The notes under the pieces are model-generated. The model was not told the DNA's origin, searched no databases, and saw nothing but the letters and a program-made list of their open reading frames with translations. Shown one piece after another: positions 1 to 64,000 of a stretch of DNA of 64,000 nt; position 1 is the stretch's first letter, and each line of letters begins with the position of its first letter. The stretch comes from Rhizobium sp. Q54 (GTDB taxonomy: Bacteria; Pseudomonadota; Alphaproteobacteria; UBA7879; VGCX01). Both the position numbers and the translations under genes were made by a program. The DNA is taken from positions 26,926 to 90,925 of the forward strand of contig CAMBTM010000001.1 in NCBI GenBank assembly GCA_945870825.1. The letters run 5' to 3'.

Positions 1-49
1 ATTTAAAAATCCTAAATTTTTTCAACTATCCGTCCACTATATACGAAAA

Positions 50-397
50 TCAAGAGGGGGTCCAAGGTTGATAGGAAAATTTCTTTACAGGCAACCCCTC
101 CTTAATAGGTAAGGCCTTAGAAGGATCTATCGGCAAAGGCACTGACGCGTAATGGTGCATCCATCCGTGCCAAAGAGGCGGCACCTTACCATAAATAGTC
201 CCTCTCGCATAAATCACCCAACGACGGGGATTTTTCGGTGTTCCCATAAAAATATTACGGGATTCGTAGTACGCATTCCCCTGCGTATCGCTTCCTGATA
301 ATTTGGCAATTTTGAAAAAAACGCGCAGTGCCGTTTCTAACTTTTCGATGAAACCCTTCATAAATACACTTGGTCCATAAATGGGAAAAGTTTTCAA
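50..397 (-). CDS. NADH:ubiquinone oxidoreductase 17.2 kDa subunit (NDUFA12 family) protein
   Basis: 115 aa ORF with the NDUFA12 signature YARGTIYGKVPP..WHGWMHH, common in alphaproteobacteria. Confidence 0.65.
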   Translation of the reverse strand: MKTFPIYGPSVFMKGFIEKLETALRVFFKIAKLSGSDTQGNAYYESRNIFMGTPKNPRRWVIYARGTIYGKVPPLWHGWMHHYASVPLPIDPSKALPIKEGLPVKKFSYQPWTPS

Positions 398-459
398 GAA
401 AAAAATTTAAAAAAACTAAAAAAATTCCCTTGCGCCTTTATTGGGAGAAAAGCTACATT

Positions 460-507
460 GGTGCCATATGTAGTACGTTAAATCTTTAAAAGGTGCCATA
501 TTTAGTA
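460..507 (+). promoter_or_regulatory. Tandem direct repeat GGTGCCATAT(G/T)TAGTA(C/T)G spaced 32 bp, about 75-120 bp upstream of nrdJ; candidate NrdR-box pair
   Basis: Two near-identical 18-mers at 460-477 and 492-509. The 32-bp (three-turn) spacing and position upstream of an RNR gene fit tandem NrdR boxes. The right half matches the ATaTwGtgt consensus and the left half matches poorly. Confidence 0.3.
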
Positions 508-579
508 TGAAATACCTTTTTGAGATAACAGCCTTCTACTCGAAAATTTCATAAATATTATTACTTTAAAGGACAAATT

Positions 580-3500
580 ATGCGCATCGACAGACGATTT
601 ACGAAGGACTCTTTAACAACTTATGCAGGCATCGCCTTCAAAAAAACGTCAAGCGAAATCAAAAATCCTGATGGGACGATTGTTTTTAGCCTCAAAGATT
701 TTGAAGTCCCTGAATCATGGTCCCAAGTTGCTGCCGACATTATTGCCCAAAAGTATTTCAGAAAAGCAGGCGTTCCTGTTTGTCTTAAAACGCTAGAAGA
801 AGCGGGGGTTCCTGAATGGCTATGCCCTTCTGTCCCCGATCAAGAGGCTCTTGAAAAGCTCCCCCTTGAGGCGCGCTATTCTTCTGAGACATCGGCCAAG
901 CAAGTATTCAACAGGCTCGCCGGCACCTGGACCTACTGGGGCTGGAAGCATGGGTATTTTGATACCGAAGCCGATGCCAAGACTTATTATGACGAAATGT
1001 CCTATATGCTTGCAACCCAAATGTGTGCACCAAATTCTCCGCAATGGTTCAACACAGGTCTTCACTGGGCCTATGGCATTACAGGACCTGCCCAGGGACA
1101 TTCTTATGTGGACCCTGAAACTGAACAATTACTGCAATCCACCAGTGCCTATGAACGCCCCCAACCCCACGCCTGCTTTATCCAAAGCATTCATGATGAC
1201 TTAGTCAGTGAGGGTGGGATCATGGACCTTTGGGTCCGAGAAGCCCGTCTTTTTAAATATGGTTCTGGAACCGGATCCAACTTTTCAAACCTGCGGGGCA
1301 AGGGCGAGTCCTTGTCAGGTGGCGGAAAATCTTCTGGCCTCATGAGTTTCTTGCGTATTGGTGACAGGGCTGCTGGGGCCATTAAGTCGGGTGGCACCAC
1401 AAGGCGTGCCGCCAAGATGGTCTCCGTTGATGTGGATCACCCCGATATTGAAGAATATATCAATTGGAAAGTTGTTGAAGAACAAAAAGTCGCAGCCCTT
1501 GTTGCTGGATCTAAAATCACCAAGAAGTACGTCGACACCATCATGACGGCATGCTATGCCGTGGATAGTGACAAAGCCGAAGTTGATCCCCATAAAAATC
1601 CTGCCCTCAAAGCAGCCATCAAGGATGCCAGAAAAAGCATGGTCCCTGATAGCTATATCCAACGGACCCTGCAACTTGCATCCCTTGGAGAAAAGTCTAT
1701 TGATTATAAAACCTATGATACCGACTGGGATTCCGAAGCTTATGGAACTGTATCGGGACAAAACTCCAATAACTCTGTGCGCGTCTCTAATGATTTTTTG
1801 GACCGTGTGGAAAAAGGTACTTCTTGGGATTTGATCAACCGAACAGATGGAAAAGTATCAAAGACTATTCCTGCAAAAGAACTTTGGCATAAGATTTCTT
1901 ACGCAGCTTGGGCATGCGCTGACCCTGGCATCCAGTATGATACCACCATTAACGAATGGCATACGTGCCCCCAACATGGGCGGATCAAAGCATCCAACCC
2001 TTGTTCTGAATATATGTTTTTGGATGATACAGCCTGTAACTTGGCATCTTTAAATTTGATGAAATTTTATCAGCCTGCTATCAATGGAAAACCCCAATTT
2101 GATCTAGAAGGATTCGAACACGGAACACGTCTTTGGACCATGGCCCTTGAAATTGCGGTTCTCATGTCCCAGCTCCCTTCCAAAGAAATTGCCCTCGGAA
2201 CTTATAAATATCGGACACTGGGCCTTGGCTTTGCAAATATTGGCGGCCTTTTGATGGCTTTTGGTATCCCTTACGATAGTCCTGAAGGTCGGGCTATCGC
2301 AGGGGGTATTGGGGCGTTGATGACAGGGGTTTCTTATACAACCTCTGCTGAAATGGCAAAGGAACTAGGTGCCTTTAAAGGGTACGCAGGCAATGAGAGG
2401 GATATGTTGCGGGTCATGCGTAACCATCGGCGTGCCGCCTATGGTAAAGCAGAGGGATATGAAAAATTAGAAATTGCTCCTGTCGCCCTTGATATTGATC
2501 ATTGTGCCATTCCATACTTGGCAGTTCATGCCCAAAAAGCCTGGGATGCTGCCCTAGATCTTGGGGAACAATATGGCTACCGCAACGCCCAAACAACCGT
2601 TATTGCCCCAACAGGGACCATCGGCCTTGTGATGGACTGTGACACGACAGGCATTGAGCCAGACTTTGCTTTGGTGAAATTCAAGAAATTAGCGGGTGGC
2701 GGATACTTTAAAATTATCAACCAAATGGTCCCCATGGCCTTAATTAACCTTGGATATACCCAAGACCAAGTGGATGAAATCATTCAATATGCCGTCGGTC
2801 ATGGATCCTTGAAAAATTGTCCTTCTATTAATTACGACCTTTTAAAGCAAAAGAAGTTTGGGGACAGGGAAATTGACATTCTTGAAAACAACCTCAAGAC
2901 AGCCTTTGATATTAAATTTGTCTTCAACAAATGGACCTTTGGGGAAGATTTTTGCACAAAGACCCTGGGGTTCACCAAGGAACAATTGGATAAACCGACC
3001 TTTAACATCCTAGAGGCTTTGGGCTTTTCCAAGCAAGACATTGACGCGGCTAATGCCTATTGCTGTGGCACCATGACCTTAGAACAAGCCCCTTACTTAA
3101 AGGCGGAACACCTGCCTGTCTTTGACTGTGCCAATCCTTGTGGTCGCATCGGCAAGCGTTTCTTATCGGCTGAAAGCCATATTCGGATGATGGCTGCTGT
3201 TCAACCGTTTATTTCAGGTGCCATTTCAAAGACCATCAACATGCCCAATCATGCAACCATTGAAGACTGCCATGAGGCTTATATGTTGTCCTGGAAGTTA
3301 GGTCTTAAGGCCAATGCCTTGTACCGCGATGGATCAAAATTATCTCAGCCGTTGAATTCCGCCCTTCTCGAAGAAGAAGATGAGGAAGATAACAATATAG
3401 AAGAAACGTTGATGTCCAAAACACAAACAGAGCGCACAACCCATGTTGTCGAACGCGTGGTAGAGCGGATCATCAATCAAGCGGCAAGACGCAAACTCCC

Positions 3501-4221
3501 CGGACGACGCAAGGGATACACCCAAAAAGCCACCATCGGGGGCCATAAGGTTTATCTTCGAACCGGTGAATATGAGGACGGCCGTCTTGGGGAAATCTTT
3601 ATTGATATGCACAAAGAAGGGGCGGCTTTCAGAAGCCTCATGAACAACTTTGCCATGGCCATTTCCATCGGTCTTCAATACGGCGTACCACTAGAAGAAT
3701 TTGTCGAGGCCTTCACTTTCATGCGCTTTGAACCCGCAGGTGTTGTAAAGGGGAATGATGCCATCAAGATGGCGACATCCATTTCTGACTACGTATTTCG
3801 AGAACTGGCTATTTCATACCTCGGCCGAACGGATTTAGCCCACGTCCAAGCGTCCGATCTTTTGCCTGATAGCGTTGGAGGTGATTCACAAGGTGAATCT
3901 TCATTAGCAACGGAATCCATCACACCGATGGCCAGCAATGGGTATATCCGCCGGAAACTTTATGTTTTGCATAGTGATACGCAGCAACACGATGACAATC
4001 CTTTTGTGACGAGCGCTGTGTTGAAACAAACCGAATCAACGGTGCGAAAAACAGATGCAGCCCAAGAACAAAGTGCGGACGAAAAAGCTGAAAAAATCAA
4101 AGCTGCCCGCCTGCAAGGCTATGCCGGAGATGCATGTGGTGATTGTGGAAACTTTACACTCGTTCGTAATGGGACATGCCTCAAGTGTAATACCTGCGGC
4201 AGTACGACGGGTTGTTCTTGA
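580..4221 (+). CDS. nrdJ: Vitamin B12-dependent (class II) ribonucleotide reductase
   Basis: 1213 aa, long alphaproteobacterial NrdJ architecture with a C-terminal CxxC...CxxC zinc ribbon (CGDCGN...CLKCNTCG). Overall similarity to class II RNR judged by eye. Confidence 0.9.
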
Positions 4222-4294
4222 GGGGAGCAGAGAAAGATTTCATACACTGCGTGTAAAAAATATTGAGAAATTTATAGATATTTTGTTCATGCAG

Positions 4295-4391
4295 AACCCT
4301 CTGCATAATATGGCAAATGAACAAACTAACTTTCTGAAAGTGTGGAAAAATCTTCTTGTGGATTATGGAAAGAGTCATTATGCAGAGGGTT
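4295..4391. repeat. 15-bp perfect inverted repeat (AACCCTCTGCATAAT / ATTATGCAGAGGGTT) flanking about 67 nt, with nested small hairpins ATGCAGA-ACCC-TCTGCAT and AATGGT-TTTT-ACCATT
   Basis: Read directly from the sequence in the nrdJ 3' intergenic region. Confidence 0.6.
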
Positions 4392-4434
4392 TGAATGGTT
4401 TTTACCATTAAACGGAAACTGCCTTTATCCCAAT

Positions 4435-4467
4435 CGCCACGGCATTCAAAACCGTGGCGATTTTTTT
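4435..4467 (+). terminator. Rho-independent terminator downstream of nrdJ
   Basis: GC stem CGCCACGG / CCGTGGCG with loop CATTCAAAA, followed by ATTTTTTT. Confidence 0.65.
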
Positions 4468-4549
4468 ACCCCCATTTTTTCATATCTTCAACACATCCTT
4501 CATGGCATAATTCTTAAAGGACATTACGGTGACTTGTAGATAAGCATTC

Positions 4550-7501
4550 ATGAACGGCAAAGGACGATTTTTAAAGATTTTGACAGCCCTTTTTATTTTC
4601 TTAGGGTTTTTTTTCTTGGCCGGCGTTTGGCGGTTATCCGAAAGCCCCTTAAGACTTCCGGTCCATTTTGCAAAGATCCGCACATTTGTCCAACAATACG
4701 GCGTGGACTTTGAAGAAATCTATCTTTTTTCCCCGTCCCTTTTCAGTCTTCCTGGGATCCTTATACAAAAAGGCTACTTTGAGAATGAGGGCCTTGATTT
4801 TCGAGCAGAAAATATTTTTATGAGTTGGAAATTAGGGTCCCTTTTTTCCCATAAAAAATCCTGGAAAATAAGCCAAGTAACCTTGGAGGCACCCCATATT
4901 CTCTTTAAGAATAATCAATCAAGTGCTGGCGTGCCCAGTAATATGGATATTCCTGCCATCACCATTAAGAATGGAACTTTTGGCAATCTCCCCAATGGCA
5001 CAATCTTGCCACCCCACAGTGTCAACGGTACTTTTTACCAAGAAAAAGGCCGCACCCTTTTGCATTTCTATATCGAAAGCAACAAAACAACCATCAATGG
5101 CACTCTCAGCATACAAGGTGATCATATCAAAATGACTGGGGCCATTCGTCATTTTTTGCCCAAAGATTGGATTTCTTTCATACCCGAAGAAAGTCATGGG
5201 TGGTGTAACTTTTTTGAAAATCATATTCCTCTCATAGACTTTAGTTTTAATGGTCGTCTTCGTGATAGGTGGCCAGAAGGATTTTTAACCATTAATATAC
5301 AAGCCCCCTTTAAAGAAAATAATCAGATAAAGACTGTTCCTGTGCGGTGCCACCTAGGCCTCACCCATACAGAAACCATGTTGAAAATCTCTCTTGCGAC
5401 CAAGACCGAGGCCTTCCCTTGGGCCGGCCTTAAAGACCTCTGGCCCACCTTTCTATCCCCCAATGTCCGCAGCTGGTGCATAGACCGTATTCAAGGGGGA
5501 GAAGCCCATCCTGTGGATCTTGTGGCTAACCTTTCGTGGAACAAGGAAACTCATGATGTTCGCTTGGAAGATTTGAACGGAACCCTTGGGGTCAGTCACG
5601 GCAACGTGCGTTATATGGACAGCATGCCGCTGGTTGAAGATGCCATTGCAAATGCCACCTTCACAGCTGATGAATTCATTATTCAAATCCCCCAAGGATC
5701 CACAGAAAATCTCAATGTCACAAAAGGGACCGTACGCTTTATTGATCTTCAAACAGATGATCCCCAAGGTGTTATTGATCTCACGATTGAAGGCCCTTTG
5801 ACCCAAGCCCTTTGGGTGGCAGACCATCCCCCCTTCCGCTTTGCAAGTCAATATCATTTTGACCCACGATCTGTATCTGGCCATTCTAAAACCAAGTTAG
5901 TCATGAAATTTCCAACCACAACGGTACCAACGTTGGATACCATGAAGCCAACGGTTGTGGCCCATATACAAGACTTCGCCATGAAGAAAAAGATTGCGGG
6001 CCAACAAGTACAGTTAAAAAAGGGCAGCTTTACCCTCAACATCACTAAAGATCTTTTGTCTCTCAAGGGAACAGCTTTTATCAATGGCACACGAGGATTT
6101 ATTCACTGGGAAGAGTCATTTGCGAAAAACCCAAAGTTTCTGAGACGGTATCAGGTGAAACTGCCCATGACTGTTACAAAACTTCTGTCCTTCACGCCCC
6201 CTGCTGTTCAAGACTTTGTTAAAACAGCGCCCGAGTTTTCTTTCAAAGACCAAGTCCTTCTAAATTTGGATTATATGGATGTGAATCCCCAGGATTCTCT
6301 GCTCATTTTAAATCTGGATCTGAAAAACAGCGCTGTCACACTGCCCCTCTTCCAGTATGAAAAGAAGATGGAAGAACCAGGGACCTTGTTTTTACGTCTT
6401 CTCTTTAAGAAAGAAATCATTCATGCCATCGATAGGTTTCACTTAACGGCAAAGGACTTAAATATAAAAGGCACTTGTACGTTCAATAAAGCAGGAAATC
6501 TGACACATATGCAGTTTCAGGATATTCATGTGAATAAATCTCAGTTGACAGGCTACCTCAAGAAAGAAAAAGATCTTTGGAAATTAGCCCTCAAAGGCCC
6601 TGACATTGTTCTTCCCCCCATTATTGCTTTTTATAAAAATTTGCCTGATACCCCAGAAAACAAAAGCCAAACAAATCTTGATATTGCCTTTGATTTTCCA
6701 AGTGTTTTTTTGGATAATGATATCGTCTTTTATGACATTAAAGGCACTATGGCATGGAGAGAGGGCGCACTCCATCACTACGACTTTAGGGGTGGAAGTG
6801 TCGAAAAACCAACTCTTACCCTTCAATATGGTCCTCAAGGGAATGAAATGAAACTCTCCCTTAAAACATCCGTCATGAACGACATTCTTAAAGGCTTTGA
6901 TTGGACAGAGACCATTACCGCAGGAGATGTGACGATTAATGCAACGAAACCGTTGAATGCCACCAAAAAACCCCTGATTGGCAAAATGGATGTCCGTAAC
7001 TTCCGTATTAAAAATGCGCCTATTTTGGCAAAACTTCTTTCTCTCATTTCCATTGAAGGACTTCTCAGTACTTTAACAGGGGAAGGGATCCTTTTTGTAA
7101 CAGGAGAAGCAGACTTTGAATATTTGGACAAAAAAATAGCGATCCCCCATCTTGAACTGACCAGTAGTTCTCTTGGTATTACTGCTAAAGGATATGTGGA
7201 CTTAAAAGAGAATAGGATTGATACAACGGGTTATATTATCCCCGCCAATCTGTTGAATCAAATCATCGGTAACATTCCTCTGATTGGCAATATCTTGTCT
7301 GGAGGGTCAAAAGAACACAAAGGACTTGTCTCCATGTCTTACAGCATGAAGGGTCCCCTTGGAGACCCAGAGGTCTCATCCGACCCCCTTTCCGTCCTTG
7401 CCCCCAATTTTGTGAAAGGCCTTTTCTCAAGCCTCACTGGCAGTGGGAAAGAGGTGCCATCGCTGAGTAAGACGCCGGCGTATAAGAGCCAAGTTTTTTA
7501 A
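4550..7501 (+). CDS. AsmA/YhdP-like (DUF3971 family) inner-membrane-anchored large periplasmic protein
   Basis: 983 aa with a single N-terminal TM anchor (LKILTALFIFLGFFFLAGVW) and a long beta-rich body. The C-terminal region (GNILSGGSKEHKGLVSMSYSMKGPLGDPEVS) resembles the AsmA_2/YhdP C-terminus. Family assignment is by eye. Confidence 0.5.
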   Translation: MNGKGRFLKILTALFIFLGFFFLAGVWRLSESPLRLPVHFAKIRTFVQQYGVDFEEIYLFSPSLFSLPGILIQKGYFENEGLDFRAENIFMSWKLGSLFSHKKSWKISQVTLEAPHILFKNNQSSAGVPSNMDIPAITIKNGTFGNLPNGTILPPHSVNGTFYQEKGRTLLHFYIESNKTTINGTLSIQGDHIKMTGAIRHFLPKDWISFIPEESHGWCNFFENHIPLIDFSFNGRLRDRWPEGFLTINIQAPFKENNQIKTVPVRCHLGLTHTETMLKISLATKTEAFPWAGLKDLWPTFLSPNVRSWCIDRIQGGEAHPVDLVANLSWNKETHDVRLEDLNGTLGVSHGNVRYMDSMPLVEDAIANATFTADEFIIQIPQGSTENLNVTKGTVRFIDLQTDDPQGVIDLTIEGPLTQALWVADHPPFRFASQYHFDPRSVSGHSKTKLVMKFPTTTVPTLDTMKPTVVAHIQDFAMKKKIAGQQVQLKKGSFTLNITKDLLSLKGTAFINGTRGFIHWEESFAKNPKFLRRYQVKLPMTVTKLLSFTPPAVQDFVKTAPEFSFKDQVLLNLDYMDVNPQDSLLILNLDLKNSAVTLPLFQYEKKMEEPGTLFLRLLFKKEIIHAIDRFHLTAKDLNIKGTCTFNKAGNLTHMQFQDIHVNKSQLTGYLKKEKDLWKLALKGPDIVLPPIIAFYKNLPDTPENKSQTNLDIAFDFPSVFLDNDIVFYDIKGTMAWREGALHHYDFRGGSVEKPTLTLQYGPQGNEMKLSLKTSVMNDILKGFDWTETITAGDVTINATKPLNATKKPLIGKMDVRNFRIKNAPILAKLLSLISIEGLLSTLTGEGILFVTGEADFEYLDKKIAIPHLELTSSSLGITAKGYVDLKENRIDTTGYIIPANLLNQIIGNIPLIGNILSGGSKEHKGLVSMSYSMKGPLGDPEVSSDPLSVLAPNFVKGLFSSLTGSGKEVPSLSKTPAYKSQVF

Positions 7502-7545
7502 ACATGTTGATTGTTTTCTAATGTCTATCTGAACTTATACACAGC

Positions 7546-8563
7546 CTAATCCAAAAAGGGCTTCAAAAGTGCCATTCCCTTTTGGATTTGGGGCTCAAGG
7601 TAAAGACCATAAGCGCCCTTGGGACGCCTTGCTTTTTGGCGTTCAAGTTTTTTAAATCCTTGACGTACCAGATAACACCCAAAGTGTAACCGGTTCAATA
7701 AACGGTATTTCTCAAGTTTTGCCAAATTTTCCGGTGTAACGGCCCCAAAATAAGCCTCCACCATTTGGTGTTCTTGCTCAGCTGTAAAGTCCATCTGTTC
7801 GGCTAATGAACCTAAATCCTCAAAAACATCCCCATGACTCACTTCTGACCAGTCGATCAAGGCAACGCTACCTCCCACAATAATGTTGGACGCTTGAATA
7901 TCACCGTGCACCACGTGGGTAAAAGAAGGCTTTAAAGAGTCTAAGAATTTTTCAGCCTTCACTAATCTTTCTTTCATATCAGGGGCGACTTTCAACAGTT
8001 CCCTCAATCGCCTCAGGGAACGATACCGCAATGATTTATTATCAAAATGAAGAGGCAATGTTGGAAGCAAGGCATGAGAGGCCTTTAGTTTTTCCATAAA
8101 CACCTTGAGCGTCTCTGGATTCTTAAAATAATCTTGATCCGGATGATGCCCTTCCAAAAACTCTGTGATCATCACTTGGTAACGAGGATCATGCCAAAAA
8201 AGCTTGGGATAACCCCAAACAGCCCCTAAGGCCTTTGTTGTTTCAATGGTCCGTCGACGTTCTGCAATAGGTGTTTTTTCATAGAAAATCTTGATAAAAA
8301 GTGAATGTTCCTGGCCTTTCACATCCAAAATACGCTGTTTGCGTTTCCCGTGGGATGATTCACCCAAAAAATTTGAATGCCCCTCTAATGATTGATGCCC
8401 TGGAAAAAGATGCTCGGTCCCTTGTATAATGTGGGTCCGAACAGCGTTAATAAACCCTGGCCTTAAGGTGCGAGGAACCGGATAACTCCAGCAAGGCAAT
8501 AACAGGATGAGAACAAAAACAAGCTTAAAGGGTGCGCGCCACCGACTTAACTTCAGAACACTC
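7546..8563 (-). CDS. Phosphotransferase-family kinase (APH/choline-ethanolamine kinase-like fold)
   Basis: Brenner motif [11 protein letters not shown] and DWSEVSHGD are present. The start is uncertain: candidates are ATG at 8613 or 8589, GTG at 8580, or TTG at 8563, and every one overlaps the 3' end of infB. Confidence 0.6.
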
Positions 8564-11077
8564 AATGATATCTCCTTCACGTAAATCATGATAATTTTCA
8601 AAGGCCATGCCACATTCTAGATTATTCTTCACTTCTTTTACTTCATCTTTGAGCCGCTTTAGGGATTTCAACGGACCTTCATGAATCACAACATCGTCTC
8701 TCAAGATACGCACCTTAGCACCGCGTTTAACAACACCTTCTGAGACATAACATCCAGCAATGGTGCCTACTTTCGAAATCTTGAAAATTTGACGTACTGT
8801 CGCACGCCCCAAGAATTCTTCTTGAGAAACAGGCGACAACATGCCCCCCATCATCGCTTTGATATCGTCAATAATCTCATAAATGATCGAATAATACCGA
8901 ATATCGAGATGCTTTTGTCGAGCAAGCTCCCGTGCTTGGGTATTGGCCCGTACGTTAAACCCAATGATCAGAGCACTGGACGCAGATGCCAGGGAAATAT
9001 CAGTTTCATTAATACCACCCACGCTGCAATGCAAAACACGCACACTGACCTCTGCTGTGGCTAATTTCTGCAAACTTGCACTGATGGCCTCAGCGGATCC
9101 TTGAACGTCGGCCTTAATGACCACTGCCAATTCCTTAGAATTGTTTTGTGTTGAAAAGAAGTTCGCAGCGGTAGCCGTTTCTTGAACAGCTGCTTTTTCC
9201 CGCTTTTTCAAACGACGATGGTCAGCAACTTCTCGGGCCTGAGCCTCATCTTTTACAACAAAAAAGGTATCGCCTGCCAAAGGAACGCCGTCAAACCCAA
9301 GGACTTCGACGGGGAATCCTGGACCAGCGCCTTCAACACGATGGCCCTTGTCGTCCACCAAGGCTCTGACTTTTCCAACTTCTATCCCTGCCACAAAAAT
9401 ATCGCCCGTCCGCAAAGTTCCTTTTTGAATCAAGATGGTCGCAACAGGTCCACGGCCTTTTTCAATTTTAGCTTCAACCACAGATCCCACCGCATCGCGG
9501 TCCGGATTAGCCTTCAAATCCAAAACATCCGCTTGAAGCAAAATAGCATCCGTTAGCTTATCGAGATTCATTTTTTTGGTTGCAGAGACTTCAACTGATA
9601 AAACATCTCCCCCCATTTGTTCCACAACAAGTTCGTGTCTTAAAAGCTCCGTCCTGACACGATCCGCGTCTGCAGCGGGCTTATCCATTTTGTTAATCGC
9701 AACAATGATTGGAACCCCTGCGGCTTTGGCATGGTTAATCGCCTCAATAGTCTGTTCTTTCAGTCCATCATCGGCAGCAACCACCAAGACAACGATATCC
9801 GTCACATGGGCCCCGCGGGCCCGCATTTCTGTAAAGGCAGCGTGACCAGGGGTGTCAATAAAGGTAATCTTATCCCCAGAATCGAGTGTCACTTGGTACG
9901 CCCCAATATGTTGGGTAATCCCTCCAGCTTCGCCCGCAACCACATCCGTTGTCCGCAACGCATCCAGCAAAGACGTCTTTCCGTGGTCCACGTGGCCCAT
10001 AATAGTCACAACAGGTGGACGGGCTTTTAAATCTTCAGGCTTATCAATCGATCCAATTAACGCTTCTTCAAGGTCCGTATCTGACACACGTTTCACTTTG
10101 TGTCCCAAATCTTCTGCAACCAATTGGGCTGTGTCGGCATCAAGAACGTGGGTGATTGTTGCCATGACCCCAAGTTTCATCAAAGACTTGATCACTTTAG
10201 CCCCTTGTTCTGCCATACGGTTGGCAAGATCTTGGACTGAAATCACGTCAGGGATAATGACTTCTCTGGATACTTTCTCTAAAGGATTAAATTGTTCTTG
10301 AAGTTTCTTTCGTTCTTTCTCGCGGGCCCGTTTGATGGACGAAAGACTGCGAGTCCGTTCATTTTCTTCTTCTTCCAAGGCCTCTTCAACGGTCATCTTT
10401 CCAATGACACGCTTGTTCTCGCGGCGATTGACGGTAACTTTTTTGACTTCATAAAGCTGATGCTTTTTCGTCTTTTCACTTTCTTCTGTTGCGTCATCAT
10501 CAAGATCTTTTTTTGTCTTGATTACTTTCGCTTCCAATGGTTTCTTAGCATTTTCGGGCAACACCATCGGGTCTTGGATTGCAGGATCTTGCACCGGTTG
10601 GTCTTCAACTGCTGGAGGCTCTGGTGTTTGCTTCGCGTACTTTTCTTCCATCAATTTCTTGATTTCAGCATCCCGGCGCGTCATCTCATCCCGCCTAGCT
10701 TCCTGCTTTTGAACAAACTGATTGGCCCGCTGAAGCGCTTGAAGACGGGCATCTCGTTCCTCAGATGTCAAAAATCCATCATTTCTTTTGTCTGTCGATG
10801 GTCTTTGGTGGGGCTGTGAAGGCTGAATAGTGGACGATGTTTCTTTTGACGGGTCAGGTTGTACACCTTGGACAGGTGACTGCGTAGACTTTGTTCGTTT
10901 CTTGACTTCAACGACAACTGTTTTGGATCGTCCCACCCCTGTTGTGCTGCGTTGTCCCCGATCAGCCCCTACAATATCCTTCAACACTAACTTGGATGAT
11001 AGTGTTAAAGGGGCCTTACCTGAATCCTTTTTAACAGAATCAGGCGCAATGGAACCGTTGTCGTTTTTATCACTCAT
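8525..11077 (-). CDS. infB: Translation initiation factor IF-2
   Basis: 850 aa with a charged, low-complexity N-terminus. G-domain [20 protein letters not shown] and NKMD motifs are present. Confidence 0.95.
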
Positions 11078-11093
11078 AGTGAATCACAATCCT

Positions 11094-12611
11094 TTATTTT
11101 TCTTCGAACCAGTGTTCACGGGCCTTCATAATCAAGGCATTCGCATCGTCAAGACTGATCTTATTTTCACCCAAAATTTCGCGCAGTTCATCACCCGCAA
11201 GATCGGCAAAATCATCCAGGGTTTTAATATCCCCTTTCGCTAAGACAAGCCGTTGATCAGACGTAAGCCCTTTGAATGAAAGAAGATCCTTCTCCATTCC
11301 AAGATCTGTACATTCCTTTTCAATACGTTTTTTCTTTTCTTTAACAGCAACAACCGCACGGGCATGAAGCTCTTGCGCTACAGATTCATCAAACCCTTCA
11401 ATGGAAGAAAGATCTTCCAAATCACAGTCCGCCACTTCCTCAACAGAGGTGAACCCTTCTGCTGCCAAAAGGTGGCCAATGACCTCATCCACATCCAAAG
11501 ACTCAATAAAGTCCTGAGCACGCCTTTTGAACGTGGCTGCACGATTTTTCTCATCATCTTCTTCTGTCACAATGCTGATATCCATGCGGGTCAAGCCTGA
11601 GGCAAGACGCACATTTTGACCGCGGCGTCCAATGGCCAAGCTCAATTGATCAGCCGGCACAACCACCTCGACCTTGCCTTCGTCTTCATCAATGATGACT
11701 TTGCTAATTTCAGCAGGCGCCAAAGAATTCACAACAAACGTCGCAAGGTCCTCAGACCAAAGGACGATATCAACCTTTTCACCTTGGAGTTCATTCACAA
11801 CGGCTTGAACGCGGCTACCGCGCATTCCCACACAGGACCCAACAGGGTCAATAGAAGAATCCCGTGCCACAACTGCAATCTTTGCGCGGCTCCCCGGATC
11901 ACGCGCCACAGAAACAATTTCGACTAACCCATCTGAAATTTCAGGCACTTCTTGACGAAATAATTCTGCCATAAAGTTAGGGTGTGTTCTGGACAAAAAG
12001 ACCTGAGGTCCCCGTGGTTCTGGGCGCACATCCATGATGTAGACCAAAATCTTGTCTCCTGGGCGGAAGTTTTCGCGCGCGATACATTCATCACGGCGCA
12101 ACAAGGCCTCGCACTTTCCGATATCAACGATGTAATTACCATATTCATTGCGGCGGATAATGCCCGTTGCAATGTCACCCAAACGGGACTTGAATTCATT
12201 ATATTGACGATCACGCTCTGCCCCACGCACCCGCTGAGAAATCACCTGGCGAGCAGACTGAGCGGCAATACGACCAAACTGAACGGGGGGGAGCTCAGTA
12301 ATTACAAACCCGCCAACCTCAGCCTCTGGGTCAGATTTTTTAGCATCCGCCAGAAGAATCTGCAAAGAAGGTTCCGTAACCTCATCCACAATTTCTTGAT
12401 ACATGCCCAGATTCACAACCCCGGATATCCGGTCGATATACGCCCGAATGTCATTTTCAAGACCATATTTTGTGCGGGCTATTTTTTGAATAGCCTCTTC
12501 CATCGCCTTGACGACTTCCTCGCAGTCAATGCCTTTCTCACGCGCAACCGCATCAGCAATCTGCAAAATCTCACGACCTAGTGTAGCGCTCATCTTCGAT
12601 CCTCGAACCAT
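11094..12611 (-). CDS. nusA: Transcription termination/antitermination factor NusA
   Basis: 505 aa with NusA N-terminal, S1, KH and C-terminal acidic repeat regions. It sits immediately upstream of infB in the conserved order. The start may be the internal Met at about 12593. Confidence 0.93.
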   Translation of the reverse strand: MVRGSKMSATLGREILQIADAVAREKGIDCEEVVKAMEEAIQKIARTKYGLENDIRAYIDRISGVVNLGMYQEIVDEVTEPSLQILLADAKKSDPEAEVGGFVITELPPVQFGRIAAQSARQVISQRVRGAERDRQYNEFKSRLGDIATGIIRRNEYGNYIVDIGKCEALLRRDECIARENFRPGDKILVYIMDVRPEPRGPQVFLSRTHPNFMAELFRQEVPEISDGLVEIVSVARDPGSRAKIAVVARDSSIDPVGSCVGMRGSRVQAVVNELQGEKVDIVLWSEDLATFVVNSLAPAEISKVIIDEDEGKVEVVVPADQLSLAIGRRGQNVRLASGLTRMDISIVTEEDDEKNRAATFKRRAQDFIESLDVDEVIGHLLAAEGFTSVEEVADCDLEDLSSIEGFDESVAQELHARAVVAVKEKKKRIEKECTDLGMEKDLLSFKGLTSDQRLVLAKGDIKTLDDFADLAGDELREILGENKISLDDANALIMKAREHWFEEK

Positions 12612-12774
12612 TAAACTATCTTAAAAACAAAAGGCGGACCAACGTAACGTCTCGTCCACCCCTCTTACGTACAATTTTTCCAGATTATAAGGCTTTTCCA
12701 AAAACCTTCAAGCAGAATTTCATCAACCACTAAGAGAAAGATTTTTGATTTTAACCAGGGAGGCGGAAATCTCT

Positions 12775-12817
12775 CACTCAACACTAAATTACATTTAGTG
12801 TAACTTAGTGTTGAGTG
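12775..12817. repeat. Nested inverted repeats (CACTCAACACTAA...TTAGTGTTGAGTG with inner CACTAAA-TTACA-TTTAGTG) in the nusA / orphan-protein divergent region
   Basis: Read directly from the sequence. Confidence 0.55.
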
Positions 12818-12913
12818 GTACAAGTATCACGCTCTGCGTCATCCATATGGGTAAGCCAAAAAATCACATTCACTGCAGTTGAAAATATAAATAAAAATCC
12901 CTACATTGCATTT

Positions 12914-15736
12914 ATGCGCTATTTACTGACATTTATTATATTTATATTTTCCATCCATAGCCACGCTATGGAGGATTTAGCTGCATTGGTGCAGGCACGG
13001 TTTCAAGGCCGTGTGCCCAATCACCTTTTACCCTCTCGCTTTGCAGGATATGAACGTATCGCAACAAACATAAGGCTTTTAGGGGGTCGAAGCGTCCTTG
13101 AACCTTCGAGTAAAGGGATGATACCCTATCCTATGCCGCAGCCAGCGATTATGTTATCAGATCCTGTCTTTGGAACACCCCTTGTCCCCAGAAATGCAGC
13201 CGATGCTTTGCTTTTCTTCCTATTCCCTTATCCCAATATTTTTCAAGCGACCACCCTTGGGTCTGATCCAATCTCTAGGTTAGAACCAAAAACCTTGGGC
13301 CAACTGGCAAGACTTTGTGAGGAATATGAAGGGAGTCTTGCTGCCACCTACTCAGATACCCAAGTAATGGCTTTGGAAGAAGACTTCACAAAAGCGTTAT
13401 TAAAGGCCTTAAACTTTGATGCCAAAAAGTATGAACGTCTAGAGCCTAAACTAGATGCCTTTAATCGATGGATAACGGTCCAAGCTTTTGCAAGGAAATT
13501 AGATACAATGGCTGAAACAGTATCAGATGATGAGAGAGCAGTTGCAGCCCTCGAACACCCTGATTTAACATTGCCTCAGTGCGGTTTGCGGAACATGTTC
13601 AGAGGTTCACAAGAATTTTGGGGCATTTCTGGTATTGAACTTGAAACCTTAAGGCATCCATCCAATGAACACTCAGAGGTTCTCCAGTCTTTTGCAGAAA
13701 ACGTTTTGAATGAAGCATCCGTTAGTTTTTCCACCTTTGAAAATAGGGTGAAGGATTTTGGGAAAATGAGGCTCATTAATCTTATGGTCCGTGGCGTGGT
13801 GGATCAGCATTATGAGGCAGATATGAATGGTCTTAATCTTCAATCGCGCTTGGCCCTCTTCTTTTGGAAGAAGTACCAATGGGCTTTGCAAGAAGGAAAT
13901 ACAACCCCCATGATGGCGTTTTATGCGCACAGACTTGGCATTGATCCAATAGAAGGGCCTATGAACATCGTCCTATTACCCTTGCCCTTCTTGACCTTCG
14001 ACGATATAAAAAGGGATCCAAGACAATTTTTCTTACTTTCTTTGCCTGAGCAGGAAAAAATTATCAAAGAGTGTGCCGGCGCTTTCATCCCTATCAACAT
14101 GCACGAAGGGAAAGTTGAGGACAAAAAATTTTCTGATTGTATGGAAACAGCCATTTTTAACCTTGCAACAGCAATGATCCATAGGGTTGAAGCGGGGAAA
14201 GTTATCCTAGACCCAAGCTTTTTGCCTGACTGCCCTTTGAAAACCTATTTAGTAAAAAACCCTGGGGATTTCCATGAGTATGCGACCAAGCATTCTGAAT
14301 GGGCCAACGCTGTTGCAGGTATTCCAAGCGTTAAGTATCTTAAAACAACCACTGATGGGAAAGGATGTGAAGTCCGTCCTGGTCTTATTTCAACCCTTAA
14401 TGCTTTGTCTTTTCTTTTTGGCATGAAAGACCCTCTTCCCTATAAAAAAGATGCCTCCATTATGGAACGGTTGGCGCAAATTTCCACATTTATCCAATCA
14501 ACAGGTTATGCTGTGACACTTGTACTGGATGAAAAAAATAAACTTGAATGGTCTCCTTTAAAAAATGACTTTTCAGGACTATTCTCTTTAAAAAAGGATA
14601 CAGATACCGGGGTATTTGATACCTCCTTTGGACATGGTTATCTTAAATGGGTAACTGGCAATAGCAGTCGTGTCATCTCTCTCTTTGATCACGCCAAAAC
14701 TCTTGATGCCCTATTAACCACAGCCCCGCTTGTTAACAATCGAGATGCCTTTGATGCCTACATGAAAAAGTTCAGGATTCTTAGCGGCAGAGTTCATCAT
14801 TTAGAAGCCCATCTTTTTCAAATGGACTTAACGAGCCTTGAAATGCAAAAGGCTGTTTTCTTAGAAACCTACAATCAAAAATCTCTTGAAAGCCTAGCTC
14901 TTTCCATTATTCAACGGTTGGATGGAACTAACACTTGGCCCGCGGCTTGCGACTTTAACTTTCTGGACGGCGGCAATGGCACGCCATCAGATGAATTCCT
15001 TCATGCATTTGCTACAATACATCCAATGACTTTTTCTATCTGGAATATATTCCGGTCATATAGAACACCTGATGCTTCCATGTCTTTTTGGCATTGGTGT
15101 CGAGATACCCACAAAGAATGGATGATAGAAGCAGCGCTCCCCCTTCTCAAAGATTTTGGCACACAATGTGTGCCAAATAACGCTCAGGATCCTAGCCTTC
15201 TGTTACCCTATTTAACAAGGATGCCATCTCTTGAAACAGCACAGTTTTATGGGTGGGATGGGCCTTATTGTCTTAGGATGGAAGATACAAATCCTTTCCA
15301 TACGCCTGTCTTTGATTTTTTAACAACTAAAAATTTCATAAAAGATATTAGGGGTATTAGCCTGTCTCCAAAAACTGCTTTTCATATGATGGCACAATCT
15401 GCGAAACTCAGTCGACTCAGATTCGTCCCCCTCAATGAGACTGGATGGACAGAAGAAATTTTGAGAAAATTTATTGATCGATTTTTGACACGTAATACCT
15501 ACGGAGAGAGTAAATATCTAGAAGTGTCTTTTTTCTGGGAAGAATCAAAAATTCTAGATTTCATGAGATCTTTAAACCCGCAATACTTAAAAGATAACCT
15601 CTTTTATGCTAATAGCATGCCAGCTCCTTTAGGTGAATACGATCCAGAGACAACTGTGTATGCAAGAATCCTCAAAGAAATTCAAGACAGAGAATCCACT
15701 GCTGCTACCTCGGCCGAAGGAAAAACAGAAGACTAA
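12914..15736 (+). CDS. Large (~940 aa) secreted protein of unknown function
   Basis: Long ORF with a signal-peptide-like start MRYLLTFIIFIFSIHSHA at internal Met 12914. The upstream 33 codons of the ORF overlap the palindromic intergenic region and are probably non-coding. No motif I can assign. Confidence 0.55.
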   Translation: MRYLLTFIIFIFSIHSHAMEDLAALVQARFQGRVPNHLLPSRFAGYERIATNIRLLGGRSVLEPSSKGMIPYPMPQPAIMLSDPVFGTPLVPRNAADALLFFLFPYPNIFQATTLGSDPISRLEPKTLGQLARLCEEYEGSLAATYSDTQVMALEEDFTKALLKALNFDAKKYERLEPKLDAFNRWITVQAFARKLDTMAETVSDDERAVAALEHPDLTLPQCGLRNMFRGSQEFWGISGIELETLRHPSNEHSEVLQSFAENVLNEASVSFSTFENRVKDFGKMRLINLMVRGVVDQHYEADMNGLNLQSRLALFFWKKYQWALQEGNTTPMMAFYAHRLGIDPIEGPMNIVLLPLPFLTFDDIKRDPRQFFLLSLPEQEKIIKECAGAFIPINMHEGKVEDKKFSDCMETAIFNLATAMIHRVEAGKVILDPSFLPDCPLKTYLVKNPGDFHEYATKHSEWANAVAGIPSVKYLKTTTDGKGCEVRPGLISTLNALSFLFGMKDPLPYKKDASIMERLAQISTFIQSTGYAVTLVLDEKNKLEWSPLKNDFSGLFSLKKDTDTGVFDTSFGHGYLKWVTGNSSRVISLFDHAKTLDALLTTAPLVNNRDAFDAYMKKFRILSGRVHHLEAHLFQMDLTSLEMQKAVFLETYNQKSLESLALSIIQRLDGTNTWPAACDFNFLDGGNGTPSDEFLHAFATIHPMTFSIWNIFRSYRTPDASMSFWHWCRDTHKEWMIEAALPLLKDFGTQCVPNNAQDPSLLLPYLTRMPSLETAQFYGWDGPYCLRMEDTNPFHTPVFDFLTTKNFIKDIRGISLSPKTAFHMMAQSAKLSRLRFVPLNETGWTEEILRKFIDRFLTRNTYGESKYLEVSFFWEESKILDFMRSLNPQYLKDNLFYANSMPAPLGEYDPETTVYARILKEIQDRESTAATSAEGKTED

Positions 15737-15808
15737 GTCCCTCTCCCCTTCTGGGACGCCAGGGCATGGCATGAAAAAATCTCTTTTTTGCCAACGCGTA
15801 CCCATTCT

Positions 15809-15845
15809 CCTTGTAAATCAACCATGCGATAGCTGATTTACAAGG
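15809..15845. repeat. 12-bp perfect inverted repeat CCTTGTAAATCA-N13-TGATTTACAAGG downstream of the orphan gene
   Basis: Seen directly. No T-run follows, so it is not a canonical terminator. Confidence 0.5.
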
Positions 15846-15866
15846 AAACCCCCTATGAACCTGTCC

Positions 15867-15970
15867 AAATTTGCAATCAAAATGCAAATTTGTCCGGCTT
15901 TTTCTGTTTTTTCTTGCAATATGGCATCGCTAATGCCATATTGAGACTCAAAGTGGCATTTCAGGTGCCA
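15867..15970 (+). promoter_or_regulatory. Palindrome-rich promoter region of the DUF4143 ATPase gene: AAATTTGCA-N7-TGCAAATTT plus two TGGCA-N7-TGCCA sites (centres 15930 and 15962, 32 bp apart)
   Basis: Three separate perfect palindromes lie within 105 bp, ending about 30 bp before the ATG at 15999. The first TGGCA site extends to the 11-bp arms CAATATGGCAT / ATGCCATATTG. Confidence 0.5.
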
Positions 15971-15998
15971 TTTTGCGTGTAGCAAAAAAGGGAAGACT

Positions 15999-17177
15999 AT
16001 GCACTTTATTCCAAGGTTTTTTAAGGATCCAGGCCAAAGTTTCTTTCTTTTTGGCCCCCGTGGCACAGGAAAATCAACCCTCATCAAGGCTCTCTATAAA
16101 GACGCCATTTGGATTGATTTATTAAAACCTGATGTGCTCCGTAGTTACCTTGCGTACCCAGAACGTTTGGGAAATCTTATTGAAGGTCAACCAAGTATAA
16201 AAACCATCGTCATCGATGAAATCCAAAAAGCCCCGCAATTATTAACGATGATCCATCATCTTATTGAAAAGAAAATAGGACTCAAGTTCATCCTCACAGG
16301 ATCCAGTGCCAGAAAGATTAAACGGATGGATGCTGATCTTTTGGGAGGGCGCGCTATTAAACGAGAGCTTTATCCTTTTATGGCAGCAGAACTTGGCGAT
16401 CAGTTTGACCTGAAGAGAGCTCTAAACAGGGGCCTCCTCCCCTTGTTAACAGCCTCACCTAATCCTGAAGATACGCTTACAACTTATAGTGCCCTTTACA
16501 TCCACGAAGAAGTTCAAACGGAAGGATTTATAAGAAATCTAGGGGATTTTTCAAGATTTTTAGAGGCTATTTCTTTCTCTCATGGCGCCATATTAAACAC
16601 GGCGAACATTGCAAGAGAGTGTGAAATCAAAAGAAAAACCGTTGAAAATTATTTAAACGTTCTTGAAGATCTTTTATTATGTTTTAAGGTGCCAGTATTC
16701 TCGAAACGGGCCACACGTATGCTGAGTGTTCATCCAAAGTTTTATCTTTTTGATGCAGGTCTTTATCAAGGGCTAAGGCCCCGGGGTATACTCGATAAGC
16801 CTGAGGAAATCGAAGGTGCTGCACTCGAAGGACTTGTTGCGCAGCATTTAAGAGCCTGGGTACAGTATACAAGTCAAAAACATAGTCTCAATTTCTGGCG
16901 AACACGATCAGGATCAGAAGTTGACTTCGTTGTATATGGAACCCTGGGATTTTGGGGAATAGAAGTTAAAAATACGACAAAAATCCGTCCCGAAGACTTA
17001 AAATCGTTGGAATCTTTTTTGGAAGAATATCCAGAGGCTACAGGATTCCTTCTCTATCGTGGGTCAGAACTTTTTAAAAGAAATAATATCTTATGTGTTC
17101 CTGTCGATATGTTCTTAAGAAATCTTGTTCCTGACATAGGACTCTGGGAACATATCCCTACCCCTCTTAAACCATAA
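15999..17177 (+). CDS. AAA+ ATPase, AAA_14 + DUF4143 family (COG1373-like)
   Basis: Walker A GPRGTGKST and Walker B IVIDEIQ are present. The C-terminal region is typical of the DUF4143 family. A diverged paralog lies at 25864. Confidence 0.8.
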   Translation: MHFIPRFFKDPGQSFFLFGPRGTGKSTLIKALYKDAIWIDLLKPDVLRSYLAYPERLGNLIEGQPSIKTIVIDEIQKAPQLLTMIHHLIEKKIGLKFILTGSSARKIKRMDADLLGGRAIKRELYPFMAAELGDQFDLKRALNRGLLPLLTASPNPEDTLTTYSALYIHEEVQTEGFIRNLGDFSRFLEAISFSHGAILNTANIARECEIKRKTVENYLNVLEDLLLCFKVPVFSKRATRMLSVHPKFYLFDAGLYQGLRPRGILDKPEEIEGAALEGLVAQHLRAWVQYTSQKHSLNFWRTRSGSEVDFVVYGTLGFWGIEVKNTTKIRPEDLKSLESFLEEYPEATGFLLYRGSELFKRNNILCVPVDMFLRNLVPDIGLWEHIPTPLKP

Positions 17178-17828
17178 AAATCGGCTCACGCGTCCAGCCC
17201 TCACGGCTTTTTCTTGAAACCGTGTTTGGGTCCAGAGGGGTGGAAAATCGGTCCAGGTGTTTGGATCATCGTTCAATAAAACAAGATCCTTAGACGCAGA
17301 TGCATGCTCTAAAATCCATTCAAAGTAATCGGCATGATCCGTTGCAATCAAAAGCTTGCCTTCTGTGGACAATTTCCGGGCCAGCAACGTCAACGTTGCG
17401 TGCTGAACAAACCGCCGTTTATGGTGGGCTTTTTTGGGCCAAGGATCTGGAAATAAAAGAAAGATATGATCAAAGCATCCATCGGGTACGGCCTCCAAAA
17501 GGTGAAGGGCATTGCCTGGATAAATCCGCACATTGGTCAAATGATCTTTATGGATATGCTCTAACAAATTGGCCACCCCATTGATGAAAGGCTCACACCC
17601 CACCATCAAGATATTGGGATGATTGATCGCCTGAAGGGCCAAGTGCTCACCCGAGCCAAACCCGATTTCCAAAAAACATCCCTTATAGTTTTCAACGTCA
17701 AATGCGCCGCTTATCCCGTCTTCTCCGACATTGATTTGAATTCTTGGCAAAAGGGTCTCAAGAAGGTCTTGTTTAAAGGGCTTGAGTTTGCGACCGCATC
17801 GTCGACCATAGGTGTTATGGGGCAACAT
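17115..17828 (-). CDS. trmB: tRNA (guanine-N7)-methyltransferase
   Basis: SAM-methyltransferase fold with EIGFGSGEHL and the LFPDPWPKKAHHKRR motif. Confidence 0.85.
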   Translation of the reverse strand: MLPHNTYGRRCGRKLKPFKQDLLETLLPRIQINVGEDGISGAFDVENYKGCFLEIGFGSGEHLALQAINHPNILMVGCEPFINGVANLLEHIHKDHLTNVRIYPGNALHLLEAVPDGCFDHIFLLFPDPWPKKAHHKRRFVQHATLTLLARKLSTEGKLLIATDHADYFEWILEHASASKDLVLLNDDPNTWTDFPPLWTQTRFQEKAVRAGRVSRFLWFKRGRDMFPESYVRNKIS

Positions 17829-19344
17829 GACGTCTCCTCAACACAAACTTTAACGCCATGAGAAGATAGATGATCCAACAGATGATTGGATAAGGATCCG
17901 CTTGGCTAACCAGGGCATAAAATGGCTTTTCTTGAAGTGGGGCCGGGAGGTAGAAGTCAGCTGTTTGAGCCTCTCCATAAGGCAATTGCAGCAGAATTTG
18001 TCCCAGCGGATCAATCACCGCTGAAATACCCGTATTGGCCACACGCACCACAGGCACACCCGATTCAATGGCCCGCATCTGGGCCATAGCCAAGTGTTGA
18101 TAGGGTTCTAGACTATGCAAAAACCATCCGTCATTGGTCAGGTTGAGTATCCACTGTGCCTGCGCCGTCTCTTTCGTCTGGAATTTTCCAGAAAAAATGG
18201 CCTCATGACAAATAAGGGGCATAAAACAAGGAAGGTCTTTGCTGCACAAAAGTTTTGGGGCATCCCCTGGGGTAAAGTCCCCCAGGCCCCCACTCATCTT
18301 ATGAATTTGTCCAGGCAGGATACTGTCAATAAAATGCCGGAAAGGAATGTATTCGCCAAAGGGCAGGAGACGGTGTTTGTCGTAAAAGGTAATCCCATAA
18401 CCGTCGTGGTCAAAGGCCATCATGCTGTTATACACTTTCCTATTCCCATAGCGAAACCCGTTGGTGATCAACACACCTGCTGCAGGACATGCCTTTTTGA
18501 TATAATCCATCATCCACCCATGCCGCTCTGGGCTTAGATGAAAATCAAACTCTGGCCATATAACCGCCTTCAAAGGATAATCACTGGGACGCGTGGAGAG
18601 TGTCACAAAATGATCCAGTCCCTCTCTCATGGCTTTTTTTGACATCATGACCCCTTGGGGGAAATTAGGCTGAACAAGGCGAAGATAAGGCGGATGAACG
18701 GCGGCCCGTGAAAGGTGGTTTATTCTGTGAGATCCATACCAAAAAGATCCTATAAAACTAACAACAACAAAGATCCCATATAAACCCTTGTATCTCTTAG
18801 TATAAAGAGGGCTCAAAAGAATATAGGGCGTTGCCAACCAGCAAAGAGTAATCCCGCTCAAAAGGTAGGGGCCCATAAGGGACGCCAACTGGGAAATGGG
18901 AAGACACGTTGTCCACATCGTCCCAAGGGAAGCCCAGGGAAATCCTGTCAGGAATTCTGCCCGTATGATATCAAGCAGAGCCCAAAGAAGCGCCAACCAA
19001 AAAATACGAAAAGGCAGCCGATAACGATACCAAGGAATAAACCAAGCCCCAACCCTATAATAAAAACTGAAAAAGAGGGGAAGTCCCAACAGAGCAAAAG
19101 GAATCAAATAACCATACTGAGTCCAATTCACATGAAGCGAACAGGGAATCCAATGTAATGCCATCAAGAAATACCCAAAAGCAAAGGACCCCATCGCAGG
19201 AACAGGATGGGGGGATGTTTCCCCTTGAAGCAGAAAAAAAGAAAGTCCCAATGAAAAGAAAAGTTGAAAGCCTGGAATAGGAACTGTACCAAGCCCTGCC
19301 ACAAGGCCCAAGAAAATGATCCGGAGAGTCTTCATTGACGGCAT
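17815..19344 (-). CDS. lnt: Apolipoprotein N-acyltransferase
   Basis: 509 aa with a multi-TM N-terminal half and a CN-hydrolase C-terminal half. It sits in the conserved lnt-ybeX-ybeY-phoH-miaB cluster. Confidence 0.85.
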   Translation of the reverse strand: MPSMKTLRIIFLGLVAGLGTVPIPGFQLFFSLGLSFFLLQGETSPHPVPAMGSFAFGYFLMALHWIPCSLHVNWTQYGYLIPFALLGLPLFFSFYYRVGAWFIPWYRYRLPFRIFWLALLWALLDIIRAEFLTGFPWASLGTMWTTCLPISQLASLMGPYLLSGITLCWLATPYILLSPLYTKRYKGLYGIFVVVSFIGSFWYGSHRINHLSRAAVHPPYLRLVQPNFPQGVMMSKKAMREGLDHFVTLSTRPSDYPLKAVIWPEFDFHLSPERHGWMMDYIKKACPAAGVLITNGFRYGNRKVYNSMMAFDHDGYGITFYDKHRLLPFGEYIPFRHFIDSILPGQIHKMSGGLGDFTPGDAPKLLCSKDLPCFMPLICHEAIFSGKFQTKETAQAQWILNLTNDGWFLHSLEPYQHLAMAQMRAIESGVPVVRVANTGISAVIDPLGQILLQLPYGEAQTADFYLPAPLQEKPFYALVSQADPYPIICWIIYLLMALKFVLRRRHVAP

Positions 19345-19347
19345 ATG

Positions 19348-20178
19348 CTAGTCTTTGTTCTTAATCAAAGCGCCCACATTGTAAAGACGCATGCGACGAA
19401 TGCCACGATTATGGACTTCGAGGATTTCAAAGGTTACCCCGCTTGGATGCTTGATAATTTCGCCCCGGTTGGGAATACGGCCTGCCAAAAGCAATACCAG
19501 CCCTGCCAATGTTTCTGGATCACTGTGGCGTTCTTTATCCGTTAACAACGTCCCAAAGTTTTCTTCAAACGTCTCGATAGAACAACGTCCATCAGCCATG
19601 ACACTGCGGCTAGCTGCATCGTAATCATAAAGAAGAGCATGATCCGTCAAAGAAAATTCCAAATGGCCCAACATTTTTGCAACGACCGTGTCCCCTGTCA
19701 CCAAGCCATCGACGCCACCAAACTCATCAACCACCACAGCCATATAATTTTTTTCTTCTTTCATCTTCACCAAAAGATCAAAACAAAGCATGGTCGGGGA
19801 TACAAAAAGAATTTTTTCGATATACTTCTTAAGATTAGAACTTTCATCGCGTTGAAGAATAATTTCCTTGATATGGATTTTACCCAATATGTTATCAAGA
19901 GTCCCATGACAAATAGGATAACGGGTATGGGAAAAGTCTTTAATCTTATTAAGATTTGCTTCAAGGGGCAGGGCCAAATCTAGCCATATGATATCACTTC
20001 TGGGCACCATCACATCTTCAACTGTTAATTGATTTAAGCGAATGATATTATTTAAAATGAAGTGTTTTTCAGATGAAACTGTTGGCAAATCGACCAAAGG
20101 TGTTACTGCTGCCGAAGTGGTTTTCTTCCACGGTAGTATTTTCTCAATAGCCTCAACTATTTTCTTGATCAACATCAT
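19348..20178 (-). CDS. ybeX: CBS-domain / CorC_HlyC transporter-associated protein (CorC/YbeX)
   Basis: Tandem CBS region plus a C-terminal CorC_HlyC-like domain. Conserved position next to ybeY. Confidence 0.8.
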   Translation of the reverse strand: MMLIKKIVEAIEKILPWKKTTSAAVTPLVDLPTVSSEKHFILNNIIRLNQLTVEDVMVPRSDIIWLDLALPLEANLNKIKDFSHTRYPICHGTLDNILGKIHIKEIILQRDESSNLKKYIEKILFVSPTMLCFDLLVKMKEEKNYMAVVVDEFGGVDGLVTGDTVVAKMLGHLEFSLTDHALLYDYDAASRSVMADGRCSIETFEENFGTLLTDKERHSDPETLAGLVLLLAGRIPNRGEIIKHPSGVTFEILEVHNRGIRRMRLYNVGALIKNKD

Positions 20179-20660
20179 GTCAGCTCATAGGGGTTAGAAA
20201 TACCACATTGGGCCAGGATGAAAACCTCCAAGGCTTCCATTTCTTCTGCCTCATGCTGATCTTCATGGTCATATCCCATCAGGTGCAAAAAACCATGAAC
20301 CATCATATGAAGGACATGGTGGATAAAATTTTTACCCTGTGACTCAGCATCCCTCTTAATTGTTTCATAGGACAGGATAATATCGCCTAAATTCAAATTT
20401 TCAATGGATAATACATCCCCCTTGGAAAAATTCTCCTGGGGAAAGCTTAAAACATCGGTCGGTTTATTCTTTCCACGATACTGGTCATTCAAACTTTGAA
20501 TAAAAGAATCATTTGCCAACACAACGGACACTTCGAATGCCGGAGAAATCCCTAAATGATCGGCTGCTGCGTTAATAACGCCTGCAATATCTTCCTGTGA
20601 AAGACAGTCCTGCCACAAAGATGACTGGTAAAGACAATCAATCGTTCTAAGATTATGCAT
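20175..20660 (-). CDS. ybeY: rRNA maturation endoribonuclease YbeY
   Basis: Zinc motif HGFLHLMGYDHE. Confidence 0.9.
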   Translation of the reverse strand: MHNLRTIDCLYQSSLWQDCLSQEDIAGVINAAADHLGISPAFEVSVVLANDSFIQSLNDQYRGKNKPTDVLSFPQENFSKGDVLSIENLNLGDIILSYETIKRDAESQGKNFIHHVLHMMVHGFLHLMGYDHEDQHEAEEMEALEVFILAQCGISNPYELT

Positions 20661-21486
20661 AGGCCTTCACAATCGCTGAAACGAGGGGATGGCGCACCAC
20701 GTCATCGGCACCAAATTCGACAAAAGAAAGAGACGGGATATTTTTAAACCGACTCATCGCATCCAAAAGCCCTGATTGTTGGGAAACGGGCAGATCAATT
20801 TGGGTTGCATCCCCCGTAACCACCATCCGAGATCCTTCCCCAAGACGCGTTAGAAACATTTTCATCTGAAGAACCGTTGTATTTTGGGCTTCATCCAAGA
20901 TCACATAGGCATCACAGAGGGTCCGACCCCGCATAAAAGCAAGGGGTGCAATCTCGATCACACCTGTTGCGATTAGTTTTTCAACCTGGGGCCCTGGGAA
21001 CATATCATAAAGGGCATCGTAAATGGGACGTAGATAAGGATCCACTTTTTCTTTTAAGTCACCTGGAAGAAACCCTAGCCGTTCGCCTGCCTCAATCGCA
21101 GGACGTGATAAAATCAAACGCTCCACCTTGCCAGCCATCAGCATGGATGCCCCCATGGCAACAGCCAAGTAAGTCTTTCCAGTGCCTGCAGGACCAACCC
21201 CAAAAACAAGCTCGTCTTTTTCAAGGGCTTTGATGAAAGTTGCCTGGGATGGCGACCTTGGGAATATAAATCGATTAGACGTCTTGAGATGAATTTTTAC
21301 ATCTCCTTCTTTGACAGGCGCCTTGGACATGCGTACAGATCCGTCAACATCAGAAAGGCTAATCGTCTCTCCCTTTTCTAACCGCTTAATCAACGCGTTT
21401 AAAACACTGGTTGTTTGAGAAATATTATTTTGTTCGCCTTCAATAAGCAGAACATTGCCGCGAGAATGAATATGCACCTGCAACAA
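20653..21486 (-). CDS. ybeZ: PhoH-family ATPase (YbeZ)
   Basis: Walker A GPAGTGKTYLA and the PhoH core. Confidence 0.9.
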   Translation of the reverse strand: MLQVHIHSRGNVLLIEGEQNNISQTTSVLNALIKRLEKGETISLSDVDGSVRMSKAPVKEGDVKIHLKTSNRFIFPRSPSQATFIKALEKDELVFGVGPAGTGKTYLAVAMGASMLMAGKVERLILSRPAIEAGERLGFLPGDLKEKVDPYLRPIYDALYDMFPGPQVEKLIATGVIEIAPLAFMRGRTLCDAYVILDEAQNTTVLQMKMFLTRLGEGSRMVVTGDATQIDLPVSQQSGLLDAMSRFKNIPSLSFVEFGADDVVRHPLVSAIVKAYA

Positions 21487-21572
21487 AGATTCAAGGCGTT
21501 TAATATGTTCGCTTTGAAATCCAACAAGCTGTTGGAGAATTTGATTGTTAGAAACGATGAAAGATTCTGTTG

Positions 21573-22964
21573 TTATTGTAACTCTCCCTTTAGGCTATTA
21601 TCAAAGGCTTCTATGACCTTTATCTCATGCACCTGCCCCATTATGTTATCACCGTTTGAAAGGATATGTACAGACTGCATATGAGGACTTTTTCCCAAAT
21701 ATTGATCGGCTCGTTTCCCTTGCCTTTCAAAAAGAACTGGGATGCTTTTACCAAGGAAACTTTGATTAAAAGACTCTTGTTGGGCATGTATCAATGTCTG
21801 CAGTCTCTGGAGACGTTCTTTTTTAATCTCTTCGTCCACTTGGGTTTCAATGCCTGCAGCAGGCGTCCCGGGTCTGCGACTATAGGAAAAACAATAAGCC
21901 TGGCCATATTGGACCCGTTCAACAAGGGATAGCGTATCTTCAAAGTCTTTCTCGGTTTCTCCTGGGAACCCTACGATAAAGTCAGAAGAAAATCCGATGT
22001 CGGGGCGTACATGGCGCAACTTTTGAATAACCTCTTCATAAAAAGCAACTGTGTGTTTCCGGTTCATCAATTTCAAGATGGCATCCGACCCTGATTGAAC
22101 AGGCAGATGCAGAAAGGGCATTAACTTAGGTGAATCCCCATGGGCTTGAATCAAGGCATCGTCCATGTCCTTGGGGTGGGATGTCATATAACGTAGGCGT
22201 TCTAGTCCCTCGATATTGGAAAGTTCAAGGCACAAGGGCCCAAGCCCCCATACCCCCTGACCACTTTGAGAAATACCGTGGTAAGCATTCACATTTTGAC
22301 CCAACAAGGTAATCTCTTTCGCCCCTAGCGCTACATAACGCTTAGCTTCTGCAACAATATCCCCAACGGGTCTTGAATATTCAGCACCCCGTGTGTAAGG
22401 CACACAACAAAAGGTACAGAACTTGTCGCACCCTTCTTGAATCGTTAAAAAGGCTGAGACGCGTGGGTTATCGCTAACAGCTGGGATGTGGTCAAACTTG
22501 GATTCAACGGGAAAGTCTGCATAGACGATCTTATCTTTTCTATACTCTTTTCCTTTTTTCTTATCCATCTGATTGATATGAAAGGCACGGGTGGCGCGCT
22601 CAATCATTTCTGGTAATTTATGGTACGCTTGGGGACCCAAAACAATATCCACATAGGGCGCGCGTTTGATAATCTCGCCGCCTTCTGCCTGACCGACGCA
22701 TCCTGCAACGGCCAAAATAAACTGACGCCCCTCTGCGGTACGCTCTTTCTTCAAAGATTGATAACGGCCTATTTCACTATAGACTTTTTCCGTCGCTTTC
22801 TCCCGAATATGGCACGTATTCAAAATAACCATGTCGGAAGAAGTCGGATCATCCGTCAACTCATAACGATGAGGCCCCAAAATATCCGCCATCTTCTCAG
22901 AGTCATAGACATTCATCTGACAGCCATAAGTCTTGATGTAAAGTTTTTTAGGAGATTCTGACAT
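21573..22964 (-). CDS. miaB: tRNA-i6A37 methylthiotransferase MiaB
   Basis: UPF0004 N-terminal domain, radical-SAM CxxxCxxC (CDKFCTFC) and a TRAM C-terminus. Confidence 0.9.
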   Translation of the reverse strand: MSESPKKLYIKTYGCQMNVYDSEKMADILGPHRYELTDDPTSSDMVILNTCHIREKATEKVYSEIGRYQSLKKERTAEGRQFILAVAGCVGQAEGGEIIKRAPYVDIVLGPQAYHKLPEMIERATRAFHINQMDKKKGKEYRKDKIVYADFPVESKFDHIPAVSDNPRVSAFLTIQEGCDKFCTFCCVPYTRGAEYSRPVGDIVAEAKRYVALGAKEITLLGQNVNAYHGISQSGQGVWGLGPLCLELSNIEGLERLRYMTSHPKDMDDALIQAHGDSPKLMPFLHLPVQSGSDAILKLMNRKHTVAFYEEVIQKLRHVRPDIGFSSDFIVGFPGETEKDFEDTLSLVERVQYGQAYCFSYSRRPGTPAAGIETQVDEEIKKERLQRLQTLIHAQQESFNQSFLGKSIPVLFERQGKRADQYLGKSPHMQSVHILSNGDNIMGQVHEIKVIEAFDNSLKGELQ

Positions 22965-22976
22965 GATTCAACCCGC

Positions 22977-23432
22977 TTATCGGGATGCCGTGCGCTTAGG
23001 TGCTGAATAACGACCGATGTTACCAAAGAGTTCAGACACAAGACTTGGATCACGCCCCTTAACAGGCGTTGCCCCAGATTTCACCTCAACGTCATAATGA
23101 TGGGAAAGGTCCCTAATTTCGTAACCACTCACTGTACCATCTGGTCCAAAACTAACGGCTAAAATTTCACGTTCCAAAACCTTTGGATCAAAGAAAGCCT
23201 TTTTCTCCGTCTTGTCGCCAATATAATACCAAACGTCCCCACCAAAGAGTTCTTTGCTAGAAGGAGGCCCCAATAATTCTTGAAGTTCTGGTTTCTTTGT
23301 TTTGTTTAACTCAATTTTCTTTAGTTCATCCATGTCAAAAAAATTGCCACGCACATACTGCGTTGGTGTACAAGAAACCAGAGACAATCCCAATAAACCC
23401 AAAACAAAAGACCAATAATATTTGTATGTCAT
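22977..23432 (-). CDS. bamE: Outer-membrane protein assembly factor BamE (SmpA/OmlA lipoprotein)
   Basis: Lipobox LSLVSC after a signal peptide. About 150 aa, SmpA_OmlA-like. Confidence 0.7.
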   Translation of the reverse strand: MTYKYYWSFVLGLLGLSLVSCTPTQYVRGNFFDMDELKKIELNKTKKPELQELLGPPSSKELFGGDVWYYIGDKTEKKAFFDPKVLEREILAVSFGPDGTVSGYEIRDLSHHYDVEVKSGATPVKGRDPSLVSELFGNIGRYSAPKRTASR

Positions 23433-23572
23433 TTAAAACCCATGATGCTGATGAAGCATGGCATAAATTCCCATAACCCCCACCCCCTGTCAATGCTTGT
23501 TTTTTCTTGCTCCATATAAAATAATTATTTAATATAAAATAAAATATAAAATAATTAACAGGGATTAAAAAG

Positions 23573-24337
23573 ATGAAAAATGAAAGAATACACCGATCAT
23601 ATGCTTTGTTTGTTGTGCTCATTTGCTTCCTCGGCATCTTTTTTTGGACAATGCAGGATTCCAACGCTGCACAAACGTCCATAGAACGGCCCCGCAGAGA
23701 GATCCCCCTCAACAAAGCGCTCTCAAAATTGCTGCCTGCCCCAAAAACTGTTGTGGAACAAGAAAATATTGGCAATAAATATCGCATTGCAATGACCGAT
23801 GTGGAATTCGTTAAAAAAAGAGATATTATCACAAAACTATTTACAACATACCCCAATCTTGTGGCGGTCCTGGATGTTGGGGGAAAATTTGTATCAAAGA
23901 AAGGTGTGTTGACCTTAACAAAGAAAGAGTTCAACCCTGCCATACATCACCTAATCATTACCAACCATAAAAACAACGTCAAAAGAATTGGGGCTTTTTT
24001 CTTGGCAGAATGTCGTAGCCTGCTTTCCCTAACCCTTTATCCCCTCATCAACCTGACCAGCATCAATGGATATTTTCTTGCTGAATGTACAAAACTGAAG
24101 ACGTTGAATCTTGGATGCCTCCACAGCGTTGAGTCCATTGGACACAGTTTCCTTGCCAACTGTCGTGCACTGATGCATCTGGATCTAAAACCCCTCCAAA
24201 ATGTGAGGAAAATCGGTCAATTATTTCTCTCTGGTTGTGGGCACCTTAAAGATGTTGATTTCACGCAATTGCACAAAGTAAAACGTGTGACACACCCTAA
24301 ACCCAACACCTCTGGGTTTGAGGTCATTAAAGATTAG
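23573..24337 (+). CDS. Leucine-rich-repeat (BspA-type LRR) membrane-anchored protein
   Basis: N-terminal TM/signal anchor followed by at least four ~23-aa repeats: IGAFFLAECRSLLSLTL, INGYFLAECTKLKTLNL, IGHSFLANCRALMHLDL, IGQLFLSGCGHLKDVDF. It is preceded by an AT-rich ATAAAATA repeat promoter. Confidence 0.6.
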   Translation: MKNERIHRSYALFVVLICFLGIFFWTMQDSNAAQTSIERPRREIPLNKALSKLLPAPKTVVEQENIGNKYRIAMTDVEFVKKRDIITKLFTTYPNLVAVLDVGGKFVSKKGVLTLTKKEFNPAIHHLIITNHKNNVKRIGAFFLAECRSLLSLTLYPLINLTSINGYFLAECTKLKTLNLGCLHSVESIGHSFLANCRALMHLDLKPLQNVRKIGQLFLSGCGHLKDVDFTQLHKVKRVTHPKPNTSGFEVIKD

Positions 24338-24402
24338 GTAAAATACACATCTTGCACTCCCTTCCCCCATGGACTATGCTACTTTAAAAACATGGTCCTA
24401 TA

Positions 24403-25791
24403 ATGTTCGTACTCTTATTGATTATATTCGGGTTATCCACCCTTTCCCTTTGTGCAGAGGGTCATTTAGACGGATCCACCCTCAGTCTATGGTGGGGAGC
24501 GCCCTTTTCGCTGATTCTTTTATCTCTGGCTGTAGGCCCTACACTCTTGGGACGTTTTTGGCATCGACATTATAGTAATATTATCCTAGGGTTTACCCTT
24601 GCGTTTCTACTGCCAGCATGCCAGTTTTTTGGCTTCCAGACTATTATTCATGAGGTCAGACATTACCTGTTTTTGGAATATATCCCCTTCGTTACATTAA
24701 TTGGGGCACTGTTTATTGTCACTGGCGGTATTCGTCTTAATGCCCAATGGGAAGGAACACCTAAAAGCAACTGTATGGTTTTAGGTCTTGGCACCCTTGC
24801 TGCAAGTTTCATTGGCACCACGGGGGCGAGCATGCTGTTGATTCGACCCCTCATTCGCGGTAATGCTTGGAGATCCCATAAAGCCCACATCATCATCTTC
24901 TTTATCTTTCTCGTTGCCAATATTGGTGGCGCCCTGACCCCCCTTGGAGACCCCCCTCTTTTCTTAGGTTTTCTTGAAGGGGTTCCCTTTTTCTGGCCCA
25001 TGACCCATATGGTGGGCCCCTTAGCCGTTACAGCTGGCACAGCCCTTGGCATATTTTATTTCCTTGACCAGTATTTTTATAAAAAGGAAAAAGGGCCGAT
25101 ACACTCTGCAGATAAAAAAGTTCATGCCCTTTCAATCTCTGGAGGTCTCAATCTATTTTTTCTTCTCTGTATTATGGGTGCAGTCCTTCTCAGCGGCCTT
25201 TGGAAGCCAGGGATAACCCTGGGGATTTTAAAACTCGAAAATATAACCCGTGATGGGATTTTGTTGTTAATTACCCTACTTTCTTTAAAATTTACGCCCC
25301 AGTCTATACGACAAAAAAATCAGTTTTCCCTTGATCCACTAAAAGAAGTTGCACGTGTTTTTCTAGGCATTTTTATTACGGTTATCCCTGTCTTAAGCAT
25401 TCTAAAAGCAGGCACAGAAGGGGCCCTCGCGCCTTTTATTGCCCTTGCTAACCATGATGGAGTCCCATGCAACCCAGCCTACTTTTGCCTGACAGGTTTC
25501 TTTTCCAGTGTCCTTGATAATGCCCCGACTTATTTTGTCTTTTTCAATATGGCAGGAGGAGATGTGACAGCTCTCACTACAACCCTATCCCAAACATTGC
25601 TTGCTATCTCAACGGGGGCTGTCTTTATGGGGGCCCTGACCTATATCGGCAATGCCCCTAACTTTATGGTCAAAGCTGTCGCTGAAACCCATCACATTAA
25701 AATGCCTACTTTCTTGGGCTATATGGGCTGGTCTTTGGTTGTCCTCACGCCTATTTTTCTTCTCGTGACCTGGATTTTTTTCATCTCATAG
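24403..25791 (+). CDS. Ion-transporter-superfamily permease (ArsB/NhaD/CitMHS-like)
   Basis: 462 aa, about 12 TM, with the GDPPLFLGF motif. Family assignment is approximate. Confidence 0.5.
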   Translation: MFVLLLIIFGLSTLSLCAEGHLDGSTLSLWWGAPFSLILLSLAVGPTLLGRFWHRHYSNIILGFTLAFLLPACQFFGFQTIIHEVRHYLFLEYIPFVTLIGALFIVTGGIRLNAQWEGTPKSNCMVLGLGTLAASFIGTTGASMLLIRPLIRGNAWRSHKAHIIIFFIFLVANIGGALTPLGDPPLFLGFLEGVPFFWPMTHMVGPLAVTAGTALGIFYFLDQYFYKKEKGPIHSADKKVHALSISGGLNLFFLLCIMGAVLLSGLWKPGITLGILKLENITRDGILLLITLLSLKFTPQSIRQKNQFSLDPLKEVARVFLGIFITVIPVLSILKAGTEGALAPFIALANHDGVPCNPAYFCLTGFFSSVLDNAPTYFVFFNMAGGDVTALTTTLSQTLLAISTGAVFMGALTYIGNAPNFMVKAVAETHHIKMPTFLGYMGWSLVVLTPIFLLVTWIFFIS

Positions 25792-25863
25792 AAGCGTATA
25801 TATAGCGATCTAAATCCTTGAAAATCTGATAATTGAGTATTATAATCCCTATATATCGGATAT

Positions 25864-27033
25864 TTGTGGAATATAAAAATGCATTTTAAGCGATATTTGA
25901 CCTTTCATTTGCCTGACCAACAATCTGCTTTTCTTTGGGGAGCAAGGAAAACTGGGAAATCAACCTTCCTAAAAGAGAAATTCCCAACAGCAGTTTACAT
26001 AGACCTTTTAAGGGCTGATGTTTATCAAGGATATCTTCGAAAACCAGAAAAACTGAGGGAAGAATTTCGTGGATTCACAGACCCCCTAACCATCATTATT
26101 GACGAAGTCCAAAAAGTTCCCATCCTTCTGGACGAAATTCATGGTCTCATCGAAGACAGAAAAAATCTTCAGTTTATTCTATGCGGATCAAGTGCTAGAA
26201 GATTAAGACAACCAGGCGTGAATTTATTGGGTGGCAGAGCCTGGAGGTTCATGTTTTTGCCACTTTGCTATCCCGAAATTCAAGAACTCAATTGGTCTCA
26301 TATTTTTAACAGAGGTCTTATCCCAAGCCACTACGTGTCACCATCTTGGGAAAAAAATCTTGCAGCTTATCTTTATGACTACGTCTTAACAGAAGTTCAT
26401 TTAGAGGCAGATATCCGGAAAAAAGAGTCTTTTGCCAGATTTCTAGATGTTCTTGGATTTTGTCATGGAACGCTTATCAATTACACCAATATCGCCCGAG
26501 ACTGTGGGGTCAACAGCAAAACAGTCATGACCTATTTTGAGATTCTGGAAGATATGTATTTAGGTTATTTTCTAAGGCCATTTCGATCAAGAAGCAGTCG
26601 TCAAATTGTTCAAAAAACACCCAAATTCTACCTCTTTGACACAGGCGTTGCCAATTATCTTAAGCGATATGAATTCAAAGAAATGAGAGGGGCTGACGCT
26701 GGCGCAAGTTTTGAACATTACGTATTTTTGGAATTGATGGCATACAAACTGCTGACAGATAAGCGGGATAACATTTTTTTCTGGAGAACAAAAGAAAAGC
26801 ATGAGGTAGACTTCATTGTTCAAGATATGGCTTTTGAAGTCAAAATTTCAACACCTATCGAAAAAAATGACATAAAAAACCTTCTCATTTTTGCCCAAGA
26901 TCATGCAATGTCTCTTCACATCATCTCTCTGGAACATCGAAAAAGAGTCATGCGAGAAGGAACCAAAGAAGTAACCGTATGGCCAATTCAAGACTTCCTA
27001 GAGGCCCTTTGGGGGGGAGATCTATGGAAATAA
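25864..27033 (+). CDS. AAA+ ATPase, AAA_14 + DUF4143 family (paralog of 15999..17177)
   Basis: Walker A GARKTGKST and Walker B IIIDEVQ. About 35-40% identical to the first copy by eye. The start is possibly the Met at 25879. Confidence 0.8.
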   Translation: MWNIKMHFKRYLTFHLPDQQSAFLWGARKTGKSTFLKEKFPTAVYIDLLRADVYQGYLRKPEKLREEFRGFTDPLTIIIDEVQKVPILLDEIHGLIEDRKNLQFILCGSSARRLRQPGVNLLGGRAWRFMFLPLCYPEIQELNWSHIFNRGLIPSHYVSPSWEKNLAAYLYDYVLTEVHLEADIRKKESFARFLDVLGFCHGTLINYTNIARDCGVNSKTVMTYFEILEDMYLGYFLRPFRSRSSRQIVQKTPKFYLFDTGVANYLKRYEFKEMRGADAGASFEHYVFLELMAYKLLTDKRDNIFFWRTKEKHEVDFIVQDMAFEVKISTPIEKNDIKNLLIFAQDHAMSLHIISLEHRKRVMREGTKEVTVWPIQDFLEALWGGDLWK

Positions 27034-27057
27034 ACCTGCGTATCGTTTTCAACCCAT

Positions 27058-27090
27058 CATAAAAACGGCCCCGAAGGGCCGTCTTTATAC
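27058..27090. terminator. Bidirectional Rho-independent terminator (ACGGCCC-CGAA-GGGCCGT flanked by A/T runs) between the ATPase paralog and ros/mucR
   Basis: GC-rich perfect hairpin with AAAAA upstream and a T-run on the minus strand. Confidence 0.65.
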
Positions 27091-27111
27091 TCTGGTGAAG
27101 TTATGGTTAAT

Positions 27112-27552
27112 TTAGGCAACAGCAACTTTCTTAATACGGCGGCTTGTTCCAAGACCGATGGTCTTTGCCAAACGGCTCCGTTGCTTTGCATAGTTTGGTG
27201 CAACCGTTGGGTAATCTGCTGGAAGGCCCCAACGTTCACGATATTCTTGAATGCTCATGCCATAAACAGCTTTCAGATGGCGCTTTAACATTTTAAGTCT
27301 TTTTCCATCTTCAAGACAGATAATATAGTCTGGTGTGACGGATTTTTTGATCGCAACGGCAGGTGTTGGACGCCCTGGTCGGCCTCTTCCCTGGTCGTGA
27401 ACTGCAGCAAGAGCTGCATAGACTTGTTCGATGATCCCTGGCAAATCAGAAATCTGAACATCGTTATTACTAACATGTGCTGAAACAATATCTGCTGTTA
27501 AAGTAAGTACTTGATCCACTGTATTTAAGTTTTCGTTCATCTTACGCTCCAT
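27112..27552 (-). CDS. mucR: Ros/MucR-family zinc-finger transcriptional regulator
   Basis: Signature VTPDYIICLEDGKRLKMLKRHL...YGMSIQEYRERWGLP. Confidence 0.9.
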   Translation of the reverse strand: MERKMNENLNTVDQVLTLTADIVSAHVSNNDVQISDLPGIIEQVYAALAAVHDQGRGRPGRPTPAVAIKKSVTPDYIICLEDGKRLKMLKRHLKAVYGMSIQEYRERWGLPADYPTVAPNYAKQRSRLAKTIGLGTSRRIKKVAVA

Positions 27553-27653
27553 TATTTTTAGATTTTCTTGATATATAGCTTATAAGTTTAAAACGCAAGA
27601 AAAAGTTTAAAATTTAGATAATTCAATGCTAAAAAATAACTTTTACATTAAGC

Positions 27654-28091
27654 TTATTTTTTCTGCATCAGTAAGGCATCGATTTTACCTTGAGAAGATT
27701 GATAGTAATTTGGTCTGAGTCCAACAACGATGAATCCTTGCCGCTGATAAAATAGATGGGCTGCCTTGTTATCCGTAGCCACCTCCAACGTAATTTCCAG
27801 CACCCCTTGGACTGAACAGTCCTTTTCCATAAAAGCATAGAGTTTTTTACCATACCCTTGGTAACGACTGGATTCATCCACCACAAATTCTATCATATCA
27901 GCAGATCCAGCAATCACTTGAATAAGAATAAAGCCCAGCAGGGTGTCGTTCTGCCAAAATCCCCAGCCCTTTATTGTCGGGTCATTCATAAGGCTTTGGG
28001 TTGTCGTAAAAGTCCAGGGAGTCCCCGTCGATTGATGTTGCAGATGCATCATGAAAGAGGCATCATCTTGGGTTAAAGAACGGATCATCAT
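27654..28091 (-). CDS. rimI: Ribosomal-protein-alanine N-acetyltransferase (GNAT)
   Basis: GNAT motif QGYGKKL. Adjacent to tsaB as in many bacteria. Confidence 0.75.
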   Translation of the reverse strand: MMIRSLTQDDASFMMHLQHQSTGTPWTFTTTQSLMNDPTIKGWGFWQNDTLLGFILIQVIAGSADMIEFVVDESSRYQGYGKKLYAFMEKDCSVQGVLEITLEVATDNKAAHLFYQRQGFIVVGLRPNYYQSSQGKIDALLMQKK

Positions 28092-28094
28092 TCA

Positions 28095-28709
28095 TTACTC
28101 ATAGACTTTAGGGGGTCTTAAATAAAAGGGGTCTTGAGAAAAAATGGTCGGGGAATGATGAAGAACATCACAGGCAGCTGAGGCTACATCTTGGGCTGTT
28201 AATGTTAAATCAACAGAACCCTCGGGAAATGATGCCCCTGCATCGGTCACAAAAGATCCTTTGAACATCTCAAGGCGTTTTAGAACGTCATCCTTGGTCC
28301 AAATCCCCATCGATAAACAATTCCCTCCCTCATAGAGGGCCCCATAAAAATCATTCCGCTTGGTATCAAAGGCAAAAAGATGGCTATCTGAGGGAAATTT
28401 ATGACGGGCCACCTCAAAGCATGTTAGCCCTAAAAGTGGAAGATTGCCCGCCATGGACAACCCCTTAGCAATAGCAAGGCCTACACGAATGCCGGTAAAA
28501 GAGCCAGGACCCCTGGTAACTGCCACATGGGTTGCGTCCTTTAAAGAAATCCCTGATGATATTTGGATTTGTTCCAAAAGGGCAAAAAAGGTGGCCGCAT
28601 GACCAAACCCTACATTTTCTTCAGCGTAAACGACTGCCCTACCCTCATGCCAAAAACAAAGGGAACAAAGACGTGATGACGTCTCAATGCCAAGGATAAG
28701 GGGTTTCAT
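28095..28709 (-). CDS. tsaB: tRNA threonylcarbamoyladenosine biosynthesis protein TsaB (YeaZ)
   Basis: ILGIETS... N-terminal signature of the inactive Kae1/YgjD homolog. Confidence 0.8.
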   Translation of the reverse strand: MKPLILGIETSSRLCSLCFWHEGRAVVYAEENVGFGHAATFFALLEQIQISSGISLKDATHVAVTRGPGSFTGIRVGLAIAKGLSMAGNLPLLGLTCFEVARHKFPSDSHLFAFDTKRNDFYGALYEGGNCLSMGIWTKDDVLKRLEMFKGSFVTDAGASFPEGSVDLTLTAQDVASAACDVLHHSPTIFSQDPFYLRPPKVYE

Positions 28710-28717
28710 AAAAAATC

Positions 28718-29776
28718 TTAAACAGCTGCCTCTGACGTCACATCGCCATCAGCAAGATTGCTAATCACATTGCTTTTTTCCCGGATGCTTTTTTCGATAA
28801 TATCTGCCACATCAGGATTGGCCTTCAAATATGCCCGCACCGCTTCTTTTCCTTGGCCCAACTGCTGACCATTCCAGGAATACCAAGATCCTGCTTTTTC
28901 AAGAATTTCAGCTTTCACGCCTAAGTCAATCAACTCACCTATTTTAGAGATCCCTTCCCCGTACATGATGTCAAATTCAACCACTTTAAAGGGCGGGGCC
29001 ACTTTGTTTTTAACCACTTTGACCCGCGTTTGGTTACCAATCACATCTTCCTTATCTTTCACAGCACCAATACGGCGAATATCAAGACGGACAGACGCGT
29101 AAAATTTCAAGGCATTGCCCCCCGTTGTGGTCTCTGGGTTTCCAAACATCACACCAATTTTTTGACGAATCTGGTTGATAAAAATTACCATACATTGTGA
29201 CCGAGAAATGGACGCCGTCAATTTGCGCAAAGCCTGGCTCATGAGGCGCGCTTGGAGACCCATGTGGGAATCCCCCATGTCACCTTCAAGCTCTGCTTTT
29301 GGAACAAGTGCCGCAACCGAATCCACAACCAACACGTCAATAGCCCCAGAACGGACCAATGTATCCGTGATTTCCAATGCCTGTTCGCCCGTATCGGGTT
29401 GGGAAATAATCAGATCATTGATATTCACACCCAACTTCTTGGCGTACAAAGGATCAAGCGCGTGCTCTGCATCCACAAAGGCACAAGACCCGCCATTTTT
29501 TTGCGCTTCTGCAATGACGTGAAGCGTCAAACTGGTCTTTCCAGAACTTTCTGGACCAAAAATTTCAATAATACGCCCGCGTGGTAGGCCTCCAATCCCT
29601 AGGGCCATATCAAGGCCCAAAGATCCAGTTGAGATCGCCTCAACCTCGGCTTGCGTTGCCCCTTCGCCCAACTTCATGATGGATCCTTTTCCAAAGGACC
29701 TTTCAATTTGTTTGAGTGCTGACTCTAACGCTTTCTCTTTATCAACTTTACTAATGCTCATTTTATGTAACTCCAT
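28718..29776 (-). CDS. recA: Recombinase RecA
   Basis: GPESSGKT Walker A and a highly conserved RecA core. Confidence 0.97.
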
Positions 29777-30118
29777 ACCCCAGAAACTGTATCAAAAGAG
29801 TATTGGTTTTTATTGGGAATTTGTAAATGGGAATATCTAGAAATTTTGAACTAAATCATGAAATCCTATTATCAAAACCAGATCATTTCTTTTCTATTTT
29901 CTTATTGAAGAAATTTTCGAAGACCATAGCATGCGATTTTAATCAGGATTAACAAGAAAAGTTTAGGTATCATGAAAGAGCCCTTACATATGCTAGATCA
30001 AACCCTAGTGAAAAAAGCCTCCAAGAAAAACGGGGGAACCAACTATGTTGAAAAAATGCAAAGGCGTTCATCGCTTCATAGAAAAGCGCTTTATCTCATC
30101 CGTGTGAAGAAAAAATTA

Positions 30119-31498
30119 CTAGGACAACCGTCCCTCATCCATTCTTAAGATACGGTGACACAGAGCATGCAGGACATCTTGATTATGGCTAATGATGATA
30201 AAAGATGTGCCTTGAACTTGGTTAATAGTCCGCACAAGGGTGAGAAAATTTTCCAGCGATGATGGATCTAATGATGCTGTGGGTTCGTCCAGAATCAAAA
30301 GCTTTGGTCTTAGAACAAGAGAACGCGCCAAAGAAACCCGCTGGGCTTCACCCCCTGAAAGAGTCTGTGGATAATGAGACAAAAGGCAAGGACCCAACTG
30401 AACATCCCTCAAAACACGATTAACACGTTGTGTCCGTTCGTTTTTTGATAGATGGGGCTCATGGCACTTTAACCCTTCTTCTATAATATCGCTCACCGTC
30501 CACATTGGATTCAATGATGCTATAGGGTTTTGAAAGATCATTTGCATATTCTTGCGCTGGCGGCAAAGTGCTTTGAGAGAAAGTTTCCTTAAGTCCTGGC
30601 CTTCATAAAGCACATGGCCTGTCATGGGGATCAAGTGCAAAAGAGCCTTGGCAAGGGTTGTTTTCCCAGCGCCGTTCTTTCCCTGAATTCCTAAAATTTC
30701 TCCCCGATAAAGGATGAGTTCAACTCCCTTCACCACTGCATGGCGGGTATCAACATGGACATGAATATCGTTTGCCTCCAAAAGCGGAATCAAAGGTTTT
30801 GCAAGGGGTTTGGGGGGTGTCCCCATTGTTTTCTGGGGCCGGACAAAAGAATGGATTATCCCATTGTCCAAAGTCACAATCCGGTCAGCAATACTTTCCA
30901 AAAGATCAACATCATGACTGATGAGAAGGATTCCCATCCCAAATTTTTTCTGCAGATTCTTTAGTAAACCCACAATTTCACCTTGCACAGCATTATCAAG
31001 AGCCGTTGTAGGTTCATCAGCAATAATAAAGGGAGGATCATTTGCAATTGCAATCGCAATCATCACCCGTTGGGCTTCTCCTCCTGACAACTGGAAGGGA
31101 TAAGCCTTTAAAAACCGTTGGGCAGACAGATGAACGCATCTGAGAAGTTCTTCAACTCGGATTAAAGCTTCTTTTTTAGAAATTGTTTGATGGTTCAAAA
31201 TGCTTTCTAAAAGATGGTCCCCCACTGTTTGCAGAGGATCCAGTGCCAAAGTCGGATCTTGAAAAATGAATCCTACATCACGCCCCAAAACCCTTTTGAA
31301 TAAAACATCCCCTTCCATGTGGAAAGAATCTTTATGGTCCAAAAGGCCCAACATACTAAGGGCCAAGGTTGTTTTTCCAGCGCCATTAGCCCCTTGAAGA
31401 CCAACGATCTCGCCCTTTTTCATAGAAAAATTCCCGTTTGATAAAAGAATCTTGTCTTTCAACGTAATCGTTAGATTCTCAAAACTTAAAAGGGTCAT
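30119..31498 (-). CDS. yejF: Peptide/microcin-C ABC transporter, duplicated ATP-binding protein
   Basis: Two ABC ATPase domains, each with Walker A and the LSGGEAQR signature. ATGA start/stop overlap with yejE at 31495-31498. Confidence 0.8.
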   Translation of the reverse strand: MTLLSFENLTITLKDKILLSNGNFSMKKGEIVGLQGANGAGKTTLALSMLGLLDHKDSFHMEGDVLFKRVLGRDVGFIFQDPTLALDPLQTVGDHLLESILNHQTISKKEALIRVEELLRCVHLSAQRFLKAYPFQLSGGEAQRVMIAIAIANDPPFIIADEPTTALDNAVQGEIVGLLKNLQKKFGMGILLISHDVDLLESIADRIVTLDNGIIHSFVRPQKTMGTPPKPLAKPLIPLLEANDIHVHVDTRHAVVKGVELILYRGEILGIQGKNGAGKTTLAKALLHLIPMTGHVLYEGQDLRKLSLKALCRQRKNMQMIFQNPIASLNPMWTVSDIIEEGLKCHEPHLSKNERTQRVNRVLRDVQLGPCLLSHYPQTLSGGEAQRVSLARSLVLRPKLLILDEPTASLDPSSLENFLTLVRTINQVQGTSFIIISHNQDVLHALCHRILRMDEGRLS

Positions 31499-32490
31499 TG
31501 CATCCCTTTCTCTATCAACATTTTTTGTAATGTTTCCCCCAAAGACACCAACACCGTCAATAAAAGCATCACTCCCCCCAAACCGCCAAGAACAATCCAT
31601 GGAGCATAAAGATGCTGTTTTCCTTGAATCAAAAGACCTCCTAGTGACAGCATGGATGATGGAAGAGAAAACCCAAAAAACTCAAGAGTGGTCAAGACTG
31701 ACACGGTGCTGACCATCATGAATGGAAGGCGCGCAAGAGGGTAAATAATAATTGTTGGCAAAATATGATGCAGAATAATGGTCCAAGGCTTTTGTCCCAT
31801 CATCCGGGCAGACTCAACAAAAGGTAAGGTCCGCCCTCGAAGAAATAATGGGCGAACAACTGGCACAAGTGTTCGCCATTTTAAAAAAACAAGGGAAAAA
31901 AATAGTGTGATGATATTAAAAGAAAGCAAAGATCCAATCACCATCATCAAAAAAAGAACCGGGATACTGAACCAAATTTCCACAATCCGTTGCAACACAA
32001 GGTCACACCACCCCCCCCTATAGCCTTGGAGTGCCCCTATAAAAAAGCCAATAACCGCACTCAAAAGCGTCACAGAGAACCCAAAGAAAAAGGAAAACCG
32101 TAAGGCGTAAAGAACCCGTGCTAAAACGTCACGACCTTGTTCATCCGTCCCAAGCCAGTGTTTCAAAGAAGGTTTTTGGGGTCCTGACCTGTGCAAGCCA
32201 TAGTCTACAGTCAGTGGGCCATAAGGAATAGGCGGCCACAGAGTCCAGAATTCTTCTTCAAGGCGTTCATCGTTAAAATCCGCTTGAATCAGTGAAGATC
32301 CCCCCATGTCTTGTTCACAGTAATAAAAAAAGATGGGGAAAAAAACCTTCCCTTGACGAACCATACACAAAGGATTGTGATTAGCAATCAAAGGCAGACA
32401 AAGCAATAGAAGGCTTAATCCTAAAAAAATCTTCAAAGACCAAGTTTTAGTCATACTGGCGTCCTCCCTTAAAATGAAGACGCGGATCAA
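31495..32490 (-). CDS. yejE: ABC transporter permease (YejE-like)
   Basis: Multi-TM BPD_transp_1-type permease in yejABEF order. Confidence 0.75.
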   Translation of the reverse strand: MIRVFILREDASMTKTWSLKIFLGLSLLLLCLPLIANHNPLCMVRQGKVFFPIFFYYCEQDMGGSSLIQADFNDERLEEEFWTLWPPIPYGPLTVDYGLHRSGPQKPSLKHWLGTDEQGRDVLARVLYALRFSFFFGFSVTLLSAVIGFFIGALQGYRGGWCDLVLQRIVEIWFSIPVLFLMMVIGSLLSFNIITLFFSLVFLKWRTLVPVVRPLFLRGRTLPFVESARMMGQKPWTIILHHILPTIIIYPLARLPFMMVSTVSVLTTLEFFGFSLPSSMLSLGGLLIQGKQHLYAPWIVLGGLGGVMLLLTVLVSLGETLQKMLIEKGMQ

Positions 32491-33478
32491 AAAAAGTCAT
32501 GGCAATATCAACCAAAAGCTGCACCACAAGCCCTATCAAGATAAAGATAAAAAGCGTTCCAAAAACGACAGGATAGTCCCTTTTTAAAATAGCCTGAAAG
32601 ACTAAAAATCCCATACCATTCAAAGAAAACACCAACTCAACCACCAGCGTATTCATGAAAAAAATACGGGTAAACGACTGAGGAATATGGGCGATGATAA
32701 GAACCACAATATGTTTAAGGGCATGTCCATAAAGTGCTTGATGGGAAGTCCCCCCTCGGGCATAAACGCCTTGGATATAGGGTTTTTTCAGTTCAGCTTG
32801 GAGGGCATTTTTGATAAAAAAAGTAAAACTGCCAATACTACCAAGAACGATCGTTAAAAGAGGCAAAACAAGGTGATGAAGGGAATCCAGAATTTTGTGA
32901 GACCACGACAATTGATCCCAATAATGCGAAATTAATCCTTGCAAGGGAAACCAATCCACATAAGTTCCTCCTGCAAAAACAATAATGAGAATAACCCCCA
33001 ATAAAAAATGAGGGGTGGCGTAGAAAAATGTGAGAACTAGCGCACTGAATCGGTCGACAAAAGACCCGTCATGGGTTGCTTTAAAAATGCCAAGAAAGAC
33101 CGCAATAAGATAAGAAATAACCATCCCCAAAAGACCCAATGACAGGGAAACAAGAAGAGATTCTTTGATTAAGGTGATAACCGTTTTATCTTGGAAATAG
33201 CTTTTGCCAAAGTCAAAGAACATGTACCGACAAGTCATGGTCGTAAACTGCTTCCACAAAGGTTCCTCTAATACATCGATAGAAACAGTGGGTGGAGAGG
33301 CAAGGAAGTTATTGGTGGTATTCACATGCCCTTCTTGAAAGGGACTGCCATAGACCTTCCCAGCACTATAATCATCAGGACTCCCCGGCAAAAGCTTGAA
33401 AAGTAAAAAATTGAAAAGAAGAGCCCCCACAATCGTCGGGATCATGAACAGCAGTCGCTTTAACCCATAAAATAACAA
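32447..33478 (-). CDS. yejB: ABC transporter permease (YejB-like)
   Basis: Multi-TM permease. Start/stop overlap with neighbouring genes. Confidence 0.75.
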   Translation of the reverse strand: MLFYGLKRLLFMIPTIVGALLFNFLLFKLLPGSPDDYSAGKVYGSPFQEGHVNTTNNFLASPPTVSIDVLEEPLWKQFTTMTCRYMFFDFGKSYFQDKTVITLIKESLLVSLSLGLLGMVISYLIAVFLGIFKATHDGSFVDRFSALVLTFFYATPHFLLGVILIIVFAGGTYVDWFPLQGLISHYWDQLSWSHKILDSLHHLVLPLLTIVLGSIGSFTFFIKNALQAELKKPYIQGVYARGGTSHQALYGHALKHIVVLIIAHIPQSFTRIFFMNTLVVELVFSLNGMGFLVFQAILKRDYPVVFGTLFIFILIGLVVQLLVDIAMTFFDPRLHFKGGRQYD

Positions 33479-33481
33479 AGT

Positions 33482-35263
33482 CTACCCCTTCATCCACCAG
33501 GCGTGGGGGTAGACAATATTCTCAGGAGCAGGCACAAAAGCAAACTTATTCCAATAGGCCACATGAATCAACGGTGGGCTCCACATGGGAATAATATAAT
33601 ACCCCCAGCTCAAGACACGGTCCAAAAGACCACTATAAAAACGCAGCTGCGCCCGTGTAGTGGCCCCTATAATTTTTTGTACTAAATCGTCCACAACAAG
33701 ATTCCTAACACCTGCCAGATTGAAGCTCCCAGGCAAAGAAGCCGCTTGGCTTCCCCACATGTTTTCTTGTTCTAATCCGGGAACGTGGAACGAAGGCATG
33801 AAGTAAAGAACTGCATCATAATCAAAATTTTTAACCCGTGACATAAAGGCCGTCGGATCCATAGACTGGGCATGAACCTCAATCCCAAAACGTTTCAGGG
33901 TTGAGAAATATTCTTGATACTGTTTTTCATAAACGGGATTTGAAAATAAGAATTGGAGATGGAAAGGCCCCATGACCGGATGGGTCAAAACCCCTTTTTT
34001 AATCCGCCACCCAGCTGATTCCAAAAGCATTAAGGCCTCTTCAAAGTGGCAACGCATAATGCCCCCTTGTGAATTCATCGCAGGGGTAAATTCCAAGACA
34101 GAGGCCTCGGGGGGATAAAGATCCGTTTCATAATTCTTAAGGTACGCTTTCTCTTGGGTAGATGGCACCCCCTCTGCCCCAAAGCCTGTATCCATATAAA
34201 TACTTTTGTTGCGTCGATAGTGTTCGAAAAAGACCGTATGATTCAGCCACTCAAAATTAAAGAGCAGATTCAAGGCTTTGCGCACACGCCGGTCTTGCAG
34301 ATGGGGTTTGCGGGTATTTAAAAAGATCGCATTTAATCCATGGGGATAAGGTTTTTTCACATCTTTTTTAACGACCTTCCCAAGGGTTATCGCTGGAAAA
34401 TTATAGTTATTAAGCCACCGGGCGATGCCCCATTCCCAGTTATAGTCCACAAGATTTCGCGCTAACGCTGCAACAATTGCGTCTTTATTTTTAAAATACC
34501 TAACCATGACTTTGTCGAAATTATATTGTCCCCGCGCAGAAGACAGAGCCCGACCCCACCAATGTCTCACCCGCTTGTACGTAATAAACTCACCCGCCCT
34601 GAAGGAATCAATTTCATAAGGACCACTGCCTAAAGGTGGCACCAAACTTGTTTCTTGGAAAGGATAGGATTTGTAAAAAGCCTTGGACAAAATAGGTAGG
34701 CGCGCAATCAAAAAAGGTAAAAGGGTAGAGGGTTTTTTAAACGTAAACTTCACCCGGTATTGGTCCAAACGTGTCACCTGGGCAACATCTTTTAATCCTG
34801 TCGCATATTGAGGAGCCCCCTCTTTCTTTAAAAGATCCATGGTAAAGACAACATCTTTGGATGTCACAGGTGACCCGTCATGAAATACCGCACTTTTATT
34901 CAACGTAAAAATCACAGACATATTATCGGTTGCAATCTCAAGAGATTCAGCCAAATAGGGATAAGCCACCGTCGGATCATCCAACGCAACCGTCATGAGT
35001 GTGCCGTGCACCAGTTCAATTCCTTCTGGCGGCGTGCCTTTGAGAATATAGGGGTTGAACGTATCAAAATCAGACTGCCGTGCGGTTAAAATAATCCCCC
35101 CCCCTTTTGGAGCATTGGGATTCGCATAAGAAAAATGTTCAAAATCCTTTGGGTACTTAGGATTAAAAAAATCCCGGTGACTTACGTAATGCTGCTGTGC
35201 CACAGCCATAGATGCCGTTACAAAAAGAGAAACGCTCAACAAAATAGAATAGATTTTTTTCAT
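33482..35263 (-). CDS. yejA: Family-5 periplasmic substrate-binding protein (YejA-like)
   Basis: 593 aa with a signal peptide. Large SBP_bac_5 architecture upstream of its permeases. Confidence 0.75.
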   Translation of the reverse strand: MKKIYSILLSVSLFVTASMAVAQQHYVSHRDFFNPKYPKDFEHFSYANPNAPKGGGIILTARQSDFDTFNPYILKGTPPEGIELVHGTLMTVALDDPTVAYPYLAESLEIATDNMSVIFTLNKSAVFHDGSPVTSKDVVFTMDLLKKEGAPQYATGLKDVAQVTRLDQYRVKFTFKKPSTLLPFLIARLPILSKAFYKSYPFQETSLVPPLGSGPYEIDSFRAGEFITYKRVRHWWGRALSSARGQYNFDKVMVRYFKNKDAIVAALARNLVDYNWEWGIARWLNNYNFPAITLGKVVKKDVKKPYPHGLNAIFLNTRKPHLQDRRVRKALNLLFNFEWLNHTVFFEHYRRNKSIYMDTGFGAEGVPSTQEKAYLKNYETDLYPPEASVLEFTPAMNSQGGIMRCHFEEALMLLESAGWRIKKGVLTHPVMGPFHLQFLFSNPVYEKQYQEYFSTLKRFGIEVHAQSMDPTAFMSRVKNFDYDAVLYFMPSFHVPGLEQENMWGSQAASLPGSFNLAGVRNLVVDDLVQKIIGATTRAQLRFYSGLLDRVLSWGYYIIPMWSPPLIHVAYWNKFAFVPAPENIVYPHAWWMKG

Positions 35264-35344
35264 ATATGACCCCTTTAGGGTTTAAATCAGGCCCCTAAAT
35301 ATGATATGTATACGCCAGAAATGCAACAACAAGGTGAACCATCT

Positions 35345-36082
35345 ATGAACCCCATTATTATGATCCCAGCCCGTCTCAATTCCGTCCGGCTTCCCAAAAA
35401 AGTCTTAGCTGATATTCACGGCACACCCATGATTTGCCGCGTTGCAGAACTGGCGACGCAATCACATGTGGGCCCTGTGTATGTGGCCTGCTCAGAAGTT
35501 GAGGTCAAAGAAATGGTTGAATCTATGGGGTATCAAGCTGTGATGACAGACCCGAACCTTCCTTCCGGAACGGACCGGATTTTTGAAGCGGTTCAAAAAG
35601 TGGATCCCACCAAAAAATTTGATGTGGTTATTAATGTTCAAGGCGATTTGCCGAATTTTGACCCCCTTATTTTAAAAGACCTTTTGGTCCCTTTTGAGAC
35701 AAATCCAGCCTACCAGATCTCAACACTTTGTTTTAAAATTACCAACGATGATGATTTAACGAACCCTAATGTGGTGAAAGCCATCCTCAGCAAAAAGACC
35801 GACGCCATTGCTGAATCTCTTTATTTCACCCGCGCAACCCCACCTGCATCTCACCGAGAGGGAACATTCTATCATCATGTGGGAATTTACGCCTATAGAC
35901 GTGCGGCCTTGGATCGCTTCGTCACCCTTCCCCCCTCCCCCCTTGAAAAGCAAGAGAAGTTGGAACAACTTCGGGCCTTGGAAGACGGCATGCGCATCGG
36001 CGCTGCCTTGATCCACAGCCACCCCATAAGTGTCGATACCGTGGATGATTTGGAAAGAGTGAGGGACGCTATTGGGGGATGA
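35345..36082 (+). CDS. kdsB: 3-deoxy-manno-octulosonate cytidylyltransferase (CMP-Kdo synthetase)
   Basis: N-terminus IIMIPARLNSVRLPKKVLADIHGTPMI. Confidence 0.85.
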   Translation: MNPIIMIPARLNSVRLPKKVLADIHGTPMICRVAELATQSHVGPVYVACSEVEVKEMVESMGYQAVMTDPNLPSGTDRIFEAVQKVDPTKKFDVVINVQGDLPNFDPLILKDLLVPFETNPAYQISTLCFKITNDDDLTNPNVVKAILSKKTDAIAESLYFTRATPPASHREGTFYHHVGIYAYRRAALDRFVTLPPSPLEKQEKLEQLRALEDGMRIGAALIHSHPISVDTVDDLERVRDAIGG

Positions 36083-36168
36083 AAGCCTACGGGGTCTTTA
36101 GACACCTCTTCCAGGTATGCTGCTCAAAACTGCACAAATTTGTGCAGTATACCAACCAAGATTGAACA

Positions 36169-37548
36169 CTATGTCCTGTCGTAAAAAAGATTCTCAGCGG
36201 CAAGGATAGCCTGCATACCCTCTTTAAGGACCGTCAACCCCTCCTCTGACAACGCTTCAGCGCGCGCGATAAGGACAGCCTCTGTATTGGAGGCCCGAAG
36301 CAACCACCAACCCTCGTCAGTTTCAACACGGACGCCGTCAATGGTAATAAGACCAGGACGCCCCTTAAGCCGCTCAAGAATCCTATCCATCACATGGAAT
36401 TTTTCTGCGTCATCGCAAGGGATGCGCATCTCCCCTGTTTTATAGATAACGGGAAGACCCTGAAGAAGTTCCGTCACTGTCTTTTTTTCAAGACTTAAAA
36501 TACTCAGCAACCGCACAGCGGCGTACAGAGCATCATCATACCCATAATAATCATCCGCAAAAAACATATGGCCGCTGAGTTCACCTGCAAGCAGGGCCCC
36601 GGTTTCTTTCATCATGGATTTGATGGACGAATGGCCTGTGGGTGAAAGACGGGGATCTCCCCCGTGGGACTGAAGGTCCCTCACGATAAAAGAACTGGTC
36701 TTGATATCAAGCAAAAGGGTTGAACCCGGATGCCGCTTTAAAAGGTCCCGACCATAAATCACCATCAACTCATCGCCGTAAATCATCCGACCACTTTCAG
36801 CAATGATGCCAATTCTGTCCCCATCACCGTCAAACCCAATCCCAACATGGGCCTGATACTGTTGAACGGCTGCCTTCAAATCATCCATATTACATTCAAC
36901 CGTCGGGTCTGGATGATGGTTCGGGAACGTCCCATCCACCTGGTCGTGGAGCACATAGTGTGTGCCTGGTAATGCCGCGACAAGCTGATGAATAAGATGA
37001 CCAACAACCCCATTGCCACAATCCCATACCACCTTAAGATTGGGATCAATGACAATCTTATCCGTCATCCGTTTGATATAAGCCGCTTGTATATCACGGG
37101 TTGAAACCGTCCCGGTTTTTAGAAAATCATCTGGTTGAAATGCCGCAAGTTGGTGGTGAAATTCTTGGATTTCTTCACCCCAAATAGGACGACTATCCAG
37201 CATCATCTTCAGTCCATTATACCGTTCATCATTATGGGACCCAGTAATCATAGCGCCCCCACCAATATCATGTTGTGATTTTACAGCATAGTAAAGCAAG
37301 GGCGTGGGCCCCATACCAACCTTCACCACATGGATACCTACAGACGTGATCCCGGCAATTAAGGCTTCTTCAAAGTCAAGGGAACTCAATCGGCCATCGC
37401 GACAGACAGCCACGGCCTCTACCCCATTTTGCCTGGCTAAAACCCCAAAACATTGCCCTGCTGCGTGAAAATCCTCGGCCGTGAGGGTCTCATCCACCAA
37501 CCCGCGAATATCGTATTTCCTCAGAATGCTTGGATGAAATTGATGCAT
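36169..37548 (-). CDS. Phosphomannomutase/phosphoglucomutase
   Basis: Active-site loop TGSHND and a four-domain PGM/PMM layout. Confidence 0.8.
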   Translation of the reverse strand: MHQFHPSILRKYDIRGLVDETLTAEDFHAAGQCFGVLARQNGVEAVAVCRDGRLSSLDFEEALIAGITSVGIHVVKVGMGPTPLLYYAVKSQHDIGGGAMITGSHNDERYNGLKMMLDSRPIWGEEIQEFHHQLAAFQPDDFLKTGTVSTRDIQAAYIKRMTDKIVIDPNLKVVWDCGNGVVGHLIHQLVAALPGTHYVLHDQVDGTFPNHHPDPTVECNMDDLKAAVQQYQAHVGIGFDGDGDRIGIIAESGRMIYGDELMVIYGRDLLKRHPGSTLLLDIKTSSFIVRDLQSHGGDPRLSPTGHSSIKSMMKETGALLAGELSGHMFFADDYYGYDDALYAAVRLLSILSLEKKTVTELLQGLPVIYKTGEMRIPCDDAEKFHVMDRILERLKGRPGLITIDGVRVETDEGWWLLRASNTEAVLIARAEALSEEGLTVLKEGMQAILAAENLFYDRT

Positions 37549-37551
37549 GAA

Positions 37552-38862
37552 TTAAACTGTTGGCCGGCCTAAGGAAACATAACGAATACCAGTCGTTTTC
37601 ATTTCTGACAGTTTGTAGATATTCCGCATATCAATAAGAAGAGGCTCGTTCACCCGCTCTTTAAACTTATCCCAGTTGATGGACCGAAATTCGTTCCATT
37701 CCGTCAAAATCACTGTGCAATCTGCATCATCAAGTAAATCATAGGCGTTGTCAGACCACGCAATCCCCTGCAACATCGTCTTGGCATGATCCATACTTTC
37801 TGGATCATAGGCCGCAACGCGCGCGCCTGCTTTTTGAAGCAACGGAATAATCGTCAAACTGGGTGCATCTCGCATATCATCCGTATTGGGTTTAAAGGCC
37901 AGTCCTAGGATGGCAATCTTCTTACCCTTCACCGATCCCCCACAGGCTTCAATAATCTTATGGGCCATGGCCGCCTTGCGTTCCTCGTTATAGGTCACAA
38001 CCGCGTCCACAATGGATGTTGGGGTCCCGTATTGTTTGGCTGTTTGGGCCAAAGCCAGGGTGTCTTTGGGGAAACACGATCCCCCATACCCAGGACCTGT
38101 ATGGAGAAACTTATTGCCGATCCGTTGGTCTAGCCCAACGCCTTTTGCCACATCACTGATATCAGCCCCACACTTTTCACAAAGATCGGCCATTTGATTG
38201 ATGAAAGAAATTTTAATGGCCAAAAAACTGTTGGATGCATATTTGATCAGTTCCGCACATTCGGGCGTTGTAAAAATCATGGGCGTTTCCAAAAGGTACA
38301 AAGGCCGGTAAAGCTTTTGCATCACCTCTTCTGCACGTTTAGTGCGTGCGCCAACGACGACCCGATTGGGACGCATGAAGTCTTCGATGGCGGATCCTTC
38401 CCGTAAAAATTCAGGGTTGGATACTACGTCAAAGTCAGCCGTTGGATTTTCTTGTCGCATAAGTTCTGCAACCCGGCGGTTGGTATCAACAGGCACCGTC
38501 GACTTTGTAACGATCACTGTATAGTCCTTAATAGACCTTGCAATTTCCTTGGCCGCTTCAAATACATACGTCAAATCTGCATGGCCATCATCTTCTTTGG
38601 GCGGCGTTCCAACCGCAATAAAAATGACTTGGGAATTTTGAACAGACTGATGTAAATCGGTTGTGAAAGAAAGGCGCCCTGCCCCCACATTTTTTTGAAT
38701 TAACAAATCAAGACCTGGTTCAAAAATAGGAACTTCGCCGCGGTTCAGCATGGCAATTTTGTCGAGATTCTTGTCTACACAAAACACCTCAAACCCAAAC
38801 TCAGAAAAACAAGTGCCCGATACCAGTCCTACATATCCTGTTCCAACAACAGCAATCTTCAT
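37552..38862 (-). CDS. ugd: UDP-glucose 6-dehydrogenase
   Basis: Rossmann N-terminus KIAVVGTGYVGLVSG and catalytic GGSCFPKD. Confidence 0.85.
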   Translation of the reverse strand: MKIAVVGTGYVGLVSGTCFSEFGFEVFCVDKNLDKIAMLNRGEVPIFEPGLDLLIQKNVGAGRLSFTTDLHQSVQNSQVIFIAVGTPPKEDDGHADLTYVFEAAKEIARSIKDYTVIVTKSTVPVDTNRRVAELMRQENPTADFDVVSNPEFLREGSAIEDFMRPNRVVVGARTKRAEEVMQKLYRPLYLLETPMIFTTPECAELIKYASNSFLAIKISFINQMADLCEKCGADISDVAKGVGLDQRIGNKFLHTGPGYGGSCFPKDTLALAQTAKQYGTPTSIVDAVVTYNEERKAAMAHKIIEACGGSVKGKKIAILGLAFKPNTDDMRDAPSLTIIPLLQKAGARVAAYDPESMDHAKTMLQGIAWSDNAYDLLDDADCTVILTEWNEFRSINWDKFKERVNEPLLIDMRNIYKLSEMKTTGIRYVSLGRPTV

Positions 38863-38875
38863 AACGTAAAATCCT

Positions 38876-39754
38876 TTATAATTCTTTGGCTAATTTTCTC
38901 ATAATTTTTAAGGTGACCTCCCGAAGATCATCACGCTCTAGAGAGAATGCAATATTGGCCTGAAGAAGCCCTTCTCGGGTACCACAGTCAAACCGCTCTC
39001 CTTCAAACTGATATCCATGGAAAGGGTGGGTCGACAGCATCCGTTGGAACGCATCTGTAATCTGCACCTCACCCCCAGCGCCTTTGCGTTTCTTTTCCAG
39101 CTCTTCAAAAATATCAGGCGATAAAATATACCGACCTAAAATCGCAAGCGTTGAAGGTGCATCTTCCACGGTTGGTTTTTCCACCAACCCTTTGGCTTTA
39201 ACCAACGGATTATCCAATGCCCCTTCTATATCTAAAATCCCATACCCCGACGTTGCCTCTTTTGGCACATTAGTCACAGCGGCCATATTCCCGCCAACCG
39301 ATTCATAATGTGACATCATTTGTTTCAAACAGGGCACGTCCGATAAAATCAAGTCATCAGCAAGCAATACTGCAAAAGGTTCGTCATTTACCAAATGCCG
39401 GGCACACCAAATGGCATGACCCAACCCCAAGGGCTCTTGTTGACGGGTATAAACCACCTGACCTGGGTCCAACACAAGGGCGTTTACCAGATCGAGATCT
39501 TCCTTCTTTCCCCGCCTTTCCAACATGGCATTGAGTTCATAGGAATAGTCAAAAAAGTCCTCAATGGCTTCTTTCCCGCGACCTGTCACAAAAATGAATT
39601 CTTCAATCCCTGATTTTTTGGCCTCTTCCACAGCGTAATAAATCAGGGGTTTATCAATGACGGTCAGCATCTCTTTGGGCATGGATTTTGTTGCTGGTAA
39701 AAACCGTGTCCCAAGACCTGCTACAGGGAAGACTGCTTTTTTAATTTTGCGCAT
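38876..39754 (-). CDS. galU: UTP--glucose-1-phosphate uridylyltransferase
   Basis: KAVFPVAGLGTRFLPATK motif. Confidence 0.9.
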   Translation of the reverse strand: MRKIKKAVFPVAGLGTRFLPATKSMPKEMLTVIDKPLIYYAVEEAKKSGIEEFIFVTGRGKEAIEDFFDYSYELNAMLERRGKKEDLDLVNALVLDPGQVVYTRQQEPLGLGHAIWCARHLVNDEPFAVLLADDLILSDVPCLKQMMSHYESVGGNMAAVTNVPKEATSGYGILDIEGALDNPLVKAKGLVEKPTVEDAPSTLAILGRYILSPDIFEELEKKRKGAGGEVQITDAFQRMLSTHPFHGYQFEGERFDCGTREGLLQANIAFSLERDDLREVTLKIMRKLAKEL

Positions 39755-39857
39755 TAAACTCTCATTTTAACCTAAGAATTGGCAGTATAGGAGGATGGAT
39801 AATGGATTGCAAGGGGGGGGAAGAAAGAGCGTAGAGAACCTATACGATGGGTTTGTC

Positions 39858-40145
39858 CTATATCCCCCTATCAAGGGCATTTTCATAAACTTTGCTTTTA
39901 TCCCTTTTGCCAACGGCAATCACTTCAATTGTTAAACACTGATCTTCCACTTTATAAACAAGCCTATAAGGCGGTCTCATAATTTTAATTTTATAACAGT
40001 TGGGCATCCCCCTCAATTTATTTTTAGGGTTATGGGGATTGAGCAATATTTCCTGAATCTTTTTTTGAAATATCTCTTTCAAAGAAGGTGTTAAATTATT
40101 CCATTCCCTTTGAGCTGATTTTTTAAATCTTAGTGAGTAAATCAT
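39858..40145 (-). CDS. relE: RelE/ParE-family type II toxin
   Basis: 95 aa. Overlaps the upstream antitoxin gene. RelE-like C-terminus YRLVYKVEDQ. Confidence 0.75.
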   Translation of the reverse strand: MIYSLRFKKSAQREWNNLTPSLKEIFQKKIQEILLNPHNPKNKLRGMPNCYKIKIMRPPYRLVYKVEDQCLTIEVIAVGKRDKSKVYENALDRGI

Positions 40146-40380
40146 TTATATCAACAGGTATGGTTTCTTCGTTTTCTCTTTCTGTAACAATGGCTGCTAA
40201 TTGGAGGTCCTCTATCATTTCCATTAAATATTCAAATAATTTGAAAGGTACGCAATAAAAGACAGGTTCATTTCTATTCAAAATAGCAATCGGATTACCC
40301 TCAGCGTTATTAACAACTTCCATGGGGTTTTTCTTCAACTCCGTTATGCTTGCAACTGTATCAGCGTATAGGGTATGCAT
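40123..40380 (-). CDS. Phd/YefM-family antitoxin
   Basis: About 85 aa starting MHTLYADTVASITELKKNP. AGGAGA ribosome-binding site 9 nt upstream of the ATG at 40380. Overlaps relE. Confidence 0.7.
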   Translation of the reverse strand: MHTLYADTVASITELKKNPMEVVNNAEGNPIAILNRNEPVFYCVPFKLFEYLMEMIEDLQLAAIVTERENEETIPVDINDLLTKI

Positions 40381-40590
40381 GATTATTTCTCCTAATAAAC
40401 TATTAATAGCACCTTTAAAAGACCTATTCAAGAGTTTTTAACCACCCCACCAACCGGACATTTCTAAATTGCGTTGATCGTCATACAATTTTCTTGACAA
40501 CAATATCCCAAAAATAGTCCTATACCTTCAGATCGTAATTAATCTAAAAAAATCACTTAGTTTGGTACTTTGACCTCTTAACGAAACGCC

Positions 40591-41208
40591 ATGGAACCGA
40601 ACATGATACTCGAAAACAAGTTAAACATCACCAATCAGGTAGAACTGGCCAAAGCAGAAGAAAAAATCAGCAAGCGAAAAGCCAAGCAGCTTTTTGACTC
40701 CGGTGATATTGCCAAAGTGGAAGTCTGCACCTTCGCCGGACTTGCTTTCATCCACGCCTATTTGTTTGAAGATATTTATGACTTTGCAGGCAAAATCCGA
40801 GAGGTTAACATCGCCAAGGGAAAATTCCGTTTTGCGCCACTGATGTATCTTCAAGCCTCTCTGGAACATATCGACACTATGCTGCAAGGCAGCGTTGATC
40901 AGATTATCGAAAAATATGTGGAGATGAATATTGCCCACCCCTTTCGTGAGGGCAACGGACGCGCTACCCGCATCTGGCTAGACATGATCTTGAAAAAAGA
41001 GAAGAAGCAGGTGGTGGATTGGAATTTGGTCGATAAAGATGAGTACCTTTCCGCCATGGAGCGCAGCGTGGTGAAGGATGTGGAAATCAAAATCCTGCTG
41101 CAAAAAGCACTGACTGATCAAATTCATGACCGCGCCCTCTTTATGAAAGGCATTGATGTCAGTTATTACTACGAAGGATATAGCGAGTTCAAAACAGAAG
41201 AGCTTTAG
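40591..41208 (+). CDS. fic: Fic-domain protein (AMPylation/phosphocholination family), class III with C-terminal inhibitory motif
   Basis: Fic motif HPFREGNGRATR. C-terminal SYYYEG matches the [S/T]xxxE[G/N] autoinhibition motif. Composition is more GC-rich than the flanks. Confidence 0.85.
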   Translation: MEPNMILENKLNITNQVELAKAEEKISKRKAKQLFDSGDIAKVEVCTFAGLAFIHAYLFEDIYDFAGKIREVNIAKGKFRFAPLMYLQASLEHIDTMLQGSVDQIIEKYVEMNIAHPFREGNGRATRIWLDMILKKEKKQVVDWNLVDKDEYLSAMERSVVKDVEIKILLQKALTDQIHDRALFMKGIDVSYYYEGYSEFKTEEL

Positions 41209-41302
41209 AGCCGCTTAGAAAATAACTATGACAAGGCTCTGTCGCATGTAAAAACGACACGTCTGAAAGTAGCGTGAATATTGAACTTAACATTTCCGAC
41301 CC

Positions 41303-42127
41303 CTACAACCCCGCCTTGACCTTTTGATCCAAGTCCGGGAAACGGATATGGTTCATCAAGTTCCGAAGCTCTTGTTTTGCTGCCACATGAGATAAGGTCA
41401 AGGGACGTCCCACGTCTTGAAGGTCCAATAACGTTAATCCAGACAAAAACAACTCCCGAAAGATCACGCGTTCACTGAATCCAGGGACCTGACGGAATGC
41501 AAGACGTTTGGACAAGGTGTTTAAAACCGTTTCCATTTTTTCTTTGTTATTAGCATGAATATGGGATAAGCGGTTCCGTAAAACAATCCAATCGATGGAT
41601 CCTCGGTCTCTTACAGCCCTGTTTTTCTTTTGTTCCCACACCCAATCAGCATAAATACTGGGACGGTCCAACTCCAAAGAGTCCGCCTTTAAATGGGCCA
41701 ACACATCCAAATCGATGAAACTATCGTTCAACGGTGTAATAAGGGTATCAGCATAGGAATGGGCAAGCCTTGACAGATAAATATCATGGCCAGGGGTATC
41801 AATCACCACAAAGTCACATTTTTGAAGGGATGAAAAAACTTTTTCAAAAGCGGCCGTGTCTTCTGCCTCGGCAACTTTTGTGGAATCCGCTTGGGACCGT
41901 TCAATGCGATGGTGTTCCGGCATAGGCAATTCAATATCATAGTTATTGGCAAAAGTTTTCCTGTTTTCAATATACCGTGACAAGGTCCCCTGGCGCGCAT
42001 CAATATCGATACTTCCAACCTTATACCCAAGCCTCAGCAAAGCTGTCATGACATGCATGGCAGTCGTTGATTTTCCGGTTCCACCCTTTTCATTGCCAAG
42101 TACAATTACATATGGTTTTTTTGACAT
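41303..42127 (-). CDS. mipZ: ParA-like division-site positioning ATPase MipZ
   Basis: GNEKGGTGKST deviant Walker A, IDIDARQ and VIDTPGHD. Overall resemblance to Caulobacter MipZ, recalled from memory. Confidence 0.8.
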   Translation of the reverse strand: MSKKPYVIVLGNEKGGTGKSTTAMHVMTALLRLGYKVGSIDIDARQGTLSRYIENRKTFANNYDIELPMPEHHRIERSQADSTKVAEAEDTAAFEKVFSSLQKCDFVVIDTPGHDIYLSRLAHSYADTLITPLNDSFIDLDVLAHLKADSLELDRPSIYADWVWEQKKNRAVRDRGSIDWIVLRNRLSHIHANNKEKMETVLNTLSKRLAFRQVPGFSERVIFRELFLSGLTLLDLQDVGRPLTLSHVAAKQELRNLMNHIRFPDLDQKVKAGL

Positions 42128-42139
42128 AGTTATCCTCTT

Positions 42140-43348
42140 TTATTTTCTCTTATTATATCGTTCCCACAACGCATCCATTTCAAAAAGACCTTCTTGAAGT
42201 TGGATGGCATGGCAAGCCTCAAGCACGTCTTGAAACGCCTCAGGCGACAACTCTGGACACCATTTTAGCAGGTGACGTCCTTTGATGATAGGGCGTATTT
42301 TTTGAAGATCAAGGGCCCCTAGCCTATCAAAAGAAGCACGCAAAGCATTGGGACCCTTGAGGATATCCATCATGACAAAGAATTTTTCTATGGCTATGCT
42401 ACTTTTATCAAAATCAAATGCCATTTTTCTATAAACATATTCAGATGATGTATTGAGTTTGTAAAACGTCTGGTACAAAAAAAAGACCTGTTTAAAGACC
42501 TGATGAGAGACCTTAAGTCCCTGCAAAAAAGGCTTTGGATCTTTCATGGGAAGGGTCAGTAACGTGATCATCAACGAGAAATCAACATACATTGATCCCT
42601 CAAGACGTTTCCCTGCCGCTTGATCCACCCATTGTAAAAGATCCTCCGTCAGGGCAAGATCTTGAAAAAACCCCAAAAGACCAGCATCCCTTAAAAATAT
42701 CAAGCCATAAGAAGGCTTTACGCCTTTGATCAGAAGCTTCTTCATTTCTTCCAAAACGCGCTCTGATGGAAGTTCTGATAAATCTAACTGAGAACAAAGG
42801 GTTATTAATGCATCCGTTGGCGTCATAACAAAGCGCGCCGCAAACTGGGCAACACGTAAAGCCCGCAAAGGATCTTCCCCGAAAGACTCAGGATTTGTGG
42901 GCCTTAAAATGCCAGCCCTTAAATCAGCTTCACCCCCCCAAGGATCCAAAATCTCATTTCGCAGGGGATCATACCCCATGCTGTTGATCGTCAAATCACG
43001 TCTGGAAGAAGCGTCTTTAAATGAAAGGGTTGGATCCAATGCAACATCAAATCCCTTATGCCCCTGGCCTATTTTCTTCTCAACTCTTGGGATAGCCACT
43101 TCAATCCCAAGATGCATGGGATAAAAAATACCAAACCGTTTACCGATGATCTTGAGCGGCCCAAACTTTTTTAAAAGAATCTCTAACACCTCAGGGGTAA
43201 GCCCATACACCTCTGCATCAAAATCTTTAGGCGTTTGGTGAAGCAGAAGATCCCGTACACATCCCCCTACAAAAACAAGGTTCCCACCTTGCTTTTGAAC
43301 CTCTATAATAAGGTCATGAAACTTTTGCGCGAGGTCTTTAAACGTCAT
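42140..43348 (-). CDS. cca: CCA-adding tRNA nucleotidyltransferase / poly(A) polymerase family
   Basis: N-terminal GGCVRDLLL...DFD nucleotidyltransferase motif. Confidence 0.8.
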   Translation of the reverse strand: MTFKDLAQKFHDLIIEVQKQGGNLVFVGGCVRDLLLHQTPKDFDAEVYGLTPEVLEILLKKFGPLKIIGKRFGIFYPMHLGIEVAIPRVEKKIGQGHKGFDVALDPTLSFKDASSRRDLTINSMGYDPLRNEILDPWGGEADLRAGILRPTNPESFGEDPLRALRVAQFAARFVMTPTDALITLCSQLDLSELPSERVLEEMKKLLIKGVKPSYGLIFLRDAGLLGFFQDLALTEDLLQWVDQAAGKRLEGSMYVDFSLMITLLTLPMKDPKPFLQGLKVSHQVFKQVFFLYQTFYKLNTSSEYVYRKMAFDFDKSSIAIEKFFVMMDILKGPNALRASFDRLGALDLQKIRPIIKGRHLLKWCPELSPEAFQDVLEACHAIQLQEGLFEMDALWERYNKRK

Positions 43349-43384
43349 GATAGTCCTATGTTTTAATTCACGTTACATCATCTC

Positions 43385-44080
43385 ATGAATATTGTCTCCT
43401 ACCCCTCGCCCAATTTTAATGAGCGCCTTCCTGAAGCTGGTGGGAAGCCGGATATGATCATTCTCCATCATACTAATATGGCCTCTGCAGAATTGGCATT
43501 AGAACGTCTTACAGACCCTGCAAGTGAGGTCAGCTGCCATTATCTTATCCATAAGGATGGAACGATTTATCACCTTGTCCAAGAAAAAGAACGCGCATGG
43601 CATGCAGGTCGGGTGAGTCATTGGAAAAACAGAGAAAAAATAAATTCTTATTCCATCGGGATTGAAATTGATAGTTTAGGGGATATTTTTACAAAACCCC
43701 AAATGGAATCTCTTGTTGCTTTAATCCAAGACATCCGCACCCGCTACGAAATCCCCAACACCCACATTCTAGGGCATTCTGATATTGCGCCAGACCGAAA
43801 AGACGACCCTAGTGAACATTTTGATTGGGAGTATCTGGGGGAAAAAGGAATTGGGTGCATGCCAGATCATGTTCCACTCTTAGATCAAATCCCGCCCACG
43901 CTAGAGATTCAAAAGATCCTACAAACCATTGGATATGCCATTCAACTGACGGGCCTTTTAGATGATCAGACCATCAATGTCATCAAGGCCTTTCAACGGC
44001 ATTTTAGGCGTACAAAAGTGGATGGGGTTGTGGACCTTGAAACAGCTGGTCGGATGGTGAGAATTAAAGAATTATTTTAA
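43385..44080 (+). CDS. ampD: N-acetylmuramoyl-L-alanine amidase (AmpD-like, Amidase_2) with C-terminal PG-binding domain
   Basis: Amidase_2 hallmarks HHTNM, CHYLIHKDG and WHAG. Confidence 0.8.
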   Translation: MNIVSYPSPNFNERLPEAGGKPDMIILHHTNMASAELALERLTDPASEVSCHYLIHKDGTIYHLVQEKERAWHAGRVSHWKNREKINSYSIGIEIDSLGDIFTKPQMESLVALIQDIRTRYEIPNTHILGHSDIAPDRKDDPSEHFDWEYLGEKGIGCMPDHVPLLDQIPPTLEIQKILQTIGYAIQLTGLLDDQTINVIKAFQRHFRRTKVDGVVDLETAGRMVRIKELF

Positions 44081-44613
44081 AGTTTCCGCTCAATGCGCTT
44101 AACCGTACGCCCATGAGGGCCTTTAACGTGCGCAAAGGTATCCTCCAAGGACTCTAAAAGCTCTGGCAAGATTTCATTAAAGTCAGAACTATACGTCTCA
44201 AGGTTGACAGTAAAAGTCATAGACTCTTTCTTGCATCCAATATCTTCAATAATGATAATCAGCTGATGATAATAAAGAGGACCCGCGTTCGGCGCTTGTG
44301 GAAGTCTATTGTCATCTTGATCTTCTTCCACTTCAACCCCTGGAGCCTTTGCATCCAAGACCTCATGGTTAATGGTTACAAGAACCGTTGCCTCTTTTGT
44401 GGCATCAAAAACATATCCTTGGGTTGTTAAATTTTTCTTGAGCCACTGGGTGGTTGCTGCATAAATCTTTCCATCTACACCATAAATATTGGGGCTAAAG
44501 GCTGTGAGCTTTTCAGTCCCACACGAAGACTTTGAGAGACTTGTATAGGTGGCCATGTCGTAGCTACACATTGATAGCAACAGTAAGATCAATAAAGAAT
44601 AACAATGCCGCAT
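44077..44613 (-). CDS. Hypothetical secreted protein or lipoprotein
   Basis: 178 aa with an N-terminal hydrophobic signal containing Cys (LLSMCSYDMA). Acidic middle region. No recognisable family. Confidence 0.4.
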   Translation of the reverse strand: MRHCYSLLILLLLSMCSYDMATYTSLSKSSCGTEKLTAFSPNIYGVDGKIYAATTQWLKKNLTTQGYVFDATKEATVLVTINHEVLDAKAPGVEVEEDQDDNRLPQAPNAGPLYYHQLIIIIEDIGCKKESMTFTVNLETYSSDFNEILPELLESLEDTFAHVKGPHGRTVKRIERKL

Positions 44614-44741
44614 CTTAAAGGCTCCTTCATATTATCGTTCTAGACGCCATAGGGTTAATCTTACCAAAAATAGAAAGACTCCGCAAAACTAAAAGAAGTT
44701 CACAAAAAAACTGCCCCAGAAGGGGCAGTGTGAAAAATTTC

Positions 44742-45245
44742 TTAACGCTTCGAGAACTGGAAGCTCCGGCGCGCTTTCCGACGACCGTATTTCTTACGTT
44801 CAACAGTACGGCTATCCCGTGTCAAGAACCCGCCAACTTTCAAGGCTTTGCGAAGTTCTGGCTCAAAATTAATCAATGCCCGGCTGATCCCAAAACGAAT
44901 GGCACCCGCTTGACCAGAAAGCCCACCGCCCTTGACGGTACAAATAACGTCATAGCTGGCCTTGCGTCCTGCCGCCAAAAAAGGTTGATTCAAAATCATC
45001 CGAAGCGTTGGCCGACCAAAATAACTTTCAAAGTCCCGCTTGTTAACGGTAATCAAGCCTTTTCCAGGCTTGATCCATACACGGGCAACCGAGTCTTTAC
45101 GACGTCCTGTGGCATAAGCCCGCCCTTGTTTGTCGATCTTTGGCTTTACCGGCCCATCAGCAACGGCTGCTTTTTCTGCTGTAACCGGCTTTGTTACAGT
45201 TACTTCTCTCTTGAGGCTGGAAAGGTCCATTTTATTTTCTACCAT
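44742..45245 (-). CDS. rpsI: 30S ribosomal protein S9
   Basis: C-terminus [19 protein letters not shown]...[18 protein letters not shown]. Confidence 0.95.
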
Positions 45246-45248
45246 GAT

Positions 45249-45710
45249 TTAGATCCTTTTATTTTTTGGATTCATGCCGGCAACGTCCAACACTTCTGGT
45301 TTTTGAGCACCATGAGGATGGTTTGGACCTGCATAGACAAAAAGATTACTCATCTGTTGACGCCCCAAGGGCCCCTTTGAAATCATACGTTTTACAGCAT
45401 TAATAACAACTGTTTCTGGATTTTTTCCTTCAATCAATTGGCGCATCGTGCGCTCTTTAATACCGCCTGGGTGGCCTGTGTGCCAGTAGAAAATTTTGTC
45501 ATGGAACTTATTGCCTGTAAGGCGCACCTTCTCGGCATTAATCACGATGATATTATCACCGCAATCAAGATTGGGTGTATATTCCGGCTTATGCTTACCA
45601 CGAAGACGCGTTGACAAAACAGCCGCAAGCCGCCCTAATACAACACCTTCTGCATCCACAACATGCCAAAGCTTGTTGATGTCTGACGCTTTTAATGAAT
45701 ATGTTTTCAT
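45249..45710 (-). CDS. rplM: 50S ribosomal protein L13
   Basis: Conserved L13 sequence, upstream of rpsI. Confidence 0.95.
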
Positions 45711-46127
45711 TTTCTTTTAAAACCTCTTTACGATTTGATGGTCCATATATAGGGGGTTCGAAAACTGTTGTCAATGTTCTAAGACGATTAAATTTACTGG
45801 ATGATTGGAGGAGGTGTTATGATACCGTCCCTGTGTTCATTCATCCATAACAGGCCATATAGATGATAGAAACTAAGCATATTCCATGAAATTTTTTGCA
45901 AGACAACGAGGACAAACAGCAAAAATGCTATTAGTAGTAGTAAATTTGGCCAACTAGTTGATTTGAAAGGAAAAATAGAAAAATTCAAATACCCTAAAGA
46001 ATTCTCTTGCAGGCCTGTTCTCATTCACGTCGGGGGTATCCATGAGCAAGTCATCAATAATGGATATTTTTCAGAAATTATTAACTTCGCAGAACTTCTT
46101 GAATAAACTCCAACAAAGCCTCAAGAA

Positions 46128-46204
46128 TGGTCGGAACGGCGGGATTTGAACCCACGACCCCTACACCCCCAGTGTAGTGCGCTACCAGGCTGCGCTACGC
46201 TCCG
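46128..46204 (-). tRNA. tRNA-Pro (anticodon GGG)
   Basis: Manual cloverleaf: acceptor CGGAGCG/CGTTCCG, anticodon stem CTACA/TGTAG, loop CTGGGGG, T-loop TTCAAAT, encoded CCA. Confidence 0.8.
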
Positions 46205-46271
46205 TTACCATGACGGAGACTATAGACCACTTAGGACTTAAAAAACAAGAAAGAAGTGAAGAAAGAAACCC

Positions 46272-46577
46272 TTAAGACTTTTTACAGCCACTCGCGACAG
46301 ACGCCTTCATAATACGGGACGGGCGAAAACCTGTCACACGACGGGAAGAAATGACCGCTTCTTCAAGGGTCCGGGGGTTGCGTCCAATACGCTCTTTCTT
46401 TTGACGGGAAAAGAAAACACCAAAGAGAGGGATTTTGACTTCTTTGTCTTTTTTCAAGGCATGGGTGATCTCATCAAAAACAGCGGCAATGATATCCATG
46501 GATTCTTCCCGCTTAACGTCATGTTTTTTCCGCAAGATGTTAGACAAAGCCAACCGCGTTAATGTTTTCCCATTCAT
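46272..46577 (-). CDS. ihfA: Integration host factor subunit alpha
   Basis: HU/IHF fold with GRNPRT motif. Conserved rpmF-plsX-fabH-ihfA order. Start taken at MNGKTLT. Confidence 0.85.
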   Translation of the reverse strand: MNGKTLTRLALSNILRKKHDVKREESMDIIAAVFDEITHALKKDKEVKIPLFGVFFSRQKKERIGRNPRTLEEAVISSRRVTGFRPSRIMKASVASGCKKS

Positions 46578-46637
46578 GAAAAATCTCCCAAAAATAATTC
46601 TTATATTTAGAGTATCGGGAATAGGGAAAAGTGTCAA

Positions 46638-47636
46638 TTACCCCCAACGCACCAGCGCAGATCCCCAGGTTAATCCGGCCCCCAAAGCATCCAATAAAAC
46701 AAGATCTCCTTTTTTGATGCGCCCATCCATAACGGCAGCATCAAGGGCCAAGGGAATCGATGCTGCAGAGGTATTCGCATGCAAAGAAACCGTCTTAATC
46801 ACTTTATGGGATGGAAAATCAAACCGTTTCACAAGCGCATCAATAATCCGCTCATTAGCCTGGTGTGGCACAAACCAGTCGATATCGTCAGCCGTAAGGC
46901 CTGTATCAGAAAGCATTTCTTCAATCGCCCCGCCCAACTTTTCAACAGCATGGCGAAAAACATCCTGGCCCTTCATGATCATAGTTCCAAAACATGTACC
47001 AGACCCAGGACCTTCGGTCATTTGCAAAATATCATTCAACTGCCCATCTGAATGGAGGAATGTCTTTAAAATCCCAAAATCGGCCAAAGATCCAGCCCCA
47101 TCCCTTGCCTCTAACACAACAGCCCCTGCACCGTCGCCGAAAAGAATGGCTGTGGAGCGATCGTTCCAGTCCAAAAGCCGTGACATAGTTTCAGCCCCCA
47201 CAACAATCCCGCGCTGGGCCTGACCTGTCGTAATAAAGTTATTGGCAACTGCAAGGGCATAGATGAAACCCCCACAAACCGCCTGAATATCAAAAGCAAA
47301 CCCCTTGCTCATCCCAAGAAGCCCCTGCAACCGCGTACTGGTAGACGGAAATATTTGATCAGGGGTAGTCGTCGCACAAATGATAAAATCTAAATCATCA
47401 ACTCCCCTTCCAGAACTCTTCAGGGCTTTTTTGCAAGCCGCTAAGGCCAAATCAGAGGTTTTCTCATGATCCCCTGCCACATGACGTTGGTGAATGCCCG
47501 TGCGTGACACAATCCAATCATGGGTTGTGTCTACAAGTTGGGACAGATCATGATTGGTGATAATTTTTTCAGGAAGGAAGGAACCAACCCCAATAATAGC
47601 GGATCTCTTATTCATTCTTTTCGGCGTTTTCCGCAA
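46638..47636 (-). CDS. fabH: 3-oxoacyl-ACP synthase III
   Basis: FabH N-terminus SAIIGVGSFLPE and C-terminal GN...GAGLTWG. Confidence 0.9.
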   Translation of the reverse strand: MRKTPKRMNKRSAIIGVGSFLPEKIITNHDLSQLVDTTHDWIVSRTGIHQRHVAGDHEKTSDLALAACKKALKSSGRGVDDLDFIICATTTPDQIFPSTSTRLQGLLGMSKGFAFDIQAVCGGFIYALAVANNFITTGQAQRGIVVGAETMSRLLDWNDRSTAILFGDGAGAVVLEARDGAGSLADFGILKTFLHSDGQLNDILQMTEGPGSGTCFGTMIMKGQDVFRHAVEKLGGAIEEMLSDTGLTADDIDWFVPHQANERIIDALVKRFDFPSHKVIKTVSLHANTSAASIPLALDAAVMDGRIKKGDLVLLDALGAGLTWGSALVRWG

Positions 47637-48660
47637 GATCTAGGGAAAGGGCATGGAGTTTTTCTTCGATTTGTTTTTGAAGACCATGGGAAACCATCTG
47701 GGTTGCCACTTTAATGGCATTGGCATAAGCCACCCCATCAGCACCCCCGTGACTTTTGATAGCAATGCCCCCAAGACCAATCAACATGGCACCGTTGTGA
47801 AGCTTGGGATTCATACGATCCTTCATGCGCTGCAATGGCTTGAGGATCAAAAGACCACCAAGTTTGGATATCCAAGAACTGTGAATCGACTCTTTCAAAA
47901 GGCTTGTCATAAATGTCGCCATACCCTCAGAAGCTTTCAAGGCAATATTACCACTAAACCCGTCGGTTACAACGACATCTGCTTCGCCTTTAATAATACG
48001 ATCGCCCTCGATAAATCCTTGAAAGTTCAACGTACGCGTCGCCCGCTTAAGAATCGCTGCGGCCGTTTGGACCTCCACATTCCCTTTCATCTCTTCAGCA
48101 CCGACATTGAGAAGGGCAATCGTTGGGTTTGCAATGCCCATCACGTCTCGGGCATAAATGTCGCCCATGACAGCAAACTCAACAAGATTAGAACTATCGC
48201 AGGATACATTGGCCCCAAGATCCAACATCACACAACTACCTTTTGCTGTTGGAAAAGAAGCCACAAAGGCGGGGCGCGAAATCCCCGTCATCGCCTTGAG
48301 GACAAACTTAGCAATAGCCATATAGGCTCCTGTGTTTCCTGCAGAAACAACGGCATCTGCCGTTCCATCGGCCACAGCGTTAACAGCAAGACGCATGCTG
48401 GATTGACGGCCTTGCCTTAAAGCAACAGAAGGCTTGTCTTCATTTGTAATGTAATCTTGAGTATGGACAATTTGAGAAACAGCCTGAAGGGCTGGGTAAT
48501 TTTCTAAAAAAGGCATCAGACGACCCTGATCCCCAAAAAGAATAAAACGAAGGGATGGATTGTGCTTAATGGCGAGAGATGCCCCCTCTATCACCGACAA
48601 GGGGGCATTGTCTCCCCCCATGGCATCTAACGCAAGCGTTATGAAAGGGCTAGGCGCCAT
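47608..48660 (-). CDS. plsX: Phosphate acyltransferase PlsX
   Basis: LALDAMGGDNAP N-terminal signature. Confidence 0.9.
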   Translation of the reverse strand: MAPSPFITLALDAMGGDNAPLSVIEGASLAIKHNPSLRFILFGDQGRLMPFLENYPALQAVSQIVHTQDYITNEDKPSVALRQGRQSSMRLAVNAVADGTADAVVSAGNTGAYMAIAKFVLKAMTGISRPAFVASFPTAKGSCVMLDLGANVSCDSSNLVEFAVMGDIYARDVMGIANPTIALLNVGAEEMKGNVEVQTAAAILKRATRTLNFQGFIEGDRIIKGEADVVVTDGFSGNIALKASEGMATFMTSLLKESIHSSWISKLGGLLILKPLQRMKDRMNPKLHNGAMLIGLGGIAIKSHGGADGVAYANAIKVATQMVSHGLQKQIEEKLHALSLDLAENAEKNE

Positions 48661-48662
48661 CT

Positions 48663-48869
48663 TTATTCTTCTTGTGCTGTCTCTTCGACTGCTTCCTTGA
48701 AGACAAGGACTTCCCGCTTGTTGTAATACCCACAGGCATCACAAATATGGTGAGGACGCATATGTTCCCCACAGTTTGAACACTCTACATAACCAGGAAT
48801 CGCCAAGTGATGGTGAGACCGACGCATATTGCGTTGACACTTGGACGTTTTTTTCTTTGGAACTGCCAT
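48663..48869 (-). CDS. rpmF: 50S ribosomal protein L32
   Basis: MAVPKKKTS start and a Cys4 zinc ribbon. Confidence 0.9.
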
Positions 48870-49032
48870 TACAATTCTCCAATCTCTAAAAGGACATGAA
48901 CGGTTTAAACGTTACATACCAAAAATTCATAAAATAATCCCAAAACAATATGGGACACAAAGCTTTTCATTTCAAGTTTTTGAACACTTAAAATATCTCA
49001 CTAGACTTAACCATCGTCTAAAGGAACAAAAT

Positions 49033-49109
<77 letters not shown>

Positions 49110-49122
49110 TTTTGTTATTAAG

Positions 49123-49197
49123 TGGTGGGCGATGACGGGATTGAACCGCCGACCCTCTCGGTGTAAACGAGACGCTCTACCGCTGAGCTAATCACCC
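49123..49197 (-). tRNA. tRNA-Val (anticodon TAC)
   Basis: Manual fold: GGGTGATTAGCTCAGCGGTAGAGC..., anticodon loop TTTACAC, T-arm GGTTCAATCC, CCA. Confidence 0.85.
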
Positions 49198-49269
49198 TAA
49201 CCACATGGATATATAACAAATGACCCCGCCGGGATCAATCTTTAAATTTTAAAAAAATAAGATCTCGTT

Positions 49270-49545
49270 TTAACCAGCAATTTGATCTTTCAGTGTTTTA
49301 CCTGCACGAAACTTTGGAACGCATGTTGCAGCAATCTTCAAAGGCTCACCTGTACGAGGATTGCGGCCTTCTGTCGCCTTACGCTTTGCTGTCAAAAATG
49401 TCCCAAATCCAACAAGACGCACTTCGTCGCCCTTCGCTAATGTACTTGAAATAACTTCAAATACACTGTCAACCGCTTGACCAGCGGCTGCCTTTGTAAG
49501 GCCTGCGCGTTCTGCAACTTCTGTGATCAATTCATTTTTATTCAT
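49270..49545 (-). CDS. hupB: DNA-binding protein HU
   Basis: MNKNELI... start and GFGTF...GRNPRTGE motif. Confidence 0.85.
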   Translation of the reverse strand: MNKNELITEVAERAGLTKAAAGQAVDSVFEVISSTLAKGDEVRLVGFGTFLTAKRKATEGRNPRTGEPLKIAATCVPKFRAGKTLKDQIAG

Positions 49546-49753
49546 CATTTTCCTCTTTATTTGGAATATTGGTTAAACATCCGCGCATACTAGATTGATT
49601 CCCCAGAATTAGTCAACAATCCTTTTCGAAAAAGCATTTGATAGCATAAACAATTGGAAAGGTGGAAAAAGTAAAATTTATCAACTTGACGGAGACTAAA
49701 AAAATACCACACTCATTGGACGCACAGGCGTTGTAGACTTTATCCCACCCCAT

Positions 49754-49791
49754 TGACGCAGTGTCGCATTGTAATTATTATGTGATCACAT
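49754..49791 (+). promoter_or_regulatory. Candidate sigma70 promoter (TTGACG-N17-TATTAT) overlapping the perfect 12-bp palindrome ATGTGATCACAT, immediately upstream of mazE
   Basis: Seen directly. The palindrome at 49780-49791 overlaps the -10 hexamer, as expected for an autoregulatory TA operator. Confidence 0.5.
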
Positions 49792-49807
49792 TTGGGGGAA
49801 TGAAGCA

Positions 49808-50068
49808 ATGATGCAGGCAAAGATTATTAAAATTGGTAACTCAAAGGGACTCAGAATCCCAAAGGCAATCCTGGAGCAATGTAAAATGGAAAACATCGTT
49901 AATTTAACCGTAGAAGAAGGTAAACTTGTCATAACACCCTACAAAAACCCTAGAGAAGGATGGGAAGAGGCGGCACGTAAACTTGCTGCGAGTGGCGATG
50001 ATTCCCTTCTTGATGCAGAATATGTGGGATATCCCTTGGACAATGATGATGAATGGGAATGGAAATGA
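49808..50068 (+). CDS. mazE: MazE/PemI (AbrB/SpoVT-fold) antitoxin
   Basis: IIKIGNSKGLRIPKAIL swapped-hairpin motif and an acidic C-terminus. Confidence 0.75.
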   Translation: MMQAKIIKIGNSKGLRIPKAILEQCKMENIVNLTVEEGKLVITPYKNPREGWEEAARKLAASGDDSLLDAEYVGYPLDNDDEWEWK

Positions 50069-50388
50069 TAAGAACGTCTCGATTTGACGTTTTTCTTGTT
50101 TCTCTTGACCCGTCTCATGGACATGAAATACGTAAAACACGTCCCTGTGTTGTCCTATCCCCTAATGAATTAAATAACCACTTGAAAACTGTCATTATTG
50201 CTCCTATGACCAGTAAGGCTAGAGATTTTCCAACAAGAATTCAGACAACCTTCCAAGGAAAAAGGGGCAATATCATGCTTGAACAGATTCGCACCGTCGA
50301 TAAAACAAGACTCATGAAAAAGCTTGGAACATTAGATCCCACAACATCTTCTCTTTCTCTGATTGGTTTAAAAAGAATGTTCGAATGA
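50065..50388 (+). CDS. mazF: MazF/PemK-family endoribonuclease toxin
   Basis: MIRTSRFDVFLVSLDPSHGHEIRKTRPCVVLS signature. ATGA overlap with the mazE stop. Confidence 0.8.
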   Translation: MIRTSRFDVFLVSLDPSHGHEIRKTRPCVVLSPNELNNHLKTVIIAPMTSKARDFPTRIQTTFQGKRGNIMLEQIRTVDKTRLMKKLGTLDPTTSSLSLIGLKRMFE

Positions 50389-50864
50389 TGAAATTCCATC
50401 AGACATCCTTCTCCCTCACCCTTTTCCTCACATGGTTTGGACTTGGAAAACTTCCCAAAATGCCAGGCACATGGGGGTCCCTTGGTGCGTTACCGTTGAT
50501 TTGGCTCTTACACGATTCTCTGCCTCTTTCTATCACAGTTATCATCGGCCTCTTTGTCTTAAGCTGGATTGCCATTGCCTTTTATATAAAAGATACAAAA
50601 ATCCAAGACCCTCAAGAGATTGTCATTGATGAAGTGATTGGCCAGTGGATCGCCCTTCTAGGGGCCCCTCAAAGCGTAGGGTGGTTTACGGTTGGTTTTA
50701 TATTATTCCGGTTTTTCGATATCGTGAAGCCCTTCCCCGTTTCCTGGGCAGACAATTTAAAGGGATCCCTTCCTGTTCAATCCCTTGGTATTTTACTCGA
50801 TGATCTGTTGGCAGGACTTATGGCACTGGGCGTTTTGAACATATTGCTTTATTTTTTAGCGTAA
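50385..50864 (+). CDS. pgpA: Phosphatidylglycerophosphatase A
   Basis: FGLGKLPKMPGTWGSL motif. ATGA overlap with the mazF stop. Confidence 0.8.
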   Translation: MMKFHQTSFSLTLFLTWFGLGKLPKMPGTWGSLGALPLIWLLHDSLPLSITVIIGLFVLSWIAIAFYIKDTKIQDPQEIVIDEVIGQWIALLGAPQSVGWFTVGFILFRFFDIVKPFPVSWADNLKGSLPVQSLGILLDDLLAGLMALGVLNILLYFLA

Positions 50865-51279
50865 AAGCCCGCTTTTCAAAGGCCTCCATCAAATGGCTAA
50901 TCCCCTCTTGGAAAAAGGTCTCCATCACCTTTTGAAGAAAGCCGGACCGAAAGGCAAAATCAATAAAAAACTCCACCTCCGTCTCGTTTTCAGAAAGAGG
51001 AACAAAATGCCAATAGTTTTTTAAATGCTGAAAAGGGCCCTGTTCATAAACAACCTCAATATAGGTCTCCGGCGTCAACAACACCTTTGAAGTATAACTT
51101 TCTTTAAAGACGCCGTAGCCGATCGTCAGTTGCGCTCGAAGACTCCCCTCCCCTTTTTCCAAAATCTCTGCAGCCATACAGCCTGGCAAAAAAGTTGGGT
51201 AAGACTGAACATCTGCCACAATGGCATAAAGATGATCTGCCCCGTAGGGAAGGATTTTTTTATCGTGGAAATGACAACT
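50818..51279 (-). CDS. ratA: SRPBCC-family protein (RatA/COQ10-like)
   Basis: Polyketide_cyc2-like sequence. Conserved position next to lipA in alphaproteobacteria. The start is uncertain, with Mets at 51333, 51324 and 51279. Confidence 0.65.
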
Positions 51280-52162
51280 CATCTGTTTTTCCCATCCGGG
51301 CGATTTGGAGTTTCTTGAAGTCATCGCCAGCATGATAAGACGACCGCGTTAAGGGGGAGGCTGAAACCATCAAAAACCCTTTCCCGCGGGCCATACGCTC
51401 ATATTCCATAAATTCCGCTGGGTCCACAAACCGCATGACCTCATGATGATTAGGTGTTGGACGCAGATATTGACCAATGGTCATAAAGTCCACGTCTGCA
51501 CTGCGCAAATCATCCATCACCTGAAAAATCTCGCCCTTGTCTTCCCCAAGCCCCACCATGACCCCCGACTTTGTAAAGATGGAAGGGTCTAACTCTTTAA
51601 CGCGTTTAAGCAAAGATAATGAATGGAAATATCGGGCCCCTGGCCGGACACTCCGGTAAAGCCGAGGCACCGTTTCCAAATTGTGATTATAAACATCAGG
51701 CCGGGCTGCCACGACTTTTTCCAAGGCCCCATCTTTGCGTAAAAAATCTGGGGTTAAGACTTCAATGGTTGTCGTTGGTGAGGCTTGTCGAATGGCCTGA
51801 ATGGTTTGGGCAAAATGTTCTGCCCCCCCATCATCCAAATCATCTCGGTCAACAGAAGTGATCACCACGTGAGAAAGTCCCAAGGTGGATAGAGCCGCCG
51901 CCACCCGTTCAGGCTCATGGGGATCCAACAAATCAGGTCGCCCCGTTTTGATATTGCAAAAAGCACAAGCCCTGGTACAAACACTGCCTAAAATCATGAT
52001 GGTTGCGTGTTTCTTAGCCCAACATTCCCCAATATTAGGGCATGCCGCTTCTTCACAAACGGTGTGTAACTTAGACAAGCGCATCAGATCCCGTGTTTCA
52101 TTATATTCTTTCGAAACAGGGGCTTTGACCCGAAGCCAGGATGGTTTTGGAAGTATCGTCAT
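51260..52162 (-). CDS. lipA: Lipoyl synthase
   Basis: [12 protein letters not shown] and radical-SAM CAFCNIK motifs. Confidence 0.95.
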
Positions 52163-52168
52163 ATGTCC

Positions 52169-53560
52169 CTAAAAATGAATAACGCGACCATAGGCGTCCA
52201 AAACCGATTCATGCATCATTTCAGACAAGGTGGGATGGGCAAAAATTGTTTGCATCAATTCCGCCTCCGTTGTTTCCAATGTCTTTGCGATCACATACCC
52301 TTGAATCAATTCTGTGGCCTCAGCACCAACAAGGTGCGCCCCCAAAAGCTCGCCCGTTTTTTCATCAAAAATAGTCTTAATGAACCCTTCAGCTTCCCCC
52401 AAGGCAATGGCCTTGCCGTTTCCTTGATAGGGAAAACGCCCGACTTTGATTTTAAGACCTTTATCTTTTGCCGCTTGCTCGGTTAATCCAATGCTCGCTA
52501 CCTGAGGCAAGGAATAAGTACATCCTGGAATATTAGATCTAGACAATGTGTGGCTTGCAAACCCTGTGATCTTTTCAACACATAGAATCCCTTCATGACT
52601 GGCCTTGTGGGCAAGCCACGGGGCCCCAGCCACGTCACCAATGGCATAAAGACCTTTTTCAGCCGTTGCACAAAAGGCATCAACCTGCAGCTGGCCTTTT
52701 TCAACTTTAGCCTTTGTATTTTCAAGGCCCAAGCTTTCGATATTGCCCTGAATACCCACCGCCACGATCACCCGGTCTACCTCAAGGGTATGGGTTTTAC
52801 CCTGCTGTTCAAAGGTTGCCGTTACTGAATTTTTATTCTTCTTCAAACCTTTGACTGTCGCATTGGTCTCAATGGTCATGCCTTGTTTTTCAAAAGATTT
52901 CCGCATAAAGGCTGAAACCTCCGCATCTTCCACAGGTAAAATCCTGTCTTGCACCTCAACGATGGTAACCTTGGTCCCAAGGGTTTGATAAAAACTCGCG
53001 AACTCCACGCCAATGGCGCCAGAGCCAACCACCAAAAGTGAGCCCGGCAACGTTACAGGCGTCATAGCCTCTTTCGATGTCCAAATCAGGTGACCGTCAG
53101 GTTCAAGCCCAGGGAGAATCCGAGGCCTTGCCCCTGTTGCTAAAATGATATGGGGGGCCTTCAGGTTGTGGATTTTACCATTCGGTTCTGTGACACAGAG
53201 TTTCCCTGATCCTTCCAGCTTCCCCTGCCCCATGAAAACCGTAATTTTGTTTTTCTTCATCAAGTGACTAATGCCACCAGCCAACTGCTGGGCAATGGAC
53301 CGGGACCTCTCCACAATTTTCTTCAAATCAATTTGGACATCACTGACTTTTAACCCAAAGTGACTAGCTGAACGAATCAGGTGGTAAATCTCTGCCGACT
53401 GCAATAACGCCTTGGTCGGGATGCATCCCCAATTTAAGCAAATGCCCCCTAAATGTTCCTTTTCCACAATCGCTGTCTTAAGGCCTAACTGGGCACCACG
53501 AATGGCTGCCACATAGCCCCCTGGCCCTGCACCTACGACAATAAGGTCAAATGTATCCAT
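52169..53560 (-). CDS. lpdA: Dihydrolipoyl dehydrogenase (E3)
   Basis: FAD motif GAGPGGYVAA and redox-active GGICLNWGCIPTK. Confidence 0.92.
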   Translation of the reverse strand: MDTFDLIVVGAGPGGYVAAIRGAQLGLKTAIVEKEHLGGICLNWGCIPTKALLQSAEIYHLIRSASHFGLKVSDVQIDLKKIVERSRSIAQQLAGGISHLMKKNKITVFMGQGKLEGSGKLCVTEPNGKIHNLKAPHIILATGARPRILPGLEPDGHLIWTSKEAMTPVTLPGSLLVVGSGAIGVEFASFYQTLGTKVTIVEVQDRILPVEDAEVSAFMRKSFEKQGMTIETNATVKGLKKNKNSVTATFEQQGKTHTLEVDRVIVAVGIQGNIESLGLENTKAKVEKGQLQVDAFCATAEKGLYAIGDVAGAPWLAHKASHEGILCVEKITGFASHTLSRSNIPGCTYSLPQVASIGLTEQAAKDKGLKIKVGRFPYQGNGKAIALGEAEGFIKTIFDEKTGELLGAHLVGAEATELIQGYVIAKTLETTEAELMQTIFAHPTLSEMMHESVLDAYGRVIHF

Positions 53561-54762
53561 TATATTAATCCTTTCGCCATCATCTTCCAGGGATTTTCTA
53601 GATAATCCTTGATGGTTCCCAACAATTCCGCAGCTACTTTGCCATCCACCACCCGGTGATCCACCGACAAAGTGCAGGTCATCATGGTTTGAATCTTGAT
53701 TGCTCCGTCTTTAACAACAGGTCTTGATTCCCCAGCGCCAACAGCCAAAATGCAGGCTTGGGGGGGATTAATGATAGCGTTGAAACTTTGAATGCCATAC
53801 ATGCCAAGATTAGAAATACTAAAACTGCCCCCTTGGAATTCCTCTGGCGTCAGCCGACCCTCGTGGGCTTTTTTGACCAAAACTTTCACGTCATCTGAAA
53901 TGTGCACAATAGTCTTCAGGTCCGCATTTTTTACAATCGGGGTAATAAGTCCCCCTTCAATAGCCACTGCAATTGAAATATCCGCCCGGTTATAATAACG
54001 GATCTGGTCATTACCAATCCAAGACGCATTCGCTTCTGGATGATCTTTCAACGCAAAGGCAGAAGCCCAAATGACAAAATCGTTCACGGTTAATTTTTTG
54101 CCTTGAGCCCCAAGACTCTCATTCAGGCTTTTTCTCGCCTCCAAAAGAGCTTCGATATTGCAATCAACGGTAAGATAAAAATGCGGGACCGTTTGCTTGG
54201 ATTCCACCAACCGTTCGGCAATAACACGGCGCATGGTGGATAGCGGCACATCTTGAAACGCTGGGCCAGCATCTTGGCGGCCATTAAACCCTTCCACGTC
54301 ACGTTTAATGATCCGCCCATAAGGGCCTGATCCTTGAATTGTTCCCAAAGAAATATTGTTTTGAAGGGCAATACGTTTCGCCAAAGGACTGGCAACAATA
54401 CGATTACTCGTTGATGGAACAGTGGGTACTTGGGGCACTGACTTTGTCTCAATGGGTTTTGGTGCTTCTTTCACGACTGGGACATTAATAGCAGAAAGAT
54501 CGATATCACTGGCCGTTTCGCCCTCTTCCAGCAGAAAACCAATGACTGCATTCACATCCACATTGTGGGTTCCGTCTGGTACGACAATTTTTCCCAAGAC
54601 CCCCTCATCAACGGCCTCGACTTCCATGGTGGCTTTGTCCGTTTCAATTTCAACCAACAGGTCGCCAGAAACAATAAGGTCCCCCTCTTTCTTATGCCAT
54701 TTCGCAAGGGTTCCTTTAGTCATGGTCGGCGATAAGGCTGGCATCAAAATCTTGATGGGCAT
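53560..54762 (-). CDS. pdhC: Pyruvate dehydrogenase complex dihydrolipoamide acetyltransferase (E2)
   Basis: Lipoyl domain ETDKATMEVEA, subunit-binding domain and catalytic DHRVVDG. Confidence 0.9.
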   Translation of the reverse strand: MPIKILMPALSPTMTKGTLAKWHKKEGDLIVSGDLLVEIETDKATMEVEAVDEGVLGKIVVPDGTHNVDVNAVIGFLLEEGETASDIDLSAINVPVVKEAPKPIETKSVPQVPTVPSTSNRIVASPLAKRIALQNNISLGTIQGSGPYGRIIKRDVEGFNGRQDAGPAFQDVPLSTMRRVIAERLVESKQTVPHFYLTVDCNIEALLEARKSLNESLGAQGKKLTVNDFVIWASAFALKDHPEANASWIGNDQIRYYNRADISIAVAIEGGLITPIVKNADLKTIVHISDDVKVLVKKAHEGRLTPEEFQGGSFSISNLGMYGIQSFNAIINPPQACILAVGAGESRPVVKDGAIKIQTMMTCTLSVDHRVVDGKVAAELLGTIKDYLENPWKMMAKGLI

Positions 54763-54776
54763 GGTTGTGTCTCCCT

Positions 54777-55760
54777 TTAGTTTTTATAACATACTTTACG
54801 AATGGCTGCCGTGATATCGTCCACTTGGGGGATCGCCAATCGTTCTAGGTTAGCCGCATAAGGAAGGGGCACGTCTTTTCCCGTCACCCGCTCAAGAGGA
54901 GCGTCCAAAAAGTCAAAGGCGTGGGTCATGACTTGGGCCGCAATTTCAGCGCCAATTCCTGACTGGGGCCAGCCTTCTTCCACTGTCACGATACGGTTTG
55001 TTTTTTGGATAGAGGCCACGATGGTGTCGATGTCCAAAGGACGGAGGGTGCGAAGATCTATCACCTCCACATTGACCCCCTGTGATGCTAAACGATCCGC
55101 TGCCTCTAACGCTTTTCCAACCGCCAACGAAAAAGTTACAATGGTCGCATCTGTTCCTTCACGCACAACAGAAGCTTTGCCCAACGGTACAATATAATCC
55201 GGATCATCCGGCACTTCAAAAGAACGCCCATACATCAATTCATTTTCAAGAAAAACCACAGGGTTGGGATCACGAATCGCAGACTTTAACAACCCCTTGG
55301 CATCCGCCGCACTATAAGGCGCCACGACTTTTATGCCTGGACAATGGCTGTACCAGCTAGCGAAACATTGGGAATGTTGGGCCCCAACACGAGACGCCAC
55401 CCCATTGGGGCCCCGAAACACGATAGGACATGTCATCTGCCCCCCTGACATGTAAAGAGTTTTAGCTGCCGAGTTGATAATATGATCAATCGCCTGCATG
55501 GAAAAGTTAAAGGTCATGAATTCCACAATGGGCTTCAACCCTTTAAACGCAGCACCCACACCAACCCCTGCAAAGCCATATTCTGTAATGGGTGTATCCA
55601 TCACACGTCCCTCACCAAATTCCTCCAGCAACCCCTGGGTTACCTTATAGGCCCCTTGATACTGGGCAACTTCTTCCCCCATGACAAAAACCTTGGGATC
55701 CCTCCGCATTTCTTCTGCCATGGCGTCGCGCAAGGCTTCTCTTACTGTTAATAGGGCCAT
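54777..55760 (-). CDS. pdhB: Pyruvate dehydrogenase E1 component beta subunit
   Basis: Transketolase-like pyrimidine-binding and C-terminal domains. 327 aa with no N-terminal lipoyl domain. Confidence 0.9.
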
Positions 55761-56749
55761 TGTTTATCCTCAATCAAAACATCTGTGTACAGTTCATGGG
55801 CTTCGGGTTCAGGAGAGGCCTCACAGAAATTCACAACTTCATCCATCTCTTGCTTGACCTTTTGTTCCAAGACCTTCAGTTCCGCTTCAGTTGCAACCCC
55901 ATGGGCCAGAAGATCTCTTTTGCAATTGGAAAGCGGGTCATTATCCTGCTTGATGGTATCGACTTCCTCTTTACTGCGGTATCGGCCAGGGTCCGACATG
56001 GAATGCCCCTTATACCGATACGTATCCATCTCAAGAATATAAGGGCCTTTCCCAGCGCGAATGTGGGCCAGCGCCTTTTCAGTTGCCGTCTGCACATCAA
56101 AAAGATCCATCCCATTTACCAATTCACCGGGGATATTAAACCCAGCGCCCCGTGAATAAAAGTGATCCGTGGCAGAATGGCGAGCAACGGATGTTCCCAT
56201 ACTGTAATGGTTGTTTTCGATAATATAAAGAATGGGAAGTTTCCACAAAGACGCCATGTTATAGGCCTCATACACTTGCCCTTGGTTCGCTGCCCCGTCC
56301 CCAAAGTAAGCAAAGACAACCCCACCATCATTTTCATACTTGTGGGCTAATGCGAGACCTGTCCCCAAAGGCACCTGGGCACCAACAATTCCGTGCCCCC
56401 CATAAAACGTCTTCTCTTTGGAAAACATGTGCATAGATCCACCCTTGCCCTTAGAAAGACCGTCAATGCGTCCCATGAGTTCGGCTAAAACACCCCGAGG
56501 GTCCAATCCACACGCAATCATATGCCCATGGTCCCGGTATCCCGTAATAACGCTATCACCTTCTTTGGCCAAACTTTGGATCCCTGTGACGACAGCCTCT
56601 TGACCAATATAAAGGTGGCAAAACCCAGCGATTTTCCCCATGCCATACAGCTGACCTGATTTTTCTTCAAGACGCCGGATCAACAGCATCTCATAGTAAA
56701 GCTTCAAAAGCTGTTCTTTGCTTTGACCGCGCAGTTTGTTTTTCATCAT
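55748..56749 (-). CDS. pdhA: Pyruvate dehydrogenase E1 component alpha subunit
   Basis: TPP-binding motif GDGAANQG and the phosphorylation-loop region. Confidence 0.9.
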
Positions 56750-56754
56750 CGTCC

Positions 56755-58218
56755 CTACAGCTTTTTCTTCAAAATATCATTGGTCATCTGGGGGTTGGCC
56801 TTCCCGCCCGTCACTTTCATGACTTGGCCCACAAAAAATCCAAAGAGTTTATCTTTGCCCGAGCGGTACTGTTCCACCATCTGAGGATTATCCCCTAACA
56901 CCTTGTCTATGATCCCTTCAAGTTCCCCAGCGTCACTCATCTGGACTAACCCTTTTTCAGAAACAATAACCGAAGCCTCTTTGCCACTTTGCCACATATC
57001 TTCAAGAACATCCTTGGCGGTACGTCCTGAAATCTGCCCTTCACCAATAAGATTTAAAAGACCAGCCAACTGTTGCGGCCCAATGGGGGAATCAACTATA
57101 GACAAATTGTGTTCCTTCAAAAGGGCAAAAAGTTCCCCTGATACCCAGTTGGATGCCATCTTGGCCCCGTCTTTTTTTGCCAAATGGGTAACAACTGCTT
57201 CATAATACAAAGGCGTTTCCATATCCGATACCAACACCGTCGCATCATACAAAGAAAGCCCATAGTCCTTCATGAACCGTGCCCGCTTTTGCCCTGGAAG
57301 CTCCGGAAGACCTCCCTTAATCTCATTCACATAATCCTGCGTCAGCATAACTGGCAAAAGATCTGGATCTGGAAAATACCGATAATCAGGCGCATCTTCT
57401 TTACTGCGCATAGACCGGGTTGTGACCGTTGAGGCATCGAAAAGACGGGTTTCTTGATCAATCGCCCCCCCACTTTCAAGAAGGGTAATTTGACGGTTCA
57501 CCTCATAATCAATGGCTTGGCCGATAAACCGAATGGAGTTCACATTTTTAATCTCAGCCCGAGTCCCAAAAGGGGTCCCTGGACGGTGGACTGAAACGTT
57601 CACATCAGCCCTGAGACTGCCTTCATCCATGTTGGCATCGCTGGAACCAAGGTAGCGCAAGATAAGCCGTAGCTTTTTGACAAAGTCCATGGCCTCGTCG
57701 GCACTGCGCATATCAGGCTTTGTCACAATTTCCATTAACGCCGTCCCGCATCGATTCAAATCAATCAAAGACTTATCGGGGTGCACATCATGGATACTTT
57801 TTCCAGCATCTTGTTCAAGATGAATCCGTTCGATCCGGACCCGCTTGGTGGTCTCATCCGCCAAGTCGATATCGAGATATCCCTCCCCCACAATAGGGTG
57901 ATAAAACTGGCTAATTTGATACCCCTGAGGCAAGTCCGCATAGAAATAGTTTTTACGGTCAAAAACAGAATAAAGATTAATTTGGGCATTCAGCGCAAGC
58001 CCCGTCTTTACCGCTTGTTCTAAACATACTTCATTCAAGACAGGCAGCATCCCAGGCATCGCCGCATCGACCAATGACACCTTGGTATTGGGTTCTGCTG
58101 CAAAAGATGTGGCAGCACCTGAAAAAAGCTTGGTTTTGGATTTGACTTGGGTATGGACCTCAAGACCAATAATGACTTCCCAGTCGCCTGTTGCCGTTGT
58201 TATCAATGTGTTGATCAT
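56755..58218 (-). CDS. gatB: Asp/Glu-tRNA amidotransferase subunit B
   Basis: Conserved GatB N-terminus [12 protein letters not shown]. Confidence 0.95.
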
Positions 58219-59678
58219 TGTCCAATCCCCTTAAACTGGGCCGCTTGTTCCACCACGCTTGCAAACTGGAAGAGACGTTCTTCCTGAAGTGCAGGGCCGA
58301 TAAATTGCATCCCGATGGGAAGCCCCTCATTGGACAACCCCACAGGTACAGAAATCGCCGGTAATCCCGCCAAATTCGTCGATACCGTAAAGACGTCTTG
58401 CAAATACATGGCAAGCGGATCCGTGATATTTTCCCCAACCTTAAAGGCCGTATTAGCGGTGGTGGGTGCTAAAATCACATCCACTTTTTTATACGCTTGC
58501 GTAAAGTCATCGGTCACCCGTTGGCGCACGCGCTGTGCCCTTAAATAATAGTCTTCGTATTTGCCGGAAGACAGCACATAGGTCCCAATTAAAATCCGGC
58601 GCTTCACCTCGTCCCCAAACCCTTCTGTTCTGGTCTTGGCGTAAAGATCATCCAAACTGCCGCCTGGCACCCTAAGCCCGTACCGCACCCCGTCATAGCG
58701 TGCTAAGTTAGAGGACGCCTCCGCTGGCGCAATAATATAATAGGCCGGCAAAGCATACTTGGTATGAGGCAAAGAAATATCCAGAATCTCCGCCCCTGCG
58801 TCTTTCATCCACTGGATGGTTTTGTCCCACCATGCGGCAATTTCGGCATTCAACCCAGCGGGTCTATATTCCTTGGGAATCCCGACCTTCATGCCTTTAA
58901 TGCTTTGCCCCAGGGCTTTGGTATAGTCAGGCACCGTATAAACCAAAGACGTTGAATCCTTGGGGTCATGTCCTGCCATTTCACGAAGAACCAGTGATGC
59001 ATCTTCAACGGTCCGGGTAATAGGGCCTGCCTGGTCTAAAGAGGATGCAAAGGCAATAATGCCATACCTGGAACAAAGTCCATAGGTAGGCTTCATTCCC
59101 ACAACGCCGCAAAGTGCAGCCGGCTGACGGATGGACCCGCCCGTATCAGTTCCCAAAGCCCCAAGGGATGATAACCCCGCAACGCAGGCTGAAGAACCCC
59201 CTGAGGACCCCCCTGGGATCAAATCAGCGGTGTCGCCTTTGATTTTCCAAGGATTGATGCTCGGGCCAAAATGGCTTGTGATGGTGGATGATCCCATGGC
59301 AAATTCATCCAAGTTTGTCTTACCAAGCACAATGGCGCCCGCGTCTTGGAGGCGTTTCACAACCGTTGCCGTATAAGGTGGGATAAAATTTTCTAAAATT
59401 TTGGAACTGGCCGTTGTACGCATGCCTTCAACACAACAGTTGTCTTTCACAGCCAGAGGAAACCCTTCCAACGGCCGGGCAGTCCCTGACTGGATCCGTC
59501 TATCGGCTTCAGCTGCCTGATTTAACGCCTGATCAGTATATTCTGTGACGAAGGCATTCAAGGGCTGAGTCTGTGCCATACGTCTGACGTATTGCGTCAC
59601 AACGTCTTGAACAGTCACTGATTTGGACAATAGTTTCTGGCGTAGGGCCCCATAACTCAAGGCTACAAGATCTGTCAT
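58215..59678 (-). CDS. gatA: Asp/Glu-tRNA amidotransferase subunit A
   Basis: Amidase signature GGSSGGS and a Ser-cisSer-Lys triad region. Confidence 0.95.
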
Positions 59679-59689
59679 CTTTGATTTCC

Positions 59690-59989
59690 TTACTCAACAA
59701 CTTTTGGAACAGTAAAAGACCCATGTTGGGCCTCGGGGGCATTGGCCAAGATCTTATCCAGGCAATCCCCGTCATTGATTGTGTCATGGCGCAGTGGTGT
59801 TGTTTGGATGCCCATCTGGAGCAAAGGTGTTACCATGGGCGTGACACCCTCTATATCGACTTCGCGGAGTTGATCAATCCATCCAAAAACCTTGGTCAAC
59901 CGTTCACTGAACCCTTGCCGCTGATCTTCTGGAAGGGTAAGGCGCGCTAGACGCTCGATCCGTAAAATATCTTGCTTTTTAATTTCCAT
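59690..59989 (-). CDS. gatC: Asp/Glu-tRNA amidotransferase subunit C
   Basis: 99 aa GatC with C-terminal FTVPKVVE. Upstream of gatA. Confidence 0.8.
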   Translation of the reverse strand: MEIKKQDILRIERLARLTLPEDQRQGFSERLTKVFGWIDQLREVDIEGVTPMVTPLLQMGIQTTPLRHDTINDGDCLDKILANAPEAQHGSFTVPKVVE

Positions 59990-60108
59990 CGTCTTCGAGG
60001 ACTCCTTTAAAGATTAACAGCAAAATACCCTAAAACCATAAAATCTGTCTAGCATTCATATGCCATCTTCTGGAAAAATTAACATGTACAAGATTACATT
60101 CAGGGCCC

Positions 60109-60495
60109 TCAGCCCCTTTCCGCATCATCACAAAGACGGCGCAGCTCAGGGACATAGCCTTGGATTCTTTTAAATATCTGGTCCGCTAGTTGTTCATCGT
60201 AGGTATGGGAGGTCATATTACGATCCGTCAGCATTTGCACCCAAAGGGTTTCATTGTCGATCATACCAACGCTGAAAGCCTGCCCGATGACTTCTTTTGG
60301 ATAATTAAGGGCTATATCTTTTTCCAGGAAAAAATCCTTAAGAAACTTCCAACACAGCTCAAAGGTGAATTCAAATCGTTGAATGGTGGCATCTATATTA
60401 GAACGATCTTTCCGCGGGAGTTGCAGATAGATAGCCTCAAGCGATGTCAGAGCCTTTTTAAACTTTTCAAACTTAATGTGTGTTTTATCTTTCAT
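60109..60495 (-). CDS. hepT: HepT-like (HI0074 family) nucleotidyltransferase-substrate-binding toxin
   Basis: 128 aa helical protein with the conserved RNMTSHTY (Rx4HxY) motif. Overlaps the MNT gene by 11 nt. Confidence 0.75.
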   Translation of the reverse strand: MKDKTHIKFEKFKKALTSLEAIYLQLPRKDRSNIDATIQRFEFTFELCWKFLKDFFLEKDIALNYPKEVIGQAFSVGMIDNETLWVQMLTDRNMTSHTYDEQLADQIFKRIQGYVPELRRLCDDAERG

Positions 60496-60769
60496 AGATC
60501 ACCTTTTTATCTGTCACAATATTTTGTCTCAATTGGCTGTCTACCGGCAGTTTATCAAATCTCACACAATCGATTTTAAGTAACGTATCGGCATTTTCGA
60601 TAATGGTTGAAATTTCCAGCCATTGTGCATCCGTTGCGGTTGGACAAACCACAGCCAAGTCTATATCAGCGCGTGCGGCATTGTCATTTCGTGCCCTTGA
60701 ACCAAAAAGCCACAGGGCGTCAACCCAGGGCAATAATTGCAATTGTTTGATAAATTTGTAATTTTTCAT
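60485..60769 (-). CDS. mntA: MNT-type minimal nucleotidyltransferase antitoxin (HI0073 family)
   Basis: GSRARNDNAARADIDL (GS...DxD) nucleotidyltransferase motif. Confidence 0.75.
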   Translation of the reverse strand: MKNYKFIKQLQLLPWVDALWLFGSRARNDNAARADIDLAVVCPTATDAQWLEISTIIENADTLLKIDCVRFDKLPVDSQLRQNIVTDKKVIYER

Positions 60770-60849
60770 AAGTTATCCATAACGAGAGTCTACTCTACCG
60801 CGCCTTCACTTTTTTGTCACTTTTCATTATTGTGTGACTTCAACTAAGT

Positions 60850-61713
60850 CTATGCTACGTGACGGCACAAAAGACCCGTTGCTAAGACAAAAGAAACTTT
60901 CTTCTTCTTTTGTTTTTTAATCCAGGCGCCCAATTTTTTCAGGGGATTTTTGTGTAATGCCTGAACTAAAATCTCTGGGCCAACTTTCAGATAAAGGGCC
61001 AAAACCTTTTGGGAAATCTCTGACCCCATGCCATGTTCTGCTGTATCCAGAAACACAAGCCCCCGGTGTTTCACGTGAAGAATTAAAGCTTCTGCAAATT
61101 CTGGGTTATTCGGAAAAGTGCCCATCACGCCCATAATATGGGACTTTCCTTGCAACAGCTTGTCCAAATAGTCCCCCAATTCTTTAGAAGAAAGAGCGGG
61201 ATCTAAAGGAGGAAGAGCCAGAAAAATACTGTGCCCGTGCGCTGCAGCCCAAGCATGAACTGTCTCATAGGTTTTCTCATCAACGGCCAGGGTTAAGGGT
61301 ACATCTAACTTCTCCAAAGTCTCCAGGTCAAAAGGTGAAACGGTCTTGGTACCATCCACAACAATAGAAACTGCCGGCCCTGACCAGACACATTGTTTTA
61401 ACGGCCATTGCCAATAAGGGAATGTATGACCTGGATTTTCCAGCATTTTATAAAGTTGGACAACTTCGGCGTCAGAAAAAATATCATCCATAATGGATTC
61501 TTCATTGCCTTCATCCCCCAAAGAGGGGATTTCTTGTGGTTCTTCCACCACCGTTGGTTCTATGATTTTTTCTACGGGAGATTGCGGATAAAGAAAATAA
61601 TAGCCTCCCAATACCATGAACGTCATGACAACAACAATAAACATAACAATAGGGGAGAAATGTCTTTGGGACTTTTTTGTTTGAACACTATGGGGCAGGC
61701 GACGTTGCTTCAT
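60850..61713 (-). CDS. Divergent polysaccharide deacetylase family protein (YibQ-like) with N-terminal TM anchor
   Basis: N-terminal TM segment, proline-rich linker and a C-terminal domain resembling the divergent PGDA/YibQ family. Assigned by eye only. Confidence 0.5.
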   Translation of the reverse strand: MKQRRLPHSVQTKKSQRHFSPIVMFIVVVMTFMVLGGYYFLYPQSPVEKIIEPTVVEEPQEIPSLGDEGNEESIMDDIFSDAEVVQLYKMLENPGHTFPYWQWPLKQCVWSGPAVSIVVDGTKTVSPFDLETLEKLDVPLTLAVDEKTYETVHAWAAAHGHSIFLALPPLDPALSSKELGDYLDKLLQGKSHIMGVMGTFPNNPEFAEALILHVKHRGLVFLDTAEHGMGSEISQKVLALYLKVGPEILVQALHKNPLKKLGAWIKKQKKKKVSFVLATGLLCRHVA

Positions 61714-62744
61714 GGAAGACGTTTTTTCAAGGCCAAAACGCGTCCATAGGCTTCATCAATACGATTCTCAAAGATATCACCCCGCTTCACGGCAGCAACC
61801 ACCCCGTCAATAAGGATTGGCAGAATTTCCGGTGAGGGGACAAACGTTGAAACGCCTGCCGCAGCGGCCTTATTATTCGAGAGAATCACCATATCGCAGC
61901 CTGCATTTAACGCCTGAAGGGTTGCATCAATCACATCATAGTGGTCTTGAATCGCCCCCATATGCAAGTCATCAGAGATAATAATCCCCTCATAGCCCTG
62001 ACGGCGAAGAAGATCTAACGTCTGCTTGGAAAAACTCGCCGGCACCGCCGGATCAAGATGAGCATTAAAAATGTGGGCTGTCATGACCATATCAACGGTT
62101 TTTTGGCGGGTAAGGTCATAAAATGGGATCAGTTCCCGTTCATCCCAACAGTCTGTGACGTCAACAAAGCCTTCATGAGAATCCCCTTGGGCACTGCCAT
62201 GGCCAGGGAAATGCTTAATCACCGCTAACAAGTTTTCTGCGTGGAACGCATCAATCAATGCCCCCGCATAAGAAACAACCTCACTTGGATTTGTAGAATA
62301 ACTGCGCTGCAGGTCCCCAACGACGGGACATTTATACCCCTCAGGATTAAGATCCACACAAGGGGCAAAATCCAAATTAATCCCATGAGATACCATTTCC
62401 TTGGCCATGGCACGGTAACAGGCCGCTACTTCTGAAATAGGTTGGTGGGAGAGCGTTTCTGCCGAAGGGAATCCCTGAAAACCCTGGACCGGCGCTAGTC
62501 TTTGTACACGCCCCCCTTCTTGATCCACGCTGATCAATAATTGATCATCAAGCTGATTAAAAAAACCTGTGAGCTCTTTTAATTGAGCCGAATTTTGAAT
62601 GTTATAGGAAAAAAGAATGATGCCCCCGACCTCGCCCAGCTTAATCTGACGGGCTACGTCGTCAACCCAAGGGTCTTTTGAATCTGTACCATGAAACCCA
62701 GCAATAAAGAGTTGGCCTACTTTTTGTCGAAGAGAAGGAGACAT
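61710..62744 (-). CDS. nagZ: Beta-N-acetylhexosaminidase (GH3)
   Basis: KVGQLFIAGF N-terminus and the GH3 catalytic region KHFPGHG. Confidence 0.85.
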   Translation of the reverse strand: MSPSLRQKVGQLFIAGFHGTDSKDPWVDDVARQIKLGEVGGIILFSYNIQNSAQLKELTGFFNQLDDQLLISVDQEGGRVQRLAPVQGFQGFPSAETLSHQPISEVAACYRAMAKEMVSHGINLDFAPCVDLNPEGYKCPVVGDLQRSYSTNPSEVVSYAGALIDAFHAENLLAVIKHFPGHGSAQGDSHEGFVDVTDCWDERELIPFYDLTRQKTVDMVMTAHIFNAHLDPAVPASFSKQTLDLLRRQGYEGIIISDDLHMGAIQDHYDVIDATLQALNAGCDMVILSNNKAAAAGVSTFVPSPEILPILIDGVVAAVKRGDIFENRIDEAYGRVLALKKRLP

Positions 62745-62747
62745 GTT

Positions 62748-63632
62748 TTACCATCCATATTTTTGAGCATGCATCATCATATACTTCTGCATTTTAGAAA
62801 AGGCTCTATTTTCCAATTGGCGGACACGTTCTTTAGAAAGATTCAGGTTTTGAGCCAAGGCATCCAAAGTCGCTGGGGGATCTTGAAGACGCCTTTCTTG
62901 GATAATTCTGAGCTCTCGCGGTGTTAATTTTTGAAGGCTTTCTTCCAACAGTTCCCCACGCTTATACGCATCATCTTTTTGGATGACTTTTTCTTCTTGG
63001 GAAGCATTAGTATCAACAAGCCAATCTTGCCACTCAAGGGATTCCCCATCCCCCCCAACGCTGGCGTTCAAAGAATAGTCCGCCCCTTGCATGCGTTGTT
63101 CCATGCTTTGGACTTCTTCTTCAGTGACATCCAATTCCTTGGAAATGGCTGTACGGTTTTTCGCTGTATTCTTCTGGCCACCTTCTAAGGCATTTAATTC
63201 ATGGGTGAGGCGCCGAAAATTAAAGAACAGTTTCTTTTGGGCAGCCGTTGTACCAAGGCGCACCAACGACCAGGACCGTAGAATATAATCCTGCATAGCC
63301 GCTTTAATCCACCACATGGCATAGGTTGAAAACCGATACCCCTTGGAGGGATCAAATTTTTTCATGGCTTGCATAATGCCGATATTACCTTCCGCAATCA
63401 GTTCAGCCACAGGAAGGCCATAACCCCGATAACCCGATGCGATTTTGGCAACAAGACGAAGATGACTGGTGATCAAAACCTGGGCAGCATCCATGTCCTG
63501 GTGTTCCACCCATTTTTTAGCAAGGGTGAATTCCTCTTCTGGCTCGAGAAGGGGATAATCTTGGATTTTCCGCATATAGGACTTAACGTCCTCTGCACCC
63601 GATTGAAAATGGCCTGTGGGCAGTGTACTCAT
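62748..63632 (-). CDS. rpoH: RNA polymerase sigma-32 factor
   Basis: Regions 2-4 of a sigma70-family factor plus the RpoH box QKKLFFNFRRL. Confidence 0.9.
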   Translation of the reverse strand: MSTLPTGHFQSGAEDVKSYMRKIQDYPLLEPEEEFTLAKKWVEHQDMDAAQVLITSHLRLVAKIASGYRGYGLPVAELIAEGNIGIMQAMKKFDPSKGYRFSTYAMWWIKAAMQDYILRSWSLVRLGTTAAQKKLFFNFRRLTHELNALEGGQKNTAKNRTAISKELDVTEEEVQSMEQRMQGADYSLNASVGGDGESLEWQDWLVDTNASQEEKVIQKDDAYKRGELLEESLQKLTPRELRIIQERRLQDPPATLDALAQNLNLSKERVRQLENRAFSKMQKYMMMHAQKYGW

Positions 63633-63639
63633 AGTACCC

Positions 63640-64000
63640 CTACTGTTTTACCAATACCTTTGGTAAATAGGTCTGAAGATTAAGAAGCATTTGCTCATCA
63701 AACGCATTCATAAATGTTTGAACAAACTGTTGCCAAAGTCTACGACGGAACGCTAATTTCACATCGCTGGCAATTTCAACTTTTCTCTCTAAGAATGCTT
63801 CTGCTTGTCCTTTTGCATAAGACTGGGTTCCTGCAATTTCCACTGAAACCAAAACCTTGGCGCCAAAATAATCGGGTTTATCACTGTTGAACAACACATG
63901 AATGTCTTCTTTTCTCTTCAACCCACCGCTCATGGTGTGAGATTGCTTAATGGTAATGATGGCCTTGCCTTTGGAACCAGTGGCCACAAAGCGGCTTTTT
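63640..64000 (-). CDS. Hypothetical protein, 3' portion (gene probably continues beyond the window edge)
   Basis: Open minus-strand frame running to the window boundary. No motif recognised. Confidence 0.3.
   Translation of the reverse strand, partial: KSRFVATGSKGKAIITIKQSHTMSGGLKRKEDIHVLFNSDKPDYFGAKVLVSVEIAGTQSYAKGQAEAFLERKVEIASDVKLAFRRRLWQQFVQTFMNAFDEQMLLNLQTYLPKVLVKQ

Follow-up and report, generated by a model that had tools for sequence, protein, structure and literature searches.

A plasmid-type mazEF module as the probable promoter-proximal part of a pgpA operon in a small clade of Alphaproteobacteria

Chromosomal toxin-antitoxin (TA) modules are usually patchy in distribution and rapidly gained and lost, and the reasons for their persistence are debated. 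In the 64-kb stretch of DNA analyzed here (the window), a predicted antitoxin gene, a predicted toxin gene and the gene for a phospholipid enzyme form a single same-strand chain in which each junction overlaps. The locus therefore raises the question of whether a housekeeping lipid gene has come to depend for its expression on a TA cassette, and whether such dependence has made the cassette harder to lose. The chain and its neighbors are as follows:

49270–49548, minus strand: hupB, HU-type DNA-binding protein (PF00216, 115 bits), the same neighbor as in relatives
49808 (or 49811)–50068, plus strand: mazE, antitoxin (PF04014)
50065–50388, plus strand: mazF, PemK/MazF-family endoribonuclease toxin (PF02452)
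50385 (or 50388)–50864, plus strand: pgpA, phosphatidylglycerophosphatase A (PF04608)
50818–51333, minus strand: SRPBCC/COQ10-RatA-like gene (PF03364, 104 bits; 93 bits with the NCBIfam RatA model, under its cut-off)

The divergent hupB gene forms the left border of the unit, at an insertion or rearrangement junction, and the convergent SRPBCC gene, whose 3′ end overlaps that of pgpA by 47 nt, forms the right border. In the window, the operon ends with pgpA. We compared the window with five relatives, all of them metagenome contigs, four of which provided DNA (L082, L085, L088 and L091). Contigs of this kind come from groundwater or freshwater, for example from ERR3719156 or the KRAE22 and GROS21 series. 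All five of these further lineages, with PgpA 53%–70% identical to that of the window, keep the same order: divergent hupB, then mazE-mazF-pgpA, then convergent SRPBCC-lipA, and in each of them mazF and pgpA overlap by 4 nt. The nearest named matches to LpdA are Dongiaceae and Rhodospirillales metagenome-assembled genomes (68%–71%), and in lineages whose LpdA is 73%–79% identical the mazE-mazF-pgpA arrangement was not seen in the DNA available.

Both junctions of the chain are ATGA overlaps, as the initial annotation had stated, and can be read directly in the window sequence: the mazF ATG at 50065 overlaps the mazE TGA at 50066–50068, and the pgpA ATG at 50385 overlaps the mazF TGA at 50386–50388. 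The exact starts leave some latitude. The mazF start is ambiguous, with further in-frame ATGs at 50053 and 50059, and a second pgpA ATG at 50388, the start chosen by the gene callers of the sequence collection (158 rather than 159 amino acids), would give a 1-nt TGATG overlap with mazF. ATGA overlaps are frequent among other gene pairs of the window.

The upstream pair is a predicted type II TA module of the MazEF (PemIK) family, with the expected arrangement of a small antitoxin gene directly upstream of the toxin gene and overlapping it by 4–16 nt. Residues 7–49 of MazE match PF04014, an AbrB/SpoVT-type N-terminal domain (26.1 bits against a cut-off of 24.7 bits). MazE is 80%–83% identical to its counterparts in relatives and ends in an acidic C terminus, DNDDEWEWK, of which EWEW is retained in relatives. 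MazF matches PF02452 (E = 1.3e-27; 96.6 bits against a cut-off of 23.1 bits) and, by phmmer, solved structures of MazF, EndoA and Kid (E = 1e-9 to 1e-7). Its scores with the NCBIfam equivalog models of E. coli MazF (46 versus 120 bits) and ChpB (32 versus 129 bits) are far under the cut-offs, so these models place it in a MazF subfamily other than that of E. coli MazF and ChpB. The residues of B. subtilis MazF for RNA cleavage are G18, E20, R25, P26 and T48 (PMC8634880). By that numbering, the equivalents of P15, G18, E20, R25, P26, N36 and R85 are invariant in the five MazF sequences of the clade. The equivalent of the catalytic Thr48 is Thr in the window (T49), Ile in L082 and Ala in L085; given these substitutions, some lineages may have a weakened toxin. 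The 5′ end of mazF (50070–50094) can form a terminator-like hairpin, which was rejected as a regulatory element: its consensus fold is weak (−6.3 kcal/mol, one compensatory pair) and is explained by the conserved S-R-F-D-V-F-L codons.

PgpA spans its family profile at full length (PF04608, 143.9 bits; residues 14–154 on profile positions 2–140 of 141) and, at 94 bits against the 226-bit cut-off of the NCBIfam E. coli equivalog model, is by that measure a family member rather than a strict E. coli equivalog. For its ancestral context we used 80 loci from GTDB species-representative genomes scanned with PgpA, none of which is closely related (best identity 45%–49%). At 35 of the 80, pgpA lies near and convergent to an SRPBCC gene, with lipA beside the latter in most; because the window gene shares this position, the SRPBCC-lipA neighborhood supports its being the orthologous housekeeping copy. 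Its description as essential was an assumption; in E. coli the enzymes PgpA, PgpB and PgpC are redundant and any one of them suffices (PMC11629553).

The upstream partner of pgpA varies. In the loci of other Alphaproteobacteria inspected in detail the order is ispDF-pgpA-cinA, with ispDF and pgpA overlapping by 4–11 nt; in E. coli, pgpA overlaps the upstream thiL; and in the nearest outgroup a LysE-family gene lies upstream. Overall, with starts chosen by a heuristic, an overlap of pgpA with a same-strand upstream gene was scored at 55 of the 77 loci from diverse genomes, and as a rule pgpA is a tail gene joined to its operon by a stop/start overlap. Given this frequency, and given that TA operons with passenger genes are documented (PMC3920265, PMC13384398), the arrangement was overstated when it was called unusual. 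MazE or MazF adjoined pgpA at none of the 80 genome loci, and neither ispDF nor cinA was found in the window or at the relatives’ loci.

The mazEF pair has the marks of a foreign element. MazF relatives 52%–63% identical occur with MazE, and never with PgpA downstream, at about 50 metagenome loci. Homologs about 55% identical are found on plasmids of Leptospira, Burkholderia and Paraburkholderia, and weaker ones (all <60%) on plasmids of Piscirickettsia and Legionella. The GC3 of mazEF is 0.31–0.36, compared with 0.475 for pgpA and 0.44 ± 0.04 for the long open reading frames (ORFs) of the window. The best overall explanation, which we regard as probable, is that a horizontally acquired mazEF became fixed as the promoter-proximal part of a pgpA operon and is co-expressed with it. 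On this view, a plasmid-type mazEF entered the common ancestor of a small group of uncultured Alphaproteobacteria (roughly 45% G+C). It would then have become fixed immediately before the ancestral pgpA, at a rearrangement junction and in the position that ispDF holds in other Alphaproteobacteria.

A closer union is conceivable, in which PgpA, or its phosphatidylglycerol/cardiolipin level, is integrated with MazEF in the way that MazG is in E. coli mazEFG, making toxin release and lipid remodeling one stress program. The tight three-gene unit is kept across the clade and an enzymatic third gene has precedent in mazEFG (PMC3920265), but pgpA is a full-length, ordinary PgpA at its ancestral housekeeping locus, the same MazEF subfamily is never found with pgpA elsewhere, and Caulobacter higX acts independently of HigBA (PMC13384398). 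Nor was the MazF cleavage motif ACA depleted in pgpA, or in mazE or mazF, relative to synonymous-codon shuffles; a second such motif, UACAU, is too rare for testing. We consider a functional three-component module very improbable.

The intergenic region between hupB and mazE holds three candidate signals, two from a consensus scan and one read from the sequence:

49587–49616, minus strand: probable hupB promoter, TTGACT-N18-TAGTAT
49753–49781, plus strand: probable mazE-mazF-pgpA promoter, −35 TTGACG (49753–49758), 17-nt spacer, −10 TATTAT (49776–49781), 10/12 match
49780–49791, no strand assigned: perfect 12-nt palindrome ATGTGATCACAT, candidate MazE/MazEF operator overlapping the −10 element and the expected transcription start

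The mazE promoter is the sole plus-strand match in 49200–51400. TTGAC of its −35 element and most of its −10 element are invariant across the aligned lineages, and in L082, L085 and L088 the homologous site matches the consensus perfectly (TTGACA-N16-TATAAT). Both hexamer blocks of the hupB promoter are likewise conserved in an alignment of the window, L082 and L088. The sigma-70 promoter overlapping a palindrome, which the initial annotation had described, is thus present, with the −35 start displaced by one base. None of the individual elements is statistically special: the promoter, a 10/12 match, is one of 4 matches in 2.2 kb (3.6 ± 2.2 in shuffles), the window has 16 perfect palindromes of 12 nt (17.5 ± 3.9 in shuffles), and ATGA overlaps are common among its other gene pairs. 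The promoter and the palindrome are credible because of their position and their conservation in relatives, not because of chance statistics.

That conservation is partial for the palindrome. It was described as a perfect palindrome and as part of an autoregulatory operator; the perfect symmetry is real in the window but confined to it, and the aligned relatives keep an invariant ATGT-N4-ACATTT, in which the inner bases vary. The repeat is a plausible MazE/MazEF operator, although the conserved ATGT-N4-ACAT bases overlap the −10/start region and may reflect promoter function instead. An E. coli-like “alternating palindrome” (TCGCAT ... ATGTGA/TCACAT) is hinted at in the window; its upstream arm is unconserved in relatives.

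An internal promoter could give pgpA a transcript of its own. No sigma-70-like site of at least 8/12 lies inside mazE or mazF of the window, and a scan of mazEF for EcfG, sigma-54, sigma-E and sigma-32 motifs returned a single kind of match:

50181–50207, plus strand: unvalidated sigma-32-like match CTTG-N18-CCTAT inside mazF, the only candidate in the window for an independent pgpA promoter

This sequence, about 170 nt upstream of pgpA, corresponds to the alphaproteobacterial RpoH-type consensus, and the motif is over-represented in the window (7 matches versus 2.1 ± 1.5 in shuffles). In relatives, weak sigma-70-like sites (9–10/12 matches) occur inside mazF, including a TATAAT-containing match 259 nt upstream of the pgpA start in L085, L088 and L091. 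Were either type of site to yield the relevant transcript, pgpA would be expressed independently and its overlap with mazF would be incidental. However, the sigma-32-like match in mazF is complete in the window only and stems from the codons of the conserved residues L-K-T-V-I-I-A-P-M. The other window matches lie before nusA-infB or a nucleotidyl transferase gene, or within genes, and none precedes a heat-shock gene. The −259 site is missing from the window and L082. Moreover, pgpA would have no Shine-Dalgarno sequence even on a transcript that begins within mazF. Independent expression of pgpA is, on this evidence, quite improbable.

The translation signals of the first and last genes differ markedly. 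In the window, mazE has a strong Shine-Dalgarno sequence (GGGGGA, −8.4 kcal/mol), and across five lineages its strength ranges from −8.4 to −9.3 kcal/mol, compared with −2.2 to +0.2 kcal/mol for pgpA; no Shine-Dalgarno sequence was found before pgpA in the window, L082, L085, L088 or L091. About one-third of the mechanically called ORF starts in the window likewise lack one, so that its absence before pgpA is weak evidence when taken alone. Initiation at pgpA may instead use the overlap itself:

50385–50388, plus strand: ATGA stop/start overlap of mazF and pgpA, predicted termination-reinitiation site

From the stop/start overlaps, together with the lack of a terminator and of a conserved internal promoter, we infer that mazE, mazF and pgpA are co-transcribed and that pgpA depends on the mazE promoter. 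In the operon model that we favor, the strong sigma-70 promoter at 49753–49781 would yield a single mRNA for the three genes, and MazE or the MazE-MazF complex would probably repress this promoter at the inverted repeat overlapping its −10 element and transcription start. Translation of mazE would begin from its strong Shine-Dalgarno sequence and that of mazF from a weaker one, coupled to mazE by the overlap; for pgpA, ribosomes that have finished mazF would reinitiate at the ATG that overlaps its stop codon. The level of PgpA would thus follow TA autoregulation as well as translation through mazF, and mutations in mazEF (nonsense, frameshift, deletion or promoter loss) would have polar effects on pgpA, making the cassette harder to lose. 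Operator binding, reinitiation and this evolutionary ratchet are predictions from sequence. The initial proposal that pgpA is transcribed and translationally coupled behind mazEF therefore gains from the overlapping chain, the single credible promoter and the missing pgpA Shine-Dalgarno sequence, and is qualified by the sigma-32-like match inside mazF.

Does the pattern of conservation bear out such coupling? Synonymous sites are near saturation between the window and the four relatives with DNA (dS at least 1.0), and the mazF/pgpA ATGA is nevertheless present in all five. The mazE/mazF ATGA is absent in L085 and L088, where mazF must start 10–16 nt inside mazE. All sampled close relatives carry mazEF, and they carry it together with the coupling, which leaves the proposal unrefuted. 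The dN/dS values (mazE, 0.06–0.13; mazF, 0.11–0.28; pgpA, 0.09–0.18; hupB, 0.12) indicate that mazE, mazF and pgpA are all under purifying selection, mazE and mazF much as hupB and pgpA are, and the amino-acid conservation of MazF indicates that selection still acts on the toxin as well. The mazF/pgpA overlap has outlasted near-saturating divergence, but the suggestion that coupling entrenches the TA module is overstated, as coupling alone cannot explain the constraint on MazF.

That constraint also speaks for a neutral account. In such an account pgpA, habitually without promoter or translation signals of its own, rides behind any upstream gene; parted from ispDF by rearrangement, it had mazEF upstream by chance and the overlap then evolved, while mazEF is kept for a function of its own (e.g., phage defense or stress response) and the linkage has no regulatory or entrenching meaning. 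The frequent overlap and changing partners of pgpA, and the commonness of ATGA overlaps in the genome of the window, point the same way. Retention of the module in six of six lineages at near-saturated synonymous divergence from the window, set against the usual patchiness of chromosomal TA modules, argues the other way, and we judge neutral hitch-hiking possible but unlikely. It differs from the favored operon model mainly in its evolutionary reading; the predicted expression mechanism is identical. Somewhat more doubtful still is the strongest form of dependence, in which mazEF has been domesticated as a dedicated expression module for pgpA. PgpA synthesis would then be impossible without transcription from the promoter under antitoxin control and passage of ribosomes through the toxin frame. 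Turnover of the antitoxin during stress would directly raise phosphatidylglycerol/cardiolipin synthesis, and polar dependence would be the ratchet that has held mazEF, a mobile pair otherwise open to loss, in place across the lineage.

Several known systems resemble this locus. E. coli mazE-mazF-mazG, with relA upstream, also places a same-strand, co-transcribed non-TA enzyme gene after the MazE/MazF pair, and MazE and MazE-MazF autorepress the promoter through palindromic operator repeats (PMC3920265), for which the present locus offers a candidate inverted repeat. Its third gene, however, encodes a nucleotide pyrophosphohydrolase with feedback on ppGpp, whereas here a lipid phosphatase gene overlaps the toxin stop and lacks a ribosome-binding site. 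In S. aureus (and Listeria/Bacillus) a chromosomal mazEF likewise occupies a fixed, lineage-conserved position, upstream of the sigB operon. Both mazEFG and mazEF-sigB are co-transcribed (PMC3920265), and the mazEF promoter adds to transcription of the genes downstream, housekeeping or regulatory (PMC3920265, PMC5308263). There, in contrast to the stop/start overlap seen here, linkage is by read-through of a weak terminator, S. aureus mazEF is not autoregulated and the downstream genes have their own promoters.

Another parallel is alphaproteobacterial: in Caulobacter crescentus, a compositionally foreign higBA lies directly upstream of the ancestral, envelope-related higX and brings it under the TA promoter (PMC13384398). 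The TA family is different, a 42-bp gap takes the place of the overlap, and higBA precedes higX in only a few Caulobacter genomes, whereas here no sampled lineage of the clade lacks mazEF, even at near-saturated dS. The ordinary operons ispDF-pgpA-cinA of Alphaproteobacteria and thiL-pgpA of E. coli also have a distal pgpA with a start codon that overlaps the stop codon of the preceding gene, and other alphaproteobacterial pgpA loci share the convergent SRPBCC-lipA; they differ in that the upstream partner is biosynthetic rather than a toxin gene of mobile origin, and here cinA is missing downstream. A literature search found no description of pgpA arranged with a TA module or mazF. The locus is nonetheless a further example of a known arrangement and no new kind of system, and MazEF and PgpA are themselves ordinary.

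Its interest is as a clean natural case in which a plasmid-type mazEF has apparently been inherited vertically at a single locus while its lineages diverged substantially, and is interlocked with a housekeeping lipid gene apparently devoid of expression signals of its own. If pgpA does not depend on mazEF, the locus would be one more case of pgpA riding behind any upstream gene. If it does, promoter capture combined with termination-reinitiation coupling would show how simply a selfish cassette can be made difficult to lose, and TA autoregulation would be linked to membrane phospholipid synthesis.

The core of this locus is a chain of three overlapping plus-strand open reading frames, separated by 259 nt from hupB:

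49270–49548, minus strand: hupB (HU-type; PF00216)
49616–49587, minus strand: probable divergent hupB promoter, TTGACT-N18-TAGTAT
49753–49758 and 49776–49781, plus strand: putative sigma70 promoter, TTGACG-N17-TATTAT, a promoter-like match
49780–49791: palindrome ATGTGATCACAT, read from the sequence
49808 (or second ATG, 49811)–50068, plus strand: mazE (PF04014, 26 bits, just over the cut-off)
50065–50388, plus strand: mazF (PF02452, 97 bits)
50385–50864, plus strand: pgpA (PF04608, 144 bits, whole model length covered)

The mazE-mazF-pgpA chain is present as initially annotated, with ATGA at both junctions: the mazF ATG (50065) overlaps the mazE stop TGA (50066–50068), and the pgpA ATG (50385) overlaps the mazF stop TGA (50386–50388). 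The choice of starts is softer than first stated. Additional in-frame mazF ATGs lie at 50053 and 50059, the former chosen in one public gene call to give a 111-aa MazF, and a second pgpA ATG at 50388, sharing one base with the mazF stop, may be the actual start, judged by length homology with relatives. The mazF product matches solved MazF, EndoA and Kid structures (E = 1e-9 to 1e-7), and at the level of sequence and architecture MazE and MazF can be assigned to the MazEF/PemIK family.

At its 3′ end, pgpA overlaps a convergent SRPBCC/COQ10-like gene by 47 nt (50818–50864), with no terminator-like structure seen between the two in the window; the overlap is 9 nt in relative L082 and absent in L088. 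The SRPBCC product weakly matches the NCBIfam RatA “toxin” model. Just downstream of hupB, between it and rpmF, lie tRNA-Asp(GTC) and tRNA-Val(TAC) (49032–49197, minus strand), ∼600 nt from mazE and not directly next to the cassette; a gap at that position in the relatives’ contigs suggests the same tRNA layout there.

A near-identical Logan contig (L001) encodes the window’s MazF, and a PgpA search identified five more lineages (P0002–P0006, 53%–70% identity), on contigs from several independent assemblies of groundwater and freshwater. In all five, as far as the contigs reach, mazE-mazF-pgpA lies between a divergent hupB and a convergent SRPBCC-lipA-lpdA-pdhC-pdhB, and gene calls place a 4-nt mazF/pgpA overlap in every one. 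The four lineages with DNA (L082, L085, L088, and L091) read GCGCATGACC at this junction (mazF ending F-S-A-stop, pgpA beginning M-T-H-P) and the window reads CGAATGATGAAA, the ATGA being retained despite differing flanking codons. At the mazE/mazF junction the overlap is conserved and the tetranucleotide is not: in L085 and L088 the mazE stop is TAA, and the mazF start must be ATGGGAATGGAA, within mazE, 7 nt past a GGAG. Amino acid identity between window and relatives is 79%–82% for HU, 80%–83% for MazE, 55%–72% for MazF, 66%–70% for PgpA, and 88%–90% for LpdA. With dS at least 1.0 in each window-relative pair and dN/dS of 0.06–0.13 for mazE, 0.11–0.28 for mazF, 0.09–0.18 for pgpA, and 0.12 for hupB, these values point to long co-inheritance of the cassette with its neighbors and to purifying selection on both MazE and MazF.

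The relatives also differ in several details. In L085, a class I SAM-dependent methyltransferase gene (L085:1440–2027) follows pgpA on the same strand after 84 nt, before the convergent SRPBCC gene, so this operon may comprise four genes. L088 and L091 are 94%–98% identical over most of pgpA and 98%–100% farther downstream, against 61%–76% in the 5′ two-thirds of mazF (codons ∼1–80; L091:45–285), and the L091 mazF is nearest to that of L082 (88% amino acid identity). This mosaic suggests recombinational replacement of the toxin allele, or accelerated toxin evolution, between conserved mazE and pgpA flanks; it may also reflect assembly chimerism. PgpA of some relatives is longer (171–201 aa) by in-frame insertion of a palindromic element of ∼120 nt (L091:593–725; remnant at L088 ∼4479–4492) that is absent from the window. 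The element has terminal inverted repeats TGTCACCCCCGCGAAAGCGGGGGCCCAGG, a translation of ...VTPAKAGAQ...LDPRFRGGDK..., and a fold of −44 kcal/mol (z = −8.5), and it resembles the palindromic elements found in frame in Rickettsia. These lineages carry its core a second time, between SRPBCC and lipA (L091:1493–1506, L088:5276–5289).

Singly, neither the promoter match, the palindrome nor the 4-base overlap exceeds chance: promoter-like sites number 4 in the 2.2 kb scanned (3.6 ± 2.2 in shuffles), the window holds 16 perfect 12-nt palindromes (17.5 ± 3.9 in shuffles), and four-base overlaps are frequent among its other gene pairs. Alignment of the hupB-mazE spacers is more informative, the invariant positions being the −35 TTGAC, most of the −10, and ATGT-N4-ACATTT. 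L082, L085, and L088 carry a perfect TTGACA-N16-TATAAT at the homologous site, and a full 12/12 match at the same aligned position in three lineages that have diverged argues strongly that the putative mazE promoter is real and strong. Its elements are as the initial annotation gave them, with the start coordinate one base off. One would expect so strong a promoter to require repression. The perfect palindrome first described over it is not conserved, its inner four bases reading GTTC, GCAT, or ATCC in relatives; what persists is an inverted repeat with 4- to 5-bp arms over the −10 and start site, a candidate operator that MazE might plausibly bind, by analogy with E. coli (PMC3920265).

The divergent hupB promoter forms a separate conserved block in the spacers. 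A second block, ∼65 nt upstream of the mazE −35 (49676–49690, AAATTTATCAACTTGAC), includes a loosely DnaA-box-like TATCAAC(T/C)TG common to all relatives and might regulate either of the divergent promoters from upstream. In L082, a tandem 12-nt duplication (L082:973–996; AATGGAGGAGAC / AATGGAGGAACC) copies the mazE Shine-Dalgarno and start region, giving two possible mazE starts.

Signals that would let pgpA be expressed by itself are sparse. No sigma-70-like site of at least 8/12 was found within the window’s mazE or mazF; relatives have scattered sites of 8–10/12. One of these, made up of V-I-I codons, is shared by L085, L088, and L091 at 259 nt before pgpA, and neither the window nor L082 has it. 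A search for EcfG, sigma-54, sigma-E, and sigma-32 motifs produced a single notable match, a candidate sigma-32-like CTTG-N18-CCTAT (50181–50207) that is complete in the window only and falls on codons of invariant MazF residues. Its general form, CTTG-N17/18-CYTAT, which we take to be the alphaproteobacterial RpoH-type consensus, has 7 matches in the window (2.1 ± 1.5 expected from shuffles); the others (12687, 16530, 26345, 26452, 39787, and 42288) lie inside genes or, for two intergenic ones, ahead of nusA-infB and a nucleotidyl transferase gene, and none precedes a heat-shock gene. An independent internal pgpA promoter appears improbable. In the window and the four relatives with DNA alike, predicted pairing with the anti-Shine-Dalgarno sequence is strongest for mazE (−8.4 to −9.3 kcal/mol), followed by mazF (−3 to −6.9) and pgpA (−2.2 to +0.2); mechanically called starts in the window have a median of −5.3, with about a third weaker than −2.5. 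Termination-reinitiation classically occurs where a start codon overlaps the preceding stop and consistently lacks a ribosome-binding site, a setting that the pgpA start would suit.

In the loci sampled beyond the clade formed by the window and these five relatives, pgpA and mazEF part company. Among the 80 best PgpA loci of species-representative genomes, none has MazE or MazF near pgpA; in 35 of them, chiefly from Pelagibacterales, Rhodobacterales, and unnamed alphaproteobacterial MAGs, pgpA and SRPBCC converge and lie no more than a few kb apart, with lipA detected next to SRPBCC in most. Loci studied in detail contain an ispDF-pgpA-cinA operon with ispDF/pgpA overlaps of 4–11 nt; neither ispDF nor cinA is found in the window. 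In the nearest outgroups (P0007, P0008), the gene that PgpA overlaps is of the LysE family. The mazEF-pgpA arrangement was not seen in the available DNA of the next-closest lineages (LpdA 73%–79%); one of them, L152, has a different gene after SRPBCC. These comparisons are evidence that pgpA probably sits at its ancestral locus.

When metagenome contigs were pattern-scanned with the clade’s MazF alignment, 58 loci emerged; the in-clade contig aside, ∼50 of these encode a MazF 52%–63% identical together with a MazE (27%–49%, mostly 36%–49%), and none has PgpA or any consistent coupled gene downstream. Leptospira interrogans, Paraburkholderia, and Burkholderia plasmids carry members of the MazF subfamily at ∼55% identity, with weaker matches (all <60%) on Piscirickettsia and Legionella plasmids. 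GC3 is 0.36 for mazE and 0.31 for mazF, compared with 0.475 for pgpA and 0.44 ± 0.04 for the window’s long ORFs, a modest foreign signal given such small genes. Together, the out-of-clade loci, plasmid homologs, and GC3 are evidence that mazEF was probably mobile by origin. In the simplest history, pgpA would have stayed where it was, next to SRPBCC-lipA, a rearrangement would have placed hupB-tRNA-rpmF-plsX-fabH on its upstream side, and a mobile mazEF would have come to lie at that junction, in the position of ispDF. A truly integrated three-component system is very improbable: the ancestral location of pgpA speaks against it, and so does the lack of pgpA beside every other MazEF of this subfamily that was found.

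We consider it probable that one mRNA runs through mazE-mazF-pgpA from the strong, probably autorepressed promoter, and that pgpA would be translated by reinitiation at the mazF stop. Promoter loss, deletion, nonsense, or frameshift mutations in mazEF would then be polar on pgpA, which would slow loss of the cassette. Neutral hitch-hiking, in which the linkage would be neither adaptive nor entrenching, seems to us unlikely, although expression would work in the same way under it. Coupling cannot account for the MazF dN/dS well below 1, because missense changes would not be polar, which argues that the toxin’s own function must still be selected. Equivalents of P15, G18, E20, R25, P26, N36, and R85, residues important for MazF activity (PMC8634880), are kept in all five sequences; in place of Thr48, L082 has Ile and L085 has Ala.

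The locus appears to be a toxin-antitoxin operon that carries a passenger gene on its transcript, a kind already known from E. coli, where the passenger is mazG, and from S. aureus, whose mazEF precedes the sigB operon (PMC3920265), and its components are ordinary. The nearest likeness is Caulobacter higX behind a foreign higBA (PMC13384398). From all three, the present case differs in its passenger, in the stop/start overlap of a toxin gene with a housekeeping lipid gene, in the absence of a ribosome-binding site from that passenger, and in retention across all six lineages; a full-text literature search combining pgpA with toxin-antitoxin or mazF did not find it described. The architecture was initially called unusual; it is less surprising because pgpA is habitually tail-coupled, as in the 23-nt thiL/pgpA overlap of E. 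coli and in 55 of 77 diverse loci where pgpA overlaps an upstream same-strand ORF by 1–30 nt (a heuristic count, with start-codon choice biased toward overlap and many loci from related Pelagibacterales). Essentiality of pgpA, also claimed initially, is not established, since in E. coli PgpA, PgpB, or PgpC alone suffices (PMC11629553). Considered together, these data uphold the original observation, partly support its interpretation as coupling of pgpA to the cassette, and provide a tidy, testable case of a way in which a chromosome may lock in a mobile cassette.
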